From Acidimicrobiia bacterium (GTDB lineage: Bacteria > Actinomycetota > Acidimicrobiia > Spongiisociales > Spongiisociaceae): a DNA stretch of 64,000 nucleotides. The stretch covers positions 2,023 to 66,022 of the forward strand of contig VXMP01000003.1 of assembly GCA_009841075.1 (NCBI GenBank), in the 5' to 3' direction. The notes under the pieces were generated by a model. The model was not told the origin of the DNA, made no database searches, and worked only from the letters and a program-made list of their open reading frames with translations. Below are positions 1 through 64,000 of this stretch, piece after piece (positions within the stretch are counted from its first letter, which is position 1; each line of letters opens with the position of its first letter). The translations under genes and the position numbers were made by a program.

Positions 1-672
1 CAGGGCCTCACCCGTCAAGCCCACATAGGCGGGTTCGTTAGGGCCGGAGCGATGAGGTTCCGGTGCCAGAAAGGGGGTGTCGGTTTCGACTACCACCCGC
101 TCGGGAGGGACCAGCGCCGCTCCCCGTCGGATGGTGTCGCCGGTGGAATAGGTGACCGGCCCGGCAAAGGAGAAGGTTACCCCGAGTTCCAGAAACCGCT
201 TCGACCAGCGCGGCCCGCCCGTCCAGCAATGCAGCACCACCCAGGGGCCGGATCCCTCGCTCTCCAGGATTTCGTACACCTGCCGGAAGGCGTCGCGACA
301 GTGCACGATCAAAGGTTTGGACAGCTCGATGGCGATCCGATGGTGGCCCACAAAGCTCTCGATCTGCGCTTTCTCCGGCGCAAGGTTGCGGTAAAAGTCC
401 AAACCGGTTTCGCCGATGGCCTGTGCCTTCTCCATCAAAACCCGCAGTCCTTCGCGCTGGTTCGGCCAATCGTCTGCATGGTGAGGGTGCAGGCCGGCGG
501 CATAGAAGGCCCGCCCGGGTAGGTCGTGGGCGATCTGACGGGCCGCCCTGGAAGATTCGAGATCGATCCCTGGGACTACCACGGAACGCACATCCCTTGC
601 CCGGTTGAGCAGGACGTCGGGGGATCGGGTATCAATCTGGAGATGGCAGTGTGTGTCAACCCATTCGGCCAC
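1..672 (-). CDS. tatD: TatD-family metal-dependent hydrolase/DNase (3' end cut by window edge)
   Basis: Own minus-strand translation; absent from the ORF track because it has a GTG start at 672 and runs open to base 1. Sequence reads VAEWVDTHCHLQ (HxH metal motif) ... VLHCWTGGPRWSKRFLELGVTFSFAGPVTY ... VVETDTPFLAPEPHRSGPNEPAYV, which are typical TatD motifs. It lies 43 nt downstream of the rsmI stop. Confidence 0.85.
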   Translation of the reverse strand, partial: MAEWVDTHCHLQIDTRSPDVLLNRARDVRSVVVPGIDLESSRAARQIAHDLPGRAFYAAGLHPHHADDWPNQREGLRVLMEKAQAIGETGLDFYRNLAPEKAQIESFVGHHRIAIELSKPLIVHCRDAFRQVYEILESEGSGPWVVLHCWTGGPRWSKRFLELGVTFSFAGPVTYSTGDTIRRGAALVPPERVVVETDTPFLAPEPHRSGPNEPAYVGLTGEAL

Positions 673-715
673 GCACCGGAGGGTAGCCACAGTTCGCCGA
701 AATGGGGTTTACCAA

Positions 716-1537
716 CTACCCCTGGAGCACAGCCTGGTAGAGCATGCGGCGGGACATCTCCATCTCCTTGGCCACATGGCGGACCGCCTCCGACATCGGC
801 TCCCCCTGCTCCATCCGGCCCTTGACCTCCTCCACCGCCTGCTCCAAAGGGACCAACGGGGGCGGACTACCCTCCAATACCAGGGTGAACTCTCCTCGAG
901 GCATACGAAGATTACATTCTTGTGCCGCCTCGCCGATCCCGCCCGACCACACCTCTTCGTGGACCTTGGTGAGCTCCCGTACCACGGTTACCGGTCGCTG
1001 ATCGCCCAGCTTCTGGGCCAGGTCGGCCAGGTCCTGCGCCACCCGGGTCGGGGCGGAAAACAGCACAATGGTGCGTTGCTCCACCGCCAAAAGGTCGAGA
1101 CGAGCCCGACGATCTCCCCCCTGACGAGGGAGAAAACCTTCGAACACGAACCTTTCGGACGGGAGGCCGGAAACCGCCAAGGCTGCTACCACCGCACTCG
1201 GCCCGGGGACTATAGAGACCGTCGCCCCCACCCGCCGGGCTGACCGAACCGCGGATAGGCCGGGATCGCCGATGGCCGGAGTGCCCGCATCCGTGATCAG
1301 AGCCACCAGGGCACCGTCGGCGAGCTTTCCGGCCAGCCAATCCGACCGGTCCGCCTCGTTGCCCAAATGGTAGGAAACCGGTCGGGTGCCGATACCTAGG
1401 TGGTTGAGGAGGATTCGGGCTCGACGGGTATCTTCGGCCAGGATGAGGTGGGCTTCTCCTAGAGTTTCGGCCAGACGGGTGGAGATGTCACCCAGGTTAC
1501 CGATCGGTGTGGAGCAGAGCACCAGCCGCCCGGTCAT
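716..1537 (-). CDS. rsmI: 16S rRNA (cytidine1402-2'-O)-methyltransferase RsmI
   Basis: 273 aa. N-terminus is GRLVLCSTPIGNLGDIS, followed by ILAEDTRR, ITDAGTPAIGDPG and VPGPSAVVAALAVSG. This is the tetrapyrrole-methylase-fold RsmI signature. Confidence 0.9.
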   Translation of the reverse strand: MTGRLVLCSTPIGNLGDISTRLAETLGEAHLILAEDTRRARILLNHLGIGTRPVSYHLGNEADRSDWLAGKLADGALVALITDAGTPAIGDPGLSAVRSARRVGATVSIVPGPSAVVAALAVSGLPSERFVFEGFLPRQGGDRRARLDLLAVEQRTIVLFSAPTRVAQDLADLAQKLGDQRPVTVVRELTKVHEEVWSGGIGEAAQECNLRMPRGEFTLVLEGSPPPLVPLEQAVEEVKGRMEQGEPMSEAVRHVAKEMEMSRRMLYQAVLQG

Positions 1538-1547
1538 GGCCGAGCCG

Positions 1548-2987
1548 TCATTGGAGGTTGATTCCCAGTTGGGCGGCCGCCAGTTGTCCCGCCTCCGTAT
1601 CAGAAGCCACTACCAGGGTGAGCACCCCTATATCCCAAGACAGCATGGCATAATCCGCCCCTACCCATTCGGTGGTGGTGTCGATCACCCGGGAGTCTCC
1701 GACGTCCATTCCCTCCCTCACCAGATTCCGGATAGCCGCGTTGTATTCGGATTCGTCCTGGAAGGAGTCGGCAGTCAGACGAGCCGCGAACACCAGGTTC
1801 CGGGAGTCGGGTTCCCATAACAGCTGGTAAAGGTCGCCTCCCCAACCTTCGGCGGACCGGGCAGCCGAAACCGGATCGCCATGATGCGAAAAAAGGCCTC
1901 GCCACCGCAGCTCTCCCCAGGTACCGTCCTCCACCGTCTCGTAACCCCCCAGAACCACCCGAAACGGATTGGGCCGAGCTGCCGGCTCCTGGGCTCGGTA
2001 TTTTTCGAGGTGCAGTACCTGCTCGGTGGTATCAGGGGGGCGCTCGAACGCCTGGTCCAAGGCGGCGAAACCCCCTCTCCTGTACAAATCGAAAGCCAGG
2101 TTGGCACCGTCCTGTCCCGGGAAAACCCTCTCCTCGACCGCCAGTCGAGGAACGTTAGCCAAGGCAGACAGGTCCGGATCGGAGCCCGGATCGGTGGCTG
2201 CGGCGGCCTGTTCATAGATCAAAGCCGTCCGATCCTCCCCCAGTGACTCAAGATACAGGGTCTGGACCAATACCGCTTCTCCTTCGTGCAGTGCCCGGCG
2301 AGCCAAGGCCTGGTCCCCTCCGTCTAGGTCGAGGTCCACCTCCGGGTGATAAGAATCCGGATGATGCTGGTGGGCCAAGGCCTTGGTCAGCTCGCCCACC
2401 AGCAACAGGCTTCCGTACTCGTCCAAGGGCAAAGAACGGTCCGGGATTAAAACGCCTTCCGGCGGGGCGTAGATCGGCCGGACGAAGGAATCCTCTAACG
2501 CCGAATAGAGGGTTTCCCAATCTGTCCCGGATGCCAACATCCCCAGTAGCTCAAAGAAGTCCTTCATATAGTCCCTCTCGTCGAGAGGGGCCGCTTCGAT
2601 ACCGCCTGCAACCATCTCTTCGATTGAAACCCTCCCCACCCAGGGTCGAAACAAAAAAGACCGGCCCCTCAAAGACTCGACGGTACCTATCAGGGCTTCG
2701 ACTTGATCCACATAGGGGTCGGGTAGATCCCAAAGAACCGTGGTGGTAGTAGTGGTAGGTGGAAGGGTGGTAGTGGTAGTCGTCGAAGAGGAGGGGACGT
2801 TCGGCGGCGGCCTGGTGGTCGTCACCGTAGGAGGAACAGTGGTGTCCGTAACCGAAGATGCAGACCCGTCATCTGAGACTTGGGAACCACACCCGGACAA
2901 CCCGGCGAGAAGGGTCGTCCCCAGCACCGCCATCACGAAAAGTCGGGGTTGGTTCCCTATGACGGTCTGGGAGGGTACCTTTATCAA
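1548..2987 (-). CDS. Secreted lipoprotein of unknown function with a Thr/Pro-rich linker; possible degenerate MA-clan metalloprotease-like domain
   Basis: 479 aa. Lipobox LLAGLSGC, then a poly-Thr/Pro/Ser linker. Later come GELTKALAHQHH and ALHEGEAVLVQ, which resemble (from memory) an HExxH...EGDA secreted protease family with both His ligands replaced. Confidence 0.6.
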   Translation of the reverse strand: MIKVPSQTVIGNQPRLFVMAVLGTTLLAGLSGCGSQVSDDGSASSVTDTTVPPTVTTTRPPPNVPSSSTTTTTTLPPTTTTTTVLWDLPDPYVDQVEALIGTVESLRGRSFLFRPWVGRVSIEEMVAGGIEAAPLDERDYMKDFFELLGMLASGTDWETLYSALEDSFVRPIYAPPEGVLIPDRSLPLDEYGSLLLVGELTKALAHQHHPDSYHPEVDLDLDGGDQALARRALHEGEAVLVQTLYLESLGEDRTALIYEQAAAATDPGSDPDLSALANVPRLAVEERVFPGQDGANLAFDLYRRGGFAALDQAFERPPDTTEQVLHLEKYRAQEPAARPNPFRVVLGGYETVEDGTWGELRWRGLFSHHGDPVSAARSAEGWGGDLYQLLWEPDSRNLVFAARLTADSFQDESEYNAAIRNLVREGMDVGDSRVIDTTTEWVGADYAMLSWDIGVLTLVVASDTEAGQLAAAQLGINLQ

Positions 2988-3769
2988 GACTCCGGTACGT
3001 CGTAGGTCTGGGCGGTGAGCGCCCCATCAACCACCAGGTTGACCCCGCTTATGTACTTGGCGGCATCCGATGCCAGGAAGAGGAAGGCCTCGGCGATATC
3101 AATGTCGTCGGCGAGACGGTTGGCAGGTACCACCGGGAACCCTTCCTTTCTCCACTTGTCCATCAGCTCCTCGCCCACCAGATCCACCGACTGCTGGGTA
3201 TCGGCCGGACCAGGGCTTACGCAGTTGGCGCGGATGCCGTAGTCGGCGCATTCCACCGCGATGGCCTTGGCCAAAGACACCAGCCCTGCCTTGCTGACGC
3301 AGTAGGCGGTGAAGCCGCGTCCGTGCCCCAGGGCCACAATGGAGGAAGTGAACAGTATCGCGCCCCCTCCCGTACCCTTCATGGCTCGGGCGGCCTCACG
3401 AGCCAACACAAAGTAGGCGTCCAGGTTGACCGTCATGATGCGTCGCCAATCCTCGGTAGACAGGTCGATAAACCGGGCGTCAACCCAGGCGGCGGCGTTG
3501 GCCACCATCACGTCCAGTCGGGGATCAACCTCCAAAGCACGGGCGATAGCCTGCTTGCAGTTGTCCAAGTCGCCCAGGTCATAGGGGATCTGATGGGCCA
3601 CCGCCCCGTATTCCTCGATTGAGGGGGCGGTAGCTTCCAAACGATCCTGGTTATAGTCCACCAGGTAGAGGTGCTTGGCACCCTCTTCGGCGAACCTTTG
3701 GGCGGTTCGGCGTCCGAAACCGCTCCCGGCACCGGTTACAAATACGTTCTTGCCTTCGAATCTTCTCAT
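2984..3769 (-). CDS. Short-chain dehydrogenase/reductase (SDR) family oxidoreductase
   Basis: 261 aa. VTGAGSGFG (TGxxxGxG NAD(P) motif), NAA, and catalytic YCVSKAG (YxxxK). Confidence 0.9.
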   Translation of the reverse strand: MRRFEGKNVFVTGAGSGFGRRTAQRFAEEGAKHLYLVDYNQDRLEATAPSIEEYGAVAHQIPYDLGDLDNCKQAIARALEVDPRLDVMVANAAAWVDARFIDLSTEDWRRIMTVNLDAYFVLAREAARAMKGTGGGAILFTSSIVALGHGRGFTAYCVSKAGLVSLAKAIAVECADYGIRANCVSPGPADTQQSVDLVGEELMDKWRKEGFPVVPANRLADDIDIAEAFLFLASDAAKYISGVNLVVDGALTAQTYDVPES

Positions 3770-4131
3770 TCGGCCTTCTCCCAGGTTGAAGCCAACCCCG
3801 GCCCCCGATCCGGTGGAGGCACGATTACATGTTCCTTAACCACCCAGAAGGTACCGGTGGTCTTGGCGTAGCGTCCGACATCTTCCCAGGCCGCAGCCGC
3901 CTGTTCGGTAGCCGAGGCCCTATCCCAGGCAGCCTCATCGTCGTACCATTGTTCCACGAAGGCTTCCGTCTCCAGCTCGCCGCCGATCTTCTTAACCACC
4001 TCGGACACCACATACCCGCGTAGGCCGGGCAGTTGTGCCGAGATCGGAGCGTGGACATCGAACCAGTAGTCGAAGAATCCCTGCTTGGTGAAGTCGTCTC
4101 GTTTGTAGGCGGTCCCTATGAGTTTGATCAC
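3766..4131 (-). CDS. EthD-domain protein
   Basis: 121 aa. MIKLIGTAYKRDDFTKQGFFDYWFDVHAPI ... LRGYVVSEV matches the EthD/TIGR02118-like pattern. There is a 4-nt start/stop overlap with the SDR gene. Confidence 0.75.
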   Translation of the reverse strand: MIKLIGTAYKRDDFTKQGFFDYWFDVHAPISAQLPGLRGYVVSEVVKKIGGELETEAFVEQWYDDEAAWDRASATEQAAAAWEDVGRYAKTTGTFWVVKEHVIVPPPDRGPGLASTWEKAE

Positions 4132-4308
4132 CCCTACTCCTCCCTTGCGTTGGCGAATGCTTAGGGATCAATTTATCAAAACCATCGGCAGCCGGCAGCG
4201 TGGAAAGGCCGATGCGTTACGGAATAGCACAGAAATCCACCTAAACGGGAATATGATCGGGATACCAACCCGTCCTATCGGGGCGTTTATGGCGAGGAAC
4301 AGGAAAGC

Positions 4309-5517
4309 ATGAGGAGTCAGACTTCGGGCCGGATCATCCTGGGGTTGATCTTTATAGCGGTTCTGATATTCGTCCTTTTTAACCAGGGCGGAAGTGAGGA
4401 CAATCAGGTCGAGACCTCTTCAGTAACCGTCCCGACGGCTGAACCTACCTCCGCCGTTTCCGAAACCTCTACAACCGTAGAAGGGGTTGCCGACTCCCCC
4501 TCCCCCGACACCACCGAAGCGCCGGCTATTACCACTACGACCCAACCCTCCTCCACCACGACCGCTACCGTAGAATCCCCCCCGGCCATCACCGAACCGA
4601 CGACAACTACCTCCACCGGTAGCACGTCAACCACCCTCCCGGCGGCTGAGACCGTTGACCCCGACTTCTCCGCTGCACTGGAAGACACCCGACAAACCCT
4701 TACCAGCCTGGTTGAGAAGATGACCGATTCCAACCGTCTGTTCGACAACCGTGATCCGGATGGACCCGACTTCCCGATGACCGTTCACCTCCTGTCCGGC
4801 GAGGTTGATACCGCCCGTTACCTGGTTGAGTTGGTGACCGAAATGGAAGCTCCTGAACCTCTTGCCGAATCCCATAAAGAGATTATTGAGCAGGCCGAAC
4901 TTCTCCTCACCAGATCGGAAGAGGTGCTGGCCGGACTTCTTCTCCCCTACCCGGAAGACGGTTCGGTGCGTAGAAAGAAACTGGCCGACTTCAACGTTTC
5001 TTCCGAAACCTTCACCCTCTTCCTTGGCAATCAGATCAAAAACATTGAAGAGAACGCCGAAGAACTCGGTTTGGCATCCTTAGACCCGGATGCGGGCGAA
5101 TTGGGCTGGGACCCCGAAGCGGTTTACTACCTGGAGTGGCTGCAAGGCATAGCCGAAAAAGTGGACGACATCCACACCGGTATCAATCAAATCAACCAGG
5201 CCTGGGATCGGCAGCGGGAGCTGGGTGTCACCTACCGCCAGATCGAGGCAAGCCTGATCGAAATCCTGGAAGAAACCCAATCCCTGGAATTAACGGTTCG
5301 TGACCTTCCCACCCCCCCTGAACTATACGACCTCCACCAAGGAGCGGGCGGGCTGAACGACCTGGCCGGCCAACTAGTGAAAGCCGCCGAACAAGCCCTG
5401 GCCGGGCTGCGTCTCCCCTCCCCCGATGACGGAACCCATCGGCGCAACTCTGCCGCCGAATACACCACCACCTCCGAAGAGTTGATATCCGTCTTAGATC
5501 AACTGATAAGCAGCTAA
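4309..5517 (+). CDS. Membrane-anchored extracytoplasmic protein, unknown function
   Basis: 402 aa. N-terminal TM helix (IILGLIFIAVLIFVLF), then a Ser/Thr/Pro-rich linker, then two helical modules that both end in AGLxLPxPxDGxxRR. Confidence 0.7.
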   Translation: MRSQTSGRIILGLIFIAVLIFVLFNQGGSEDNQVETSSVTVPTAEPTSAVSETSTTVEGVADSPSPDTTEAPAITTTTQPSSTTTATVESPPAITEPTTTTSTGSTSTTLPAAETVDPDFSAALEDTRQTLTSLVEKMTDSNRLFDNRDPDGPDFPMTVHLLSGEVDTARYLVELVTEMEAPEPLAESHKEIIEQAELLLTRSEEVLAGLLLPYPEDGSVRRKKLADFNVSSETFTLFLGNQIKNIEENAEELGLASLDPDAGELGWDPEAVYYLEWLQGIAEKVDDIHTGINQINQAWDRQRELGVTYRQIEASLIEILEETQSLELTVRDLPTPPELYDLHQGAGGLNDLAGQLVKAAEQALAGLRLPSPDDGTHRRNSAAEYTTTSEELISVLDQLISS

Positions 5518-6225
5518 GACCCGGCTTTCTTTACACACGAATTAAGCTCGTCTCTCCACTTGGCAAAGTCGTACCAGCCGCAACCGATACACCCGGTAGG
5601 ATCATCTTTGTCTTGGGGCTCCCATACGCCGTCGCCGAAGTAGAAGAACTCAATTCCGAACGGGGTGCCTCGGTTTCCGGTTTGGTAGCAGGTCTCGCAA
5701 GCCCGACTCTTCAGTAGGTTGTGACTTACGCTGCCGTTGGATGATTTGAGCATCTGAAACCGGTCGCGAATGTCGTCATCCGACATCTCGGAATAGTTGG
5801 TCTGGCTGACCCTTGTTTGCGCGTTCCACCTTATCAACGGCAGTTTATGATCTATTGTCAACTCACTAGGAGAGCGGCTTGTCAGTTCCACAACATCTCT
5901 CAGGCCCAGGACGCGCTGCACCCTCTTGGAAAAATTTCCGGGGATAGACGAATATGGAACCGAGGGTTTTAGAACACCTGTCCAACGATCCTGTCTGGTT
6001 GGGTTTTTCGCACCGTTTGCAATGCCCTGTTCGGCTTTCAATCTCCATCCCGTCTCTGGAGTTGGTGCCTCGCTGAAGGCCCTGTATCCCGGATCCCCCG
6101 GCAATCTGCGTAGTCTGCACATGAATGTACTCACACTCCCGACAGTGCCACTTCTGGTCTTCCAAAACCAGGTAGACCCGGTATACCTTTGAACCTGGCT
6201 TAAACGAATCGGCAAAGGAACTCAC
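5514..6225 (-). pseudogene. HNH (His-Me finger) restriction endonuclease, apparently frameshifted
   Basis: Two overlapping minus-strand frames are open. Frame A (6225-5866) has a GTG start overlapping the MTase stop as GTGA, and reads KVYRVYLVLEDQKWHCRECEY...HCKRCEKP (zinc-ribbon-like). Frame B (6215-5514) carries ELTIDHKLPLIRW ... SHNLLKSRACETCY ... CIGCGWYD (HNH plus CxxC). A single protein needs a frame change somewhere in 5930-6100. Confidence 0.55.
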
Positions 6226-7211
6226 GCGAACATTCCCAATCCGGCGACTCGCTGGGCGGCGGCATCAAATATCTCGGGATCGTTCTCGAACGCCAGAACC
6301 CTCCTGTTCTTTTCCGCTGCAGCGACGACTGTGGTAGCACTGCCTGCAAAGGGGTCCAGCACCAAATCGCCTGGGTCGCTGAAAAGGTCTACAAACTCGG
6401 AAATAAGGCTCAGAGGTTTCTGAGTGGGATGGATGCGCTGCTGGGGAGAAGGAGATTTATGCGTGAAGACATTGTGGATTACATGGCCGTTGAACTTGGT
6501 GCCGGGTCGTTTACCCACCATGATCGCTTCCCAGGCGTTGATCGGCTTGAACCTATGGTTAAAGGGCACCGGGTTGGTCTTGTGCTATACCATGGGGCCC
6601 ACTGCTACCAGCCCGTGCTGCTCAAAAATCTCGCAGTACTCGCCTATCTGGGCCTGCGCACAGAACACCACCGCCCACCCTCTAACCTTGGGAAGTACAG
6701 ACCCGGTCCACTCTGGGGGAAGGGGGAAGCGATTGTCCCAATCCCCGAAATGGCCCTTGGGCATTATGAAGTCGGCACCGTTTTTGCGCGAACGTCTGGG
6801 AACCTGGGTTTCACAGGTATAAGCCTTGCTTATGCTGTAAGGGGGGTCGGTCAAAAGCAGATCCACAGATCTGTCTACCAGCGCTGCGGCTCCTTTGATA
6901 CCGTCTCCAAACCTGAAATCATAGAAACTGCCCGATTGATCTACCGGCACGCCCACTTGTCCGGCCTCTTCGGCTGCTTCTACCGCATCAATTACCGAGC
7001 CCACCGTCCCGACCGTCAGATCAACTCCACCATCTCGCACCCGGAGCTCTCCCAGCCGGACAATTTCCTTACCCGTTTTCTTCTGAAGCTCCACCCGATG
7101 CGCTCCGTCCCCTTGCCCGATAACGGCATGGCTGATGTGTTGACGGTGCATCGGGAAATTGTCGGAAACCCATTTGTTGACTTGGTAACGGACCTCCAAT
7201 AGTTCCGTCAT
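6222..7211 (-). pseudogene. Beta-class N4/N6 DNA methyltransferase interrupted by an in-frame TAG
   Basis: ORFs 6585-7211 (LLLTDPPYSISK, motif IV) and 6222-6569 (HPTQKPLSLI, LVLDPFAGSATT, motif I) are in the same frame. They are separated only by TAG at 6585-6587: ...GPMV*HKTNPVPFNHRFKP. Confidence 0.8.
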
Positions 7212-7437
7212 TATCTTCCCCTTTGTCTGCGTTCGTCCGGCCCGACCGGTAGCGCTCTCACGGGAGCCTTGTGGTTTAGCAGCCCTCCAATAGTCATAGG
7301 TTAATGGCAGGGTGTGACAGGTTACGCCTTACCCAGTCCACCCACCTAACTACTGACGCCAACGGAATCGTCACCACCAGACGAATAGCCGTGTCATCCA
7401 CCCACGCAAAATCTAGGTCTCTCGCGGCTGTCGGCGA

Positions 7438-8511
7438 ATGGCCGAAAGTAACCTGCCAAAATCCCATTTGAGCATCGGAGCCGGCCGGCATCCGGTTCAA
7501 CCAAGGAGAGTTTCCCTGTCCGTATTGCCTTTTGTTTCGGTGGTTATGGCGGTGCGGGACGAGGCCGCCTATATCGAGGCCACCTTGCGGGCCATCTTCG
7601 ACCAGGACTATGCGGGCGACCTGGAAGTGGTGGTTGCCGATGGCGGGAGCACAGATGGAACCCTGGATATCTTGGAGGAATGGGCTTCTAAGGAGCGCCG
7701 CCTGACCGTAATCAACAACCCGGAGGGAGTGGTCGGGGCCGGTCTGAACCGGGCGATAGAAATGTCCACCGGCGAGGTGCTGGTTCGTTGCGACGGACAT
7801 GCCGAGCTCCCCTTGGACTACGTAGGAAGAGCGGTTCGGACCCTCCGTCAAACCGGGGTGGCCAACGTGGGAGGACGCCAGCTTCCGGTGGGCAATAGCC
7901 CGGCCCAAAAGGCCATCGCCGCCGCCATGGGTTATCAGATGGTGGTAGGGAACGCCCGGTTCAGGCGATCCAAACGGGCCGGCCCGGCCGATACCGTCTA
8001 TCTCGGAGTATTCGAACGTGAGGCTCTCGACCGGGTGGGAGGATTCGACCCGGGCCTGGTCCGTAATCAGGATTACGAGCTCAACTATCGGCTGAGGAAG
8101 GCGGGAGAGGTGGTGTGGTTCGACCCGGGCCTGTCCGTTAACTACCGGCCCAGATCCGGCCTAAGGGCGCTGTGGAGACAGTACCTCGACTACGGAAGAT
8201 GGAAACGGAAGATGCTGGCCGGTAATCCGGGAGCCCTCGCCATCCGGCAATTGGCGGCTCCGGCGCTGACGTTAGGGCTGGCCGGCTCGATTATCGGTGG
8301 CCTGGCGGGCCGGGCCGGTTGGTGGATACTCCCCGCCCTATACGGAGCCCTGGTGGTGGGGATTACCCTCACCGAGCTGATCAAACGCCCCGATCCGGCT
8401 GCCCTGCTGCTCCCTGCCGTGATTCCGATCATCCATCTGGGTTGGGGGATCGGTTTCTTATTCCTACCGGTCCGGCGGCGTAGGACCCTTCCAGAAGAAG
8501 GCCCGGGCTAA
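7438..8511 (+). CDS. Family-2 glycosyltransferase (ExoA-like) with C-terminal TM helices
   Basis: 357 aa. FVSVVMAVRDEAAYIEATLRAIFDQDY, EVVVADGGSTDGT and RNQDYELNYRL, followed by a hydrophobic tail. Confidence 0.85.
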   Translation: MAESNLPKSHLSIGAGRHPVQPRRVSLSVLPFVSVVMAVRDEAAYIEATLRAIFDQDYAGDLEVVVADGGSTDGTLDILEEWASKERRLTVINNPEGVVGAGLNRAIEMSTGEVLVRCDGHAELPLDYVGRAVRTLRQTGVANVGGRQLPVGNSPAQKAIAAAMGYQMVVGNARFRRSKRAGPADTVYLGVFEREALDRVGGFDPGLVRNQDYELNYRLRKAGEVVWFDPGLSVNYRPRSGLRALWRQYLDYGRWKRKMLAGNPGALAIRQLAAPALTLGLAGSIIGGLAGRAGWWILPALYGALVVGITLTELIKRPDPAALLLPAVIPIIHLGWGIGFLFLPVRRRRTLPEEGPG

Positions 8512-10533
8512 CAAGGTGGCCATCTGACCCCTGGTAAGCGGATCATCCGGACAGAAGGTGGTGGCAGTGCATCCGATGGTTATTCCTTCGTTGGCGATGG
8601 CATAGATTGCCCCCCGATGAGTGTGTTCTGCCGACACATCCTCAAACGTCTTACCGTCGAATGATGCGGCGGGTTCCAGATCCAACGATCTGGCCAGGAA
8701 GGCGGCCATCTGGCCTCTGGTGAGCAGAGCATCCGGGCAGAAGGTGGTCGTGGTGCACCCCTTGGTTATCCCGGCTGCAGCGATGGCGTAGATCACCTCG
8801 GCGAACCGGTGTCCTTCCGGAACGTCCTCAAAAGACGGATCATAGGGCGGAATCGGCCACCTCAGTCGCTGAGCCGTGGCTAGATGATGCGCCATTTCCT
8901 GGCGTTTGGCCTGGTCGTTAGGGCAGAAGTTGGAGCCGGTATCTCCGCATCCCAAGGCTGAATTGTTCCTCCACAGGGTTAGTATGCCTTCCCTATGATT
9001 GCTGTCGGCTATATCCTGGAAGAGAGGCAGCTGGTCAAACACAAGGACTCGTTCTTCGACCAGATCGTCCGGCGCTTGTCCCTCTCCTCTTCCTTCTTCT
9101 TCTTCCGGTGGAAGGGTAGGTGTTGCGGTGGGTGAGGCCGGTTCGTCATCTATCGCATAAATAACCGAGGACCGGAGCCCCAGACCATAGCGAAGCCATC
9201 CTCCGGCGGCAGTGGTGGTAACCCCTTCGCCGTTGTTAACCCCCTCGAATCTCACCCTAGACACACTGTTAACGGCCGGCGCGGACACCAGCCGAACATC
9301 GGTTACCTCGTCCCAGCCCAACAGCCCGGCGATCCGCTCGGCAGAAATGGTCTTACGCCAAAACGACACCGGACTGCCCAGCGCCGGGAGTGTATCCCAA
9401 GGGTCCGCCACCGGATATAGATACGGCCACTGGGCGACGTTGATGGCCCGCCCGTCCCATTCGGTAAAAAACCCGTACCGATTGCTGTTGGTAAACCCTC
9501 CCGAAGAGGCCGAATAGAAGGCCTGGATGATTCCCCCCTTGGTGTAGCGCTCCCAATCATCTCCGAAGTAGGTGAGCACCCGGCCTTCGGTGTTTTTAAC
9601 GCCGGTTACCCAAGCCTCATGGTCCGGGCCGTTCTTCCTCCACCATCCTACGTATACCTGATCCCGGGTGTTGTCGTACAGATGACACCAGCAGGAGTCC
9701 ATACGGGAGGCGGTAATCCCCGGGTCCTGATTGGGATCGGCCGGTCGAGGCACCACCTCCCGGGCGAAAAACTTGTAGGCGGCGTAGGTTCGGGCCGCTA
9801 TCGCCTGGGCCTCGTTCACCCCCGGGTTCTTCCATTCGACCAGAATCTCGGCGATCCCCCTGACGTAATCTTCCAGGCCGATTGTCAAGAGAACGTGGAA
9901 ACCCAGATCAACCGGGTCGTCCCTGATCTTGAGCTCGCCATGACGGTACTCGCACTCTTCGCTCCTGAGCCCGCACGGCCTGGATCGATCTTCCCCGTAA
10001 CGCAGCCTTACCCCGTCCGCCTCCGGCCAGGAGATCGAAGCCCGACAGTCGCCCGAGGTCCCTTGCAAGACACCCCCCTGGTAAAAGCCACATTCGCCGG
10101 ACCTGATACGACGAAACTCCCAGCGCTCCCCCGACCGAGGCTGCTCCGGTTTGGGGCAGGGGCCTTCGCCGTCTCCCGCCAGGCAGAGCTCCAGTGGACC
10201 TCCCACGGCGGTGAACTCCAACAGGGTGATCCCCGAGGCGATGTTCACCCACAGCGGGTTGTCCAGCGTGGTGAGCAAGTCGTTGGGTAGGTCTAGATCG
10301 GACAGATCGGCCGGTTGCGAATCTGTGTAGTAGTAGGAGGCGATTTCTTCACCGGATTTATCGGGATCGTCCAGCGACTGGCCGTAGGCCCCCCATTGGC
10401 TCATTCCCACCCCGTGTCCCCATCCCGACCCCTCGAACGTAAATACCAGGTCCTCCTGGGCGGCTACTTGAACCGTAAAAGCCAAGAGGCCCAACAGAGA
10501 AAATGCAAGGAGCCTTTTGATCACGCCGGACAT
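8464..10533 (-). CDS. Secreted SpoIID/LytB-domain protein with three C-terminal SLH-like repeats
   Basis: 689 aa with a signal peptide. SpoIID hallmarks: GSGWGHGVGMSQWGAYG, AIAARTYA, DQVY and FYSASSGGFT. The C-terminus has 3 repeats of F(E/Q)D(V/I)...GIT.GC...FCP...LTRGQMA.(F/L)LAR, an S-layer-homology-like pattern. Confidence 0.85.
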   Translation of the reverse strand: MSGVIKRLLAFSLLGLLAFTVQVAAQEDLVFTFEGSGWGHGVGMSQWGAYGQSLDDPDKSGEEIASYYYTDSQPADLSDLDLPNDLLTTLDNPLWVNIASGITLLEFTAVGGPLELCLAGDGEGPCPKPEQPRSGERWEFRRIRSGECGFYQGGVLQGTSGDCRASISWPEADGVRLRYGEDRSRPCGLRSEECEYRHGELKIRDDPVDLGFHVLLTIGLEDYVRGIAEILVEWKNPGVNEAQAIAARTYAAYKFFAREVVPRPADPNQDPGITASRMDSCWCHLYDNTRDQVYVGWWRKNGPDHEAWVTGVKNTEGRVLTYFGDDWERYTKGGIIQAFYSASSGGFTNSNRYGFFTEWDGRAINVAQWPYLYPVADPWDTLPALGSPVSFWRKTISAERIAGLLGWDEVTDVRLVSAPAVNSVSRVRFEGVNNGEGVTTTAAGGWLRYGLGLRSSVIYAIDDEPASPTATPTLPPEEEEGRGEGQAPDDLVEERVLVFDQLPLFQDIADSNHREGILTLWRNNSALGCGDTGSNFCPNDQAKRQEMAHHLATAQRLRWPIPPYDPSFEDVPEGHRFAEVIYAIAAAGITKGCTTTTFCPDALLTRGQMAAFLARSLDLEPAASFDGKTFEDVSAEHTHRGAIYAIANEGITIGCTATTFCPDDPLTRGQMATLLARAFFWKGPTPPDR

Positions 10534-10798
10534 TTTAGGGAAACAACCGCCCGGACCCGTTACACCACCCCCAAATCCAGAAGTTCTACCTGTATATGGC
10601 CCGTTTAGTGGGTTTCAAACTATTCAGATCGGAGTTTTATTACCCTACAGACCCTAAATCTCTTTAGGGAAAGGGCCTGCGTCTATCAACCCGGTCGAGT
10701 CCGCCATCCAGTCCGGTAGCCGGCCCCGTTTCGGAACCGCCACCCGGCTTTCTTCCCCATGGTGGGGGTGGGCGGCGGCAATCCTTATCGCATTAGCG

Positions 10799-12190
10799 GT
10801 GCTGGCGGTCTGGCTTCCTGATCTGGATCTACCTCTGGGCGACAGCGACGACGGGCGAATCCTGGCCCGGTTCGGACTTTCGGCCCGGAACTTCTGGGAT
10901 ATGGGGGCGGTCGAATCGGGTTTCGGGGCCCGAATCGACCCTTACATCCGAGGCGAATACGGAATCGAGCCCGGCCAAATACCACCCGAAGAGGCCGTTA
11001 CCTATGCCCACCATCCACCCCTCCAAACCTTCATCACCATCGCCTCGGTGGGATTATTGGGGGACAACGAAGCCGCCTTACGGGTGGTCGGGTTCCTGGT
11101 CGGGTCGGCCACCGTGCTGTTCATGGTGGCCCTGGCCCGACAGGTTGGGATGGGATGGGGGCCGACCCTACTGGGGGTGGGGGCTATGGCCTCGACCGGC
11201 TTCTACCTTATCTACGGGCGGTTGGGGGTGGGGTTCTCCCTGATCGCAGCGTCGGCGGCGCTGGTGGCCTATCTTCGCTCCCTCCGCCGCCCGCCCGGGT
11301 GGTTGACTGTTGGCGGCGGGGTATTGGCCTGCCTTACCGCCATGCAATCGTGGATAGCCATGGGAGCAATAGTCCTACTGGTTGTCTGGCTTTACACCTC
11401 CCAAGGATTATCGACCGTCACCCGAAGGATGGCGATAGGTGCCCTGCTCGGAATAGTTATCGTCGGGGTTTGGCTGGCCCTGGGAACCGACCCCGGCGAG
11501 CTGGGCAACCAGGTCACGCTACGTACCGAAACCGCCGACTATCCGTTAGGCGAGTTCCTGGCCCGACAGTGGCGGTTCGCCGGCTACCTAACCCCGATCT
11601 GGCTGCGGCTTCTGGCACCGATCGGGCTGATAGCCGGTTTGTTGGACCGAAGGACCCGTATTCCGACCGCCATAACCTTGGTGGTGGCTGCGGCCTGGAC
11701 GTTCGGTTTACGACAAGGCGCGTGGGTGCATGTCCTCTGGAACTTCCCTTGGCTGGCACCGATCACCCTCGGCCTGACCGCCCTGGCCGACCGGATCCGA
11801 CTCCTGCTTTCCGATCGGTGGGAAAAGGTGGCCGGATGGGCGGCGGCGGTGGTGATCGCAGCCACCTTTTACGGAACAATCACCGGCCCCATACCCGACA
11901 ACTACCTCCATACCCCCGCCCAGGCCGGGGCGGTTCTCAGCCAGGTCGCCCCCTCGGCCGCCGCCAAAATCTGGGTGACATCGGGCATTTCTTCACCCCG
12001 TTGGGTCTCCTTCTATCTTGATAAACCGGTGTGGGCTATCGAAACGGGCTATCTGGACTTGGTGGAACCGGATGATCTGATCCTGACCCGAACCGACCGG
12101 AAACCGAATAACATTCCGCTTCCCGACCACTTCCTTCTTGAAGAGGGCCGCTACCAATTGTTTGATGGTACTGCGGTGATCGACCGATAA
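10799..12190 (+). CDS. GT-C fold membrane glycosyltransferase (ArnT/PMT-like), paralog 1; true 5' end uncertain
   Basis: 463 aa, polytopic. YAHHPPL motif after the first periplasmic loop. Homologous to 15138-16691 (YVHHPPL). The frame stays open and encodes a TM helix upstream of the GTG at 10799, with no in-frame start there (see finding). Confidence 0.8.
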   Translation: MLAVWLPDLDLPLGDSDDGRILARFGLSARNFWDMGAVESGFGARIDPYIRGEYGIEPGQIPPEEAVTYAHHPPLQTFITIASVGLLGDNEAALRVVGFLVGSATVLFMVALARQVGMGWGPTLLGVGAMASTGFYLIYGRLGVGFSLIAASAALVAYLRSLRRPPGWLTVGGGVLACLTAMQSWIAMGAIVLLVVWLYTSQGLSTVTRRMAIGALLGIVIVGVWLALGTDPGELGNQVTLRTETADYPLGEFLARQWRFAGYLTPIWLRLLAPIGLIAGLLDRRTRIPTAITLVVAAAWTFGLRQGAWVHVLWNFPWLAPITLGLTALADRIRLLLSDRWEKVAGWAAAVVIAATFYGTITGPIPDNYLHTPAQAGAVLSQVAPSAAAKIWVTSGISSPRWVSFYLDKPVWAIETGYLDLVEPDDLILTRTDRKPNNIPLPDHFLLEEGRYQLFDGTAVIDR

Positions 12191-12206
12191 AGGTAAAACC
12201 GACCTG

Positions 12207-15125
12207 ATGAAAAACACCTCCCACAACGAGTCCTTTCCGGCCCGGCCCTCGCTGGTGGCGGGCAACGATTGGCCGTCTATAGAGGTTGAACAACCGGAGG
12301 CCTTTATCCCCCGGCATATGGTCACGGTAGTGGTTCCCTACTATCAAGCACCGGCCCAACTGGAAAAGACCCTGGCCGGTTTGGAGCGCCAAACCTATCC
12401 GCGGGATCTGTTCGAGGTAATCGTGGTGGACGACGGATCAAACCCTCCTCTGACCCGACCGGATACCCCGCTTAACCTGCGCGTCGAATATCAGGAAGAC
12501 CAGGGGTTCCGTCTCGCCGAAGCCCGGAACCGGGGGGCTCGGGCGGCCCAAGGGGACATACTGCTGTTTCTCGACTGCGACATGATCCCCGAAGACGAAT
12601 GGATGACCGCCCATGCCCGCTGGCATCACGCCGTGAGCGATGCCCTGACCCTGGGCTTTCGTTTCCATGTCGAGATCGACGACCTGTCCACGCAGGCGAT
12701 CCGTAATCGCCAGGGCACCCTCCGAGAACTTTGCAAAGACCGAAAGTCCACCCGGCCCGAATGGATCGAAGGGCAAATGGACCGGACTGCCAACCTGACC
12801 TCCGATCATGATGATCTGTTCCGAGTGGTGACCGGCGGCAATCTAGGCATCAGTAGATGGTTCTTCGAACTGATCGGAGGTTTCGACGGCTCCTTCAACC
12901 GGTGGGGAATGGAAGATGTCGAACTCGGCTACCGGGCGCAAACCAGAGGAGGGATTCTGATCCCTGAACGAGCCGCCGAATGCCGGCATCAGGGCGAAGG
13001 GGCGGCACCCAGCCCGGACGAAAAGGCCAGCCTTTCCCTACAGAGGGCCCGCTGTTCCCATCTGATCGCCCACTACGGCTTCCGCCAATCCGTGCCGGGA
13101 CGGATCTACCTCGTCCCCTCCTTTGTCATCATCCTCGACCCGCTTCGCCACTCGGTCGAGATAATCCACAACACCGTGCAGATGCTGCTGGCCAACACCA
13201 TCACCGACCTGGTGGTCTGGGTTATTGAACCTCGTGACGACCCTCGATTCGAGCTACTCCGCTACCACCTCGACCCTGATCCGAGGGTGGAGTTCGGTCC
13301 GGAAGAGGACGCCGGGAAACGCTATCCCAACTCGCCTTTCCGTATTAAGGTACCGGCCGGATTCCTGGGAGGCCGGAGACTGATCTGGATGCTCAGGAAA
13401 CGGTTGGGTAAGGCCATCATGGCGGTGGGATACCTGGACCGAGGAAGTTCTATCTCCATCACCCGAACCTGGGCACTGGAAAGAGCGATACGAACCGGCC
13501 AACCCATCGGCAGGTTCGGCCGGATAGAAGAGTTCGACCCGGCCAAACTGATCGACCGTGACAGCCATCTGCGGAGCGTCCCTTGGGTTAGCCCGACCGG
13601 CCAAACCCTGATCGGGCGGGCTTTTGGTGCCGTCAAAGAGATCCGTAATCTCAAGGATGCCATGCGGGTGGGGAAATGGTTGGGCAGAGGCGTACGCAAC
13701 CGGTTGGCCATCTATCTTCTCCGGGCCAAGCCGCAGCTGAAACGGCCCGAAAAGAGCCGCTCCTTCAAAGAATACCCTCCTGCCTCCTACCCTTTAGGAA
13801 TCGAAATAGCGGTGGCGGGTCCCCGATCGAGGAGTGTTTTTGCCGCCTCCGACCGGGTTCACTTCTCAATGGACACCGGCGATCCTGACCTGGTGCTGGT
13901 AGATTCCTCGGATCCGGCCTTGTCCGCCTGGCTTCGGGGCGACCATCCGGTGGTACCGCTCAACGCCGCCCATCCCCTACTTTCGGTGCCGGCCTTCGAC
14001 CCCGAACAGGTCAACCCCATGGGGTGGGTTTATGAGGTACCCGACCGAGTAATGGTCCTGGGGAAATCGCTTCCCCAGCCTTATAAACCTACCGGTCCGG
14101 ATGCGATCGATCAGGTCATTATCCCTATACCGAAGCGGCTTCATCACCTGGTAGATGACGGAACCTACCCAACCGCGGTGGTGGATCGGGCCCGCATCCT
14201 GGCAGCCCTGGCCGCCTCCGGTGTTCCGATCTATATCAAAAACTCCGACCCTGATCTGGAGGCCCATCTCGGAACCGAGCTGTACACCGCCATGCGTGAT
14301 GATCGGATCCCTGATGCCGAAAGCCGACTTCGCGAGAAACTCAGCATCCAACAGCGTCGCATATCGTTGCGAACCCATTCGCTTCGGGCTCGGGCTCGAC
14401 AGATAGCGGAACAGGTCGGCATCTCCAATCCGATCGGGACACCGGACGTTTCGATGCTGCTATGCACCCGCCGTCCTGAAAACCTCCGCCGGGCACTAAA
14501 AGGATTGGGTGCCCAAACCTACCCTCGGCTGGAGCTGGTACTGGCGCTCCATGGGGACGGATTCCCCGCCGATATCGACACCTCCGAGGTTCCCTTCCCG
14601 GTTGAGATAGTCCGGTTATCGGCCGACACCATTTTCGGCCGAGCCCTGAACCAGGCCACCGAGGTTGCCGGCGGGAAACTGCTGACCAAGGTAGACGACG
14701 ACGATCTTTATGGTGCTGAGCACGTTTGGGATCTGGTACTGGCGCGCGAGTTCTCCCGAGCCGACCTGGTGGCAAAAGCGGCCGAGTTCGTCTACCTGAA
14801 ACAAGCCGACCGGACGTTACGGCGGATGAAAGGAGCCGGAGAACGGTTCTCCCCCCGGCCCACCATCGCAGGTGGGGCTCTGATGATCGCGGTTCATGAC
14901 CTGATGGAAATGGGCGGATGGCGGCGAGCGCCATCACAGGTAGACAAGCTTCTATTGGATGATGTAACCATGGCCGGCGGTAAGACCTATCGAACCCACG
15001 GCCACGGATACCTGCTGGTGCGCCACGGCAGCGGCCATACCTGGGAACAGCCCGACTCCTACTTCTTGGACCACGCCGACGAAACCCGCCCCGGGCTGGA
15101 TCCGGCCTTTGCGGGAATCGAATAG
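12207..15125 (+). CDS. Large glycosyltransferase with two GT2 domains
   Basis: 972 aa. N-terminal GT2: VTVVVPYYQAPAQLEKTLAGLERQTYP, VIVVDDGS, LFLDCDMIP, WGMEDVELGYR. C-terminal GT2: VSMLLCTRRPENLRRALKGLGAQTYP, KVDDDDLYG. Confidence 0.85.
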   Translation: MKNTSHNESFPARPSLVAGNDWPSIEVEQPEAFIPRHMVTVVVPYYQAPAQLEKTLAGLERQTYPRDLFEVIVVDDGSNPPLTRPDTPLNLRVEYQEDQGFRLAEARNRGARAAQGDILLFLDCDMIPEDEWMTAHARWHHAVSDALTLGFRFHVEIDDLSTQAIRNRQGTLRELCKDRKSTRPEWIEGQMDRTANLTSDHDDLFRVVTGGNLGISRWFFELIGGFDGSFNRWGMEDVELGYRAQTRGGILIPERAAECRHQGEGAAPSPDEKASLSLQRARCSHLIAHYGFRQSVPGRIYLVPSFVIILDPLRHSVEIIHNTVQMLLANTITDLVVWVIEPRDDPRFELLRYHLDPDPRVEFGPEEDAGKRYPNSPFRIKVPAGFLGGRRLIWMLRKRLGKAIMAVGYLDRGSSISITRTWALERAIRTGQPIGRFGRIEEFDPAKLIDRDSHLRSVPWVSPTGQTLIGRAFGAVKEIRNLKDAMRVGKWLGRGVRNRLAIYLLRAKPQLKRPEKSRSFKEYPPASYPLGIEIAVAGPRSRSVFAASDRVHFSMDTGDPDLVLVDSSDPALSAWLRGDHPVVPLNAAHPLLSVPAFDPEQVNPMGWVYEVPDRVMVLGKSLPQPYKPTGPDAIDQVIIPIPKRLHHLVDDGTYPTAVVDRARILAALAASGVPIYIKNSDPDLEAHLGTELYTAMRDDRIPDAESRLREKLSIQQRRISLRTHSLRARARQIAEQVGISNPIGTPDVSMLLCTRRPENLRRALKGLGAQTYPRLELVLALHGDGFPADIDTSEVPFPVEIVRLSADTIFGRALNQATEVAGGKLLTKVDDDDLYGAEHVWDLVLAREFSRADLVAKAAEFVYLKQADRTLRRMKGAGERFSPRPTIAGGALMIAVHDLMEMGGWRRAPSQVDKLLLDDVTMAGGKTYRTHGHGYLLVRHGSGHTWEQPDSYFLDHADETRPGLDPAFAGIE

Positions 15126-15137
15126 CCGAAATCCGGG

Positions 15138-16691
15138 TTACCCCGCTAAAGCTCCGGCTTCGAATAGGGCGTAGCGGCCTTGGACGGCCACCGGACCGGA
15201 CCCATTCTGCAGCTGAGCCGGCATCCGGTCGGTACGGACCAGCACCAGGTCGGAGGGGTTTATTCGATCTACCGCAACGGACCCCGGTGGTTCTGCCGGT
15301 AGATCCCAGTAGTAGCTCACCCAGCGCGGAAGCGGATCCACCCCTTCCGCTACCCACCCCACCCTCTGGCCCTCCGCCGGTGCTACCTCCCTTAGAAGAC
15401 GGCCCGCCTCGGAAGGGACATCGAAGTAGGCCTCCCTGTATATATCCATTCCGAGGAGGCCGGTTCCCGCCAGCCAGATCACGGCTGCCGCGGTCGCTAT
15501 CCGAACACCCTGCCCCCAGGTGGTCTGATCCCGGTTAACCAACCAGGTCGAACCCAATCGATCCAAGCCGGCCGCCATCCCCAGGCAGATAGGAACCAGG
15601 AGCGGAAAGGTCCAATAGTCGTGGATAAGAGCGGAATCAGGGTTGACCACCGTCCAAACCCCGAGCGCGACCCCGATCGACACCGCAGGGAGACGGGTGC
15701 GGCGGTCAACGGCGGCATAGACCAGAGCGGGGACCATCAGCCAACGGAACCAGCTCGGAAAGAGGGTGTTGTAGAACCAGCGGTAGTTCTCCACCAGGTC
15801 GGATAAAGGTGGCCATTGCCGTCTTATTGCGACATGATTTGCCAACTCGGCGGTATCCCCCACCGTCACCGCCCAGACCAGTGTGACCAGCACAGCTATA
15901 GCGCCTGCCGAACCCATTTGCCAGGAGACCTGCCGAAACCCGGGTCGACGTAAACCCCATCCGGCCAGGGCCGCTACCAGCAGAACCCCTATCCAGGAGG
16001 AGAATGCCGCCGCAGCTGCCGCCAACCAAAGGCCGGCCGAAGCAGGTCGGGTACTCCGAATAACCGGTCGGTAGGGTTGGTACGGATTTCCTGTTTCGTA
16101 TCCGTAGGCTCTCAGCCGGCGTACCCAAAGGGCCACCAAGACCACCATGATGAACATCCCGATCCCCAGCCGGGCATAGATCCAGAACATGGGAGTGTTG
16201 ATCACCAGCACCAAAGCCGCCAAGGTCGCCCCACCCCCGATAGAAAGCTCGCCGGCCAACCAGATCAGAGCCACGACCGTCCCCAGTCCGGCCAGATATC
16301 CGATCAGGTGCAGCTGCCATTCCCCCTGGCCGAACACCGAGCCGATCAAGGCCTGCATCAGGTTGAGCAAAGGCGGATGATGGACATAGGGTTGCGGTGA
16401 GAACGGGGCCATGGACGCCAGGAAATCCGAGCCCGACAGCCCGTTTTCCAGAAAGTTGCGAACCTGCAAGCCCAACCGACCGTTGATCCGTCCGTCATGG
16501 CTCGCACCCAGCGGTAGAAACAGCAGCGGCCACCACCCCGCCGCCAGAACGGCGATCGCCAAACCTCCCCCCACCGTGACCATCCGGGGTCGTAATCTGA
16601 AAACCGGATCGGGGTTTTTAATCATCCTCCCGAACCTTAGGTCAGGCGTTGATTCAAAAATGGGTTTGCCGCTTCCGGTTCGGGCAGGCAA
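15138..16691 (-). CDS. GT-C fold membrane glycosyltransferase (ArnT/PMT-like), paralog 2
   Basis: 517 aa, polytopic. PYVHHPPLLNLM motif. The N-terminal TM plus LPLGASHDGRINGRLG aligns with the paralog's LPLGDSDDGRILARFG. An alternative start MIKNPD at 16625 is possible. Confidence 0.8.
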   Translation of the reverse strand: MPARTGSGKPIFESTPDLRFGRMIKNPDPVFRLRPRMVTVGGGLAIAVLAAGWWPLLFLPLGASHDGRINGRLGLQVRNFLENGLSGSDFLASMAPFSPQPYVHHPPLLNLMQALIGSVFGQGEWQLHLIGYLAGLGTVVALIWLAGELSIGGGATLAALVLVINTPMFWIYARLGIGMFIMVVLVALWVRRLRAYGYETGNPYQPYRPVIRSTRPASAGLWLAAAAAAFSSWIGVLLVAALAGWGLRRPGFRQVSWQMGSAGAIAVLVTLVWAVTVGDTAELANHVAIRRQWPPLSDLVENYRWFYNTLFPSWFRWLMVPALVYAAVDRRTRLPAVSIGVALGVWTVVNPDSALIHDYWTFPLLVPICLGMAAGLDRLGSTWLVNRDQTTWGQGVRIATAAAVIWLAGTGLLGMDIYREAYFDVPSEAGRLLREVAPAEGQRVGWVAEGVDPLPRWVSYYWDLPAEPPGSVAVDRINPSDLVLVRTDRMPAQLQNGSGPVAVQGRYALFEAGALAG

Positions 16692-17658
16692 ACTTCAGGG
16701 CGTGCCTACCGAATCCCCCCGGTCCTCCGTGGACGTAAGCGTGGTCCTTCCGGTCTACAACGAAGCCGGCCACCTGGCCACCGAGGTAGACCGGATCCGG
16801 GCCGCCCTGGAAGACTCCCCTTACCGATACGAGATTCTGGTGGTAGACGACGGATCAACCGACGGCGGCCCGCAGGAGTTGGCCGATCTGGAAGGGGTGC
16901 GGCGGATCACCTTCCACCGGAACCGGGGATCCGGAGCGGCGCGGCAGGCCGGCACCGCCCTGGCCCAAGGGGAAATCGTGGTTTGGACGGACGTGGACAT
17001 GACCTACCCGAACCATCAGATCCCCGAGCTGGTCGACAACTTGGCAGGTTGGGACATGGTGGTAGGGGCTCGGCAGGCGGAACAGGGAACGCGGCGGTTG
17101 GTCCGTATCCCGGCCAAATGGCTGATCAGAAAGCTGGCCGCCTTTCTGGTCCGAACCAGGATTCCGGATCTGAACTCCGGCTTCCGAGCCTTCCGCAAAA
17201 CCGTAGCCGACCAGTACATGCATCTTCTGCCCAGCGGTTTCAGCTGCGTCACCACCCTGACCATGAGCTTCCTGTCCAACGGATATTCGGTACGCTATGT
17301 TCCGATCGATTACGCCCCCCGGGCGGGCAAGTCGAAGTTTCACTGGTGGAAGGACACCCTTCGCTACCTTCGGCAGGTGGTACGGATGGTTCTCCTATGG
17401 GATCCGTTCCGGTTCTTCGCCCCCTTCGGCGTGGTGGTTGGCCTGGGCGGGATGGGCAAATTGGTATACGACCTGGTCACCAAGGATCTGCGGGTGGCCA
17501 CCAACACCATCGTCCTGCTGATAATCGCCGCCCTGTTTCTACTGATCGCCCTGGTCACCGATCTTCTGGTCCAGCTGAACCGGCCCCGCTATACCGTCCT
17601 CCCCGCCTACACCGCCGAACCTGATCAAGGGAAGGCTGCCGAAGATCCGTTCCTATAG
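16660..17658 (+). CDS. Polyprenyl-phosphate sugar synthase (Dpm1/GtrB-like GT2) with C-terminal TM helices
   Basis: VSVVLPVYNEAGHL, ILVVDDGSTDGG, DVDMTYP and two C-terminal TM segments. The track ORF starts at 16411, which would overlap the divergent GT-C gene by 280 nt. I chose ATG 16660; GTG 16729 is also possible. Confidence 0.8.
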   Translation: MGLPLPVRAGKLQGVPTESPRSSVDVSVVLPVYNEAGHLATEVDRIRAALEDSPYRYEILVVDDGSTDGGPQELADLEGVRRITFHRNRGSGAARQAGTALAQGEIVVWTDVDMTYPNHQIPELVDNLAGWDMVVGARQAEQGTRRLVRIPAKWLIRKLAAFLVRTRIPDLNSGFRAFRKTVADQYMHLLPSGFSCVTTLTMSFLSNGYSVRYVPIDYAPRAGKSKFHWWKDTLRYLRQVVRMVLLWDPFRFFAPFGVVVGLGGMGKLVYDLVTKDLRVATNTIVLLIIAALFLLIALVTDLLVQLNRPRYTVLPAYTAEPDQGKAAEDPFL

Positions 17659-17667
17659 ACGAAACCG

Positions 17668-18759
17668 GTGCGGGCGATGAAACCTCGGATCGTGGTGGCG
17701 GGTTGGATCGGATCCGACAATCTGGGCGACGATCTGATTCTGCGTTCGCTTATCCGACGAATTCGGTCGGTCGGTGCCGAACCGGTAGCCATATCTATAA
17801 ACCCGGAAACAACCACCCGGCTTCACGGCATACCGGCCGTCCGGCATCGCTCCCCGGCCGACACCCTTAGGATGTCACGGGCGCTGGAAGGCACTACCGC
17901 CATGATTTTTTGCGGAGGCCTGATCCAGAGCGAAACCTCGCCCTGGAACCTCCCCTTCCACTACACCCGGGTATGGGCAGGGAGGAAGACGGCGCTCGGG
18001 GCAATCGGACTGGGAGTGGGCCGGGTTAAAGGCCTTTTACAGAAAAGCGTCGCCCGCAGGATGATCGGAAGGATGCAGCCTCCGGTGGTAAGGGATCATG
18101 GCTCGGCAGACCGTCTAACAGCCTGGGGTTTCCCCGAGGTGCGGGTGGGCGCCGACCCGGTTTTAGCCGAACCGGTTGACCCGGTAGAACCTGAAGATTC
18201 CGTCTGTGTGGTGCTCCGCCCGCCCAACCGCCGAGGAGTCGGGACCGCCGCCGCCAAAGCTTCTCCCCCTTCCGCCACCCAAGCGGCGACCCTGGCCTCC
18301 TGCCTGGAGGCGGTAGCCGAAACCACCGGATTGAGGATCCGTTTGGTCGGGTTCCAAGCCGGTCGGGACACCGCCGTCCATCAGGCTATCGCCAACCACT
18401 TAACCCAGGACGTTGATCTGGTGACCCCTAACCTTGATAACGTGCTGAATGAGGTGGGACGGAGCCGACTGGTAATCACTATGCGCTATCACGGGGCGGT
18501 CGCCGCCCTGTTATACGGACGGGCGGCGGTGCTCCTGGACTACTCCCCCAAGATGGCTTCCCTGGCGGCGGAGGGAGGTCGTTGGGCACCCCTGCTCAAC
18601 CCCTCTGACCTGCAGACCGACCGTCTGGTCCGGGCTTGTCGGGCAGCCTTGGAGGTCACCGGCCGAGCCGAGATCGCCCGAGAGTCGCTCCGTTCCCGGC
18701 TGGTAGAAAACGACCGGACACTTGAAGAGCTGATTACCGAAAAGAGCACCAAATGCTGA
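17668..18759 (+). CDS. Polysaccharide pyruvyl transferase family protein (CsaB-like)
   Basis: 363 aa. N-terminus KPRIVVAGWIGSDNLGDDLILRSLI matches the PS_pyruv_trans/CsaB pattern (G..G..N.GD..iL). It starts 10 nt after the upstream synthase gene and overlaps the next gene by 7 nt. Confidence 0.75.
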   Translation: MRAMKPRIVVAGWIGSDNLGDDLILRSLIRRIRSVGAEPVAISINPETTTRLHGIPAVRHRSPADTLRMSRALEGTTAMIFCGGLIQSETSPWNLPFHYTRVWAGRKTALGAIGLGVGRVKGLLQKSVARRMIGRMQPPVVRDHGSADRLTAWGFPEVRVGADPVLAEPVDPVEPEDSVCVVLRPPNRRGVGTAAAKASPPSATQAATLASCLEAVAETTGLRIRLVGFQAGRDTAVHQAIANHLTQDVDLVTPNLDNVLNEVGRSRLVITMRYHGAVAALLYGRAAVLLDYSPKMASLAAEGGRWAPLLNPSDLQTDRLVRACRAALEVTGRAEIARESLRSRLVENDRTLEELITEKSTKC

Positions 18760-19736
18760 CCCGGCTGGTCAAAGCCCTCCGCTTCGCCTATCTGGGCGGG
18801 TTGGCGATCCTGATCGGCTGGATAGCTTCCTCGGAATGGGAGGTGGTCCAGACCCTGATCCGGGATGCCCGCCCCGGCCTGATCCTGGCTTCCTTCGCCT
18901 CCGGTTTCGGCCTGATCCTCATCGGTGCCTGGTTCTGGACCGCCTCTTTGCGGCTCCTCGGATCGGGACAGGGTCATCCCCGACTGCTCGCCAAGACCAC
19001 CTTGGCCACCTCCCGGGCGTTGCTGGCCCGTTACGTCCCGGGTTCGGTTTGGTTCGCGGTGGGTCGGGTGGGGTTGTTACGCAATGTCGGGCTGCCGGTG
19101 CGCCAACTAGGTGCCACCGCCCTGTTGGAAATGGCCACCAGCCTGACGGTGGTGCTGATAAGCGGGCTGGCAGTCCTGGGCCTTTCGGGGGGGCTCCCGG
19201 GCGGGGCACTATGGATGCTGTTCGTGGCCCTGGCCCTGATTGTGATTACTTCGCCCGGCGGCGGGTGGAGGCTGGTGACCTGGTACGCCGCCCGACGTGG
19301 TTACACGTTTACCCTCGATTGGAAGGGATATCTGCGTCTGATCCTCATCAACCTGGTGTTCTGGGGATGGTCGGCTTTTACCTTCCTGCTCTACCTGAGG
19401 GCATTCCCCTCGGCCGACCTGTTCCGCACCCTGCTGGTTATCGGAGGTTTCCTGCTCACCTGGGGAATCGGTTTCCTGGCCCCGTTCGCTCCGCAAGGGA
19501 TCGGGGTGTTCGAGATATCTATGGCCACGGTGCTTCAAGCCGAGGGGTTGACCGGAACTGCGGTGGTGCTGGGCGGATACCGGTTGGTGCTGCTGGCGAG
19601 GGATATCCTCGTTACCCCGGTCGCCGAGCTTATCGCCACTCGGTCAGCTCTTCGAGGATTTGGCCCCCCGGAGACACCGCCGGAACCCGAGGATCACGAC
19701 GATATCGTTCCGGGTCGGCCAGGAACTCTTCGATGA
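18753..19736 (+). CDS. Polytopic membrane protein, lysyl-PG-synthase-TM / flippase-like domain family
   Basis: 327 aa with about 8 TM segments. The N-terminal pattern LVKALRFAYLGGLAILIGWI...W.VVQTLIRDARPG is typical of UPF0104/LPG_synthase_TM proteins. This is a motif-level call only. Confidence 0.65.
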   Translation: MLTRLVKALRFAYLGGLAILIGWIASSEWEVVQTLIRDARPGLILASFASGFGLILIGAWFWTASLRLLGSGQGHPRLLAKTTLATSRALLARYVPGSVWFAVGRVGLLRNVGLPVRQLGATALLEMATSLTVVLISGLAVLGLSGGLPGGALWMLFVALALIVITSPGGGWRLVTWYAARRGYTFTLDWKGYLRLILINLVFWGWSAFTFLLYLRAFPSADLFRTLLVIGGFLLTWGIGFLAPFAPQGIGVFEISMATVLQAEGLTGTAVVLGGYRLVLLARDILVTPVAELIATRSALRGFGPPETPPEPEDHDDIVPGRPGTLR

Positions 19737-20697
19737 CCGCCGGACGGTAGCCGCTCAGCACCACGTTCTCGCCGATCCCGTCCGCCCGTTCGGTATGCCC
19801 CCTCCAGAGCAGGGTCGGAACCCCGAGCAGGGCGCACTCCTCCTGGATGGATCCCCCGTCGGTAATAACAAACGGGGCCGCCGCCAGCATCCGCACGAAC
19901 TCTCCGTGCCCGACCAGATCCTTCATCTCCACACCCGCCTGCCGGAGGCGATCCAGGGTGTGGTCCCCCAGCACCCGGATGGTGGGCCGGTGCAACAGCC
20001 AGCGCACGGGACGGGATCGGGCCATCTGTTCCGCCTGTCGGGCCAGGGCTTCCCGGCGGCGACGACGATGGAGGTTCTCCACCCGGTGCATGGTCACGAT
20101 CGCCGGGCCGCTACCTACCTCGACCTCGGCCACTTCTTGGGAGATGGTCTCCACGATCGGGTTGGCCGAGAGGGTCACCACCCGGCCTTTAGCGCCCATA
20201 TTGTCTAGGTTGGTGGCCGCCTGCTGATGGGGAGCGAACAGCAGATCAGACCGACGGGCCACCAGGTAGCGGATCAGCTCCTCCGGGAAGGGATGCCACC
20301 ACCTACCCGAGCGGAGGCCGGCTTCGAGATGCGCCACCGCCAGACCGACCCTTCGTGCCATCAGCATGCTCAACAAGGTGGAAGGGGTGTCGCCATGCAC
20401 CACGCATACCCCGCCCTGATCTCCGAAGACCTCCGCCCGGAGCCTACGGCGGGAGACCAGTCGGGCACCCAAACCCACTGCCCATCGCAGGGCTTGGGGG
20501 ATGGAGGCCACATCGTCAGCACCTCCTAAACGAACGTCCGGCGACCGTAGACCCAGCTCTTTCTGGAACGATCCGGCCAGCTCGGCGTGCTGTCCCGAAT
20601 CGATCAAACGATAGGCCACCCCTTTTTCGTCCATGACCCACAGAAGGGGGGCGGTTTTGATGTACTGCGCCTTGGTGCCGATGAAAACGTGGATCAT
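19630..20697 (-). CDS. wecB: UDP-N-acetylglucosamine 2-epimerase (non-hydrolysing) family
   Basis: 355 aa. VVHGDTPSTLLSMLMARRVGLAVAHLEAGLRS...HPFPEE matches the Epimerase_2 core motif (hGDT...HvEAGlRs...PEE). Confidence 0.85.
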   Translation of the reverse strand: MIHVFIGTKAQYIKTAPLLWVMDEKGVAYRLIDSGQHAELAGSFQKELGLRSPDVRLGGADDVASIPQALRWAVGLGARLVSRRRLRAEVFGDQGGVCVVHGDTPSTLLSMLMARRVGLAVAHLEAGLRSGRWWHPFPEELIRYLVARRSDLLFAPHQQAATNLDNMGAKGRVVTLSANPIVETISQEVAEVEVGSGPAIVTMHRVENLHRRRRREALARQAEQMARSRPVRWLLHRPTIRVLGDHTLDRLRQAGVEMKDLVGHGEFVRMLAAAPFVITDGGSIQEECALLGVPTLLWRGHTERADGIGENVVLSGYRPAVIEEFLADPERYRRDPRVPAVSPGGQILEELTEWR

Positions 20698-20710
20698 AGG
20701 TACCCGAAAA

Positions 20711-21463
20711 TCATCCAGGACGGGAAGGTTCCGCCCGACTGTAGGCTTCCAGCACCTGATCGGCCGGTCCGATCTCCCGGATGTTCCCCTGCTCCAGCCA
20801 TAACACCCGATCGCATATCTCGGCCATACCCACCAGCTGGTGACTGGCCACGATCACCGTTCCACCCCGACCGAGCAGATCCACCATGGCGGCCTGGCTT
20901 TTCTTGCGGAAACCGGCGTCTCCCACCGCCAGCACCTCGTCCAACAGGAGGATGTCGGGCAGGAGATGGATCGATATCGAAAACGCCAGTCGAGAAACCA
21001 TGCCCGAGGAATAGGACTTGAGAGGCCGGTCGATGGCCGTCCCCAGCTCGGCGTAGGACACGATGTCGTCGTACAGAGCCGAGACCTCCGCCCGACCCAA
21101 ACCGTGGGCCAGGGCACTCAGAAAGATGTTCCTATGGCCGGACAGCTCGTGGTTGAAGCCCGCCCCCAACTGGAGCAGGGTGGAGGTTTCGCCGTTGACT
21201 ATCACCCTTCCGAAATCAGGGCGCAAGGTTCGGGCGATCACCCGGAGCAGGGTGCTCTTGCCCGCTCCGTTGTCACCCACCAGGCCTAAGGTCTCCCCTT
21301 GGTTGACGTCGAAGGAAACATCGTCAAGAGCGACCACCGTGGTCTGCTGTTTAAGCCTGCGGTTGGCCACCACCCGCCGGAAGGTGGAAGCCCGATCCAG
21401 GTAGGCCTGGTAGCGAACGCCCACACCTCTTACCTGGACGGCCGGAAATCCTGGTGCCTTCAA
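20711..21463 (-). CDS. ABC transporter ATP-binding protein, polysaccharide/teichoic-acid export type (TagH/Wzt-like)
   Basis: 250 aa. Walker A GDNGAGKST, signature YSSGMVSRLAF, Walker B ILLLDE. There is a 4-nt overlap with the upstream ABC-2 permease gene. Confidence 0.85.
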   Translation of the reverse strand: MKAPGFPAVQVRGVGVRYQAYLDRASTFRRVVANRRLKQQTTVVALDDVSFDVNQGETLGLVGDNGAGKSTLLRVIARTLRPDFGRVIVNGETSTLLQLGAGFNHELSGHRNIFLSALAHGLGRAEVSALYDDIVSYAELGTAIDRPLKSYSSGMVSRLAFSISIHLLPDILLLDEVLAVGDAGFRKKSQAAMVDLLGRGGTVIVASHQLVGMAEICDRVLWLEQGNIREIGPADQVLEAYSRAEPSRPG

Positions 21464-22293
21464 AGATGCCGCACCATGTTGCCCTCATGACGGACGAAGC
21501 TAAGGATGCCTCCGGCACCCAGCACCAAGGTCCAAAATATCGCAATCCAAACCGCGGGCAGGTCCATTTCCCGGCCCATGAGGGCGGTTCGATAGAGGGA
21601 CAGAATCCCGTAGATGGGGTTGAGCAGGGCTAGATCCTCGACCAACCCACCCCGGTCGCGCAAGAAGGAGAGCGGCCAGATTATGGGCGAAAGATACAGC
21701 CACAAACGGGACAGGTGGGGGATGAGGTTGTTGATGTCGCGGAACGGAATGGCCAGACGGGCCGACCAGCCGGCTAAACCCAGGTTGAAGACCGAATGAA
21801 GCGCCACCGCCGCCGGCAGCCAAATCAGGTTGACCCGCGGGATCACGCCATCGGCGGGCCAGGCGATCAGGTAGAAAACGATGATCGAAAAAAGGAAGCC
21901 GATCCCGGTTTCGATCAGGGCCGAAATGGGCAGGATAAGGCGGGGAAAGCGGATATTCACCAGCAGCCGCCGGTTGGCCAGGATGGAGTTGGCACCGGAG
22001 GTCATGGCGGTGGCGGTGTAGTTGAAGGCGAACACCCCCGACAGAAGCCAGGCCACGAACTGGGACTCCCCCTGTCGCCCGTTCAGGATCAGGCCGAACA
22101 CCAGGTAGTAGACCGCCGCCATTATCAGCGGGTTCAGCACCCACCAGAACAGACCCAGGGAGGTGGAGGCGTTGCGGGCTTTCAGGTTGCTCAAGGCCAG
22201 GAACCAGCTGAATTCGCGCCAGCGCCACAGGTTGCGCAAGTAGTTACGCCATCCGGAGAGGCTGGGGATCTGGGAGGTAGTAATGGTGGTCAT
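21460..22293 (-). CDS. ABC-2 type exporter permease (TagG/Wzm-like)
   Basis: 277 aa with 6 predicted TM segments. The N-terminal REFSWFLALSNLKARNASTSLGLFWWVLNPL pattern is typical of ABC-2 polysaccharide permeases. Confidence 0.8.
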   Translation of the reverse strand: MTTITTSQIPSLSGWRNYLRNLWRWREFSWFLALSNLKARNASTSLGLFWWVLNPLIMAAVYYLVFGLILNGRQGESQFVAWLLSGVFAFNYTATAMTSGANSILANRRLLVNIRFPRLILPISALIETGIGFLFSIIVFYLIAWPADGVIPRVNLIWLPAAVALHSVFNLGLAGWSARLAIPFRDINNLIPHLSRLWLYLSPIIWPLSFLRDRGGLVEDLALLNPIYGILSLYRTALMGREMDLPAVWIAIFWTLVLGAGGILSFVRHEGNMVRHL

Positions 22294-22317
22294 GGCCGGC
22301 CCGATTCTACGGTTCGA

Positions 22318-24327
22318 TTAGCGGACGGGTAAACCCCAACTCGAATCCAGAGAGTTCAGGGCGTCCAGCCAGGCGGCCAGACGCCGGGCAACCGCCGGTC
22401 CGGTAAGCCCCATCTCCTCGGCGATGCGTCCGGCCGGTGCCGAAGCTCCGAAACGGTCGATGCCGATCCTCAGCCCCTGACGGCCGGTGAGGTTTGACCA
22501 ACCGAAGGTAGACCCGGCCTCTACGGAAGCTATCGGCAGTCCCTCCCCCAGCACGGCGCGGCGATACTCCTCGGGTTGGTCCAGGAACAGCTCCGCGCAG
22601 GGCATGCTCACCACCCGAATCGAGTGCGATCCGGCCAAAAGCTCGGCAGCTTCTACGGCCACGGACACTTCGGAACCGGTGGCGATGACCACCGCCTGGT
22701 CGCCGTCACGGAGCAGGTAGGCACCTTTGGCTACCCCGCCTTCCCGACCGGAGCGGTCCAGTACAGGAACGCCCTGACGGGTTCCCAGAATGACCGCCGG
22801 TTTCGATTGGTTAAGAACCGTCTCCCAGGTTTCCAGCATCTCTCCGGCGTCGGCGGGCCGGAACACCATCAGTCCGGGGATGGCCCGCATGGCGGCCAGA
22901 TGCTCAATGGGCTGATGGGTAGGCCCGTCCTCTCCCAGGAACACCGAATCATGGGTGAAAACCCAGATAGCGGGGATCTCCATCAGCGCTGACAAGCGGA
23001 TGGCGGGACGCATGTAATCGCTGAAAACGAAGAAGGTGGCACCATAGGGCCGTAGACCGCCGTGCAGGGCCAGCCCGTTGACGATGGTGCCCATGGCGTG
23101 TTCCCGAACCCCGAAATGGAGGTTCCTGCCGGCGGGTTCGGACCTGGAGAAGCTTCCGCCCTCGGTAAGGTGGGTCTTGGTCGACTCGACCAGGTCGGCC
23201 CCACCCCCGATGAAGCCGGCCACCTTATCGCCGATCTCGTCGAATATGGCACCCATCGCTACCCGGGTGGCGATCTTGGCACCCACTTCAAAGCCGGGAC
23301 CACTCAGGCTTACCGGACCGGGTCGATGATGAGCCTCCCAGCGTTCAGCCCGCCCGTCTTCGGTCTGGCCGATCGCCTGGAAGCGTTTCCTCCAGCGGGC
23401 ATGGGCGGTCCTTCCTCTGTCCATACCCGCCCGGAAATATTCGGCCACTCCTTCCGGGATGAAAAAGTCCTCATCCGGCCAGCGGTTGCTCTCCCGCCAG
23501 CCTCGAATCTCGTCCGGACCAAGCGGGGCACCGTGGGCACCCGCCGTGTCCTGCTTGGTGGGGGCACCCTTTCCGATCAGGGTTCGGGCCATAATCAGCG
23601 AGGGCCGATCCGTCACCGAGCAGGCGAGTGTATAGGCCTCGTCGATAGCTTCGGGATCATGACCGTCAACCGCGGTGGTGTGCCATCCTACCGCCTTGAA
23701 GCGGGCCGCCACGTCCTCGCTGAAGGCCAGGTCGGTGCGACCGTCGATAGAAATTCGGTTGTCGTCGTAGACGTAGATCAGCTTCCCCAAGCCCAGGTGA
23801 CCCGCCAGGGAGGCGGTCTCGGCGGAGATGCCCTCCATCAGGTCGCCGTCGGACACAAAGGCCCAGGTCCGGTGGTCGACCAGCTCGTCTCCGAAGATAG
23901 CGTTGAGATGGGCTTCGGCGATGGCCATACCCACTGCGGTTCCGAATCCCTGACCGAGCGGGCCGGTGGTCATTTCGATCCCCGAGGCCGGGTGGTATTC
24001 AGGGTGCCCGGCGGTGAGAGAACCCCATTGGCGGAAGTCCATCAGATCCTGTTTGGTCAGCGGAAATCCGCAGAGATGAAGCACCGCATACAGAAGCATG
24101 GACCCATGTCCGTTGGAGAGAACAAAACGATCCCGATCCGGCCATTGAGGATGGTCGGGGTCGACTACCAGATGGCGGTGCCAGAGGACCGTGGCCAGGT
24201 CGGCCATACCCATCGGCATACCTGGATGACCGGAGTTGGCGCGTTGGACGCCGTCCATGGCCAGGGCACGGATGGTGTTGGCGGCCAGATGATGCCGCTC
24301 CAGGTCGATAAGTTCGGAGGGTGACAA
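22318..24327 (-). CDS. tkt: Transketolase
   Basis: 669 aa. [44 protein letters not shown] and DGDLMEGIS are canonical transketolase motifs. Confidence 0.95.
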
Positions 24328-24331
24328 CGGC

Positions 24332-25060
24332 TTATACCCCGGCCAAAAGATTCAGAAAGGAAGCCACAGTGGAGGGGTTCTGCTCGCCCGACACGCGGAA
24401 GAGCACCTGTCCGGAACCGTCAATGGCCACATAGTAGGGGAAGGCGGTCAGGCCGTAGGCGGTGCCGATTCGGTTGGCCTGATCGTCTACCACCACCCGC
24501 TGGGTCCATCCCTCGCCACGCAACCAGTTGTCTGGGGGATAGTTGGGCCGGATCTCACTGATCGAGGTGGCCACCGAAACGAACTCCACCCCCTCGGGGA
24601 TGCCGTTCTGGTCGATCCAATTCTGCACCTGGGGAACCTCCCTACGGCAGAATTCGCACCAATGGGCCAGGAAAACGATCAGTTTGGGGGTTCCGTCATG
24701 CTCAATCGAGGAGGCGAAACCGTTGAAGTCTGCGGACTGAACCTCGGGGGCGATAACCCCTTCGGCGGTGTCGGGGCTTTGGCCGACGTAGGGAGAAAGG
24801 CTCGGCCCCTCCACCGTTACGTTCGGGTTGAGATACGCATCGGCGATGGATTCCTGACCCTCTTCGGTGGCAACGTTGATTCCCACCACCACCAGGGCGG
24901 CTATCGCCACCAAAGCCCCCCCTACCCAGAGGATCTTCCTTCCCAATCCGGTCGACTCTTCCTCAACGGTTACCGGATTAACCCGGGGCGGAGGCGGGGT
25001 AACCGGCGGTCGGGACGGACGGGCCCGGGATTGACTTCGTTTGCCTTCCGTCCTGGCCAT
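24332..25060 (-). CDS. Membrane-anchored thioredoxin-fold thiol:disulfide oxidoreductase (TlpA/DsbA-like)
   Basis: 242 aa. Arg/Pro-rich N-tail, one TM helix, then [19 protein letters not shown] (CxxC). Confidence 0.8.
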
Positions 25061-25072
25061 GCCTTGCTTCTC

Positions 25073-25609
25073 CTATCGTCTCGATAATGTGGTGGATCGA
25101 ACCGGCCTCCTCATGTCCAGCGCCACCAGTAGGGCGATCAGGCAGAAGCCGGTGAACGCCATGAATGGTATAGACATGAACCCGAATTGCTCAACCCACA
25201 TGAACGTACAGGGCACCTCCGCCGAGCAGAACTCTTCCGTGCCACCCCACCATCCTTGCTGTTCCCCGTAATGATAGGTGGCGGTCAGGGCACCTGCCAT
25301 AGACAGCACCATCGCCAGGAGCTTGGCCGGACGAGAGGGAAACACCACCGCCCAGAGCAGGATCAATACCAGTGGATACATGAAACCCCGCTGCACCCAG
25401 CACAACAGACAAGGTACAAATCCTTCCACCTCGGACATATACAGGGAACCGGCGGTGGAAACCCCGGCAACTACCAGCGCTACCGGTAGGGCGTAGCCAC
25501 CGAACTCCCGTACCGCCATCGACCGGAGGTTCGGGCCGGCCGTCAAAACTATCAGCCCGAGGGAGGCCGACAACGCCAGCACGCTAAGGAACGAGAAAAA
25601 AAGCACCAT
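25073..25609 (-). CDS. DsbB/BdbC-family disulfide bond formation protein
   Basis: 178 aa, 4 TM segments. PCLLCWVQRGFMYP (CxxC-W-QR motif) and a second Cys pair, FCSAEVPC, in loop 2. Confidence 0.8.
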   Translation of the reverse strand: MVLFFSFLSVLALSASLGLIVLTAGPNLRSMAVREFGGYALPVALVVAGVSTAGSLYMSEVEGFVPCLLCWVQRGFMYPLVLILLWAVVFPSRPAKLLAMVLSMAGALTATYHYGEQQGWWGGTEEFCSAEVPCTFMWVEQFGFMSIPFMAFTGFCLIALLVALDMRRPVRSTTLSRR

Positions 25610-25701
25610 GAGGCACCAATCCGTAAAAAGGCTTTGAGGTGGCCGATTCTAGCTACCGTTCACCTCGCTATTCCCCCGATCCCCGCCGCTAATTCACCCT
25701 C

Positions 25702-26079
25702 CTAGAAACTGCTGCCGAAACCGGAGATCCCTCGCAAACCGAGCCCCATCATGAACAGCAATGCCAGCCCCCAGTAGAGGGTGGGGCGGCGCTCGAACTG
25801 AACCCGGTATATATAGATGAAGGTCAAGGTTAAAAGGATCACAAACCCGTAGAACATGTGGATAGTGCCCGGTTCCCGATCATCTGCAAACAACACCAGG
25901 CCCAGAGCCACCTGGGTAACCGCCCCCACCACACAGGCCGTGACCATCCACTTGAAAGCCTGATCCACCGGGCGGCGGAGAAAGTGGTAACCCAAGCCGA
26001 TCAGCCCGGCCAACCCGCAGGCCACGATCACCGCCCATCCCAACCAGGTATGCCCGGAAACCACCCACTCGATGGTCAT
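25702..26079 (-). CDS. Small integral membrane protein, unknown function
   Basis: 125 aa with four hydrophobic segments. It lies immediately downstream of the acyl-CoA ligase gene; the two ORFs share base 26079. Confidence 0.55.
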   Translation of the reverse strand: MTIEWVVSGHTWLGWAVIVACGLAGLIGLGYHFLRRPVDQAFKWMVTACVVGAVTQVALGLVLFADDREPGTIHMFYGFVILLTLTFIYIYRVQFERRPTLYWGLALLFMMGLGLRGISGFGSSF

Positions 26080-27695
26080 CAGGCGGTGTCCAGGTGACCT
26101 TCGTATTGAGCCCGCATCACCTTTTTGTCGAACTTTCCGGTGGAGGTCTTGGGGATCTCGGACACCACCTCATAGGCATCCGGCAACCACCAATCCGCCA
26201 CCTGGCCTCGGAGATGGTCGGCCAGATCTTCGCCGCCCACCTCCTGGCCGGAATGGGGAACTACCAGGGCAACCGGACGCTCCTGCCACCTGGGATGATG
26301 GACACCGATAACCGCTGCCTCGGCTATCTTGGGGTGGGCCATCAACATATTCTCCAGATCGATGGACGAAATCCACTCACCTCCGGATTTGATCACGTCC
26401 TTGGCCCGGTCGGTAATCCGTATATAGCCCTCCGGGGTGATCTTGCAGACATCACCGGTTCGGAGCCATCCGTCTACCATGGTTTCCCGACTACGCGAAT
26501 CACGAATGTACTCGGCTGCCACCCAAGGCCCTTGTACCAGGAGCTCTCCGAACGCCTCCCCGTCCTGAGGTAGTTCCTGTCCCTCGTCATCCACGATCTT
26601 GGCTCGCAGGCCGGGTATCAGCAGTCCGGCCGTCTCCATAAAGTCCAGCCGGCGTCCCCGATCCCACCCCTCCATTTCCGGTTTCAGGATGGCGAAGGTG
26701 CAAACCGGGTTGGTCTCGGTCATCCCCCATCCTTGAACCACATTTATCCCTCTGTCCCGCTGATACCAGTCGATCATGGCTCGGGGAACCGCCGACCCTC
26801 CGCACATCAGGGTTTTAAGAGAAGAGGTATCCCGAGCCGGATGGGCCTCCAGATAATGCTGTACCGCCAGCCAGACGGTGGGCACCCCGGCCGAGAAGGT
26901 GACCCGTTCGCTCTCGATCAGGTTGACCAGCCCCGGAGCGGACAGGTCGTGGCCCGGATAGGTGATTTTGGATCCGGCGGTGACGGACATGAACGGGTTA
27001 CCCCAGCCCGCCGCATGAAACATAGGAACTACCGGCATCAGGTTGTCGTGCGCCGAAACAGGCAAAAAGCTCATCCACGATAGGGCGTGAAGATAGGTGG
27101 AACGCTGCGTGTAGGCCACCCCTTTAGGATTGCCGGTCGTCCCCGACGTGTAGCAGTACATATGAGGCGACCGCTCATCCAAGATTGGCCAGGCACCCGG
27201 GAATCCGGTATCCGCAATCAGGTCCTCGTAGCCCACGGCCCCGGGCAGGGAAGTGCGGTCCGGATCACCTTCCAGCAGGATCCAGTGCTCCACGCCCGGA
27301 AGGTGGGGGGCCAGCTCCTCGGCCAGGCCGATCAGATCGCCGGAGATGAACATGGCCCGGTTCTGACCGTGGTCGATGATGTATCTGATCTGGTCGGCCG
27401 CCAAGCGAAGGTTGACGGTGTGGCAGATCCGCCCCGTGTTGGCGGTGGCCCAATAGATCTCGTGATGCCGATGGGTGTTCCAGGCCAGGGTCCCGACCGC
27501 CTCACCTGCGCCGATACCCAACCTATCCAAAGCCCCCACCAACCGTCTGATCCGACCATCGGTTTCCCCATAATCGGTTCGATGCAGGCTGCCATCCGGG
27601 TTGACAGAAACTATCTCCCGATCCGGGTAGTAGCGCACCGCCCGCTCGTACAAGGTGGAGAGAAGCAGCGGAAAATCCATCATATGGGGCGGCAT
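26079..27695 (-). CDS. AMP-dependent acyl-CoA synthetase/ligase (FadD-like)
   Basis: [22 protein letters not shown] and a terminal K motif. The start is moved from the track's 27851 to ATG 27695 because AAGGAGG lies 8 nt upstream and homologs begin near [10 protein letters not shown]. Confidence 0.85.
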
Positions 27696-28076
27696 TGACA
27701 ATCCCTCCTTAAAAACGAGGCTTCGTCCTTCTTGGTGACCCGTACCCTCGGGCACTTTGATGGTAGCCAACCCCAGGTCGGCCCTAAGACCCACCGAGTG
27801 GGAGAGGTGGACTCCAAACCGCTTCGGAGGTAACTTTTCGCATTCTCTCACAAGGGGGTTGAAACGTCACTGTCTCCATATACATACTGGTTGCCGAACG
27901 CCTCCAGGCCTAAATGCCATGTATGTCATTCGGTGCTAGAATCCTGAGGAAGGGAAGGATGTCATACCGCCAATTTATGCTGAGGGTAGGAGCACAGGAT
28001 GGCTTCACTGGACCGCTATCAGGGGGCACAGAAGCTTACCGCCGCCAAAGTCAGAAAGAGAGTTTAAGGATGAAAA

Positions 28077-29360
28077 ATGACACTAAGAGATGACTTGGAT
28101 AAAATATCTGACTATGGTACATTCAAAGATAGTCTGAATGCTCCGATACACAGGTGGTTCACCTATCCAGCCGGCTACTCATACCGGTTGGTCGAGGCAA
28201 AATGTTCCCAACATTCACTTGGCCCAGGCAGTCGCATAGCCGACCCCTTTGTGGGGACTGGTACCACGTCTTTAGCAGCTAAAACATTGGGCCTGGATTC
28301 AGTTGGGGTGGAAGCGCATCCGTTTGTTCACTGGGTAGCCCAAACCAAGCTTGAAAGCGATCATGATCCTTATCTTTTAGAAAAAGAATCTCAAATGATT
28401 CTGGACCATGCGATGGATATCTGCACAGAAGGGGTTTCTGAAAGGGCGCAATGGCCTGACCTCATATACAAGTGTTTTGACAACAGGAACCTAGACCGTT
28501 TATACGCCTTGAGAATCGCAGTTCTACAGACTGCCTATGAGCGCCAAGACTTTTTCAAGCTGGCCCTGACGGCTGCTCTGAGGGACACTACATCTGCTGG
28601 AGCGGGATGGCCTTATATAGCTCCCAGCAAGTTCGCTAAGCGAAAGGTGGTTCGTAACGCTTTTGAAGAGTTTGCTAAACGCTGCGAACTTATGGCCGAT
28701 GATGTCCGTTCTTACAACCCGATAAGGTCTGATCACAATCTTGTGCAGGGCGATGCTAGGTCATTAGCTTGGTATACAGGGGAGTCCAGCATCGATATGG
28801 TTCTCACTTCTCCCCCTTATTTGAACAATTACGACTATGCCGACCGGACCAGGATGGAGACCTATTTCTGGGGCATATATAACAGCTGGGCAGATATCAC
28901 GGCGAACGTGAGAGACAAGCTAATGATGTCCGCCACCACACAGGTCCGAAGAAAAGCTATGTCCACAATTCAGAAAATGCCTGTTGTGCAATCACTGGAT
29001 CCAAAGGTACACCGAGAATTGAGCGAAGCCGTCGAGCGGTTAGCAGAACTGCGTAATCAAAAATCCGGGAAAAAATCCTATGACCTGATGACGGCCGGTT
29101 ATTTTGAGGATATAGCAAGAGTTGTCATTCAGGCCTTTTCTGTATTGAAACCAGGTTGCCCGTTCATTCTGGTACTTGGAGATTCGGCACCCTACGGAGT
29201 ACATATACCCACCGATGAAATAATCGGGCGCTTGGCCATTGGAACGGGATTTGCTGATTACAGCGTTGAGGTCATCCGTACACGGGGTGATAAATGGGCA
29301 GGTAATTCTCAACGGCATAAGGTCCCACTCCGTGAGAGCATTGTCACGGTGATCCGATGA
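28077..29360 (+). CDS. Type II DNA methyltransferase (amino-MTase, N4C or N6A), motif I before SPPY
   Basis: 427 aa. ADPFVGTGTTSLAA (motif I, residue ~56) and MVLTSPPYLNNYDY (motif IV, residue ~245). The region is AT-richer than its flanks. Confidence 0.85.
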   Translation: MTLRDDLDKISDYGTFKDSLNAPIHRWFTYPAGYSYRLVEAKCSQHSLGPGSRIADPFVGTGTTSLAAKTLGLDSVGVEAHPFVHWVAQTKLESDHDPYLLEKESQMILDHAMDICTEGVSERAQWPDLIYKCFDNRNLDRLYALRIAVLQTAYERQDFFKLALTAALRDTTSAGAGWPYIAPSKFAKRKVVRNAFEEFAKRCELMADDVRSYNPIRSDHNLVQGDARSLAWYTGESSIDMVLTSPPYLNNYDYADRTRMETYFWGIYNSWADITANVRDKLMMSATTQVRRKAMSTIQKMPVVQSLDPKVHRELSEAVERLAELRNQKSGKKSYDLMTAGYFEDIARVVIQAFSVLKPGCPFILVLGDSAPYGVHIPTDEIIGRLAIGTGFADYSVEVIRTRGDKWAGNSQRHKVPLRESIVTVIR

Positions 29361-30112
29361 TGTCTAATCCTGCGGCTGCGCTCGGGCAGGAAATCGGAAA
29401 ATTATTTGAGGCCTTCATCGTTGAGAGATTGCGCCCGCCGGTGGAAGAAAGGTCCCATACGATTGAACCTCAGCGGATGGTGAACGGAACCGGCAATGTG
29501 TATCAAATAGACGCAGTTATCTCGAACTCTACGGGCAAACCAATCATGATACTTGATCCCAAATATATACGTTATAAAAAGCACAACCGTGACAAGGGAA
29601 GCTGGCTATGCGTAGCTCACTACAACCTCCGTAAAACATATCCGACCATCAGAAAGACCACAGCTGTCTTGGCTGGCAACTGGTCTAAAACCTCCCTCGA
29701 TTTGATAGATAGTTTTGGCATAGAAGTAATAACACAGGAATTCTCCACCATGGTGGAAATTTTGGGGGAATACGGTATTGAGTTCGACTGGGCGGAGAAA
29801 GATCGAACTACTCCGGCTAATTCGCTAGCTGCCTTTAACCGTCTTAGAAGAGGAGACAAGGTAAGTCTGGCCCATTCTCTAGCCGACGGGATTATGCCGA
29901 AACTCACTTCCTCGGTTTTAGATGTAATAGAAGGAACAAGTGAATCGGTACGAAGTCGTGTTACCCAAGTAGAAGTACTATTAAAGACTGATCGTCAGGA
30001 GATGCTCCTTCTAAAATATGGGTCCGTAGCAGATACAATTAGTGGCTTAGTTGATTTTATGGATGATCGTTCGGATGTGAGTGACCTGCTAGGCAAAAAG
30101 CCCGCGAATTAA
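29357..30112 (+). CDS. Putative type II restriction endonuclease (PD-(D/E)xK-like) partner of the upstream MTase
   Basis: 251 aa. 4-nt start/stop overlap with the MTase (ATGA). YQIDAVISN...IMILDPKYIRYKKH fits D...(D/E)xK. I recognise no other family motif. Confidence 0.6.
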   Translation: MMSNPAAALGQEIGKLFEAFIVERLRPPVEERSHTIEPQRMVNGTGNVYQIDAVISNSTGKPIMILDPKYIRYKKHNRDKGSWLCVAHYNLRKTYPTIRKTTAVLAGNWSKTSLDLIDSFGIEVITQEFSTMVEILGEYGIEFDWAEKDRTTPANSLAAFNRLRRGDKVSLAHSLADGIMPKLTSSVLDVIEGTSESVRSRVTQVEVLLKTDRQEMLLLKYGSVADTISGLVDFMDDRSDVSDLLGKKPAN

Positions 30113-30151
30113 GACCTAGATCAATAATCGCCGACCTCCGACCGGTCCACT

Positions 30152-31798
30152 GTGGCCTATCTAAAAGAACAACAGATCGGGTATCCTTTCGGCCACCTTA
30201 TGCCTGATGTTTATCGGACCGAACTCACCCCCCTTTCCTTCCTGGAAAGGTCGGCCCTGGTCTATCCGCACAAAACCGCCATAGTTGAGGGCGACCGAAG
30301 AATCACCTATCAGGAAATGGCCGACCGGTCCCGGCAAATGGCCGATGCGCTGGACCGCTCCGGTATCGGGCCGGGAGATCGGGTGGCCTTCCTGTGCACC
30401 AACATCCCCGAAATGCTGATGGCACATTTCTCTCCGGCCCTGTTGGGGGCGGTTCTGGTGGCGGTCAACGTGCGGCTCTCTCCCGAGGAGATCCGCTACA
30501 TCCTGGACCATTCGGGTGCCAAACTTCTGGTAGGGGAAGACCATCTGCTGGCCGGATTAGGCGAGGTTATCCCCCGACTTTCGGGCCTCTCCGAAGTGGT
30601 GTCTATCGACCGCGCCGGAACCGAAGTCCACTTTCCGGTCACACCGTTCGACCGGTTTATGGCCCGTGGATCGGTTCGGCCCCTTCCTTGGACAGTAGAC
30701 GACGAGGAGCGGACTATTTCGATCAACTACACCTCGGGTACCACCGGACGTCCTAAAGGGGTTATGTACACCCATCGGGGGGCCTATCTGAACGCCCTGG
30801 GGGAGATCATCCACTCCCGTCACTCCCCCGACACGGTTTACCTTTGGACCCTCCCCATGTTCCACTGTAACGGCTGGTGCACCACCTGGGGGGTTACCGC
30901 CATCGGGGGAACCCATGTTTGTCTCCCCAAGGTGGACCCGGCCGACATCTGGTCCCTGATCGACTCGGAACGGGTTACCCACTTCAACGCCGCCCCGACG
31001 GTGCTGATCAGCCTGGCCCACGCTCCCCAGGCCCACCCCTTCCCACAGCCGGTGACCGTTACCACGGCCGGTGCCCCGCCCAGCCCCACCATCATCAAGG
31101 CCATGGAGGATTTGGGTGCCCAGGTGGTGCACATGTACGGCCTGACCGAGACCTACGGCCCTCACACGGTGTGCGAGCTCCAACCGGGCGTCACCGATCT
31201 ACCGGTTGAGGAGAGAGCCCGGTTCCTGTCCCGCCAGGGGGTTTCGTTCATCATGGCCGACCCCACCCGGGTGGTGGACGACCAGATGCAGGACATCCCC
31301 CAGGACGCTTCCACCCTGGGCGAGGTAGTCATGCGGGGCAACAACGTCATGAAAGGGTATTTCGACAACCCCGAGGCGACCCAGGAGGCCTTTGCGGGAG
31401 GGTTTTTCCATTCAGGCGATATTGCGGTGTGGCATCCGGACGGCTATATCGACCTGCGGGACCGATCCAAGGACATCATCATCTCGGGTGGCGAAAATAT
31501 CTCCACCATCGAAGTGGAAAAGGCGATTGCCTCCCATCCGGCGGTGCTCGAATGTGCGGTGATCGCTATTCCGCATGAACGTTGGGGGGAACGTCCTAAG
31601 GCGTTCGTGGTTCCCAAGATCGGCGAGAAACCGGATCGGCAGGAGATCATCGATCATGTGCGTTCCCGCCTGGCCCGCTTCAAGGCTCCCGACGAGGTGG
31701 AGATGGTACAAACCTTGCCCAAAACCTCAACCGGAAAGATCCAGAAGTTTGTGCTGCGAGACCGGGAGTGGGGTGAGAGAGACCGCCGGATCAACTGA
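30152..31798 (+). CDS. AMP-dependent acyl-CoA synthetase/ligase
   Basis: 548 aa. YTSGTTGRPKGV, YGLTET, SGDIAV and PKTSTGKIQK. Confidence 0.9.
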   Translation: MAYLKEQQIGYPFGHLMPDVYRTELTPLSFLERSALVYPHKTAIVEGDRRITYQEMADRSRQMADALDRSGIGPGDRVAFLCTNIPEMLMAHFSPALLGAVLVAVNVRLSPEEIRYILDHSGAKLLVGEDHLLAGLGEVIPRLSGLSEVVSIDRAGTEVHFPVTPFDRFMARGSVRPLPWTVDDEERTISINYTSGTTGRPKGVMYTHRGAYLNALGEIIHSRHSPDTVYLWTLPMFHCNGWCTTWGVTAIGGTHVCLPKVDPADIWSLIDSERVTHFNAAPTVLISLAHAPQAHPFPQPVTVTTAGAPPSPTIIKAMEDLGAQVVHMYGLTETYGPHTVCELQPGVTDLPVEERARFLSRQGVSFIMADPTRVVDDQMQDIPQDASTLGEVVMRGNNVMKGYFDNPEATQEAFAGGFFHSGDIAVWHPDGYIDLRDRSKDIIISGGENISTIEVEKAIASHPAVLECAVIAIPHERWGERPKAFVVPKIGEKPDRQEIIDHVRSRLARFKAPDEVEMVQTLPKTSTGKIQKFVLRDREWGERDRRIN

Positions 31799-31838
31799 TC
31801 CTCCGGTATCTGCACCATCCCCTCTAGTCCTGAAAAAG

Positions 31839-31874
31839 AAACCCCGAGCGAGCAGTTAAGCCCTCTCGGGGTTT
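31839..31874. terminator. Bidirectional stem-loop terminator
   Basis: AAACCCCGAG (31839-48) pairs with CTCGGGGTTT (31865-74) around a 16-nt loop. On the minus strand the stem is followed by CTTTTTC, a better U-tract than the plus-strand tail TCCCTTG. Confidence 0.6.
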
Positions 31875-32347
31875 CCCTTGCCTCCGGTATTCGCTAGCCG
31901 GTTTTACCCGACCTGGACTTCCGGTGGCCAGTCAGACCCTTCCCCTCGTTTCCTCGGTTCCGAGTCGACAGTTGACTTTTTAAGGCCTTCGCCTTCCGAC
32001 TTCCTCGACCTCCGACTTGCGCCGTAGCCCGACTCGGTCCTTTTGCTTCTATCTCACCCCGGTCGCTAAACCTTGGATTGATAGCCAATTGGAGCAGTTT
32101 CTGTCCGATTGCTCGGCCACTAGTCAACAGAAGTTAAGTTACCCCATCCCGGAGCCTTGATTGTCCATAATCGGGCAGAGTTTTTGTCATTCTTTGAGCT
32201 TTTTTCGCGTTCTCGGCCCGTTTTTCGCGCCCTGGCCCCCCAACGATCAGAACGTCGCACCTCCGCCTCGCAAAGACATCGGGGACCCGCACCCTTAATA
32301 GGCCGAAAGCAAATCTGTCCCACCCGGCATTTATCATTGCCGACCAT

Positions 32348-33307
32348 ATGGTTTCCAAATCTTCACCGGCCGATGCTTCCGGCGAGAACCGGCTGTCTTT
32401 GATCCAAGACCCAAACACCACCGAACCAGCCCCGGCGGCTATTCCCCCCGAACCGGACGACCACGGGCCCGTGGGTTTAGAGACTATCTCCCCCAGCCGA
32501 GCCGGCGACTTCAAGCAGTGCCCGCTCTTATTCCGCTTCCGCGCCATTGACCGGTTACCCGAGCCTGTCACACCCGCCCTGGCCCGGGGCACCACTGCCC
32601 ACCTGGCCCTGGAACGCCTATTCGATCTGGATGCAGCCGAACGCACCCCGGAACGGCTGTTCGATCTGTTCCGGCAGGAATGGACCAAGCTGCGCCTCAC
32701 CGACGAATACGCCAACCTGTTTGCCGACCGGGAAGAAGAGCGGCAATGGGGTATCGACAGCCTCCGGGTAGTAGCCAATTATCTGGAGATGGAAGACCCC
32801 ACCGGATTCGATCCGGTCGAAAGGGAAATGATGATCAGCGAAGACCTCGGCAAGGTGGTGGTACGAGGTATCTTGGATCGCCTGGACGAGACGCCGGACG
32901 GGAAGCTGGTCATAGTCGACTATAAGACCGGATCAGGCCCTCCCGAGCGTTATGCTATTCCGGCGTTTTTCGCCCTGAAAACCTATGCCATGCTGGTCCG
33001 ACGCCGGTTAGGGCGTACACCGGTCGAGCTCCGTCTCTTGTATCTGGGTAGCTCTTCGGTGTACTCGATCGAGGTGGATCACAACACCATCGAAGGGGTG
33101 GAACGCCATATCCTGGCCCTGGTGGACGCCATCCGGAACGCCCTGGCCAACGACCATTTTCCGCCTCGGCCTTCGGTCTTATGTCGCTGGTGTGCCTTCC
33201 AACATCTATGTCCGGAAGGCCAGGCCTACGCCAAACCGGAACCCGCCCTTCCTCTTGTCGAACCGGAACCCCCCTCGGCTACCAAGACGAACGAAACCCT
33301 CGCCTGA
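32348..33307 (+). CDS. PD-(D/E)xK (RecB/Cas4-like) family exonuclease with 4-Cys cluster
   Basis: 319 aa. ISPSRAGDFKQCPLLFRFR, GILDRLD...LVIVDYKTG and C-terminal CRWCAFQHLC (1+3 Cys pattern). Confidence 0.8.
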   Translation: MVSKSSPADASGENRLSLIQDPNTTEPAPAAIPPEPDDHGPVGLETISPSRAGDFKQCPLLFRFRAIDRLPEPVTPALARGTTAHLALERLFDLDAAERTPERLFDLFRQEWTKLRLTDEYANLFADREEERQWGIDSLRVVANYLEMEDPTGFDPVEREMMISEDLGKVVVRGILDRLDETPDGKLVIVDYKTGSGPPERYAIPAFFALKTYAMLVRRRLGRTPVELRLLYLGSSSVYSIEVDHNTIEGVERHILALVDAIRNALANDHFPPRPSVLCRWCAFQHLCPEGQAYAKPEPALPLVEPEPPSATKTNETLA

Positions 33308-33332
33308 AAGCCTGGATCAGGGTTTTTACGGA

Positions 33333-34628
33333 TCAGGGGTAAACGCCTCGGATCAGCTTGGCGTCGGCCACCTTTTTGATCCCCTTCATCAACGCGGCGG
33401 TTCTCAGGTCGACCTGCTCGCGAATGCTGACCGCCAACACCTCCTCAAAGGCCCGGATCATGATCTCCTTCAACCGGCTCACGATCTCGTTTTCCGACCA
33501 GAAGTAATTCTGCAGGTCCTGCACCCATTCGAAGTAGGAAACCGTCACCCCGCCCGCGTTGCACAGGATATCGGGGACGATCATGACTCCATTATCAAGC
33601 AGGATCCGGTCTGCTTCCAGCGTGGTAGGGTTGTTGGCACCCTCCAGGACCAGCCTCGCCTTAACCTTTCCGGCGTTCCCGGCATGCAGCGCTCCCCCAA
33701 CCGCCGCCGGTATGAGCACGTCGCATTCGAGCCCCATCAGCTCGTCACCCGAAATCCGATCCCCACCGGGGAATCCTTTAATAGCCCCGGTTTCGTCCAC
33801 ATGACGGGCCAGCCTCCCTATTTCCAAGCCGTTGCCGTTATAGACCGCGCCGGTTAAATCCCCTATTCCCACTACCCGACAGCCGATTTCGGAGGCGGCT
33901 ATGGCGGCGTAGCGGCCCACATTCCCGAAACCCTGGATGACCACCCGGACCCCTTCTGCGGGCAGTCCGCATCGCAAAGCCGCCGACGGCAGGAGGCTGA
34001 TGATGCCCCTGCCGGTGGCCTCCCGGCGGGCCACCGAGCCACCCAGTTCCGGGGGTTTGCCGGTCACCACCGCCGGCACCGCATATCCTTGGTGTTGGCT
34101 GTAGGTGTCCATGATCCAGGCCATCACCTGCTCGTTGGTACCCAGGTCCGGGGCCGGTATGTCCTTTTGCGGGCCGATCATGTTGATCAACTCGGCGGTG
34201 TAGCGGCGGGTGACCCGCTGTAGTTCGGTCCTGGATAGTTGGTGAGGATTGATCCGCACTCCCCCTTTGGCACCGCCGAACGGCAGCCCCACCAGCGCAC
34301 ATTTCCAGGTCATAAGCATGGCCATACCCGCTACCTCGCCCAGATTCACGTCCTCGGCATAGCGGATTCCCCCCTTGGTAGGACCCATGGTGAGCAGATG
34401 CTGCACCCGATATCCGTAGGCGGTGCGGACCTCCGAATATTCGTCCGTCCGGTAGGGAAAGGTGACCACCAGGGACCGCTGCGGCTTGGTGAGACGCTCC
34501 CTTACGTTGTCGTCCAAGCCCATCTTCTCGGCTACGGTCTCGAACTGGGCGACCGACTCGCGGTAAATCGGCGAGTCCCACTCCATGTCGTGAAGCATTT
34601 GCATAACGTCCGGGTCGGTCTGCGTCAC
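33333..34628 (-). CDS. gdhA: Glutamate dehydrogenase (Glu/Leu/Phe/Val dehydrogenase family)
   Basis: 431 aa. PTKGGIRY, PFGGAKGGVRINP and IQGFGNVG (Rossmann). Confidence 0.9.
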   Translation of the reverse strand: MTQTDPDVMQMLHDMEWDSPIYRESVAQFETVAEKMGLDDNVRERLTKPQRSLVVTFPYRTDEYSEVRTAYGYRVQHLLTMGPTKGGIRYAEDVNLGEVAGMAMLMTWKCALVGLPFGGAKGGVRINPHQLSRTELQRVTRRYTAELINMIGPQKDIPAPDLGTNEQVMAWIMDTYSQHQGYAVPAVVTGKPPELGGSVARREATGRGIISLLPSAALRCGLPAEGVRVVIQGFGNVGRYAAIAASEIGCRVVGIGDLTGAVYNGNGLEIGRLARHVDETGAIKGFPGGDRISGDELMGLECDVLIPAAVGGALHAGNAGKVKARLVLEGANNPTTLEADRILLDNGVMIVPDILCNAGGVTVSYFEWVQDLQNYFWSENEIVSRLKEIMIRAFEEVLAVSIREQVDLRTAALMKGIKKVADAKLIRGVYP

Positions 34629-34690
34629 CGGTATCTCGCTTTCCTATTCAAAATGACCCCTGCTCAGAGGGCTTATCCACTTTCTTCGAT

Positions 34691-35908
34691 TCAATCCGAT
34701 CGGGAGGACTGATCCCATCGCACCACTACCAAACCGGACCCCGGCTTAGGGATGAACCAGGTCGATTTAGGAGGCATTTCTCGGCCCGCTTCGGCAACTT
34801 TAACGACCTCGTCCATGCTGGTCGGGTATAAGGCAAAACCCACCGCTTCGGCGGGGTCCACCCAACTTTCGAAAGGAAGGGTCGAGCCCTCGCCCGGCAC
34901 ATACGAAATGCTCGGGTCGTCATATGAGCGTAACCCGAATATCGGACCCAGAATCAGCTGATGAAGCAGGCTCACATCAATGCTATCTACCGGATCGTTA
35001 GGCCGTCGCCCCTGGAAAACCAGCCGATACCAAACGCCGTTCAACAGCATGGCCATCTCCCCGGGTCGGTTAGGCATGGCTTCCACCGAACCGGCCCGGC
35101 CTATCTCGCTGATCTCCCAGTCACCGGCCGCCATCCTGCTTATCTCTTCGGGCGGAAGAAGCTGGTCAAGATTTATCACCCGGTTGTACTCCCGTAGTAG
35201 GAGTTGATCGGTAGGAAACAGGGCGGCCAGGAACCAGCCGGGGGAATGCCCTAACCGGCGGGCAGCCGCTACCCGGTGATGGCCATCGATGATGTAGAGG
35301 GTCCTGATCCGTCCAAAGGTGGCTTGAATATCAACCAGATCGGAGTGGTCGGTGACCGCCCAAAGGCGATGCCGGATCCCGCCCTGGTCGGTGCAATCCC
35401 GCAGCGGTGAAGATGAGGCCAACCTCCCCATCATCTCCAGGTGGGCCGGGTCGGCCGGATAGCCCAGGGTCACCAAACCGGACGACATTCTGGCCTCTTG
35501 CATGAAGCGGACCAGGTCGTCTACCCGTTCCTGGAAGGTGCCCTCGTGTCCCAGGATTTTTCCCTGATCAATGGCGTTGACCGGTACCCCACCCACGATC
35601 CCCAACTGGCGATGGCCGGCAGTGGCGATCTCATAAAGGAAGAAGGCTTGGCCAGGAAGCGACTCGAACAGGCCTCGTTCCACCATTCCCTTGAAATGAC
35701 GGCTGGCCCGTCGGGCGGTGTCTCCCCTGGTCGGGTAGGGCTCGGGGAAATCGGCCACCGAGAGCACCACGTTCATAAAGGAATCGGGTGAGCTAACCGC
35801 AAACCCGTATCTCTCCTCGCCGAACGGAGAGTCGAACTGGGGGGCTACGATGTCGTCAGCCCGATCCGACCGGGCCACCATCGCTTTGAGAGGAATAAGT
35901 GAGGTCAC
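34691..35908 (-). CDS. DUF1015 family protein
   Basis: 405 aa. LYIIDGHHRVAAARRLG plus the general layout are typical of DUF1015. GTG start with GGAG 4 nt upstream. Confidence 0.75.
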   Translation of the reverse strand: MTSLIPLKAMVARSDRADDIVAPQFDSPFGEERYGFAVSSPDSFMNVVLSVADFPEPYPTRGDTARRASRHFKGMVERGLFESLPGQAFFLYEIATAGHRQLGIVGGVPVNAIDQGKILGHEGTFQERVDDLVRFMQEARMSSGLVTLGYPADPAHLEMMGRLASSSPLRDCTDQGGIRHRLWAVTDHSDLVDIQATFGRIRTLYIIDGHHRVAAARRLGHSPGWFLAALFPTDQLLLREYNRVINLDQLLPPEEISRMAAGDWEISEIGRAGSVEAMPNRPGEMAMLLNGVWYRLVFQGRRPNDPVDSIDVSLLHQLILGPIFGLRSYDDPSISYVPGEGSTLPFESWVDPAEAVGFALYPTSMDEVVKVAEAGREMPPKSTWFIPKPGSGLVVVRWDQSSRSD

Positions 35909-35919
35909 AGTCTCCAGCC

Positions 35920-35940
35920 ATTACCGGATTTTCCGGTAAT
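35920..35940. promoter_or_regulatory. Perfect 9-3-9 inverted repeat ATTACCGGA-ttt-TCCGGTAAT (candidate operator)
   Basis: Read directly. It lies 12-32 nt upstream of the DUF1015 start codon, in the intergenic region that separates it from the divergent adnA gene. Confidence 0.4.
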
Positions 35941-36202
35941 AATAGATATGTGGTTGATCGTCGGATATTCGGAATCGCTCGGCCCAAAAAATGTCACACC
36001 CCCGTTATAAGTTGCTCCCTATGAACAACACGACTATCTCCAAACCACAACTTAAAGCCAACCCTCCTGCCCGAGCCCGGGAAGCCATTCTGATCGCCGA
36101 GCAGTCAATGGTCGAGGCGGGTTTCCGGTTCAGGGTTATACCCGGGCGGCCGACTGGGGCGGTGACCGCCACAACCCTAGGGAATCGTACCCACCGGGCC
36201 GC

Positions 36203-39200
36203 TTGACCACCCGTCCGGATGAAACCGCTTCCGCTCAGTTATCCGAGCGAGCTATAGAGCATCGGCTTCATCCCGGCGACTGGGAGGACGCCATTGCCTG
36301 CACCGAAGGGCCGCAGCTGGTAATAGCCGGCCCCGGTGCGGGCAAGACCGAGTTCCTGGTAAGAAGGTTCGCCTACCTGGTCGACCATCAGGGCGTCCCG
36401 GGATCGGACATTCTGTCGCTCGCCTTCTCCCGCCGGGCGGCCACTGATTTCGGGAATCGGCTCCACACGTCCGTGGTGGGATCGGTGGGCGGGGTGGGCG
36501 CATCCACCTTTCATGCCTTCGCCTATCGTCTGCTGGAAAGATACGGACCGGAAGGGCCGGAGTGGACCGGGCTTCCTTCAATATTGACCGGTCCCGAACA
36601 GGTAGACCTGGTCTCGGAGCTACTGGCCTCCGACCCTCCTCACCGTTGGCCGGTACTCTACCGTCGACTCCTGAAAAGCCGTACTCTGGCCCATGAGGTT
36701 ACCGACTTCATTCTCCGAGCCCGAGAGTCGATGATCCAGCCCTCTCGCCTGGCGCGAACGGCCGAAGAATATCCGGATTGGAGGGCACTGCCCGCGTTTA
36801 TGGCCCGCTACGACCAGGAGCTGGAGCGTAGGGATAGGATCGACTACGGCACGCTGATGGCCCGCGCCATCGAAGTGTTAAGAATCCGCAAGTCGGTTGA
36901 GGACGGGCCTGCCTACCGATATGTGCTGGTGGATGAATACCAGGATTCGACCCGGGCCCAGGCGGCCCTGCTACGGGAGCTGGTCGAAGAGCCGGCCAAC
37001 CTAACCGTCGCGGCCGACCCCTACCAGTCCATTTACGGCTTCCGTGGTGCCGACCTCTCCAACCTGGCCCGCTTCCAGGAGTACTTTCGGCTTTCTGATC
37101 CGGTACGACGCTGGATTTTGTCCACTTCCTTCCGAACTCCGGCCGAGATACTCCGGGCGGCTGAACGACTCACCCTAGGTGCCGGCCTCCAAGGTGCGGC
37201 CGGACCGGTTGAGCCGGCCCCCCAACCCGGCCAGGTAGAAATCCGGGTTTTCGGCCAGCAATCCGAGGAAGCCGAATGGATCGCCACCCAAGCCGTGCGT
37301 CTCCATATTGAACAAGGCGTCCCCTACAGCCGCATGGCAGTGCTGGTCAGGACCAAACGTCGCCTGCTGAAAGAACTATCCCGGGCTCTGGAACAGAGAT
37401 CCATACCCCACGACCGACCGGACATCCGGTTAGCGGATCACCCCGCCACCAGGATCTTCCTGGATATAGCCCGGGCGGCAGCCCGGGCGGATCAGACCCC
37501 GCCCCACGGATCGGAACCGGCCGACCTGCCCATTAGGAGGCTGCTGCTGGGACCGCTGTTCAACCTGGGTGTGGGCGAACTTCGGGGTTTGGAGCGCCGC
37601 CGTAGGCAGCAGGATATAACCTGGCCCCAAACCCTACGCCTTTACTTGGACGAGGGAGAGGTTCTGGCCGACCTGTTAGAAGAACCCTCTTGGACCGAGC
37701 ACACCGCCATCGACGGTTTCTGGAAGGTGTGGACCCGGCTCCCTCAACTCCAGCCTCTGGTCGATGGGCCGAGCGGGCGCGAATTCCGGGCGGCCTGGTC
37801 CAGCCTGGCCCAAACCCTGGCCCGGGTAGCCGACCGGGATCCCGGCCTCACGCTGCTCGACTATCTTCGCCTGATCGAATCCGATGACTTCGAAGCCAGC
37901 CCCTTGCTCAGCTATCGGGACCCGACCGAGGATCGGATGGCCCTAACCACTCTTCACCAGGCAAAAGGGCTGGATTTTGACGTGGTTTTCATCGCCGATG
38001 TGGTGGAAGGGGTACTGCCCGACCTGGCCCGCCACCAGTCTTTACTCCGGATCGACCGGCTCGATGGGATGGATCCGTCGGATGCCGACCCCCCGTCGGA
38101 GAGCCCTACCTTTTCGACCAACCTGGCCCGCCGGAAGCGTCTGCAGGAAGAGACCCGGCTTCTATATACGGCGATAACCCGAGCCTGCCAAAGGGTGTTT
38201 CTAACCGCCACCACCGCCGGGCCTGACGAGACCCAACGTCGCCCTAGTCGATTTCTGGAAATACTAGGAGGGCCCGGAACCACCGAAGAAGACGCTAAGT
38301 CCGGCAAACCGGTTACCTTCCATGAGGCCGAAATTTGGCTGCGCAGACTCCTGGTTGACCCCGCCGAGTCCGACCACCGGCGGCTGGCAGCCGTTACGGT
38401 GCTGGCCAGCCCCTCCACCACAGGTATCCGCCATCCGAGCCGATACGCCCCCCTCCGCCGGGTCGGGGCGGATCAAGGTCTCTTAACCACGGGTAGGCGG
38501 CTTTCCCCGACCGACGCCATCGGATACAACCAATGCCCTCGACGTTTCGCTACCGAACGCCTACTATCCGCCCGAACCGGCGACAGTCCCTACCTGACTT
38601 TCGGTTCCCTGATCCATAATGTCTTGGAAAAGGCCGAGCAACAAACCATCTCCACCGGACAACGGCCCGACCTTGACCAGATTATGGCCCTGATGGAGAC
38701 CGAAATCGAGCAATGCGACTTCGGAACCACGGTCGAACAGGAGGCTTGGCGAAGACGCGCCGTGGAGCTTTTGACCAGTCTTTTCACCACCTGGCCTCAT
38801 CCCGACGCTCGGCCGGTACTACTGGAGCAACCGGTAACCATGAAACTCGGCGGGTTCGATTGGAGAGGCCGGATCGACCGGATCGAACAGAATCCGGACG
38901 GCACCCTTCGGCTGGTCGACTACAAAACCGGCAAAAACCCTACCTCCAAGGTGGAAGCAGGACAGTCCCTCCAGCTGGGTTTCTACTACCTGGCGGCCAA
39001 CGCCGACCCGACTGTTTCGCGGCTGGGAACGGCCACCGAAGCCGAGTTCTGGTTTCCCTTAAAAACCGCCCAAAGTTTGACGATACGGAAGTTCCAACCC
39101 GATCGAGAAGCCGCAATCAGAGCCGAGCTGAAGCAGATCGCCCAGGCAATCCGAGCAGAGGATTGGAGCCCCCGGCCCGGTCCGGACTGCGATCGATGTG

Positions 39201-39256
39201 AGGTCCGAATGGTATGCCCGGACTGGCCAGAAGGACAGGAGGCCTTCCGGCGATGA
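36203..39256 (+). CDS. adnA: UvrD-like helicase / RecB-like nuclease subunit, AdnA-like
   Basis: 1017 aa. Walker A AGPGAGKT, VDEYQDS, and C-terminal nuclease GRIDRIE...LVDYKTGK with YNQCPRRF + CDRCEVRMVC. It is followed by a coupled second helicase-nuclease gene. The start codon (TTG 36203) is uncertain. Confidence 0.8.
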   Translation: MTTRPDETASAQLSERAIEHRLHPGDWEDAIACTEGPQLVIAGPGAGKTEFLVRRFAYLVDHQGVPGSDILSLAFSRRAATDFGNRLHTSVVGSVGGVGASTFHAFAYRLLERYGPEGPEWTGLPSILTGPEQVDLVSELLASDPPHRWPVLYRRLLKSRTLAHEVTDFILRARESMIQPSRLARTAEEYPDWRALPAFMARYDQELERRDRIDYGTLMARAIEVLRIRKSVEDGPAYRYVLVDEYQDSTRAQAALLRELVEEPANLTVAADPYQSIYGFRGADLSNLARFQEYFRLSDPVRRWILSTSFRTPAEILRAAERLTLGAGLQGAAGPVEPAPQPGQVEIRVFGQQSEEAEWIATQAVRLHIEQGVPYSRMAVLVRTKRRLLKELSRALEQRSIPHDRPDIRLADHPATRIFLDIARAAARADQTPPHGSEPADLPIRRLLLGPLFNLGVGELRGLERRRRQQDITWPQTLRLYLDEGEVLADLLEEPSWTEHTAIDGFWKVWTRLPQLQPLVDGPSGREFRAAWSSLAQTLARVADRDPGLTLLDYLRLIESDDFEASPLLSYRDPTEDRMALTTLHQAKGLDFDVVFIADVVEGVLPDLARHQSLLRIDRLDGMDPSDADPPSESPTFSTNLARRKRLQEETRLLYTAITRACQRVFLTATTAGPDETQRRPSRFLEILGGPGTTEEDAKSGKPVTFHEAEIWLRRLLVDPAESDHRRLAAVTVLASPSTTGIRHPSRYAPLRRVGADQGLLTTGRRLSPTDAIGYNQCPRRFATERLLSARTGDSPYLTFGSLIHNVLEKAEQQTISTGQRPDLDQIMALMETEIEQCDFGTTVEQEAWRRRAVELLTSLFTTWPHPDARPVLLEQPVTMKLGGFDWRGRIDRIEQNPDGTLRLVDYKTGKNPTSKVEAGQSLQLGFYYLAANADPTVSRLGTATEAEFWFPLKTAQSLTIRKFQPDREAAIRAELKQIAQAIRAEDWSPRPGPDCDRCEVRMVCPDWPEGQEAFRR

Positions 39257-42200
39257 AACCGCCTCCTATACCCTCCCCCGAGCAAAAGGTCGTTATCGAC
39301 TACGGATTGCGTCCCTTACGGGTAACTGCCGGGGCCGGTACCGGCAAGACCTTTACCCTGGTGCGTCGCATGACCGCCCTTATCGAACGGGAGGGAATAC
39401 CGCCTGAGGAGGTGCTGGGGGTGACCTTCACCAATAAGGCCGCCGAGGAGTTGGCCACCCGGATCAGGACGGTCTCCCGCCCCACCAGTAGGCAACCTAA
39501 CGGCATCGACATGGAAGTGGACGTCTTCACCTACCACGGATTCTCGGCTCGGCTCCTGGATACCTACGGAGTGCTGGTGGGAATGGATCGAAATGCTCGA
39601 ATCATCACCCCGATAGCCACCCGCCAAATCCTCAATCAATGCGTCCTTTCCTCGTCCTTCCATTTGGTGGATATCACCCATACCCCGACAGTCGTGCGCA
39701 AGCTGATCGAGCTTTCCCGTGAGCTCTCGGACAACCTATGCCAACCCCGGGACCTGCTGGAAACCGAACCCGAAAACGAAGTCGAAGCCCGCCGAGCCGA
39801 GCTGGCCACCGCACTGGTGGCATTCGAACAGAAGAAACAACAGCTAGGGGTACGCGACTTCGACGACCTGACCCTCCTGGCGGTGAAATTGGTGAAAAAC
39901 CCCGATTTTCGGGGGGTGGTTGACCGAATCAGGTCGCAGTACCGGTGTGTTCTTCTGGACGAATATCAGGACACCAACCCACCCCAGCGGGAGCTGTTTA
40001 CCACCTTGTTCGGTGACGGGCGTCCGGTGACGGCGGTAGGCGACCCGGACCAGTGCATCTACGAATGGCGCGGTGCCAGCCCCTTCAACTTCGAATATTT
40101 CCCGGCTGGTTTCCGAGAGGCAGACCGTACCAAATCGCACACCCTTCGTTTGTCTATCAACCGCCGGTCGGGTCAAAAAATCCTGGATCTTGCCAACCGG
40201 ATCCGAGCAAAAATAACCGGCAACAACCCCGCCGATGACCTCCGTGCTTTGGATAACAATCCGTCCGGACTGATCCAGGCCTGCTGGTTCGATACCGCCC
40301 GGGACGAAGCCGAAGAAATCGCCCGAGAGCTCCGACGTCGGCGCGAAACCGGCCTGGACTGGTCCGAGATGGCCATCCTCTTTCGCCGGAACGCCGACAT
40401 CGAGTTGGTCCGCCTCGCCTTGGAGGAACATCGGGTTCCCTACCAGGTGGCCGACCTAGGGGGACTGCTGAGAGTCCCCGAGGTGGTGGAGATACACGCC
40501 TGGCTTCGCCTGCTGGACAACCCGGAGGACAACCCGGCCCTGTTGAGAATCCTGACGGGATGGCGCTTCCGGCTTGGTCTGGGAGACGTAGCTCCTCTGG
40601 CCCGCTGGGCGGATTCCCAAACCCGTCGATCAGAAGAAGGCCTGGTCTTCCTGCTGATGGAGGCGTTCGAGCATCTTGAATCATTGGAAGTGGAGCCCCC
40701 GATAAGAGACCGTCTGGAGGGTTTTCGTAACCTCTACCGGACCCTGCTCGTCGAAGCTCAGGGGGCCGGACCCTCCGAGCTGACCCGACTGGTTCTCGCC
40801 CGTACCGAGGCGTGGCGGGAAATCGAGACGATGCCCTATCCCCATAACCTTTCGGCTCGCCTCAACATGCATCGCTTCCTTGACTTCACCGAGTCCTGGC
40901 AACCGCTGGAGGGGTCCTCTTCCTTGCGAGGGTTTCTGGAGCACCTCAAGATGATGCGGGATGAACCGGTAGACGGTCTGGACACCGCCCGGATCGCAGA
41001 AGATGAGGCGGTAACCCTTTCGACAGTCCATCGCGCCAAAGGTTTGGAATGGGAGGCGGTTTTTATTCCCGCCCTTCACCAGGGTAATTTTCCGGCCCGA
41101 CTGCGGGCCTTCCGGGACCCGGCCGTCACCGACTCGGCGGTTCCTTCCCACCTTCGGATCGATCCGGAGTTCCGCGCCAACCTCGACCCGAAACTCCCTT
41201 CTGAAGAACGGCAGGACTGGATCCGTGCCCGCCACCGTGACCAGGAATGGCGCTTGGCCTATGTGGCGATCACCCGAGCGAAAACCCATCTTTACCTGAG
41301 TGGGGCATTCTGGCATAGGACTCCCGAACCGGTTAAGAAACCTGCCCAGCCCGGCCCTCTGCTGGAGGCGGCCCGTGATCTGAAAGACACCATCTCGCCT
41401 TACTGGGCGGACGAACCCGCCAAGAGGCCCGACACCATCCGGTTCTCCGCCCCGCAAACCGGCCCCGACCCGTTGTTCGGAACCACCTGGGAGGAAGCTC
41501 TCCACGAGGTTTTAGCCGATCCGCAATGGGCCGCCGAAAAAGCCGTCCGGCTAGGGATAAACGATCTATACGATCAGGAGGTGGACGAATTCCAACAGCT
41601 GCTCCTATCCCTGGATGACCGGCCCGAACCCCCAACCCGCCCGACAGAGGCCAGGCCTATCAGCGTTACCGGACTGGTCACCTATGCCGACTGCCCCAAA
41701 CGCTACTTCTGGGCGGAGGTGGACCGGCTCCCCCGCTACCCCGGACCGTCCGCCCGTCGTGGCACCGAGCTCCATCGCCGTATCGAACTACACAACCGGG
41801 GAAAGGTTCCGCTCGACGACCTTGAACCCGACCTCTACGACCGAGCCCCCGATGAAGACGCTACCGGCGATGACCGGGCCGCCGAAGACCCTCCTCCCGC
41901 CCAAGGTTGGGCGGCGTTTTCGGAGTCGTCCTACGCCGAACGGAAACCGATCCATGTAGAAGCCCCCTTCGAGCTATCCGTATCCGAGTCGGCCCGGATC
42001 AGAGGTAGGATCGACGCTATCTACCAGGACAAAGACGGCGGATGGGAGATAGTGGACTTCAAGTCGGGCCGGCGGTCGGAACGCCCTTCCCGCCTGGTCC
42101 AACTACAGGCCTACGCGCTGGCAGCCCACCGTGGGGGCTTGGGCGCACCCGCCCCGGATAATCTTCGGGCGTCCTTCGTCTACCTAGGGGGCGGACTGGA

Positions 42201-42375
42201 TGTGGTCGGCCAATCCGTAGACGAAGCCTGGCTGGAGCAAGCCGACCAATCGATCCGTGATTTGGTAGACGGGATCCGATCCGAAAGCTTCGAGCCTATC
42301 CCTTCAGACGCCTGTCGATCCTGCGATTTCCTATCCTTCTGCGAAGCCGGCCAATCCTACCTGGAAAACCCCTAA
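39253..42375 (+). CDS. adnB: UvrD-like helicase / RecB-like nuclease subunit, AdnB-like
   Basis: Walker A AGAGTGKT, LDEYQDTN, VHRAKGLEW, and C-terminal GRIDAIY...IVDFKSGR with YADCPKRYF + CRSCDFLSFC. The start is set at ATG 39253, which overlaps the adnA stop as ATGA. The track ORF starts at 39214. Confidence 0.85.
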   Translation: MKPPPIPSPEQKVVIDYGLRPLRVTAGAGTGKTFTLVRRMTALIEREGIPPEEVLGVTFTNKAAEELATRIRTVSRPTSRQPNGIDMEVDVFTYHGFSARLLDTYGVLVGMDRNARIITPIATRQILNQCVLSSSFHLVDITHTPTVVRKLIELSRELSDNLCQPRDLLETEPENEVEARRAELATALVAFEQKKQQLGVRDFDDLTLLAVKLVKNPDFRGVVDRIRSQYRCVLLDEYQDTNPPQRELFTTLFGDGRPVTAVGDPDQCIYEWRGASPFNFEYFPAGFREADRTKSHTLRLSINRRSGQKILDLANRIRAKITGNNPADDLRALDNNPSGLIQACWFDTARDEAEEIARELRRRRETGLDWSEMAILFRRNADIELVRLALEEHRVPYQVADLGGLLRVPEVVEIHAWLRLLDNPEDNPALLRILTGWRFRLGLGDVAPLARWADSQTRRSEEGLVFLLMEAFEHLESLEVEPPIRDRLEGFRNLYRTLLVEAQGAGPSELTRLVLARTEAWREIETMPYPHNLSARLNMHRFLDFTESWQPLEGSSSLRGFLEHLKMMRDEPVDGLDTARIAEDEAVTLSTVHRAKGLEWEAVFIPALHQGNFPARLRAFRDPAVTDSAVPSHLRIDPEFRANLDPKLPSEERQDWIRARHRDQEWRLAYVAITRAKTHLYLSGAFWHRTPEPVKKPAQPGPLLEAARDLKDTISPYWADEPAKRPDTIRFSAPQTGPDPLFGTTWEEALHEVLADPQWAAEKAVRLGINDLYDQEVDEFQQLLLSLDDRPEPPTRPTEARPISVTGLVTYADCPKRYFWAEVDRLPRYPGPSARRGTELHRRIELHNRGKVPLDDLEPDLYDRAPDEDATGDDRAAEDPPPAQGWAAFSESSYAERKPIHVEAPFELSVSESARIRGRIDAIYQDKDGGWEIVDFKSGRRSERPSRLVQLQAYALAAHRGGLGAPAPDNLRASFVYLGGGLDVVGQSVDEAWLEQADQSIRDLVDGIRSESFEPIPSDACRSCDFLSFCEAGQSYLENP

Positions 42376-42630
42376 TGCAACCGGCTCCGCCGCAAGGTTG
42401 CGGCTATCGAAGAGGGTTAAACCAAGATATTTCGACGTCGATCTTGGCACCCATGGGGTAGCTCTGGTGTTCATCGGGTCGGCGCGGCTGACGTCACGCT
42501 ATCTGGTTATGCTTTGGGGCGATGTATATGTTTCGGGCCGATATGGATAACGACCAGAGGACGGTTCTTGATACAATTCTGTTATTAAATGTTATGATTA
42601 GATTAATCAACCAGGATAAGGGGTGTCGGA

Positions 42631-43474
42631 TTGTTTGAGGTTTCCTCGATACCGGCAGTGAACGTGGCCACCGTGCCTCAGCGGTCCCCGTTGCGTTACC
42701 CGGGCGGTAAAACCTGGCTTATACCGCATATAAGGGCTTGGTTGGCACCGATGGAACCTCGACCGAAACTGTTGGTGGAACCTTTCTGCGGCGGGGCCAC
42801 GGTATCCCTAACCGGAGTTTTCGAACGCTTAATTGAACGCTGTCTTATGGTTGAACTCGACCGAGACGTGGCGGCATTTTTGGCATTGCGCTCTCCGGCA
42901 CGGACCGGAGTTAAGAGAATTGGTGGAGCGGTTCGAGCCGACCCGGGAAAACGTGAATGCTTTGGCCTCCGAAATCCCTCAAAATCTGATATCTCATGGT
43001 TTTCGTACCCTCGTACTTAACCGAACCCGTCGGGGCGGAATACTCGCCGCAGGAGCCGCTCTCTCGCGAGCCGGCGAAAATAACAAAGGAGTGGCTTCAC
43101 GTTGGTACGCCGAAACTCTTATAAAAAGGCTGCAGGACATAGAAGACAGGTGTGACCGGATCGCCTTTTGTGAGGGGGACGGGATGCCGGCGCTGCAGGC
43201 GGTAGCGGAGCTACCTGGCACGGTAGCTTTTGTGGACCCACCCTATACGGCAGGCGGTAAAAGGTTGTATAACCATCACGCCTTGGACCACCATACCCTA
43301 TTCAAAACCCTCGCCGAAGCCGGGATTGACTTTCTGATGACCTACGATCGGGCACCGGAAATCATTGACCTAATAGGCGAGTTCGGCTTCAGTGCGGTGC
43401 AGGTTGTTATGAAAAACACTCACCACGCCAAGATGTCGGAACTGGTCATTAGCCGCCGACCTCTGTTCGCCTGA
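42631..43474 (+). pseudogene. Dam-family (MethyltransfD12) DNA adenine methyltransferase, frameshifted at a T5 run
   Basis: ORF 42631-43020 has SPLRYPGGKTWL and EPFCGGATVSL (motif I). ORF 42833-43474 has VAFVDPPYTAGGKRLY (motif IV). The frames join if one T of TTTTT (42877-42881) is removed: ...ELDRDVAAF|WHCALRHGPELRELV. Confidence 0.8.
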
Positions 43475-43647
43475 TTCACATATGGCCGACCCGGCGGGGT
43501 TCGCACTCCCTGCCAAGCAAAGGTAAATAGACATACCCCCCTTTTGTCCGCTCCAGAAGGTATAGCCCACCGACCTTGCTCTCAGTATGGATTGGGGTAG
43601 GCAGTACCAGTCGGCCTCAGGCCTATCTTTTCTGCCGTGTCTGCTGT

Positions 43648-44253
43648 TTAGAGGGTGGAAAGTTGGGCAAACCGGCTTAGCAGATCCGGATAAATGTCCA
43701 ATGCGACTATCAGAACCAGAAGGAGGGCTGCTACCCGGGTGACGTTGATCGTCCTCCTGCTCTCCATAGCTCGCCTGATCCCAGGTACTAAATCGGACAA
43801 TACGGCCAGGGCGAAAACCGGCCACATCACCCCCAGCAGATACAGGGCCATGCCCAACAAACCCGACCAGGGATCACGGGAGGCTGCGGTCAGGACGGAT
43901 CCAAGTTCCGCGCCGACACAGGGAAGCCAGGTTGCGCCGGCGAAGGCCCCCACCAGAAACACCCCGGCCCATCCCCACCAATTTGGCCGGCCTGGTTTTT
44001 GGTCTCGGGTGGGCCAACCGGCCAGAAGCAGACCCGCCGCCAGTCCGATGGTTCCGAACAGCCGACTATCAAGCAACGGGGCAACCCCCCAAAAGGGAAC
44101 CCAGGCGAAGAGGGTGACCGAGACGTAGTAGACACCTCCGGTGGGAAGCCTGGTCTTCGGAGGGCGCAGCCCGAGCACCACCAAAGCCAGGATGAGCAGG
44201 GAGTAGGAGCAGGGTTGGAGCGAGGCGCGCAGAGCCTCACCGAGCAAGCTCAC
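43648..44253 (-). CDS. ccdA: Cytochrome c biogenesis / thiol-reductant transporter CcdA (DsbD-TM family)
   Basis: 201 aa, 6 TM segments. The two conserved Cys are in LQPCSYSLL and WLPCVGAEL. 4-nt overlap with the upstream thioredoxin-like gene. Confidence 0.8.
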   Translation of the reverse strand: MSLLGEALRASLQPCSYSLLILALVVLGLRPPKTRLPTGGVYYVSVTLFAWVPFWGVAPLLDSRLFGTIGLAAGLLLAGWPTRDQKPGRPNWWGWAGVFLVGAFAGATWLPCVGAELGSVLTAASRDPWSGLLGMALYLLGVMWPVFALAVLSDLVPGIRRAMESRRTINVTRVAALLLVLIVALDIYPDLLSRFAQLSTL

Positions 44254-44906
44254 CCGCTTTCGATCAGCAGATAACCGACGATTCGATCCAGTTCCTGGTA
44301 GGCACCCTCACCTATGTGGTCGAAGCGAACCCGGCCCTGTCGGTCGAGCACATAGGTCCGGGGCCAATAGGCCGGGCTCCCCTGCCATTCCCGAAAGGTG
44401 CGCCGTTTCGTATCCAAGACCACCGGCCAGGTGACACCCAGGTTCTCCATTGCCGCCTCGATAGCGTTTACCTCCCGTTCGTAGGCGAACTCGGGAGAAT
44501 GTATGCCCACGATCTCCAGGCCCTGGTCACGGTATTTGGCGTACAGATCCTGGGTGTAGGGGATACGGTTCTTGCAGTTGTAGCAGCCGAATGTCCAGAA
44601 CTCGACCACTACCACCTGGCCCTCCAGTTCCTCCAGCGAGGTCACGTCCGAAGCCAACCATCCGTCTACCTCCACCAGCGGAGGCGCTTTTTCACGCAGG
44701 ATCGGAGGAGGTGCCATGGTGGTAACCGGAGCAGCGGTGGTAGAGGTGGTGGTCAAGACTTCGTTAGCAACCACCTGGTCAGACATTGCGGGCAAGGCGG
44801 TTTCGGCAGGCGAAGAATCCGATCCGCCGCATCCGGCCACCAATCCCATCACCGTAAGTAATGTCATCACCCGGATCCGACCGGCTGCTGTTGCTGATCG
44901 GGGCAA
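44250..44906 (-). CDS. Thioredoxin-fold lipoprotein (TlpA/ResA/DipZ C-domain-like)
   Basis: 218 aa. Lipobox LVAGCGG, then VVVEFWTFGCYNCKNRIP (CxxC). Confidence 0.8.
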   Translation of the reverse strand: MPRSATAAGRIRVMTLLTVMGLVAGCGGSDSSPAETALPAMSDQVVANEVLTTTSTTAAPVTTMAPPPILREKAPPLVEVDGWLASDVTSLEELEGQVVVVEFWTFGCYNCKNRIPYTQDLYAKYRDQGLEIVGIHSPEFAYEREVNAIEAAMENLGVTWPVVLDTKRRTFREWQGSPAYWPRTYVLDRQGRVRFDHIGEGAYQELDRIVGYLLIESG

Positions 44907-44938
44907 GAAAACGGGCTCCTCCTCGCCGAACAGTAGGG

Positions 44939-45811
44939 TCAGAAATCGAACAACGAGGTGGCGGTACCTCCCCTAATTGCCGCCCGTTCCTCAGGGGTTA
45001 TATCCGGCAGATAATGGTCGACCAGCGCCAGCACCTCACCATGGCCCGGGTTGATCTTTATCCACGGCCAGTCGGAGGCATTAAGCATCCGATGCGCCCC
45101 GAAGGCCCGATAAATCCGGTCCACCACCTCCTGTAGATCCGGGTAGGGGTAAGGGGTTTGGGTGAAGGCGTACTGGCCGGAGAGGTGGACGTAAAGGTGG
45201 TCGGGATGGTCGGCCGCCAGCTGTTCGATCAGCTCCAAAGAGTCGGGCGGGAGCGGGATGTCGAACCGCGGGCGCTTGAAGTCGTCTATGGTCAGCTCCA
45301 TCCAGATGGAGGGGCAGAAACCCAGATGGTTGAGGACCACCTTAAGCCCGGGTAGGAGCCGCATCGCCTCGTCAAGTATTTCCACCTGATCGGGCGAACC
45401 GTAGAACCAGACCTTCATACCCTGTTCCCGCATGGCCTCCAGCACCGGGAACACGGTCATGGATTCGGCCGCCTGACCCGGCTCGGCACCGAATCCATAG
45501 AACCGAAGACCTTGGAGGCCCGCCTGTTCGGCCCGTCTCGCCACCTGACCGGCCCCGTCGGGAGCGGCATCGTCATACACCCCCACCCCGGCGAACCGGC
45601 CCGGAAACTCGGCCTGGATCGCAGCCAGATACTCGTCATGGGGAGAGAGGGGAACGATGATGGCATGGTCCACTCCGGCGGCGTCCATGGCCTCCAGGAA
45701 CTCCTCGGCCGACTCCTCCCGTTCCGCCGGAGCCATCACATCGAAGGTGAGCCGGGGGTATTGGTCGCTCTGGGCTTTAAACAGATGCAGGTGGGCATCT
45801 ACTACCGCCAT
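44939..45811 (-). CDS. Amidohydrolase-2 family metal-dependent hydrolase
   Basis: MAVVDAHLHLF at the N-terminus. The start is moved from the track's 45880 to ATG 45811, which removes the overlap with the upstream gene and the Arg-rich extension. Confidence 0.75.
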   Translation of the reverse strand: MAVVDAHLHLFKAQSDQYPRLTFDVMAPAEREESAEEFLEAMDAAGVDHAIIVPLSPHDEYLAAIQAEFPGRFAGVGVYDDAAPDGAGQVARRAEQAGLQGLRFYGFGAEPGQAAESMTVFPVLEAMREQGMKVWFYGSPDQVEILDEAMRLLPGLKVVLNHLGFCPSIWMELTIDDFKRPRFDIPLPPDSLELIEQLAADHPDHLYVHLSGQYAFTQTPYPYPDLQEVVDRIYRAFGAHRMLNASDWPWIKINPGHGEVLALVDHYLPDITPEERAAIRGGTATSLFDF

Positions 45812-45824
45812 GAAATTCCTCCTG

Positions 45825-46538
45825 TCAGTTGCTTGGTGGCCGCGCCTCGGTTGCTTGGGCCGCCGCCTTCTGCTCGTCACGATGGGCTTTGATCTGCTCG
45901 GAAGGTTGCGAAATCCAGGCCAGGTGGTAGCCGGTCAGGTAGCGGCGCAGGAACATCACCGAATGCTCCAGCAGTTGGGGTTGATCCTCCAGCAGGGCGG
46001 GGCCTTCCTGGTCGGAAGCCGCCGCCACCTGAAGGTTCTGGCCTTTCATCCTCGGATAGATGAAGTTGACGTGCTCGGCGACCGGCTCGTGCAAGGCCGC
46101 TTTTAGAACCAGCCGCAGGGCCGAACGGGTGGCCCGCCAATCGATCGGTTCGGACTCCAACGGCAGCGGGGCGACCATCACCTGAACGGGCGCACCCTGA
46201 TCCTCGTCGAGATACAGCATCAGCTCGGTTATCCGTCCGTAGGCGACCAAAGCCACCGGACCGAACGAACCGGACACCTCTCCCAACAAGGCCACCAGGT
46301 CATCCCGCAACCGGGCCTGGTCGGGTTCCCCATCCGATAGGCCGTGCCCCCGTAACTCCACGCTGATAACCCGAAATCCTTGTTGGGCCAACCCGTCCGT
46401 AACCGAACCCCAGACATCCAGGTCATCGCCCAGATCATGCAGGAAGAGCACCGCGGGCCCGTCCCTTGACCATTCGTGTCCCCGGAGGACCAGCCCGTCA
46501 GGTAGCCGGATGGCGACCGGTATCGGACCGGACGTCAT
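45825..46538 (-). CDS. Alpha/beta-fold hydrolase
   Basis: 237 aa. GPAVLFLHDLGDDLDVW and RGHGLSDG are typical of the alpha/beta-hydrolase N-terminal half. I could not find a clear GxSxG nucleophile motif, so the catalytic status is open. Confidence 0.6.
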   Translation of the reverse strand: MTSGPIPVAIRLPDGLVLRGHEWSRDGPAVLFLHDLGDDLDVWGSVTDGLAQQGFRVISVELRGHGLSDGEPDQARLRDDLVALLGEVSGSFGPVALVAYGRITELMLYLDEDQGAPVQVMVAPLPLESEPIDWRATRSALRLVLKAALHEPVAEHVNFIYPRMKGQNLQVAAASDQEGPALLEDQPQLLEHSVMFLRRYLTGYHLAWISQPSEQIKAHRDEQKAAAQATEARPPSN

Positions 46539-47566
46539 CGTTCGGTGAAATCCTGCGGGTTAAAGCACCGGAACACCCGCCCCTCCTGGTCGGGAACCAG
46601 CTCGGGAGGCTCCTCCCAGCATCGATCCAAGGCGTGCGGACACCTTGGGGCGAAAGAACAGCCGGGCGGGAGGAACTGCAGGTAGGGAACCAATCCCGGG
46701 ATAGGATCCAGCTGCTGTCGGACGGTGCTCACCTTGGGCAGGGCACGAAGCAGGCCCTGGGTATAGGGGTGGCGGGGGTTCTCGAACAACTCGTCCACCG
46801 TGGCCTGTTCAACTATCTCGCCGGAGTACATAACCGCCACCCGATCGGCGATCGAGGCGACCACCGCCAGGTCATGGGTGATCAGCAGCATCGCCATGTT
46901 GCGTTCCCGCTGTTCGGTGAGCAGCTGGTCGAGTATCTGCGCCTGGACGGTCACGTCTAAAGCGGTGGTGGGTTCGTCGGCGATCAGGATTTCGGGGTCC
47001 AATACCAGGGCCATGGCGATCATAACCCGCTGCCGCATACCTCCCGAGAGCTGATGGGGGTACGAATCCAGCCTGGTAATCGGATCGGGAAGGCCCACCT
47101 TGGCAAGGGTCTCTCCGGCCAGGTTTCGGGCGTCGGACTTGTTCATATCCCGATGCGCCCGAATCACCTCGACCATCACCTCCCCCACCGTGAATACCGG
47201 ATCGAGCGAGGTGAGCGGGTCCTGGAAGATCATGGAAATGGAATCGGCCCGGATATCCCTCATCTGTTTGTTGCCCAGAGCGACCAGATCCTGGCCGTGG
47301 AACAGGATCTCCCCCTCCCTGATCCGTACCGGAGGGTCGGGCAGCAAGCCCATAACCGAAAGGGCGGTGATGCTCTTGCCGCACCCGCTCTCCCCAACCA
47401 GGCAAAGCACCTCGTTCGGGTAGACATCGAGCGAAAGGCCCCTAACCACATCGAACGACTCGCCTCTCGATCGGACCGAGGTATGAAGCCCTTTAATCGA
47501 AAGCAAAGGGGCGGGATCGGTTCGATGACCGGAGGGAGATACGGGTCGGTCCGTGACAGAAACCAT
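46535..47566 (-). CDS. Peptide/nickel ABC transporter ATP-binding protein (OppD/DppD-like)
   Basis: 343 aa. Walker A GESGCGKS, signature LSGGMRQR, Walker [12 protein letters not shown], and a C-terminal Cys-rich oligopeptide-transporter extension ([14 protein letters not shown]). Confidence 0.9.
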
Positions 47567-47569
47567 TGT

Positions 47570-48487
47570 TCAGCCTCTTCTCAGCCGAGGATTGACCACC
47601 GAATACCCCACGTCGGCCAGCCAGTTGGATAGCAGGACGATGGTCACTAGGACCAGCGAGAAGAATTGCGCCACCGGATAGTCCCGGCGCAGCACCGCGT
47701 TCACCAGCACCTGGCCCAGACCGGGCCAACCGAAGATGGTCTCCACCACCAGGGCATAGCCGACTATCTGCCCGATCCGCAACCCCGCCAACGAGACTAT
47801 CGGCACCAAGGCATTGCGGAACACGTGCCGGCCGATCACCTTGACCTCCGATAGGCCCCCGGAGCGAAGGGTGCGCACGAAATCCTGGTTGAGGTTCTCC
47901 AACATAGCCGAACGGGTCATACGGACGGTCAACGCCAGCCCCTCCATCGCCAGCACCACCGCCGGCAACACCAGCTGTTTGGGACTACAGCAACCGGCGG
48001 AAGGAAGCCAGCCCAGCTGGGTGGCAAACAGCCACACCGCCAGCAAGGCCAGCCAGAAGTTGGGTACCGCCATCCCGGCCACAGAGAAGGTCATGATGCC
48101 CCCGTCCCACCAGGAGTTCCGCCGCAGCGAGGCCAGCATGCCGAGCGGTATCCCCACCCCGAACACCAGAATGAAAGCCGCCGCCCCCAGGATCAGGCTA
48201 TTGCGACCGTGTTCGGTCAGCATCGAGCCGATCTGGGCGTTGTTGGTGAGCGAATTGCCCAGGTCACCGGAAACCAGGCTGCCGATATAGTCGAAATATT
48301 GCTCATGGAAGGGGTCGTTCAGACCCAGCTGTTCCCGGACCGCCTCCCGATCTTCCGCCGAAGCCGAGGCCGGTACCCGAGCCGCTACCGCATCACCGCC
48401 CGACAGGCGGATGGCATAGAAAACGGCCACCGAGGACAGCGCCAGGACTATCACCATGTAGACGGTTCGAGCCAGTACCCGTTTCAT
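47570..48487 (-). CDS. Peptide ABC transporter permease, DppB/OppB-type (copy 2)
   Basis: 305 aa. It shares a long identical block, WLPSAGCCSPKQLVLPAVVLAMEGLALTVRMTRSAMLENL, with 49451-50374. Confidence 0.85.
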   Translation of the reverse strand: MKRVLARTVYMVIVLALSSVAVFYAIRLSGGDAVAARVPASASAEDREAVREQLGLNDPFHEQYFDYIGSLVSGDLGNSLTNNAQIGSMLTEHGRNSLILGAAAFILVFGVGIPLGMLASLRRNSWWDGGIMTFSVAGMAVPNFWLALLAVWLFATQLGWLPSAGCCSPKQLVLPAVVLAMEGLALTVRMTRSAMLENLNQDFVRTLRSGGLSEVKVIGRHVFRNALVPIVSLAGLRIGQIVGYALVVETIFGWPGLGQVLVNAVLRRDYPVAQFFSLVLVTIVLLSNWLADVGYSVVNPRLRRG

Positions 48488-49422
48488 TCCTGCTCCACCC
48501 CTTTGGCTTCGTGCCGGAGGCGCGGGTCAAACACGTCCCGCAGGCCATCCCCGATCAGCGACACCGACAAAACCAACAGGACGATGGTGACCCCGGGAAT
48601 GGTCGACGCCCAGGGGTTGATATGAAGAAAGTTGCGTCCGTCCGACACCATCCCTCCCAGGCTGGGAGTGGGGGGTTGGGCACCTAAACCGATGAAAGAG
48701 AGGGCGGCTTCGGCGATTATCGCCACCGCCACATAGTAGGAGGCCAGTACAAGGGCGGGTGCCAGTATGTTGGGGAAAAGATGACGCCACATGATCCGAG
48801 GAGTGGACAGTCCACCGGCCCGGGCGGCTTCGACGAACTCCCGCTCGCTCAGGGATAGAACCTCGCCTCGCACCACTCGGGCAATGGCGGCGGTGTTGAC
48901 CAAACCGACCGCCAATATCACCGGAAACAACCCTTCCCCCAGGCCGCCTGCGAACAGTACCGCCACCAGGATCAGCGGGAACCCCCAGACAAAATCGACC
49001 ACCCCTCGGATGGTGCGGTCTCTCCAGCCGCCCAGGAACCCGGCGAACATCCCCAACACCAGGCCGAACGCCAGGGAGATGAGGGTTACTCCCGCCGCCA
49101 CCATCAGGCTGACCCGAATGCCTATGAACACCCGAACCGCCTGATCCCGCCCCAGATGATCGGTGCCGAGCAGATTTCCCTCGCTACCGGGCGGGAGGTG
49201 GGTGGCGGAGAAGTTCTGCAGGTTAGGGTCGGCCCCGGAAATAGTCGGCCCGACGAAGCCCGCACCCAGCACGATCAAGCCGAGGACCGTACCGAAGAGG
49301 AGCAGGCGGTTGCGCAACATTCGGTCAAAGGTGGCCTTGATCGGACCCACCCGACGGCTTTCCTCGTATTCGGCCTGCCTCCGATCCCAGGTTTCCAGAT
49401 GAGTCAGGTTCTGGTCAGTCAA
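48484..49422 (-). CDS. Peptide ABC transporter permease, DppC/OppC-type
   Basis: 312 aa. LLGTDHLGRD motif and an EAA-like loop (EFVEAARAGGLS). Confidence 0.85.
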   Translation of the reverse strand: MTDQNLTHLETWDRRQAEYEESRRVGPIKATFDRMLRNRLLLFGTVLGLIVLGAGFVGPTISGADPNLQNFSATHLPPGSEGNLLGTDHLGRDQAVRVFIGIRVSLMVAAGVTLISLAFGLVLGMFAGFLGGWRDRTIRGVVDFVWGFPLILVAVLFAGGLGEGLFPVILAVGLVNTAAIARVVRGEVLSLSEREFVEAARAGGLSTPRIMWRHLFPNILAPALVLASYYVAVAIIAEAALSFIGLGAQPPTPSLGGMVSDGRNFLHINPWASTIPGVTIVLLVLSVSLIGDGLRDVFDPRLRHEAKGVEQE

Positions 49423-49450
49423 TTATCCATCCTTGGGTTCCCGACCATAA

Positions 49451-50374
49451 TCATACGGCGCGAGAACGGGCGTTGCGTAACCGAGGGTTGGCGACCAGGT
49501 ATCCAAGGTCGGCCGCCCAATTGCCCACGATCACCAGGGTGACCAAAACCAGGGAGAAGAACTGGGCTACCGCATAGTCCCGCCTTAGCACCGCGTTAAC
49601 CAATACCTGACCCAGGCCGGGCCAGCCGAAGATGGTCTCCACCACCAACGCATAGCCGACTATCTGCCCGATCCGCAGTCCCGCCAACGATACAATCGGC
49701 ACCAACGCATTGCGTAGGACGTGGCGACCTACCACCCTTAGCTCGGACAAGCCGCCCGCCCGCAGGGTTCTTACAAAGTCCCGGTCAAGATTCTCCAACA
49801 TGGCCGAACGGGTCATACGGACGGTCAAGGCCAACCCTTCCATCGCCAGCACAACAGCCGGCAATACCAGCTGTTTGGGACTGCAACAACCGGCGGAAGG
49901 TAACCAACGGAGTGTGGAGGCGAAAAGCCACACCATCAGAAGGGCCAACCAGAAATTGGGGACTGCCAGACCGCCCACCGATAGGGTAGTAATCGAAATG
50001 TCTGTAAACCCGTTACGCCGCAGAGAGGCCAGAATCCCCAGCGGAACACCGAGCCCGAAAACCAGCAACAAGGCCGCTCCTCCGAGCAGCAGGCTATGTC
50101 GGCCGTGGATTATCAGCATCTCGGATATCGGCCAGTTGTTGGTCAGGGAATTGCCCAGGTCGCCTCGGAGCAGACGCCCCATATAGGCGAAGTATTGCTC
50201 GTGAATGGGGAGGTTCAACCCCCAAAGCTCGCGAAGCTGTTCCCGGGCCTCCAGCGAGGCTGTGCCAGGTTGGATCACCGCCGCCACTGCATCGCCACCC
50301 GAGAGCCGGATGGCGTAGAAAACGGCCACCGAAGACACAGCCACTATCAAGACCAGGTAAAGGGTACGCGTCAC
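49451..50374 (-). CDS. Peptide ABC transporter permease, DppB/OppB-type (copy 1)
   Basis: 307 aa, a paralog of 47570-48487 (see finding). Confidence 0.85.
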   Translation of the reverse strand: MTRTLYLVLIVAVSSVAVFYAIRLSGGDAVAAVIQPGTASLEAREQLRELWGLNLPIHEQYFAYMGRLLRGDLGNSLTNNWPISEMLIIHGRHSLLLGGAALLLVFGLGVPLGILASLRRNGFTDISITTLSVGGLAVPNFWLALLMVWLFASTLRWLPSAGCCSPKQLVLPAVVLAMEGLALTVRMTRSAMLENLDRDFVRTLRAGGLSELRVVGRHVLRNALVPIVSLAGLRIGQIVGYALVVETIFGWPGLGQVLVNAVLRRDYAVAQFFSLVLVTLVIVGNWAADLGYLVANPRLRNARSRAV

Positions 50375-50602
50375 CAGGGTTCTGATAATCCCGACCGTAT
50401 GAGACTGCGATTCCAGGATTAAGCCCTCCCTTTACCTCGGTAGGCGATACACCTCTAACCGTCTTTTTGGCCTAGGAGGGTGCTGAAAAATGTCCGGTTG
50501 GCCCGCTATCAAGAAACGATACCTGAGTTAGATGAAATGGCGGGACAAGCATCTTCATCTTTTTCCAGCACCTCCTATCTGCACTCCGCGAAACCAAGCA
50601 AT

Positions 50603-50631
50603 AAGGGGCCGCATCTAACCTGCGGCCCCTT
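50603..50631 (-). terminator. Intra-operon stem-loop (attenuator/terminator) after the SBP gene
   Basis: On the minus strand, AAGGGGCCGCA-ggttaga-TGCGGCCCCTT is followed by ATTGCTTGGTTT. It lies 40 nt after the SBP stop codon and before the permease genes. Confidence 0.6.
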
Positions 50632-50670
50632 ATCGTCAAATATCCCGTTTTTTCTGCCGGAAAGTCGGGG

Positions 50671-52485
50671 CTAGGCCTCGATCCAGGTGTCGTTGTAGTA
50701 GGGGTACAGGTTCCACACGAACGGCTGCCATCCGTGCACCTTGTTGTTGTGAACGAAGGTGGCGTTCTGGTTCATGAGCGGAATAAACGGAAGTTGTTCC
50801 GCCCAGGCCAGCTGGAACTCCGAGGCCGCAGCTCTCGCCTGCTCATCGGTGGCAGATGTCTGCCAGCTGGCAATAGCCGCGTCGACGCGAGGCTCCACGG
50901 CGTGCGAGAAATTAGGCACTGGTACGGTTGCCGACGAACCGAACAGGATCAGCACGTCCAGCGGAATCGGCCAGAGCCAGAAGAAAAGCGACATCTCAAC
51001 CGAACCACGACCCGGTTGGCTCTGCTGCTCAAAAGCCAGCGCCCGGTCAACCACGTCCAGGTTGGCCTGAACCCCGACGTTGGTGAACTGGGCCTGAACG
51101 GCTTCGGCTACCGACTTCTGGGTGGTTTCGTCCTCGACCAGGTAGCGGAACTCGAAGCGCACACCGTCTCTGGTGCGAACCCCGTCGCTCCCCATCACCC
51201 AACCCGCCTCATCGAGCTTCGAGTTGGCCAGATCAACATCAAACTGGTTGAACTGTTCTACCGCCGGTTCATAGTTCCGGTCGGTGGTGGGGAAGGGGCC
51301 GTAGGTGGCCGCGCCGTTTCCGAACAAAATGGCCTGAACCATCCCCTCCCGGTCCAGAGAGTGGGAAAGGCCTTGGCGGGTGAGACGGTCACCGAAAAGC
51401 TCCTCGTAGTCACGGTTCATCGACAGGTGGTAGCCCGACCACTCCGGATGTCGGATAACCGTCAGGTCCGAGTTGGACTCGAGCCGTCCGATATCCTGGT
51501 GGGCCGGGTTGATCAGGGTGTCGATGTCGCCGTTCTCCAGCTGGGTGGCCCGTTGGCCGGCTTCGGTTATCACCGTCCACCGGATCTCGTCCAGATAGGC
51601 CTTACCCTTGTTCTCGAAGAAGGGGGTAAGCGACCCGGGATAGTCTTCCCATCTTTTGACCAGGACATGACTTCCGGGGACCCACTGCTCGTGAGTGAAC
51701 GGACCGGTACCGTCGACCAGCTCGGTTCCATAGATGGAGGCGGCGTTGATGTTTCCATCCGCACCGATGGAATGCTCCTTCCAGGTGTTGATGTTGACGA
51801 TCCGCCAGTAGCCGGTCTTGTGTGGTCCAAGAGCACCCACCCAGGGGTTCTTCATCTTCATGACCACCTCCGAACCATTAGCCTCATAGGTGTCTACCGG
51901 CGAGGCCAGGCCGGCGATGAAGCTGTACTGCTGAACCCCACGGTAGAACTCGGCCACCATCTCGGCGTTGATAGTCCCGCCGGAGTGGGAGAGCTTGCCG
52001 TCCGGGATGGTGAAGCGATACTCAAGTCCGTCATCGGAAACGGAAAAATCCGAGGCAAACTGGGGCACGGTGGCACCACTGGGGTCGTTAGACAGGATGG
52101 CCTCGTAGATGGCGAAGAAGGCCGGGTCATACCAGTTGGTGGTAAGAGGGTCGTGCTTGGAAACGTCCCGGTTATAGCCCTCCCGTAAAGTACCGCCGGA
52201 CCGATCGTCCATCATGGCCTCGGTGGTCGCCGGGGTGTCGTCCATGGCCTCGGTGGTCGCCGGGGTGTCGTCCATGGCCTCGGTGGTGGTCGGGGCGGCG
52301 GTCGTGGTGGTGGGCTCTTCGTCATCCCCGCAGGCCGCCAGGATAGAAGCCGCGGCTGCCACGCCGATTCCGGCCGCACCCATGCGCTTCATAAACTGCC
52401 TGCGCCCGATCTTTTTTGCCTTGTACTGTTCGGTGAGATCGTTTACCTCGGGACCGAGGTCGGTCTCCAACCAAGAGTCGCTCAT
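50671..52485 (-). CDS. ABC transporter substrate-binding lipoprotein, family 5 (peptide/nickel), Tat signal
   Basis: RRQFMKRMGAAGIGVAAAASILAAC (twin-Arg plus lipobox), an acidic Thr-rich repeat linker, then an SBP_bac_5-like body. The start is set at ATG 52485 (AAGGAGG 8 nt upstream). The track ORF starts at 52569. Confidence 0.85.
   Translation of the reverse strand: MSDSWLETDLGPEVNDLTEQYKAKKIGRRQFMKRMGAAGIGVAAAASILAACGDDEEPTTTTAAPTTTEAMDDTPATTEAMDDTPATTEAMMDDRSGGTLREGYNRDVSKHDPLTTNWYDPAFFAIYEAILSNDPSGATVPQFASDFSVSDDGLEYRFTIPDGKLSHSGGTINAEMVAEFYRGVQQYSFIAGLASPVDTYEANGSEVVMKMKNPWVGALGPHKTGYWRIVNINTWKEHSIGADGNINAASIYGTELVDGTGPFTHEQWVPGSHVLVKRWEDYPGSLTPFFENKGKAYLDEIRWTVITEAGQRATQLENGDIDTLINPAHQDIGRLESNSDLTVIRHPEWSGYHLSMNRDYEELFGDRLTRQGLSHSLDREGMVQAILFGNGAATYGPFPTTDRNYEPAVEQFNQFDVDLANSKLDEAGWVMGSDGVRTRDGVRFEFRYLVEDETTQKSVAEAVQAQFTNVGVQANLDVVDRALAFEQQSQPGRGSVEMSLFFWLWPIPLDVLILFGSSATVPVPNFSHAVEPRVDAAIASWQTSATDEQARAAASEFQLAWAEQLPFIPLMNQNATFVHNNKVHGWQPFVWNLYPYYNDTWIEA
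52213..52292. repeat. 30-bp tandem repeat, about 2.7 copies, inside the SBP linker
   Basis: CATGGCCTCGGTGGTCGCCGGGGTGTCGTC occurs at 52213 and 52243 (identical), with a diverging third copy at 52273. It encodes (AMDDTPATTE)n. Confidence 0.9.
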
Positions 52486-52592
52486 ATAAGTATCCTCCTT
52501 GCTCCGCACGGACTGGCGCTCGGGAACTATCTTATCCTGTGATTCCACAAGGTGTGGCTTAAACACCAAATAGAAAACGAAAGGTAAAAAAA

Positions 52593-53567
52593 ATGGAGAG
52601 GTTTCTGGTTACAGGATCGGCGGGCTGCCTGGGTGCCTGGGCCGTACACGAATTGGTACGGGAGGGAACCGAGGTGGTTACGTTCGATATCAGCGATACA
52701 CCCCACCGGCTCCGGCTGCTGCTCGATGAAGACGAACTGAGATCGGTTCGCTTCTGCCTGGGCGATATAAGGGATACCGAGTCGGTCGACCAGGTTGTAA
52801 GAGAGAACCGCATCACCCACATCGTCCACCTGGCCGCCCTACAGGTGCCCTTCTGTGCGGCCGATCCGGTCAACGGATCCCGGGTGAACGTGACCGGAAC
52901 CCTGAACATCCTCGAGGCCAAGCGGCGGTCGAACGGACAGGTCCGAGGAATAACCTACGCCAGCTCGATCGGGGTGTTCGGACCGGCCGAAATGTATGAG
53001 AACGGGATGGTCAATGACCACTCTCCTGCTGCTCCGGCCACCCTATACGGAGCCTACAAGCAGGCCAACGAATGGACCGCCCGCATCTACGCAGCCGACT
53101 GGGAGATGGGGTCGGTGGGGCTTCGGCCCTCGGTTATCTACGGCCTGGGACGCGATCAGGGTCTCACCTCGGCCGCCACCAACGCCATGTTGTCGGCCGC
53201 CGCCGGGGCGTCAGGTCACATCACCCACGGAGGGACGGTTACCTACCAGCACGGCCAGGACATAGCCCGCATCTTTATCGCCGCCGCCCGACTGGAAGCC
53301 CGCCAGGCCCTGGTACATAACATCGGAGGGCCGGTCGCCCACATCTCGGAGGTAGCCTCCGCCATCGACACCGCCGGCGGCGGAGGAATCGAGACCACCT
53401 ACGAGGATGTTCCTTTCCCGCTTCCTTCTTCCATCGACGGTTCCGACCTGGAACGGATTATCGATATCCCTCATCGCCCGCTCGAGGAGGGCATCGCAGG
53501 AACGGTCGAGGACTTCCGACGCCTGCTCGCCGCCGGGCTGGTGACCGCTCCGGCATCGACCGGTTAG
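52593..53567 (+). CDS. NAD-dependent epimerase/dehydratase family protein
   Basis: 324 aa. FLVTGSAGCLGAW (GxxGxxG) and YGAYK (YxxxK). Confidence 0.85.
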   Translation: MERFLVTGSAGCLGAWAVHELVREGTEVVTFDISDTPHRLRLLLDEDELRSVRFCLGDIRDTESVDQVVRENRITHIVHLAALQVPFCAADPVNGSRVNVTGTLNILEAKRRSNGQVRGITYASSIGVFGPAEMYENGMVNDHSPAAPATLYGAYKQANEWTARIYAADWEMGSVGLRPSVIYGLGRDQGLTSAATNAMLSAAAGASGHITHGGTVTYQHGQDIARIFIAAARLEARQALVHNIGGPVAHISEVASAIDTAGGGGIETTYEDVPFPLPSSIDGSDLERIIDIPHRPLEEGIAGTVEDFRRLLAAGLVTAPASTG

Positions 53568-53681
53568 AGGGTGCTCTCAAACCTTTACTTCTGAATAGCC
53601 CTTTAAAGGGGGTAGACGACGCCGCTTTTTTGCGATACGTAACGGGTTGCAACATATCAACCGTTACGCAAAGGAGTCGGA

Positions 53682-54419
53682 GTGGTACCCGAATTGTCTT
53701 CCATCACCCATGGTGATTCCACCATTGAAATCGAGATCCAACGAAGTAGTCGTCGCACCAAAACGGTAGAGGTAATCGTGACGTCCGCCGGGGTACAGGT
53801 TAAGGCCCCCCAGAACGCCCCACTGTCGGCCCTCCACCGAATAGTGCGTACCAGAGCCACTTGGATTCTGGACAAAATGACCCACATGCAAGATACGGAG
53901 CGGGCCGGACCGGGTCTGGGCCAAAAGATGCCCTATTTGGGACGATCCTTGCCGGTCGACTATGAAAGATGCGATTCGTCACCGCTGGTGAGGATCGAAT
54001 GTGACGGAACCCGATTCAAGGTGACCATCCCGCAGAAAACCGAGCCCGGATCGATCATGTCGCAGATCGACCAGGCCTTCGTAGCCTGGTACAACGCCCG
54101 AGCCTGGGAAAAGATCCCTCTCACCGTGGACACCTGGTGGCCACTTATGGGCTACGGGCGGAAAGGAAGGGTTCTGATCCGCGATCAGAAGCGGCGTTGG
54201 GGTAGTTGCGCCAAAGATGGGACCCTCCGATTCAACTGGAGGGCCATCATGCTGGATCAGAAGCTGATCGACTATGTGGTCGTCCACGAGCTGGCCCATC
54301 TCCGGATCAGAGGCCATCAACCCGATTTCTGGAACCTAGTGGCCCGGGCACTTCCCAATGTGAACGACCTGCAAGACGAAATCAGCAAAGCCGTCCCCCG
54401 CCTTCCGCTCTGGAATTGA
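53682..54419 (+). CDS. YgjP-like (DUF45/M48-like) metal-dependent hydrolase
   Basis: 245 aa. RSSRRTKTVEVIV..G.VQVKAP at the N-terminus, and VVHELAHLRIRGHQPDFWNLV (HExxH...H) at the C-terminus. Confidence 0.8.
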   Translation: MVPELSSITHGDSTIEIEIQRSSRRTKTVEVIVTSAGVQVKAPQNAPLSALHRIVRTRATWILDKMTHMQDTERAGPGLGQKMPYLGRSLPVDYERCDSSPLVRIECDGTRFKVTIPQKTEPGSIMSQIDQAFVAWYNARAWEKIPLTVDTWWPLMGYGRKGRVLIRDQKRRWGSCAKDGTLRFNWRAIMLDQKLIDYVVVHELAHLRIRGHQPDFWNLVARALPNVNDLQDEISKAVPRLPLWN

Positions 54420-54437
54420 GGGTGATCGGGTCGGCGG

Positions 54438-55244
54438 CTAGGAAACCGTCACCCGATTAGAGGGATAGGCGGACCGAAAATCCTGCACTGCGTCCGGCGA
54501 CCAAGTGTCTGCGAACGGGACCACCAAATTGACCCTGGACTTTGTCTCGCAAGGTCTTCCCTGCCCCACCATCAAAGTGGTCTTCACTCCTCGGCGGCGC
54601 AGGACATAGCTGTAGACGGTGCTGTAAAGAGCATGGTTGCAAACGCCGGTGTCGCCCTGATCGTGGCTGCTCAAAAGGGCGAACACGTCTTCGAGGGACT
54701 TAGCCTCCTCCAGGCGGCGTTGGGCGGAAGCCATCCGATCCTCGGTGGTTACCGTGTCGTCATTCAAAGGATGAATGCCCAGCTTGGTATGGTGATTGGC
54801 GCGGGCGGTCGGCCTGCTTAAAGGAAGCACCGCGCTGCGATGGCTGCGCACTTCCATCGCCGCCTGATCGTGGGTGTCGATCAAAACCAGGTTCCCCCAC
54901 AGATAGGGCCGAGCCGCCACCGCCTCCTGCACCGCCTCGACACCCGACCAAACATCCGACCCCTCCCGGAGGGCGATCTCCACCAGGTCGTCATAGTTGG
55001 CGTGGTCGGGAAGGGTTCGCACATTGGAGTCGCACACCAGCAGTCCGGACGAGTTGGCACCTATCGAGAATCCTGAGAACACGTCCGCATCCGGATCCGT
55101 ACCGGCCCAGGTGACAATACCCTCCACCCCGAACACATCCGGTTCGAGAACAATTCGATCATCGAAATGACGTCGACCAAAGTCCTTGTTCTTGAACAGC
55201 AGGTAGTCGTCGGTACCTAACCGCAGGAACCCGGTGGTGCACAC
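54438..55244 (-). CDS. Ntn-hydrolase (peptidase C45 / acyl-CoA:6-APA acyltransferase-like)
   Basis: 268 aa. It starts (GTG)M-C-T-T-G-F, which places the nucleophile Cys right after the initiator. FKNKDF follows. This is a motif-level call only. Confidence 0.6.
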   Translation of the reverse strand: MCTTGFLRLGTDDYLLFKNKDFGRRHFDDRIVLEPDVFGVEGIVTWAGTDPDADVFSGFSIGANSSGLLVCDSNVRTLPDHANYDDLVEIALREGSDVWSGVEAVQEAVAARPYLWGNLVLIDTHDQAAMEVRSHRSAVLPLSRPTARANHHTKLGIHPLNDDTVTTEDRMASAQRRLEEAKSLEDVFALLSSHDQGDTGVCNHALYSTVYSYVLRRRGVKTTLMVGQGRPCETKSRVNLVVPFADTWSPDAVQDFRSAYPSNRVTVS

Positions 55245-55329
55245 TTCCGATCACCCCTTTCTGCGGCAATCTCGAAAACTACGGTAAGGGATTGTAGGTG
55301 TAGAGAGCCGATTCGGTATCGTTGGTGAC

Positions 55330-56487
55330 ATGAAATCGGTTTTCCAAGATCGAGCCGACCGAGCCGAGGTCGAGCGTCTACTGGTTCGTTATGTGAGTGT
55401 CAACTCGGTTAACCCGGCCATAGATGGCGGAAGCGGTGAGTCCGACCTGGCCAGATTGCTTTACACCGACCTCCTGGAGTGGGGATTCGATACGGTCAGA
55501 GAACCCGTCCATGCAGGCGGAAGGGACAACATCCTCGCCACCTTGCCGGGCCGAGATGGTGCCCCAATCGTGATGTTCCATGCCCATCTCGACACGGTGG
55601 GTTTGTCCGGCAAGGCCACCGACCAGGCCGTTTCTTCGGGAGGAAACGTATATGGACGGGGAGCCTGCGACACCAAGGGTTCGCTGGTGGCGATGGTCGA
55701 GGCGCTCCGGTTGCTCCGTGAAGTGGACGTAGACAAGCGGGCCACCGTTGTGCTGGTGGGCGGGATCGATGAGGAGGTGGGCGGCTCCGGTGCACAGCAG
55801 CTGGCGGCAGCCCATCCCGAAATCGAAATGGCGGTGGTGGGCGAACCCACCGGCCTCGAGATTGCCACTGCCCATAAAGGGGTACTGCGATTCGAAATCG
55901 CCACCCAAGGCAACCCGGCCCACTCCTCCAAGCCCCACCTAGGACGTAACGCCATCTACGCCATGGGCAAGGTTCTAGACGCCCTGCAGGAAAAATATCT
56001 ACCGTCCTTGGACCCGATAGGACATCCTTTGACGGGACCGGCCACACTCACCGTCACCACCATCCGAGGAGGGACCGGACACAATGTGGTGCCGGCCGAA
56101 TGCGTTATCGGGCTGGATCGGCGGGTCATTCCGGGCGAAAACACCCCCGATCTGCTTAAAGAGTTCGACCGAGTTCTGGATGAGGTGGATGCGCCACTGG
56201 TACGCAAGGACCCGATACTGGTTACTACTCCCCTCGACACGCCTTCCGACGCTCCGGTTGTGGAAGCGTTGACGGAGGCGCGTCACACCATCACCGGAAG
56301 GGATAGCCGGCCTATCGGTGTCACCTACGGCACGGACGCATCGGCATTCGATCCGGCCGGGATAACCTGCGTGGTGTTTGGACCGGGCAGCATCGACCAC
56401 GCCCACTCCGACGAGGAATGGGTGGAGATCGAAGAAACCGCCCGCGCCGCCGAGATCCTGGCCGAAACCGCCCTCCGACTCGCCTAA
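55330..56487 (+). CDS. M20-family metallopeptidase (ArgE/DapE-like deacylase)
   Basis: 385 aa. FHAHLDTV, GRGACDTKG, GIDEEVGGSG and a C-terminal HSDEEW. Confidence 0.85.
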   Translation: MKSVFQDRADRAEVERLLVRYVSVNSVNPAIDGGSGESDLARLLYTDLLEWGFDTVREPVHAGGRDNILATLPGRDGAPIVMFHAHLDTVGLSGKATDQAVSSGGNVYGRGACDTKGSLVAMVEALRLLREVDVDKRATVVLVGGIDEEVGGSGAQQLAAAHPEIEMAVVGEPTGLEIATAHKGVLRFEIATQGNPAHSSKPHLGRNAIYAMGKVLDALQEKYLPSLDPIGHPLTGPATLTVTTIRGGTGHNVVPAECVIGLDRRVIPGENTPDLLKEFDRVLDEVDAPLVRKDPILVTTPLDTPSDAPVVEALTEARHTITGRDSRPIGVTYGTDASAFDPAGITCVVFGPGSIDHAHSDEEWVEIEETARAAEILAETALRLA

Positions 56488-56519
56488 GGCCCTACCCGGC
56501 TATATAGGAGGGTAGGGCC
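56488..56519 (+). terminator. Stem-loop directly after the M20 peptidase stop
   Basis: GGCCCTACCC (56488-97) pairs with GGGTAGGGCC (56510-19) around a 12-nt loop. There is no clear U-tract. Confidence 0.5.
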
Positions 56520-56633
56520 GCCCTTCGCCGCGCTCGATTCACAGGAATAGCCGGACGTAACGCATTCTCCCAGATCAGGCCACCGTTTTACCTCTTTAGT
56601 CAGGGCTTGAAGGAGAGATAATCTTGTGAATTC

Positions 56634-56672
56634 CTTTTTGAGAATGACAAAACCCTTTTGAGAGTGAGAAAA
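56634..56672. repeat. Two tandem 19-nt direct repeats (CTTTTTGAGAATGACAAAA / CCTTTTGAGAGTGAGAAAA)
   Basis: Read directly; 16 of 19 positions identical, 20-bp period. They sit at the left edge of the AT-rich islet, about 110 nt upstream of the first islet gene. Confidence 0.6.
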
Positions 56673-56784
56673 TCTGTCATCTCATTTTACCCTATTTAAC
56701 ATTCATCTCAGGTATATTGGAAACAATCGAAGTACAGAGCCTCGCCAAAGCGGACACCAAGCTATAATTGACCAAGGAAGAAAT

Positions 56785-57321
56785 ATGGATATCGGCGCAA
56801 TCATCACTTCAGTCCTCTCCTACCTGGGTGCCCTGGGCGTGCTCGTCCTGTACCAAGAAACCGCCCGCCGCAAGGACATCGAGAGCATACGAACCGAAAT
56901 GCAAACCGGATTCTCCGAATTAAGAACCGAAATAGCTGATCAACGGACCACCCTCGACAACGGACTCTTCGAAATCCGAACCGAGATGGCCGCCCAACGC
57001 GAAGAGGTAAATACCCGACTCGCCGAAGTCGACAACCGAATGAGCGAAGTCCGAACCGAAATGAACACACTACGCACCGACGTCGACAACCGACTCGGCG
57101 AAGTGCGAACCGAGATGAACGGCGTCAGGGGAGAGATGGGTGCTCTACGCACCGACCTGACCACCCGGGAATCCACCCTTCGAGGAGAAATGCAAAACGG
57201 TCTCAAGGAGCTTCGAGGCGAAATAGCCGCCTATAGGCCCCGGCCTGAACCCCAGGGGGAGGGAGAACCTCAGGATAAGGAAGCAGAGGCTATGTCCGCC
57301 GCATCAAAAGCGGGCTTATAG
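56785..57321 (+). CDS. N-terminally anchored coiled-coil protein with (E/D)(V/I)RTEM-type repeats
   Basis: 178 aa. TM helix IITSVLSYLGALGVLVLY, then repeated IRTEMQ / LRTEIA / IRTEMA / VRTEMN / VRTEMN / LRGEMQ / LRGEIA blocks with roughly 11-residue spacing. Confidence 0.65.
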   Translation: MDIGAIITSVLSYLGALGVLVLYQETARRKDIESIRTEMQTGFSELRTEIADQRTTLDNGLFEIRTEMAAQREEVNTRLAEVDNRMSEVRTEMNTLRTDVDNRLGEVRTEMNGVRGEMGALRTDLTTRESTLRGEMQNGLKELRGEIAAYRPRPEPQGEGEPQDKEAEAMSAASKAGL

Positions 57322-57667
57322 TACCCAGGAAAGGTAACAATACATGTCTGACACCAATCAACCCCAACCAAGCCCCGAACAGAAACCCGAACCCTACGAC
57401 AAGGTCTACGCCTTACGAATATTGCCAGGTAACGGCCCGATTGATCCAGAGTTGGCGGCCTCACTGGAAAAGGTGTTCGAAAACGCCGATAAGGATCCGG
57501 ATAGCTTTCGCAATAACCCGGCCAAAAAGAAAGCCGCCCTAGAAGGCCTCGGCAAGCTACTCGAAGAGTGGCAAGCCGAAAACGGTGCCTTCACCGAGGA
57601 AGAACTCGCCTGGGCCCACAAAACCCTATACGGCGAATGACCCTCATCCTAGACACCGGCGCGCTCA
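57314..57667 (+). repeat. Direct repeat copy 1 (antitoxin gene plus first ~9 codons of the PIN gene)
   Basis: It aligns by eye with 58106-58457. The last ~120 bp are nearly identical and the 5' part is more diverged. Confidence 0.8.
57344..57640 (+). CDS. Putative antitoxin of the downstream PIN toxin (unrecognised family)
   Basis: 98 aa. The stop overlaps the PIN start as ATGA. AGGAAAGG lies upstream of the ATG. I could see no RHH, AbrB, Phd or HTH motif. Confidence 0.6.
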   Translation: MSDTNQPQPSPEQKPEPYDKVYALRILPGNGPIDPELAASLEKVFENADKDPDSFRNNPAKKKAALEGLGKLLEEWQAENGAFTEEELAWAHKTLYGE

Positions 57668-58026
57668 TCGCCGTCGAAAGTAGTGACCGTGAAGTGTTAT
57701 CCCTACTCCAAGAGGCCTTCTTGAACCACGAAGAAGTTCACGTACCGGCCGGTGTCATCGCCCAAGCCTGGAGAAAACCGGAGCGGCAAGTTCTACTGAC
57801 TCGTACCCTCAAACAATGTAAGGAAATCCCGCTGGACGGAGAAACCGCCCGATCCTGTGGACAGCTCTGCGGTAAAACCCGAACCGACGACGTGATCGAT
57901 GCGTCAGTAGCAATCGCCGAAGCCAAGAGGTTCCCTGGGGGAGTCACTCTTCTCACCTCTGACCGACGGGACATGCAAGTGCTGCTTTCCGTCTCCGGTA
58001 TCAGCGTGGATCTCGTTGATGTCTGA
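57637..58026 (+). CDS. PIN-domain toxin (VapC-like)
   Basis: 129 aa from ATG 57637: MTLILDTGALIAVE (Asp6), DDVIDASVAIAE and LLTSDRRD. These give the PIN acidic residues in the expected order. Confidence 0.8.
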   Translation: MTLILDTGALIAVESSDREVLSLLQEAFLNHEEVHVPAGVIAQAWRKPERQVLLTRTLKQCKEIPLDGETARSCGQLCGKTRTDDVIDASVAIAEAKRFPGGVTLLTSDRRDMQVLLSVSGISVDLVDV

Positions 58027-58135
58027 GCCAACGGCCTAGGCAGTGAGGATACGAAAGAGCCGTGGCATAGAGATTGCAGAAATCGTTCCCTACGGAACAA
58101 GGCCAGCTTATAGATCCCAGGAAATGGTAACAATT

Positions 58136-58432
58136 ATGTCTGACACAAATCAACCCAAACCAAGCTCCAAAAAGAACTCCAAGCCCTACGAGAAGGTCTA
58201 TGCTATACGAATATTGCCTGGTAGAAGCCCGGTTGATCCGGAGTTAGCCGCCTCCCTGGAAAAGGTTTACGAAACCAACGCCCGCGACCCAAACCGATGG
58301 CACAATAACCCGGCCAAAAAGAAGGCTGCCCTAGAAGGCCTCGGCAAACTACTAGACGAGTGGGAAGCCGAAAACGGTGCCTTCACCGAGGAAGAACTCG
58401 CCTGGGCCCACAAAACCCTCTACGGCGAATGA
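58136..58432 (+). CDS. Second copy of the antitoxin (orphan; its toxin is truncated)
   Basis: 98 aa from ATG 58136. The C-terminal 45 aa are almost identical to 57344-57640 (NNPAKKKAALEGLGKLL.EW.AENGAFTEEELAWAHKTLYGE). Confidence 0.65.
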   Translation: MSDTNQPKPSSKKNSKPYEKVYAIRILPGRSPVDPELAASLEKVYETNARDPNRWHNNPAKKKAALEGLGKLLDEWEAENGAFTEEELAWAHKTLYGE

Positions 58433-58457
58433 CCCTCATCCTCAACACCGGCGCTCA
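58429..58457 (+). pseudogene. Stub of a second PIN toxin gene (about 9 codons, Asp6 changed to Asn)
   Basis: MTLILNTGA compares with MTLILDTGA in the intact copy. Downstream sequence is unrelated, and the convergent gene's stop codon (58499) lies 42 nt beyond the breakpoint. Confidence 0.6.
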
Positions 58458-58498
58458 GATGTACGGGGTACAGCGGTGTAATGAGGTTTTAGCCTCTA

Positions 58499-59002
58499 CT
58501 AATTATCAGAAAGATCGAATGCAGACAAGACGGCTTCTATAGTACGAGTGTCCCGCAATTTGCAGACAACATTTGGATTAGAGAAAAGACCTTTTGCTCT
58601 GTAACCCCGTTCCTTAGTTTTGAGCCACCGCACCGGCACAACCATCTCGATTACCTCAGGATCATCTGAGATTGCCCCCTGCTTCCAATCCTGGCTCAAG
58701 CCCGGTTGATCCATGAGTAACTGGCTCTTACCATTTTTGACTTTGGCTTCTCTCCCCGGGATCATCGGGCCGGTAACCTCACCGATTCCTACATACCCCT
58801 GTTTAGGAACATAGGCGAAAACCCGACTCCCCGGTTTAAGTTGACCCAGCCGTTTCCAGTACTGCGATCCGTGCCCGGCATTAAGGAAGCCGTACTTACG
58901 GGCAATTTCCCAGCGGCCATCTTCCTTACTTCGGCCTAGAACCACATAGAAGTCACGGCCATTCCAGGAACGACTTTTGCTGTGTGCCATTTCAACAGAC
59001 AT
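58499..59002 (-). CDS. Uncharacterised 167-aa protein, possibly a PUA/EVE-like beta-barrel
   Basis: ATG 59002 is preceded by AAGGAGG at 6-nt spacing. YGFLNAGHGSQYWKRLGQLKPGSRVFAYVPKQGYVGIGEVTG resembles the 'GD-x-V-F-Y...G-i-G' core of EVE/PUA-like readers. This is a weak, motif-level call only. Confidence 0.4.
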   Translation of the reverse strand: MSVEMAHSKSRSWNGRDFYVVLGRSKEDGRWEIARKYGFLNAGHGSQYWKRLGQLKPGSRVFAYVPKQGYVGIGEVTGPMIPGREAKVKNGKSQLLMDQPGLSQDWKQGAISDDPEVIEMVVPVRWLKTKERGYRAKGLFSNPNVVCKLRDTRTIEAVLSAFDLSDN

Positions 59003-59187
59003 CGACACCCTCCTTCATCAGTTCGACCTCAGAATACCTACCTGTTCCAGCTCGGTATTAACCCGCCTCTTACAACCTGCAACGTGATTCCAGTTAAGAG
59101 GGGTTGTCAGTTCCTGTTTTCGGTGAATGTGGAGCACGCCGACTACCCAAAACCGTGCTACAGATTCAAAGTGTCCGAGCCAGCTTC

Positions 59188-59193
59188 TATAGT
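59188..59193 (+). promoter_or_regulatory. TATAGT -10-like hexamer 8 nt upstream of the ATG; the transcript may be leaderless
   Basis: There is no purine-rich SD before ATG 59202. TATAGT ends 8 nt before the A of the ATG. Similar TATAG(T/A) hexamers sit upstream of both antitoxin copies (57317, 58109). Confidence 0.3.
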
Positions 59194-59201
59194 ATGAGTT
59201 T

Positions 59202-61502
59202 ATGTCGATTCTTAATAAGAACCCCGCTGGTCTCTACAAGATATTTCCTCAGCCTCTCCTAGGGCTTATGCTTGCAATAGAGCAAGGCACCCTAGGCCTT
59301 CCTGAAATACAACGGCCTTTCGTCTGGAAGTCCAGTAAAGCTCGCGATCTTCTTGACTCAATGTACAGGGGTTACCCGGTAGGAACATTGCTGTTCTGGA
59401 ATACAGGTGCCAAAGAAGGTATGAGACAGATTGGAAATGTCAAGGAAAATGTACCTGCTACAGCAATAGTTGATGGTCAGCAGCGACTTACATCTTTATA
59501 TGCGATCATGTCAGGCAACCCAGTTTTAGATAAGAACTTTCAGCATAGAAAAATACGGGTTGCCTTTAGCCCGACTTTAGAAAAATTTGAAGTAACTAAC
59601 GCAGCTATCCAAAAAAATCCCGAGTATATTCATGATATTGCCAAAATATGGGATGATTTTTTTCACGCTCAAAACAAGTTTCTAACTAAACTTTCTCATA
59701 GCCTAAATAGAGAACTATCGAAAGAAGAGACTAGTATCTATCGAAATCGTATAATTAAGGTAAATGAACTACAAAAATTTGATTTCCAAGTTATTGAAAT
59801 TAACGCCCAAGCAGATCCCGCGGTAGTTGCAGAAATCTTTGTGAGAACTAACTCCAAGGGCGTAGTTCTCAATCAGTCGGACTTCATCCTTACTTTGATG
59901 TCGGTTTTCTGGGACAAGGGCAGACGAGAATTGGAGGACTTCTGCCGACAGGCTACCGACCCAAGAGGTAAAGGCCCCTCTCCCCGCAATCCCTTTATTG
60001 ATCCCAGTCAAACACACATGCTACGGGCAGTTGCAGGTCTAGCTTTCCGGCGCGGAAGGTTAGAAATGGTGCACAGTCTTCTGGGGGGCAAGAACCTTGA
60101 TACCGGAGAGGTCTCTGAGGAAATACGAGAAAAGCATTTTGATATTTTTGTAAGGGCGCAAGAGGAGGTTCTGGATCTCACCAACTGGCATGAGTTCCTG
60201 AAATGCCTGACCATGGCAGGTTTTAGGTACCGTCGGATGCTCACCTCGGAATTGACCCTTATTTATTCATACGTCTTATGGCTGATAGGTATGCGTGATA
60301 CCGATCTTGATAAAAAATCTCTACAAGTATTAATCGCTCGATGGTTTTTCATGGCCCACACCACTCGTCGCTATACCGGATCTCCAGAAACAAGACTGGA
60401 GGCTGACCTCGCTCGAGTGTCCGAGGCTGGCAGTGATGGAAAGGCCTTCCTCAACAAGCTGAACCAGATTATTGATCTGGAACTAACCAACGATTACTGG
60501 ACGATTACCCTTCCTAACGATCTCAATACCACCGCAACAAAATCGCCGGCGTTATCTGCCTATTGGGCCTCTCTAGTGCTGCTGGACGCCCAGGCACTAT
60601 TTGGTAATCTGCACGTTAGAGATCTCCTCAACCCCACAATTACCCCGCCTAGATCATTGGAACGCCACCATCTATTCCCTAAGGCCTATCTAAGCAGTAT
60701 TGGCGTCAGACAAAAACAATGGAATGCCATCGCCAACATGTCCTTCGTTGACTGGCCAGAAAACGCTTCGATTGGTTCAAAAAGCCCTGCTGAGTATTTA
60801 CCTTCTCTGAAGAACCGAATACCTTCCAAGCAGTGGGAGCAACAAGCCTATCATCACGCCCTTCCTTTCGGATGGGAACAACTTGATTATCATTCTTTTC
60901 TTGAAAAACGGCAAAAACTGATGGCAAAGGTAGTTCGTGAAGGATTCAGTCGTATTGATCAAATTTTTAATTATAGTATACCTAATTATGATAAAACAAT
61001 TAGTGAGCGGTCTGTAGGCGACCTGATAGAAGCTGGAGAATCCCAAACATTAGAGTTCAAATCGACCGCCCGATACAACCTGAAGGCTGCCAGGCCTGAT
61101 AAGAGAACGGAGCACGCCATTGTAAAAACGGTGTGCGGGTTCCTCAACTCTGATGGTGGAATATTATTGATTGGGGTGGATGATGAAGGCAGGGTCCTAG
61201 GACTCGAAGACGATCTAGCCACCTTTTCAAAGTCCAACCTGGACCAATATGAACTCTGGTTGCGACAGCGTCTGGAGGCAGACCTGTCCCATTCAACTGC
61301 AGGTGTTTTAAAAGTTGAGTTCCCGGCCATTTCTGATCGCCGGGTGTGCAAGGTTTCTGTAGAACCGGCAGGGTCTCCCGTTTTCGCGAAGCCAACGGAG
61401 GGGAACCTTCCTAAAAACGACTTCTGGGTAAGAAAAGGCAACGCCACCAAGCAGCTGTATGGAAATCACCGCCTTAACTATATCAAAGAACGTTGGAATT
61501 AG
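59202..61502 (+). CDS. DUF262 (ParB-like) + DUF1524-type His-Me nuclease (GmrSD family) fused to a C-terminal Schlafen/AlbA_2 domain
   Basis: 766 aa. LPEIQRPFVW...YPVGTLLFWN and VDGQQRLTSLY (DUF262). SLERHHLFPKAYL...IANMSFVDWPENASIGSKSP (DUF1524-like). ESQTLEFKSTARYNL...VCGFLNSDGGILLIGVDDEGRVLGLEDD (AlbA_2). Confidence 0.75.
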   Translation: MSILNKNPAGLYKIFPQPLLGLMLAIEQGTLGLPEIQRPFVWKSSKARDLLDSMYRGYPVGTLLFWNTGAKEGMRQIGNVKENVPATAIVDGQQRLTSLYAIMSGNPVLDKNFQHRKIRVAFSPTLEKFEVTNAAIQKNPEYIHDIAKIWDDFFHAQNKFLTKLSHSLNRELSKEETSIYRNRIIKVNELQKFDFQVIEINAQADPAVVAEIFVRTNSKGVVLNQSDFILTLMSVFWDKGRRELEDFCRQATDPRGKGPSPRNPFIDPSQTHMLRAVAGLAFRRGRLEMVHSLLGGKNLDTGEVSEEIREKHFDIFVRAQEEVLDLTNWHEFLKCLTMAGFRYRRMLTSELTLIYSYVLWLIGMRDTDLDKKSLQVLIARWFFMAHTTRRYTGSPETRLEADLARVSEAGSDGKAFLNKLNQIIDLELTNDYWTITLPNDLNTTATKSPALSAYWASLVLLDAQALFGNLHVRDLLNPTITPPRSLERHHLFPKAYLSSIGVRQKQWNAIANMSFVDWPENASIGSKSPAEYLPSLKNRIPSKQWEQQAYHHALPFGWEQLDYHSFLEKRQKLMAKVVREGFSRIDQIFNYSIPNYDKTISERSVGDLIEAGESQTLEFKSTARYNLKAARPDKRTEHAIVKTVCGFLNSDGGILLIGVDDEGRVLGLEDDLATFSKSNLDQYELWLRQRLEADLSHSTAGVLKVEFPAISDRRVCKVSVEPAGSPVFAKPTEGNLPKNDFWVRKGNATKQLYGNHRLNYIKERWN

Positions 61503-61528
61503 ACAGGCTATTCTAAGGTTAACTACTA

Positions 61529-63274
61529 TTAAATTCTTACTACCGGTAGGGTGACTTTGGTGGGGTAGGAGCGGTTGTGTAGGACGGTTTGGGTGGCGGG
61601 GGTTGCGTCTAAGGGGCCTTCGGTTAGGGGCTTGGCATCGGTGTTTAGGTTTCTGTCCCACTGTGGGAAGTCGGAGCTTGCGATGTTGAGCCTAAGTCTT
61701 GATCCGGCACCTACCCGGGCTCCTACCGGGCCTAGTTCGATCTTGAACTCGTAGACCTTCCCAGGGGTAAGCAGGCGGGGTTCCGACAGGGATTCCCGAT
61801 AGCGAGCCCGGATGATTCCTTCCTGCAGGTTTACGGAGGTACCGGATTCGTCTACCACGCAGAGTCGGGCGCAGAAGTCCGTGTCGGGGGCGGTGGTGGC
61901 GGCGTAAAGGGTCACCTCCACGTCTCCGATCAACTCGATGTCCGCCTCCAGCGGATCGGAGGTGTAGACCAGCACCATTCGGGAGACCTCGGCCTGGTGC
62001 TGGTCGGCGGGACCCATCGGGGTGATGCTGTCGAAACAGCAGGAGTGGCCCCCCATAGAAGGAACCGGCACCCCGGGTTCGTTGATGAAAATATCCGGCG
62101 GTTCATCACCGGGTGCGGAGCGATCCAGGGTTCCGTCCCCGAACTTGGAGTTGGCGCTCCCGTTTGAGTGGATAAACCAATCCTCCAAGACAGCTTCTGG
62201 AGGAGGCCAGGAGTCGAACTCCCGCCAATCTCCGTCCAAGGTGAAGACAGTAACCCGTTTATCCAGCACCCCGGTTTCCCGACCTTTCAGGGTCTGATCG
62301 AACCATCTGATCAGCCAGTCGTCGATCTCCATGGTGGAGGGACCCTCCGACCCGAGTCTGCTGACCGGCGTCCAAGGCATATGAGCCCACGGACCAACCA
62401 GAAGTTTCTGATTGTCCCTGGTGCTCTGATCGTGACCCTCAGAGGAAAGCCCCACGAAGTTCTTGACCGTGCCGGTGAGAAACACGTCATACCAACCGGC
62501 CACATGCAGGCCAGGAACCCTGATCCGGCTGTAGTCCTCGTCGATGCTCCATCTCCTCCAATAATCGTCGTAGGAGCAGTGTTCGACCCAGTCTTTGAAA
62601 TAGGGGACATAGTCGGTCTGAAGCGGCGGGTAATCGGCCACCGGCAGGGTGTGATACCAGTTGGGGGCGTTGCCCAGGGCGGCGGACAAGCCGATATATG
62701 CTTCCAGATCACCGGCCCGCTGGGCGGTTTCCAGCCCCAACAAGGTAGCCCAATAGCCGATGAAGGCCAAGGAAAAGGCCCCTCCGTTATAGGTCCAGCC
62801 GTCGTAATACTGGGAGGCGGTGAAAGCCGGGGTAATAGAGGCCAGCGAGGGAGGTGCCATTACCGCCGCCAGCAGCTGGGTGGCACCCACATAGGAGAAG
62901 CCGGTCATCCCTACCCGACCGTTCGAACCGGGTAGTCGGGCCGCCCACTCCACCGAGTCGTACCCGTCGGTCAGCTCGTTCTTATACGGGTAGAAATTAC
63001 CCTCCGACGCGTACCTTCCCCGACAGTCCTGCACCACCACCATGTAGCCCTGAGCGGCAAACCAGGCCGGATGGGCACTGCCAAAGGTGGGAACACCCGA
63101 CCGTTTGTCGTAGATGGTACGGGTCAGCAGAACCGGCAGTTCGGCCTGGGGTCGAGGGCGATACACATCGGCCCGTAGCCGGATTCCGTCCCGCATAACG
63201 GCTTCCACGTCCCGCTCCACGGTTACGTCAAGGCCAGGAAACTCCATCACCGGTGCCTGATGATTTCGAGCCAA
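61529..63274 (-). CDS. CocE/NonD-family hydrolase (X-Pro dipeptidyl-peptidase S15 family)
   Basis: 581 aa. VLLTRTIYDKR and GYMVVVQDCRGRYASEG, with a C-terminal beta-sandwich-type tail. Confidence 0.85.
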   Translation of the reverse strand: MARNHQAPVMEFPGLDVTVERDVEAVMRDGIRLRADVYRPRPQAELPVLLTRTIYDKRSGVPTFGSAHPAWFAAQGYMVVVQDCRGRYASEGNFYPYKNELTDGYDSVEWAARLPGSNGRVGMTGFSYVGATQLLAAVMAPPSLASITPAFTASQYYDGWTYNGGAFSLAFIGYWATLLGLETAQRAGDLEAYIGLSAALGNAPNWYHTLPVADYPPLQTDYVPYFKDWVEHCSYDDYWRRWSIDEDYSRIRVPGLHVAGWYDVFLTGTVKNFVGLSSEGHDQSTRDNQKLLVGPWAHMPWTPVSRLGSEGPSTMEIDDWLIRWFDQTLKGRETGVLDKRVTVFTLDGDWREFDSWPPPEAVLEDWFIHSNGSANSKFGDGTLDRSAPGDEPPDIFINEPGVPVPSMGGHSCCFDSITPMGPADQHQAEVSRMVLVYTSDPLEADIELIGDVEVTLYAATTAPDTDFCARLCVVDESGTSVNLQEGIIRARYRESLSEPRLLTPGKVYEFKIELGPVGARVGAGSRLRLNIASSDFPQWDRNLNTDAKPLTEGPLDATPATQTVLHNRSYPTKVTLPVVRI

Positions 63275-63371
63275 TCCGACCTCCTGTATAGAGCGTCTCG
63301 GAGCCGCCCCCCTATGCTACTTGATTAGCATTTCCGCGGAAGGTTCGGCTCTTTTAGTCCAGGAGGCATCA

Positions 63372-63944
63372 ATGAGCGAGTTCAGGCAGGACACCTATTA
63401 CGAGGAGGGCTCCGATGCGGGCGGGATGCCCACCGCCCACATAGAGGAGTTCCTGGGCAGTCCCGACAGCACCTGGCTGTTGAAACTGGCCTTCCTGAAA
63501 GAGGACGGCTGGCCGATGGTGGTGCCGCTCTGGTACCAGTGGGACGGTGAAGCCTTCTACGTGGTGGGGCGCAAACGATCCCAATGGGTGCACGACCTGA
63601 AACGCAACCCGCAATGCGCGGTCTGTATAGAGGAGCCGGCCCATCCTCGCATCCGCAAGGTCTTGGCCCAGTGCACCGCCGAAATCGTGGAAGGACCGGC
63701 CAAGGGTGAAGGTTCCCAATGGGTTCCGGTGGCCGATGAGATGGCTACCCGCTACACCGGCCCCTCAGGCCCGGAACAGCTGAAGGCGTCCTGGGATTGG
63801 GATCGCTATCTGGTGCGCCTGGTGCCACGCAACGGCAAGCTGACCACCTGGCAGGGAGCGGATTGGGCGCTCCGTTATTTCGACTCCGGCCAGCGCCCCG
63901 ACCTGGAGGAAAAAGCCCGAAAGCGGGAAGCCGGATCCGGGTGA
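63372..63944 (+). CDS. Pyridoxamine 5'-phosphate oxidase-fold (PPOX/F420- or FMN-binding) family protein
   Basis: AGGAGG lies 5 nt upstream of ATG 63372. LAFLKEDGWPMVVPLWYQWDGEAFYVVGRKRSQWVHDLKRNPQCAV fits the split-barrel PNPOx-like pattern. Confidence 0.7.
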   Translation: MSEFRQDTYYEEGSDAGGMPTAHIEEFLGSPDSTWLLKLAFLKEDGWPMVVPLWYQWDGEAFYVVGRKRSQWVHDLKRNPQCAVCIEEPAHPRIRKVLAQCTAEIVEGPAKGEGSQWVPVADEMATRYTGPSGPEQLKASWDWDRYLVRLVPRNGKLTTWQGADWALRYFDSGQRPDLEEKARKREAGSG

Positions 63945-64000
63945 ACCGTCTAGCGGATAGGGCCGTCTCCCTCCCCCGCTCTGAGATAAGGGTTCTCTTC

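Follow-up and report, generated by a model that had tools for sequence, protein, structure and literature searches.

Among the systems described to date, the nearest to the gene considered here are BrxU and the fusions that join a DUF262 domain to a Schlafen domain. BrxU of E. fergusonii pEFER (PDB 7p9k, 7p9m), a GmrSD-family Type IV enzyme also designated HEC-05, is a protein of 587 aa that undergoes an ATP-driven dimer-monomer cycle. The residues S42, Q101, R102, D474 and H475 are essential, and defence is lost in the D474A and H475A mutants. Its RLFDS motif serves in nucleotide binding and as a dimer switch, with a role for S42 (PMC8565348), and the role of a second motif, DGQQR, is known from BrxU and HEC-06. 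SspE, the nickase of the Ssp phosphorothioate system, and the classical GmrSD enzymes (Eco94, CT596) share with the protein described below a DUF262 domain with DGQQR and a C-terminal HNH domain, and their NTPase gates the nuclease.

Schlafen proteins are defined by the motif Ex4(E/D)xK (PMC13056530). The Schlafen domains characterised in prokaryotes, those of RorSlfn5 and CbCash, are tRNase effectors controlled by a fusion partner, which is an Ig-like sensor of a phage tail chaperone in the former and a Csx15 cA4 sensor in the latter, and a change of oligomeric state is involved in the activation of both. In mammalian SLFN11 a DNA-sensing module is coupled to a tRNase. AlbA_2 was recognised as a usual C-terminal addition to GmrSD proteins some time ago (Jablonska et al., 2017; PMC5714182), and among 5,930 Schlafens of prokaryotic origin 1.8% are fusions with DUF262 (Perez Taboada et al., 2026; PMC13056530). 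One such fusion, EcoSlfn7, a single gene of E. coli UC4224 encoding DUF262 followed by Schlafen, protects against many phages and lowers the EOP of T7 538-fold; the published data concern the defence phenotype only (Perez Taboada et al., Nat Microbiol 2026; PMC13056530).

The window, that is, the whole stretch of 64,000 nucleotides that was analysed, derives from a high-GC genome and contains a gene in which the following features were located or predicted:

59165..59193, + strand: promoter-like site TTCAAA-17-TATAGT, 8 nt 5' of the ATG (weak evidence)
59202..61502, + strand: complete ORF of 766 aa with an ATG start, predicted to encode a BrxU-like GmrSD core and a Schlafen RNase domain
59286..59891, + strand: DUF262 / GmrSD_N domain (ParB/Srx-fold NTPase), residues 29-230 (Pfam PF03235, E=1.3e-31; aligns to the BrxU N-domain)
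59343..59360, + strand: RDLLDS motif, residues 48-53, aligned to RLFDS of BrxU, S53 being the match of BrxU S42
59472..59486, + strand: predicted NTP-hydrolysis motif DGQQR, residues 91-95, conserved in 81/81 sequences
59922..60611, + strand: all-helical linker domain as in BrxU, residues ~241-470 (AF2 secondary structure, hhalign to BrxU, Foldseek)
60612..60971, + strand: predicted BrxU-type His-Me (HNH, DUF1524-like) nuclease domain, residues ~471-590 (hhalign in register with BrxU; AF2)
60660..60683, + strand: ERHHLFPK, residues 487-494, its H489-H490 dyad aligned by hhalign to D474-H475 of BrxU (DHIYP)
60723..60764, + strand: HNH-motif Asn residues N508, N512 and N521, aligned to N505/N509/N518 of BrxU
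60972..61034, + strand: flexible tether from the core to the Schlafen domain, residues 591-611 (pLDDT <50 at 591-598)
61035..61499, + strand: predicted single-lobe Schlafen / AlbA_2 RNase domain, residues 612-766 (Pfam PF04326, E=1e-16, SLFN_AlbA_2 at 613-751)
61038..61061, + strand: predicted Ex4ExK catalytic motif, E613, E618 and K620, aligned to E205/E210 of rSLFN13
61182..61184, + strand: D661, putative third catalytic residue by equivalence to D248 of rSLFN13 (alignment spacing)

All six motifs quoted in the sequence-only reading were found in this ORF, namely IQRPFVW (36-42), DGQQRLTSL (91-99), ERHHLFPKAYL (487-497), NMSFVDWPEN (512-521), ESQTLEFK (613-620) and FLNSDGGILLIGVDDEG (647-663). 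Its division of the protein into three domains likewise held, DUF262 and AlbA_2 being recovered by Pfam and the His-Me finger by hhalign, AF2 and Foldseek, and the scores for GmrSD_N and SLFN_AlbA_2 both lie far over the Pfam gathering thresholds. Homologs of 40-86% identity cover residues ~8-766; the closest are mostly from Actinomycetota, several Acidimicrobiia among them, and the distribution over bacteria and archaea is patchy. PF03235 and PF04326 occur together in all 240 cluster representatives listed. The DUF262-Schlafen fusion is real and widespread, but it has already been catalogued, and the earlier remark that no characterised member with this three-domain layout was known has been overtaken, the layout having been noted in 2017 and EcoSlfn7, of the same domain composition, shown to be protective in 2026. 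No new kind of system is revealed by this locus.

The core of the protein is homologous to BrxU from end to end. With the family profile, hhalign aligned query residues 15-583 to BrxU 4-579 at a probability of 98.5-98.8% (E=1.8e-15 to 6e-17), and both proteins carry an HNH finger and a helical linker domain as well as the DGQQR motif and an RLFDS-like one; they are only ~17-25% identical overall, and BrxU has no Schlafen domain. D52 and S53 of RDLLDS are kept in 81/81 sequences. The best PADLOC match of the protein is HEC-05. An AF2 model built from a two-clade alignment reached a pLDDT of 88.8 with disorder confined to residues 1-7 and 591-598, superseding an earlier model from a shallow one-clade alignment (pLDDT 71, and <50 in the His-Me and Ex4ExK regions). 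The best Foldseek match of the model is BrxU 7p9k_A (E=5.5e-12, probability 1.00, with 580 residues spanned by 647 aligned columns); the low global TM-score (0.30-0.38) is what flexibly linked domains would be expected to give. Comparison with AlphaFold and Foldseek thus gives a BrxU-like core and a Schlafen-like C-terminus, and the earlier placement of the protein among GmrSD/BrxU-type defence nucleases is one on which Pfam, hhalign and Foldseek agree. An identity as SspE or as a classical GmrSD enzyme was weighed but set aside for the BrxU branch: the PADLOC match to SspE is weak (E=3.3e-4) and spans residues 30-116 only, no SspE structure is among the Foldseek matches, and SspE and EcoCT GmrSD lack the RLFDS motif, which the window protein has in the form of RDLLDS. 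No sspABCD genes were found in the flanks of the ORF.

As to the His-Me finger, scans of residues 240-600 with Pfam, NCBIfam and permissive Pfam settings did not find DUF1524, and Pfam GmrSD_C/PF07510 gave no match at E<=10 in residues 440-600; among homologs, PF07510 matched in 1/33, at E=0.1. The missing PF07510 match, a point against the reading preferred below, carries little weight because BrxU itself, run as a control, also falls below the threshold of that model (E=0.0056; 17 bits, the cut-off being 23), which makes PF07510 an unreliable test for the BrxU branch. Support for the finger from hhalign, AF2 and Foldseek is far above chance. The alignment pairs RHHLFPK with VDHIYPK of BrxU, and the AF2 model places beta strands at 488-490 and 513-516 and a helix at 529-537 at high pLDDT. 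H490 is conserved in 71/81 sequences, L491 in 81/81, N508 and N512 each in 80/81, and N521 in 68/81. The dyad of the window protein is HH and not the DH of BrxU, which was also counted against that reading. HH dyads are found in other HNH enzymes, for example colicin DNases.

Beyond the core, the tether has a mean pairwise identity of 0.19 among homologs versus 0.45-0.56 in the domains, and the core-only relatives stop at about residue 585. Profile searches found residues 613-751 to be AlbA_2-like, as the sequence-only reading had supposed. Matches of this region to PDB profiles were SLFN8/13, SLFN14, SLFN11, SLFN12 and SLFN5, while Foldseek matched it to the bacterial AlbA_2 protein DIP2311, to SLFN14/13/11/5 and to SAMD9. 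The RNase fold is homologous to that of mammalian SLFN11, SLFN13 and SLFN14, with E205, E210 and D248 of rSLFN13 corresponding to E613, E618 and D661; the mammalian N-domain, however, has two lobes per chain followed by a helicase-like domain, whereas the window protein combines one lobe, the counterpart of just the C-lobe in the mammalian nuclease, with a GmrSD core. RorSlfn5 and CbCash each have a single lobe with an E-x4-(E/D)-x-K site fused to a regulatory module, but their catalytic residues lie near the N-terminus (E15/D20 and E17/D22, respectively) and the Schlafen domain of the window protein is C-terminal. Its partner, as far as motifs can tell, would also differ in being itself a nuclease and NTPase. 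Proteins of many lengths have the same Schlafen subtype at their C-terminus.

The sequence-only reading had suggested that AlbA_2 may supply a sensing or specificity function. Taken to its end, this would make the protein a Type IV (modification-dependent) restriction nuclease in which the HNH finger is the sole catalytic effector and the AlbA_2/Schlafen domain a non-catalytic binding module that tunes target recognition. The AlbA superfamily does contain pure DNA and RNA binders, the Foldseek matches include the DNA-binding domain of SAMD9 as well as SLFN5, several mammalian Schlafens are without catalytic residues, and the window protein itself has intact motifs for both HNH and NTPase. Against this, all four residues of the Schlafen tetrad (E613/E618/K620/D661) are retained in 77/77 fused homologs, which come from many phyla. 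In the alignment E613 is present in 77/78 sequences and E618 and K620 in 78/78; D661 is fixed in 77/78, but the adjacent D660 varies freely, being Asp in only 22 sequences, a pattern to be expected of an active site and not of a binding surface. Moreover, in 10/77 fused homologs the Schlafen site persists without the catalytic His of HNH, and the HNH site therefore is not the sole effector in those ten. Together with the tRNase activity of the prokaryotic Schlafen domains characterised so far, these observations make a non-catalytic role for the domain improbable; judged from residue conservation, it more probably acts as a catalytic effector than in binding or specificity.

The reverse arrangement was also weighed, in which the Schlafen RNase is the only functional effector and the GmrSD core, its HNH domain included, is an NTP-driven sensor or switch, DNA cleavage playing no part. 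This is the general model proposed for fusions of prokaryotic Schlafens, and it accords with a family-wide pattern in which losses affect the HNH site repeatedly but the NTPase and Schlafen sites never: DGQQR and S53 are kept in 77/77 fused homologs, the HNH triad in only 63/77, and at least three lineages have lost catalytic residues of the HNH site. Streptomyces homologs are among the HNH-degenerate members. Those 63 homologs nevertheless span phyla at ~40% identity, the triad is intact in the window protein, and it is kept in 4/4 core-only relatives (47-50% identity). The retention of the triad, with N508 and N512 in 80/81 sequences, argues for continued selection on the HNH site, and we regard a purely sensory core as unlikely.

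The reading that we prefer, and hold to be rather probable, is that the ORF is an anti-phage defence consisting of one gene, with a product that belongs to the DUF262-Schlafen class (a class defined by domain composition) and in which a BrxU-like, NTP-gated sensor and DNA nuclease controls a tRNA-cleaving Schlafen domain. Residues 1-590 would constitute a complete BrxU-type GmrSD enzyme, joined by a disordered tether of ~20 residues to a single-lobe Schlafen RNase with an intact Ex4ExK...D site. At rest the BrxU-like core would form an intertwined dimer; NTP binding and hydrolysis would drive monomer/dimer cycling on foreign DNA, which would be cut by the HNH site, and the same conformational or oligomeric switch may pair two Schlafen lobes into an active tRNase, so that tRNAs are depleted and translation comes to a halt. 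Indispensable in this scheme would be the NTPase and the Schlafen RNase, with the HNH DNA nuclease as a second effector lost in some lineages. The coupling of core and Schlafen domain, the trigger and the RNA substrate are what we infer in this scheme, and the two nuclease sites could act independently. As to the trigger, EcoSlfn7 is most active against T7, the DNA of which is not hypermodified, and a modified-cytosine trigger in the style of BrxU therefore may not apply. EcoSlfn7 and the window protein are comparable by domain composition only; no full-length enterobacterial relative was found by tblastn of plasmids, whether queried with the complete protein or just its Schlafen domain, by tblastn of phages, or in two homolog searches, one of them from a gammaproteobacterial seed.

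A more specific proposal, which we offer tentatively and think somewhat less than even in probability, is a two-substrate immune enzyme in which one NTP-driven dimer-monomer switch derived from BrxU licenses both HNH cleavage of DNA and cleavage of tRNA by paired Schlafen lobes. On this view evolution could dispense with the HNH arm, since the essential function, abortive infection, would reside in the Schlafen arm. Were this so, the protein would be a bacterial counterpart of the passage from DNA sensing to tRNA cleavage in SLFN11, and the published description of a 'DUF262 sensor plus Slfn effector' would fall short of the protein, a restriction enzyme complete in itself that has a backup RNase built in. 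The value of the locus lies in the indication from its motifs that the Schlafen partner is more than a DUF262 domain, namely a full BrxU-type enzyme with apparently intact NTPase and HNH motifs. This yields a testable hypothesis as to which parts sense and which kill, and how a DNA-sensing restriction enzyme might be wired to tRNA cleavage, a proposed wiring that parallels human SLFN11.

Unlike BrxU, which sits in a BREX operon, the gene in the window stands alone. A survey of how often the layout occurs and of what lies beside it, put forward in the sequence-only reading, bore fruit on the first count, the layout being widespread, and on the second returned no conserved neighbour gene. The neighbours in the window (a 169-aa PDC-S11-like ORF, PIN-like/antitoxin-like genes and a coiled-coil protein) did not recur beside homologs at 80 genome loci, and all-against-all clustering of flanking ORFs gave no conserved neighbour and minority associations only. 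As no partner gene is conserved, a multi-gene system was rejected. Type I R-M, Type II MTase, SoFic, DpdF and MADS genes directly adjoin homologs at a minority of 63 loci.

The setting leaves room for a non-immune gene, either a toxin/addiction module carried by a small mobile islet or a housekeeping enzyme of nucleic-acid processing. The flanking genes in the window are mostly metabolic (M20 peptidase, S15 peptidase), the only defence-like genes nearby are a fragment-like PDC-S11 homolog and toxin-antitoxin-like pairs, the latter immediately upstream of the ORF, and 30.4% of prokaryotic Schlafen genes lie away from known defence genes (PMC13056530). Such a role is nonetheless very improbable in view of the patchy bacterial and archaeal distribution, the recurrence of homologs at defence loci, next to or within those of Type I R-M and other systems, the homology of the core to the defence enzyme BrxU, and the defence of E. 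coli by a protein of the same domain composition. The ORF lies in a low-GC islet (GC 0.36-0.52 versus ~0.60), a feature that also speaks against a non-immune gene. No tRNA, sought as a signature of an integrative element, was present in the window, and a search for att sites gave no convincing repeats flanking the ORF.

At the 5' end of the gene, a scan for promoters and terminators was uninformative, the counts of sites being no higher than the shuffled expectation. The public gene call begins at Met103 and cuts off the DGQQR motif, which is an annotation error.

The reading best supported for the GmrSD-Slfn protein makes it a BrxU-like DNA sensor and nuclease, gated by NTP, with a Schlafen tRNase attached through a tether. 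Its gene and the window features discussed with it are as follows.

59202-61502, forward strand: GmrSD-Slfn ORF, ATG start, 766 aa
58499-59008, reverse strand: 169-aa ORF, upstream of and divergent from GmrSD-Slfn, partial match to PADLOC PDC-S11
57344-58542: antitoxin- and toxin-like region with two copies of a ~98-aa antitoxin-like gene
56785-57321, forward strand: coiled-coil protein, 178 aa, with degenerate 54- and 75-nt DNA repeats
28077-30112, forward strand: Type II restriction-modification pair in a second low-GC patch (GC 0.47-0.48)

The sequence-only reading had placed this 766-aa ORF, quoted peptide motifs from it, and assigned it a DUF262 domain, a His-Me (HNH) finger and an AlbA_2/Schlafen C-terminus. 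The ORF was recovered as placed and all six motifs lie in it where expected; Pfam matched GmrSD_N at residues 29-230 (E=1.3e-31) and SLFN_AlbA_2 at 613-751 (E=1e-16), both far above curated thresholds, and the best PADLOC match was HEC-05 (E=1.3e-33), which is BrxU (Payne et al.). The public gene call (P0001, in loci L081 and L082) is 664 aa long and starts at Met103. That start cuts off residues 1-102 and with them the RDLLDS and DGQQR motifs; Pfam therefore detects GmrSD_N only weakly in the public records. Because homologs align from residue ~8-11 onward, the alignments indicate that the 766-aa reading is the correct one.

The His-Me finger was the sole claim that lacked direct database support. 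Pfam GmrSD_C (PF07510) failed to match the protein, even when the isolated region was scanned at E<=10, and matched one of 33 homologs (E=0.1); this negative is uninformative because BrxU, the structurally defined member of the family, itself falls below the threshold of that model (17 bits vs 23). A family profile of 33 sequences was matched to BrxU (pEFER, L083:18711-20471) with 98.5% probability (E=1.8e-15), and a two-clade alignment of 68 sequences with 98.8% (E=6e-17), residues 15-583 being aligned with BrxU 4-579. Profile comparison placed RHHLFPK on BrxU VDHIYPK, the motif whose D474 and H475 are required for BrxU defence, N508/N512/N521 on N505/N509/N518, and RDLLDS on RLFDS. A first AF2 model (pLDDT 71) was poor precisely in the His-Me region; with a deeper alignment, the model reached pLDDT 88.8 and pTM 0.72, with beta strands at 488-490 and 513-516 and an alpha helix at 529-537. 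Foldseek against the PDB returned BrxU (7p9k_A) over all 580 residues (E=5.5e-12), then the bacterial AlbA_2 protein DIP2311, SLFN14, SLFN13, SLFN11, the SAMD9 DNA-binding domain and SLFN5; no SspE structure was among these matches. The in-register profile alignment, AF2 model and Foldseek match bear out the finger, and residues 1-590 are therefore a complete BrxU-branch GmrSD enzyme.

In the C-terminal domain, a phmmer alignment to PDB 5yd0 places E613, E618 and D661 on the catalytic residues E205, E210 and D248 of rat SLFN13 (PMC5862951), and the prokaryotic Schlafen motif Ex4(E/D)xK (Perez Taboada et al., PMC13056530) reads E613-SQTL-E618-F-K620. The domain is a single lobe, equivalent to the C-lobe of the mammalian nuclease. 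Searched alone against 1.84 billion representatives, it gave 6,378 matches at E<=1e-3, of which 40 reached E<=1e-30. The best of these are ~130 to ~1,170 aa long, some of the shortest perhaps being fragments, and most carry the domain at or near their C-terminal end. Core-only relatives (47-50% identity; Methanosarcinaceae, Methanothrix, Streptomyces) end at ~residue 585 without a Schlafen domain. Given this C-terminal position in matches of widely varying length, and the existence of core-only relatives, the module behaves as a portable cassette at the C-terminus. Pairwise identity averages 0.56 in DUF262, 0.54 in the helical domain and 0.45 in both the His-Me and Schlafen domains; in residues 591-611, the sole internal region disordered in the AF2 model, it is 0.19. 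Three plasmid matches (H64, H60, H61) are relatives of the Schlafen domain at 27-39% identity under other annotations: the relative on a Pseudoalteromonas nigrifaciens plasmid is annotated as an N-6 DNA methylase, and those in Leptolyngbya lie in 'ATP-binding protein' features beside a phospholipase-D-like protein. These loci may hold further Schlafen fusion or neighbour partners tied to restriction-modification.

A survey of the architecture, as the sequence-only reading had proposed, yielded at least 240 distinct 90%-identity clusters from two homolog searches; those listed are all ~750 aa and all carry PF03235 and PF04326. Contigs from one genome per species gave 282 confirmed relatives; the best 80 of these were fetched and belong to Actinomycetota, Alpha- and Gammaproteobacteria, Acidobacteriota, Planctomycetota, Gemmatimonadota, Bacteroidota, Chloroflexota, Myxococcota and methanogenic archaea; the fusion is also found on haloarchaeal plasmids. 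One locus from a Kineosporiaceae MAG (L080) carries two paralogous GmrSD-core genes ~6 kb apart (8001-9881 and 15738-17333), the first encoding 699 aa with a ~100-aa non-Schlafen tail. That reading had known of no characterised member with this layout, which is not supported: Jablonska et al. (2017, PMC5714182) had counted AlbA_2 among the domains usually appended C-terminally to GmrSD proteins, and EcoSlfn7, a fusion of the same DUF262 and Schlafen composition, is already shown to be protective, reducing the EOP of many coliphages, that of T7 538-fold (PMC13056530). The architecture is already known and no surprise to a specialist. DUF262 fusions account for 1.8% of the 5,930 unique prokaryotic Schlafens counted by Perez Taboada et al. 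(2026); the mechanistic part of that study deals with another fusion, RorSlfn5, which, once triggered, cuts the anticodon arms of tRNAs. Our literature search found no paper dissecting the DUF262-Schlafen class and none noting that the Schlafen partner is a complete BrxU-type enzyme. For the mechanism of this class, the conservation pattern supplies a specific, testable hypothesis.

The DUF262 motifs QR, DS and DGQQRL are invariant across 81 aligned sequences. D661 is fixed, the adjacent D660 being Asp in just 22 sequences. All 77 fused members keep DGQQR and S53 together with the Schlafen tetrad E613/E618/K620/D661, whereas the HNH triad H490/N512/N521 is kept in 63 of the 77 (and in 4/4 core-only relatives). 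The catalytic HNH His is missing in 10 fused members, eight of them in a Streptomyces clade, with HH replaced there by DN, DR, SN or GN (L018, L020, L022-L025, L028, L074), the others being from Lentzea (L077, YQ) and Bryobacteraceae (L071, HL). Most of these also lack the terminal Asn, L071 having His at that position; DGQQR and the complete Schlafen catalytic set are present in all ten. The opposite pattern, a lost Schlafen site with the HNH kept, was seen in 0/77. In the window protein, the NTPase, HNH and Schlafen sites are all intact. Because HNH is lost and Schlafen never, the asymmetry points to a Schlafen site that works as a catalytic effector under constant selection, and the conservation argues for the NTPase as its indispensable partner. 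It speaks against the HNH as sole effector with Schlafen as a binding module, a disfavoured arrangement, and likewise against the sensing or specificity role that the sequence-only reading had tentatively given the added domain, while its three-domain GmrSD-type reading stands. A Schlafen domain acting as sole effector is disfavoured in turn by retention of the HNH in most lineages; the HNH nuclease seems to be a second effector, one that most members retain but that can be lost. The His-less Streptomyces, Lentzea and Bryobacteraceae members are natural 'HNH-dead' variants for asking if the Schlafen arm suffices for defence.

Published prokaryotic and mammalian structures indicate that one Schlafen lobe is active only when paired or oligomerised; CbCash, a cA4-activated Schlafen tRNase, is an inactive dodecamer that turns into active filaments. 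NTP binding is known to change the oligomeric state of the BrxU core: ATP splits the intertwined BrxU dimer into monomers, and cleavage of 5mC, 5hmC and glc-5hmC DNA by BrxU needs both dissociation and re-association. Most simply, the cycle of the core on foreign DNA would control Schlafen pairing, and pairing would control tRNA cleavage. BrxU recognises modified cytosines. EcoSlfn7 is most active against T7, whose DNA is not hypermodified, so the class may sense something other than modified cytosines.

No window neighbour, the 169-aa ORF included, recurs beside homologs in the 80 other loci, and clustering of flanking ORFs gave no universal partner, which makes GmrSD-Slfn a single-gene system. 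In roughly 5-9 loci, Type I hsdM, hsdS and hsdR are directly adjacent, and PADLOC matches among 124 immediate neighbours of family members comprise Type I REase and specificity subunits, Type II and IIG methyltransferases, SoFic, GajB-like helicases, DpdF and MADS components. This adjacency fits a published finding: GmrSD-like genes frequently lie inside Hma and Type I R-M systems. The Type II pair in the window, inserted between two AMP-binding enzyme genes, comprises a 427-aa N6/N4 DNA methyltransferase (PADLOC MTase_II, E=7e-68) and a 251-aa ORF that REase_II matches weakly (E=1e-7). N6-adenine or N4-cytosine methylation of the host DNA is therefore probable, and a BrxU-like enzyme sharing the cell has to tolerate it.

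GC falls from ~0.60 to 0.36-0.52 across the GmrSD-Slfn ORF, being mildly lowered from about 56.5 kb, and the 64,000-nt window holds no tRNA. The gene is convergent with an S15-peptidase gene, with 26 bp between the ORFs (61502 and 61529). The 169-aa ORF matches just the C-terminal half of PDC-S11, an untested PADLOC candidate (model 197-356 of 358, E=1.5e-45); Pfam, NCBIfam and PDB sequence searches found nothing. Homologs of it on plasmids (37-39% identity) carry the annotation NucS/DUF91-domain endonuclease, and the ORF represents a truncated remnant or else a domain on its own. A 22-nt direct repeat (AGMCRGCTTCTATAGTAYGAGT; 19/22 identical) at 58528-58549 and 59178-59199 brackets it, the second copy ending 3 nt before the GmrSD-Slfn start codon; by rough estimate, ~0.04 such pairs are expected by chance in the 5.6-kb region, and the repeat could mark a small insertion. 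Farther upstream lie a duplicated antitoxin-like gene, a toxin-like ORF and the coiled-coil repeat protein. A ~300-nt segment duplicated at 80% identity (57307-57606 and 58099-58398) gives the two antitoxin-like genes, the first followed by a 152-aa toxin-like ORF (57568-58026) with LILDTGALIAVE, which by eye looks PIN/VapC-like, and the second by just a short remnant (58360-58542). The ORFs of this antitoxin- and toxin-like region gave no Pfam match, even at E<=10. The 178-aa coiled-coil protein, with repeated 'E(V/I)RTEM...' units and a weak DUF2730 match, sits at the upstream border of the stretch with lowered GC. On a related public contig (L081), the toxin-like ORF is 72% identical and the GmrSD-Slfn protein 100% over the 664 aa called there.
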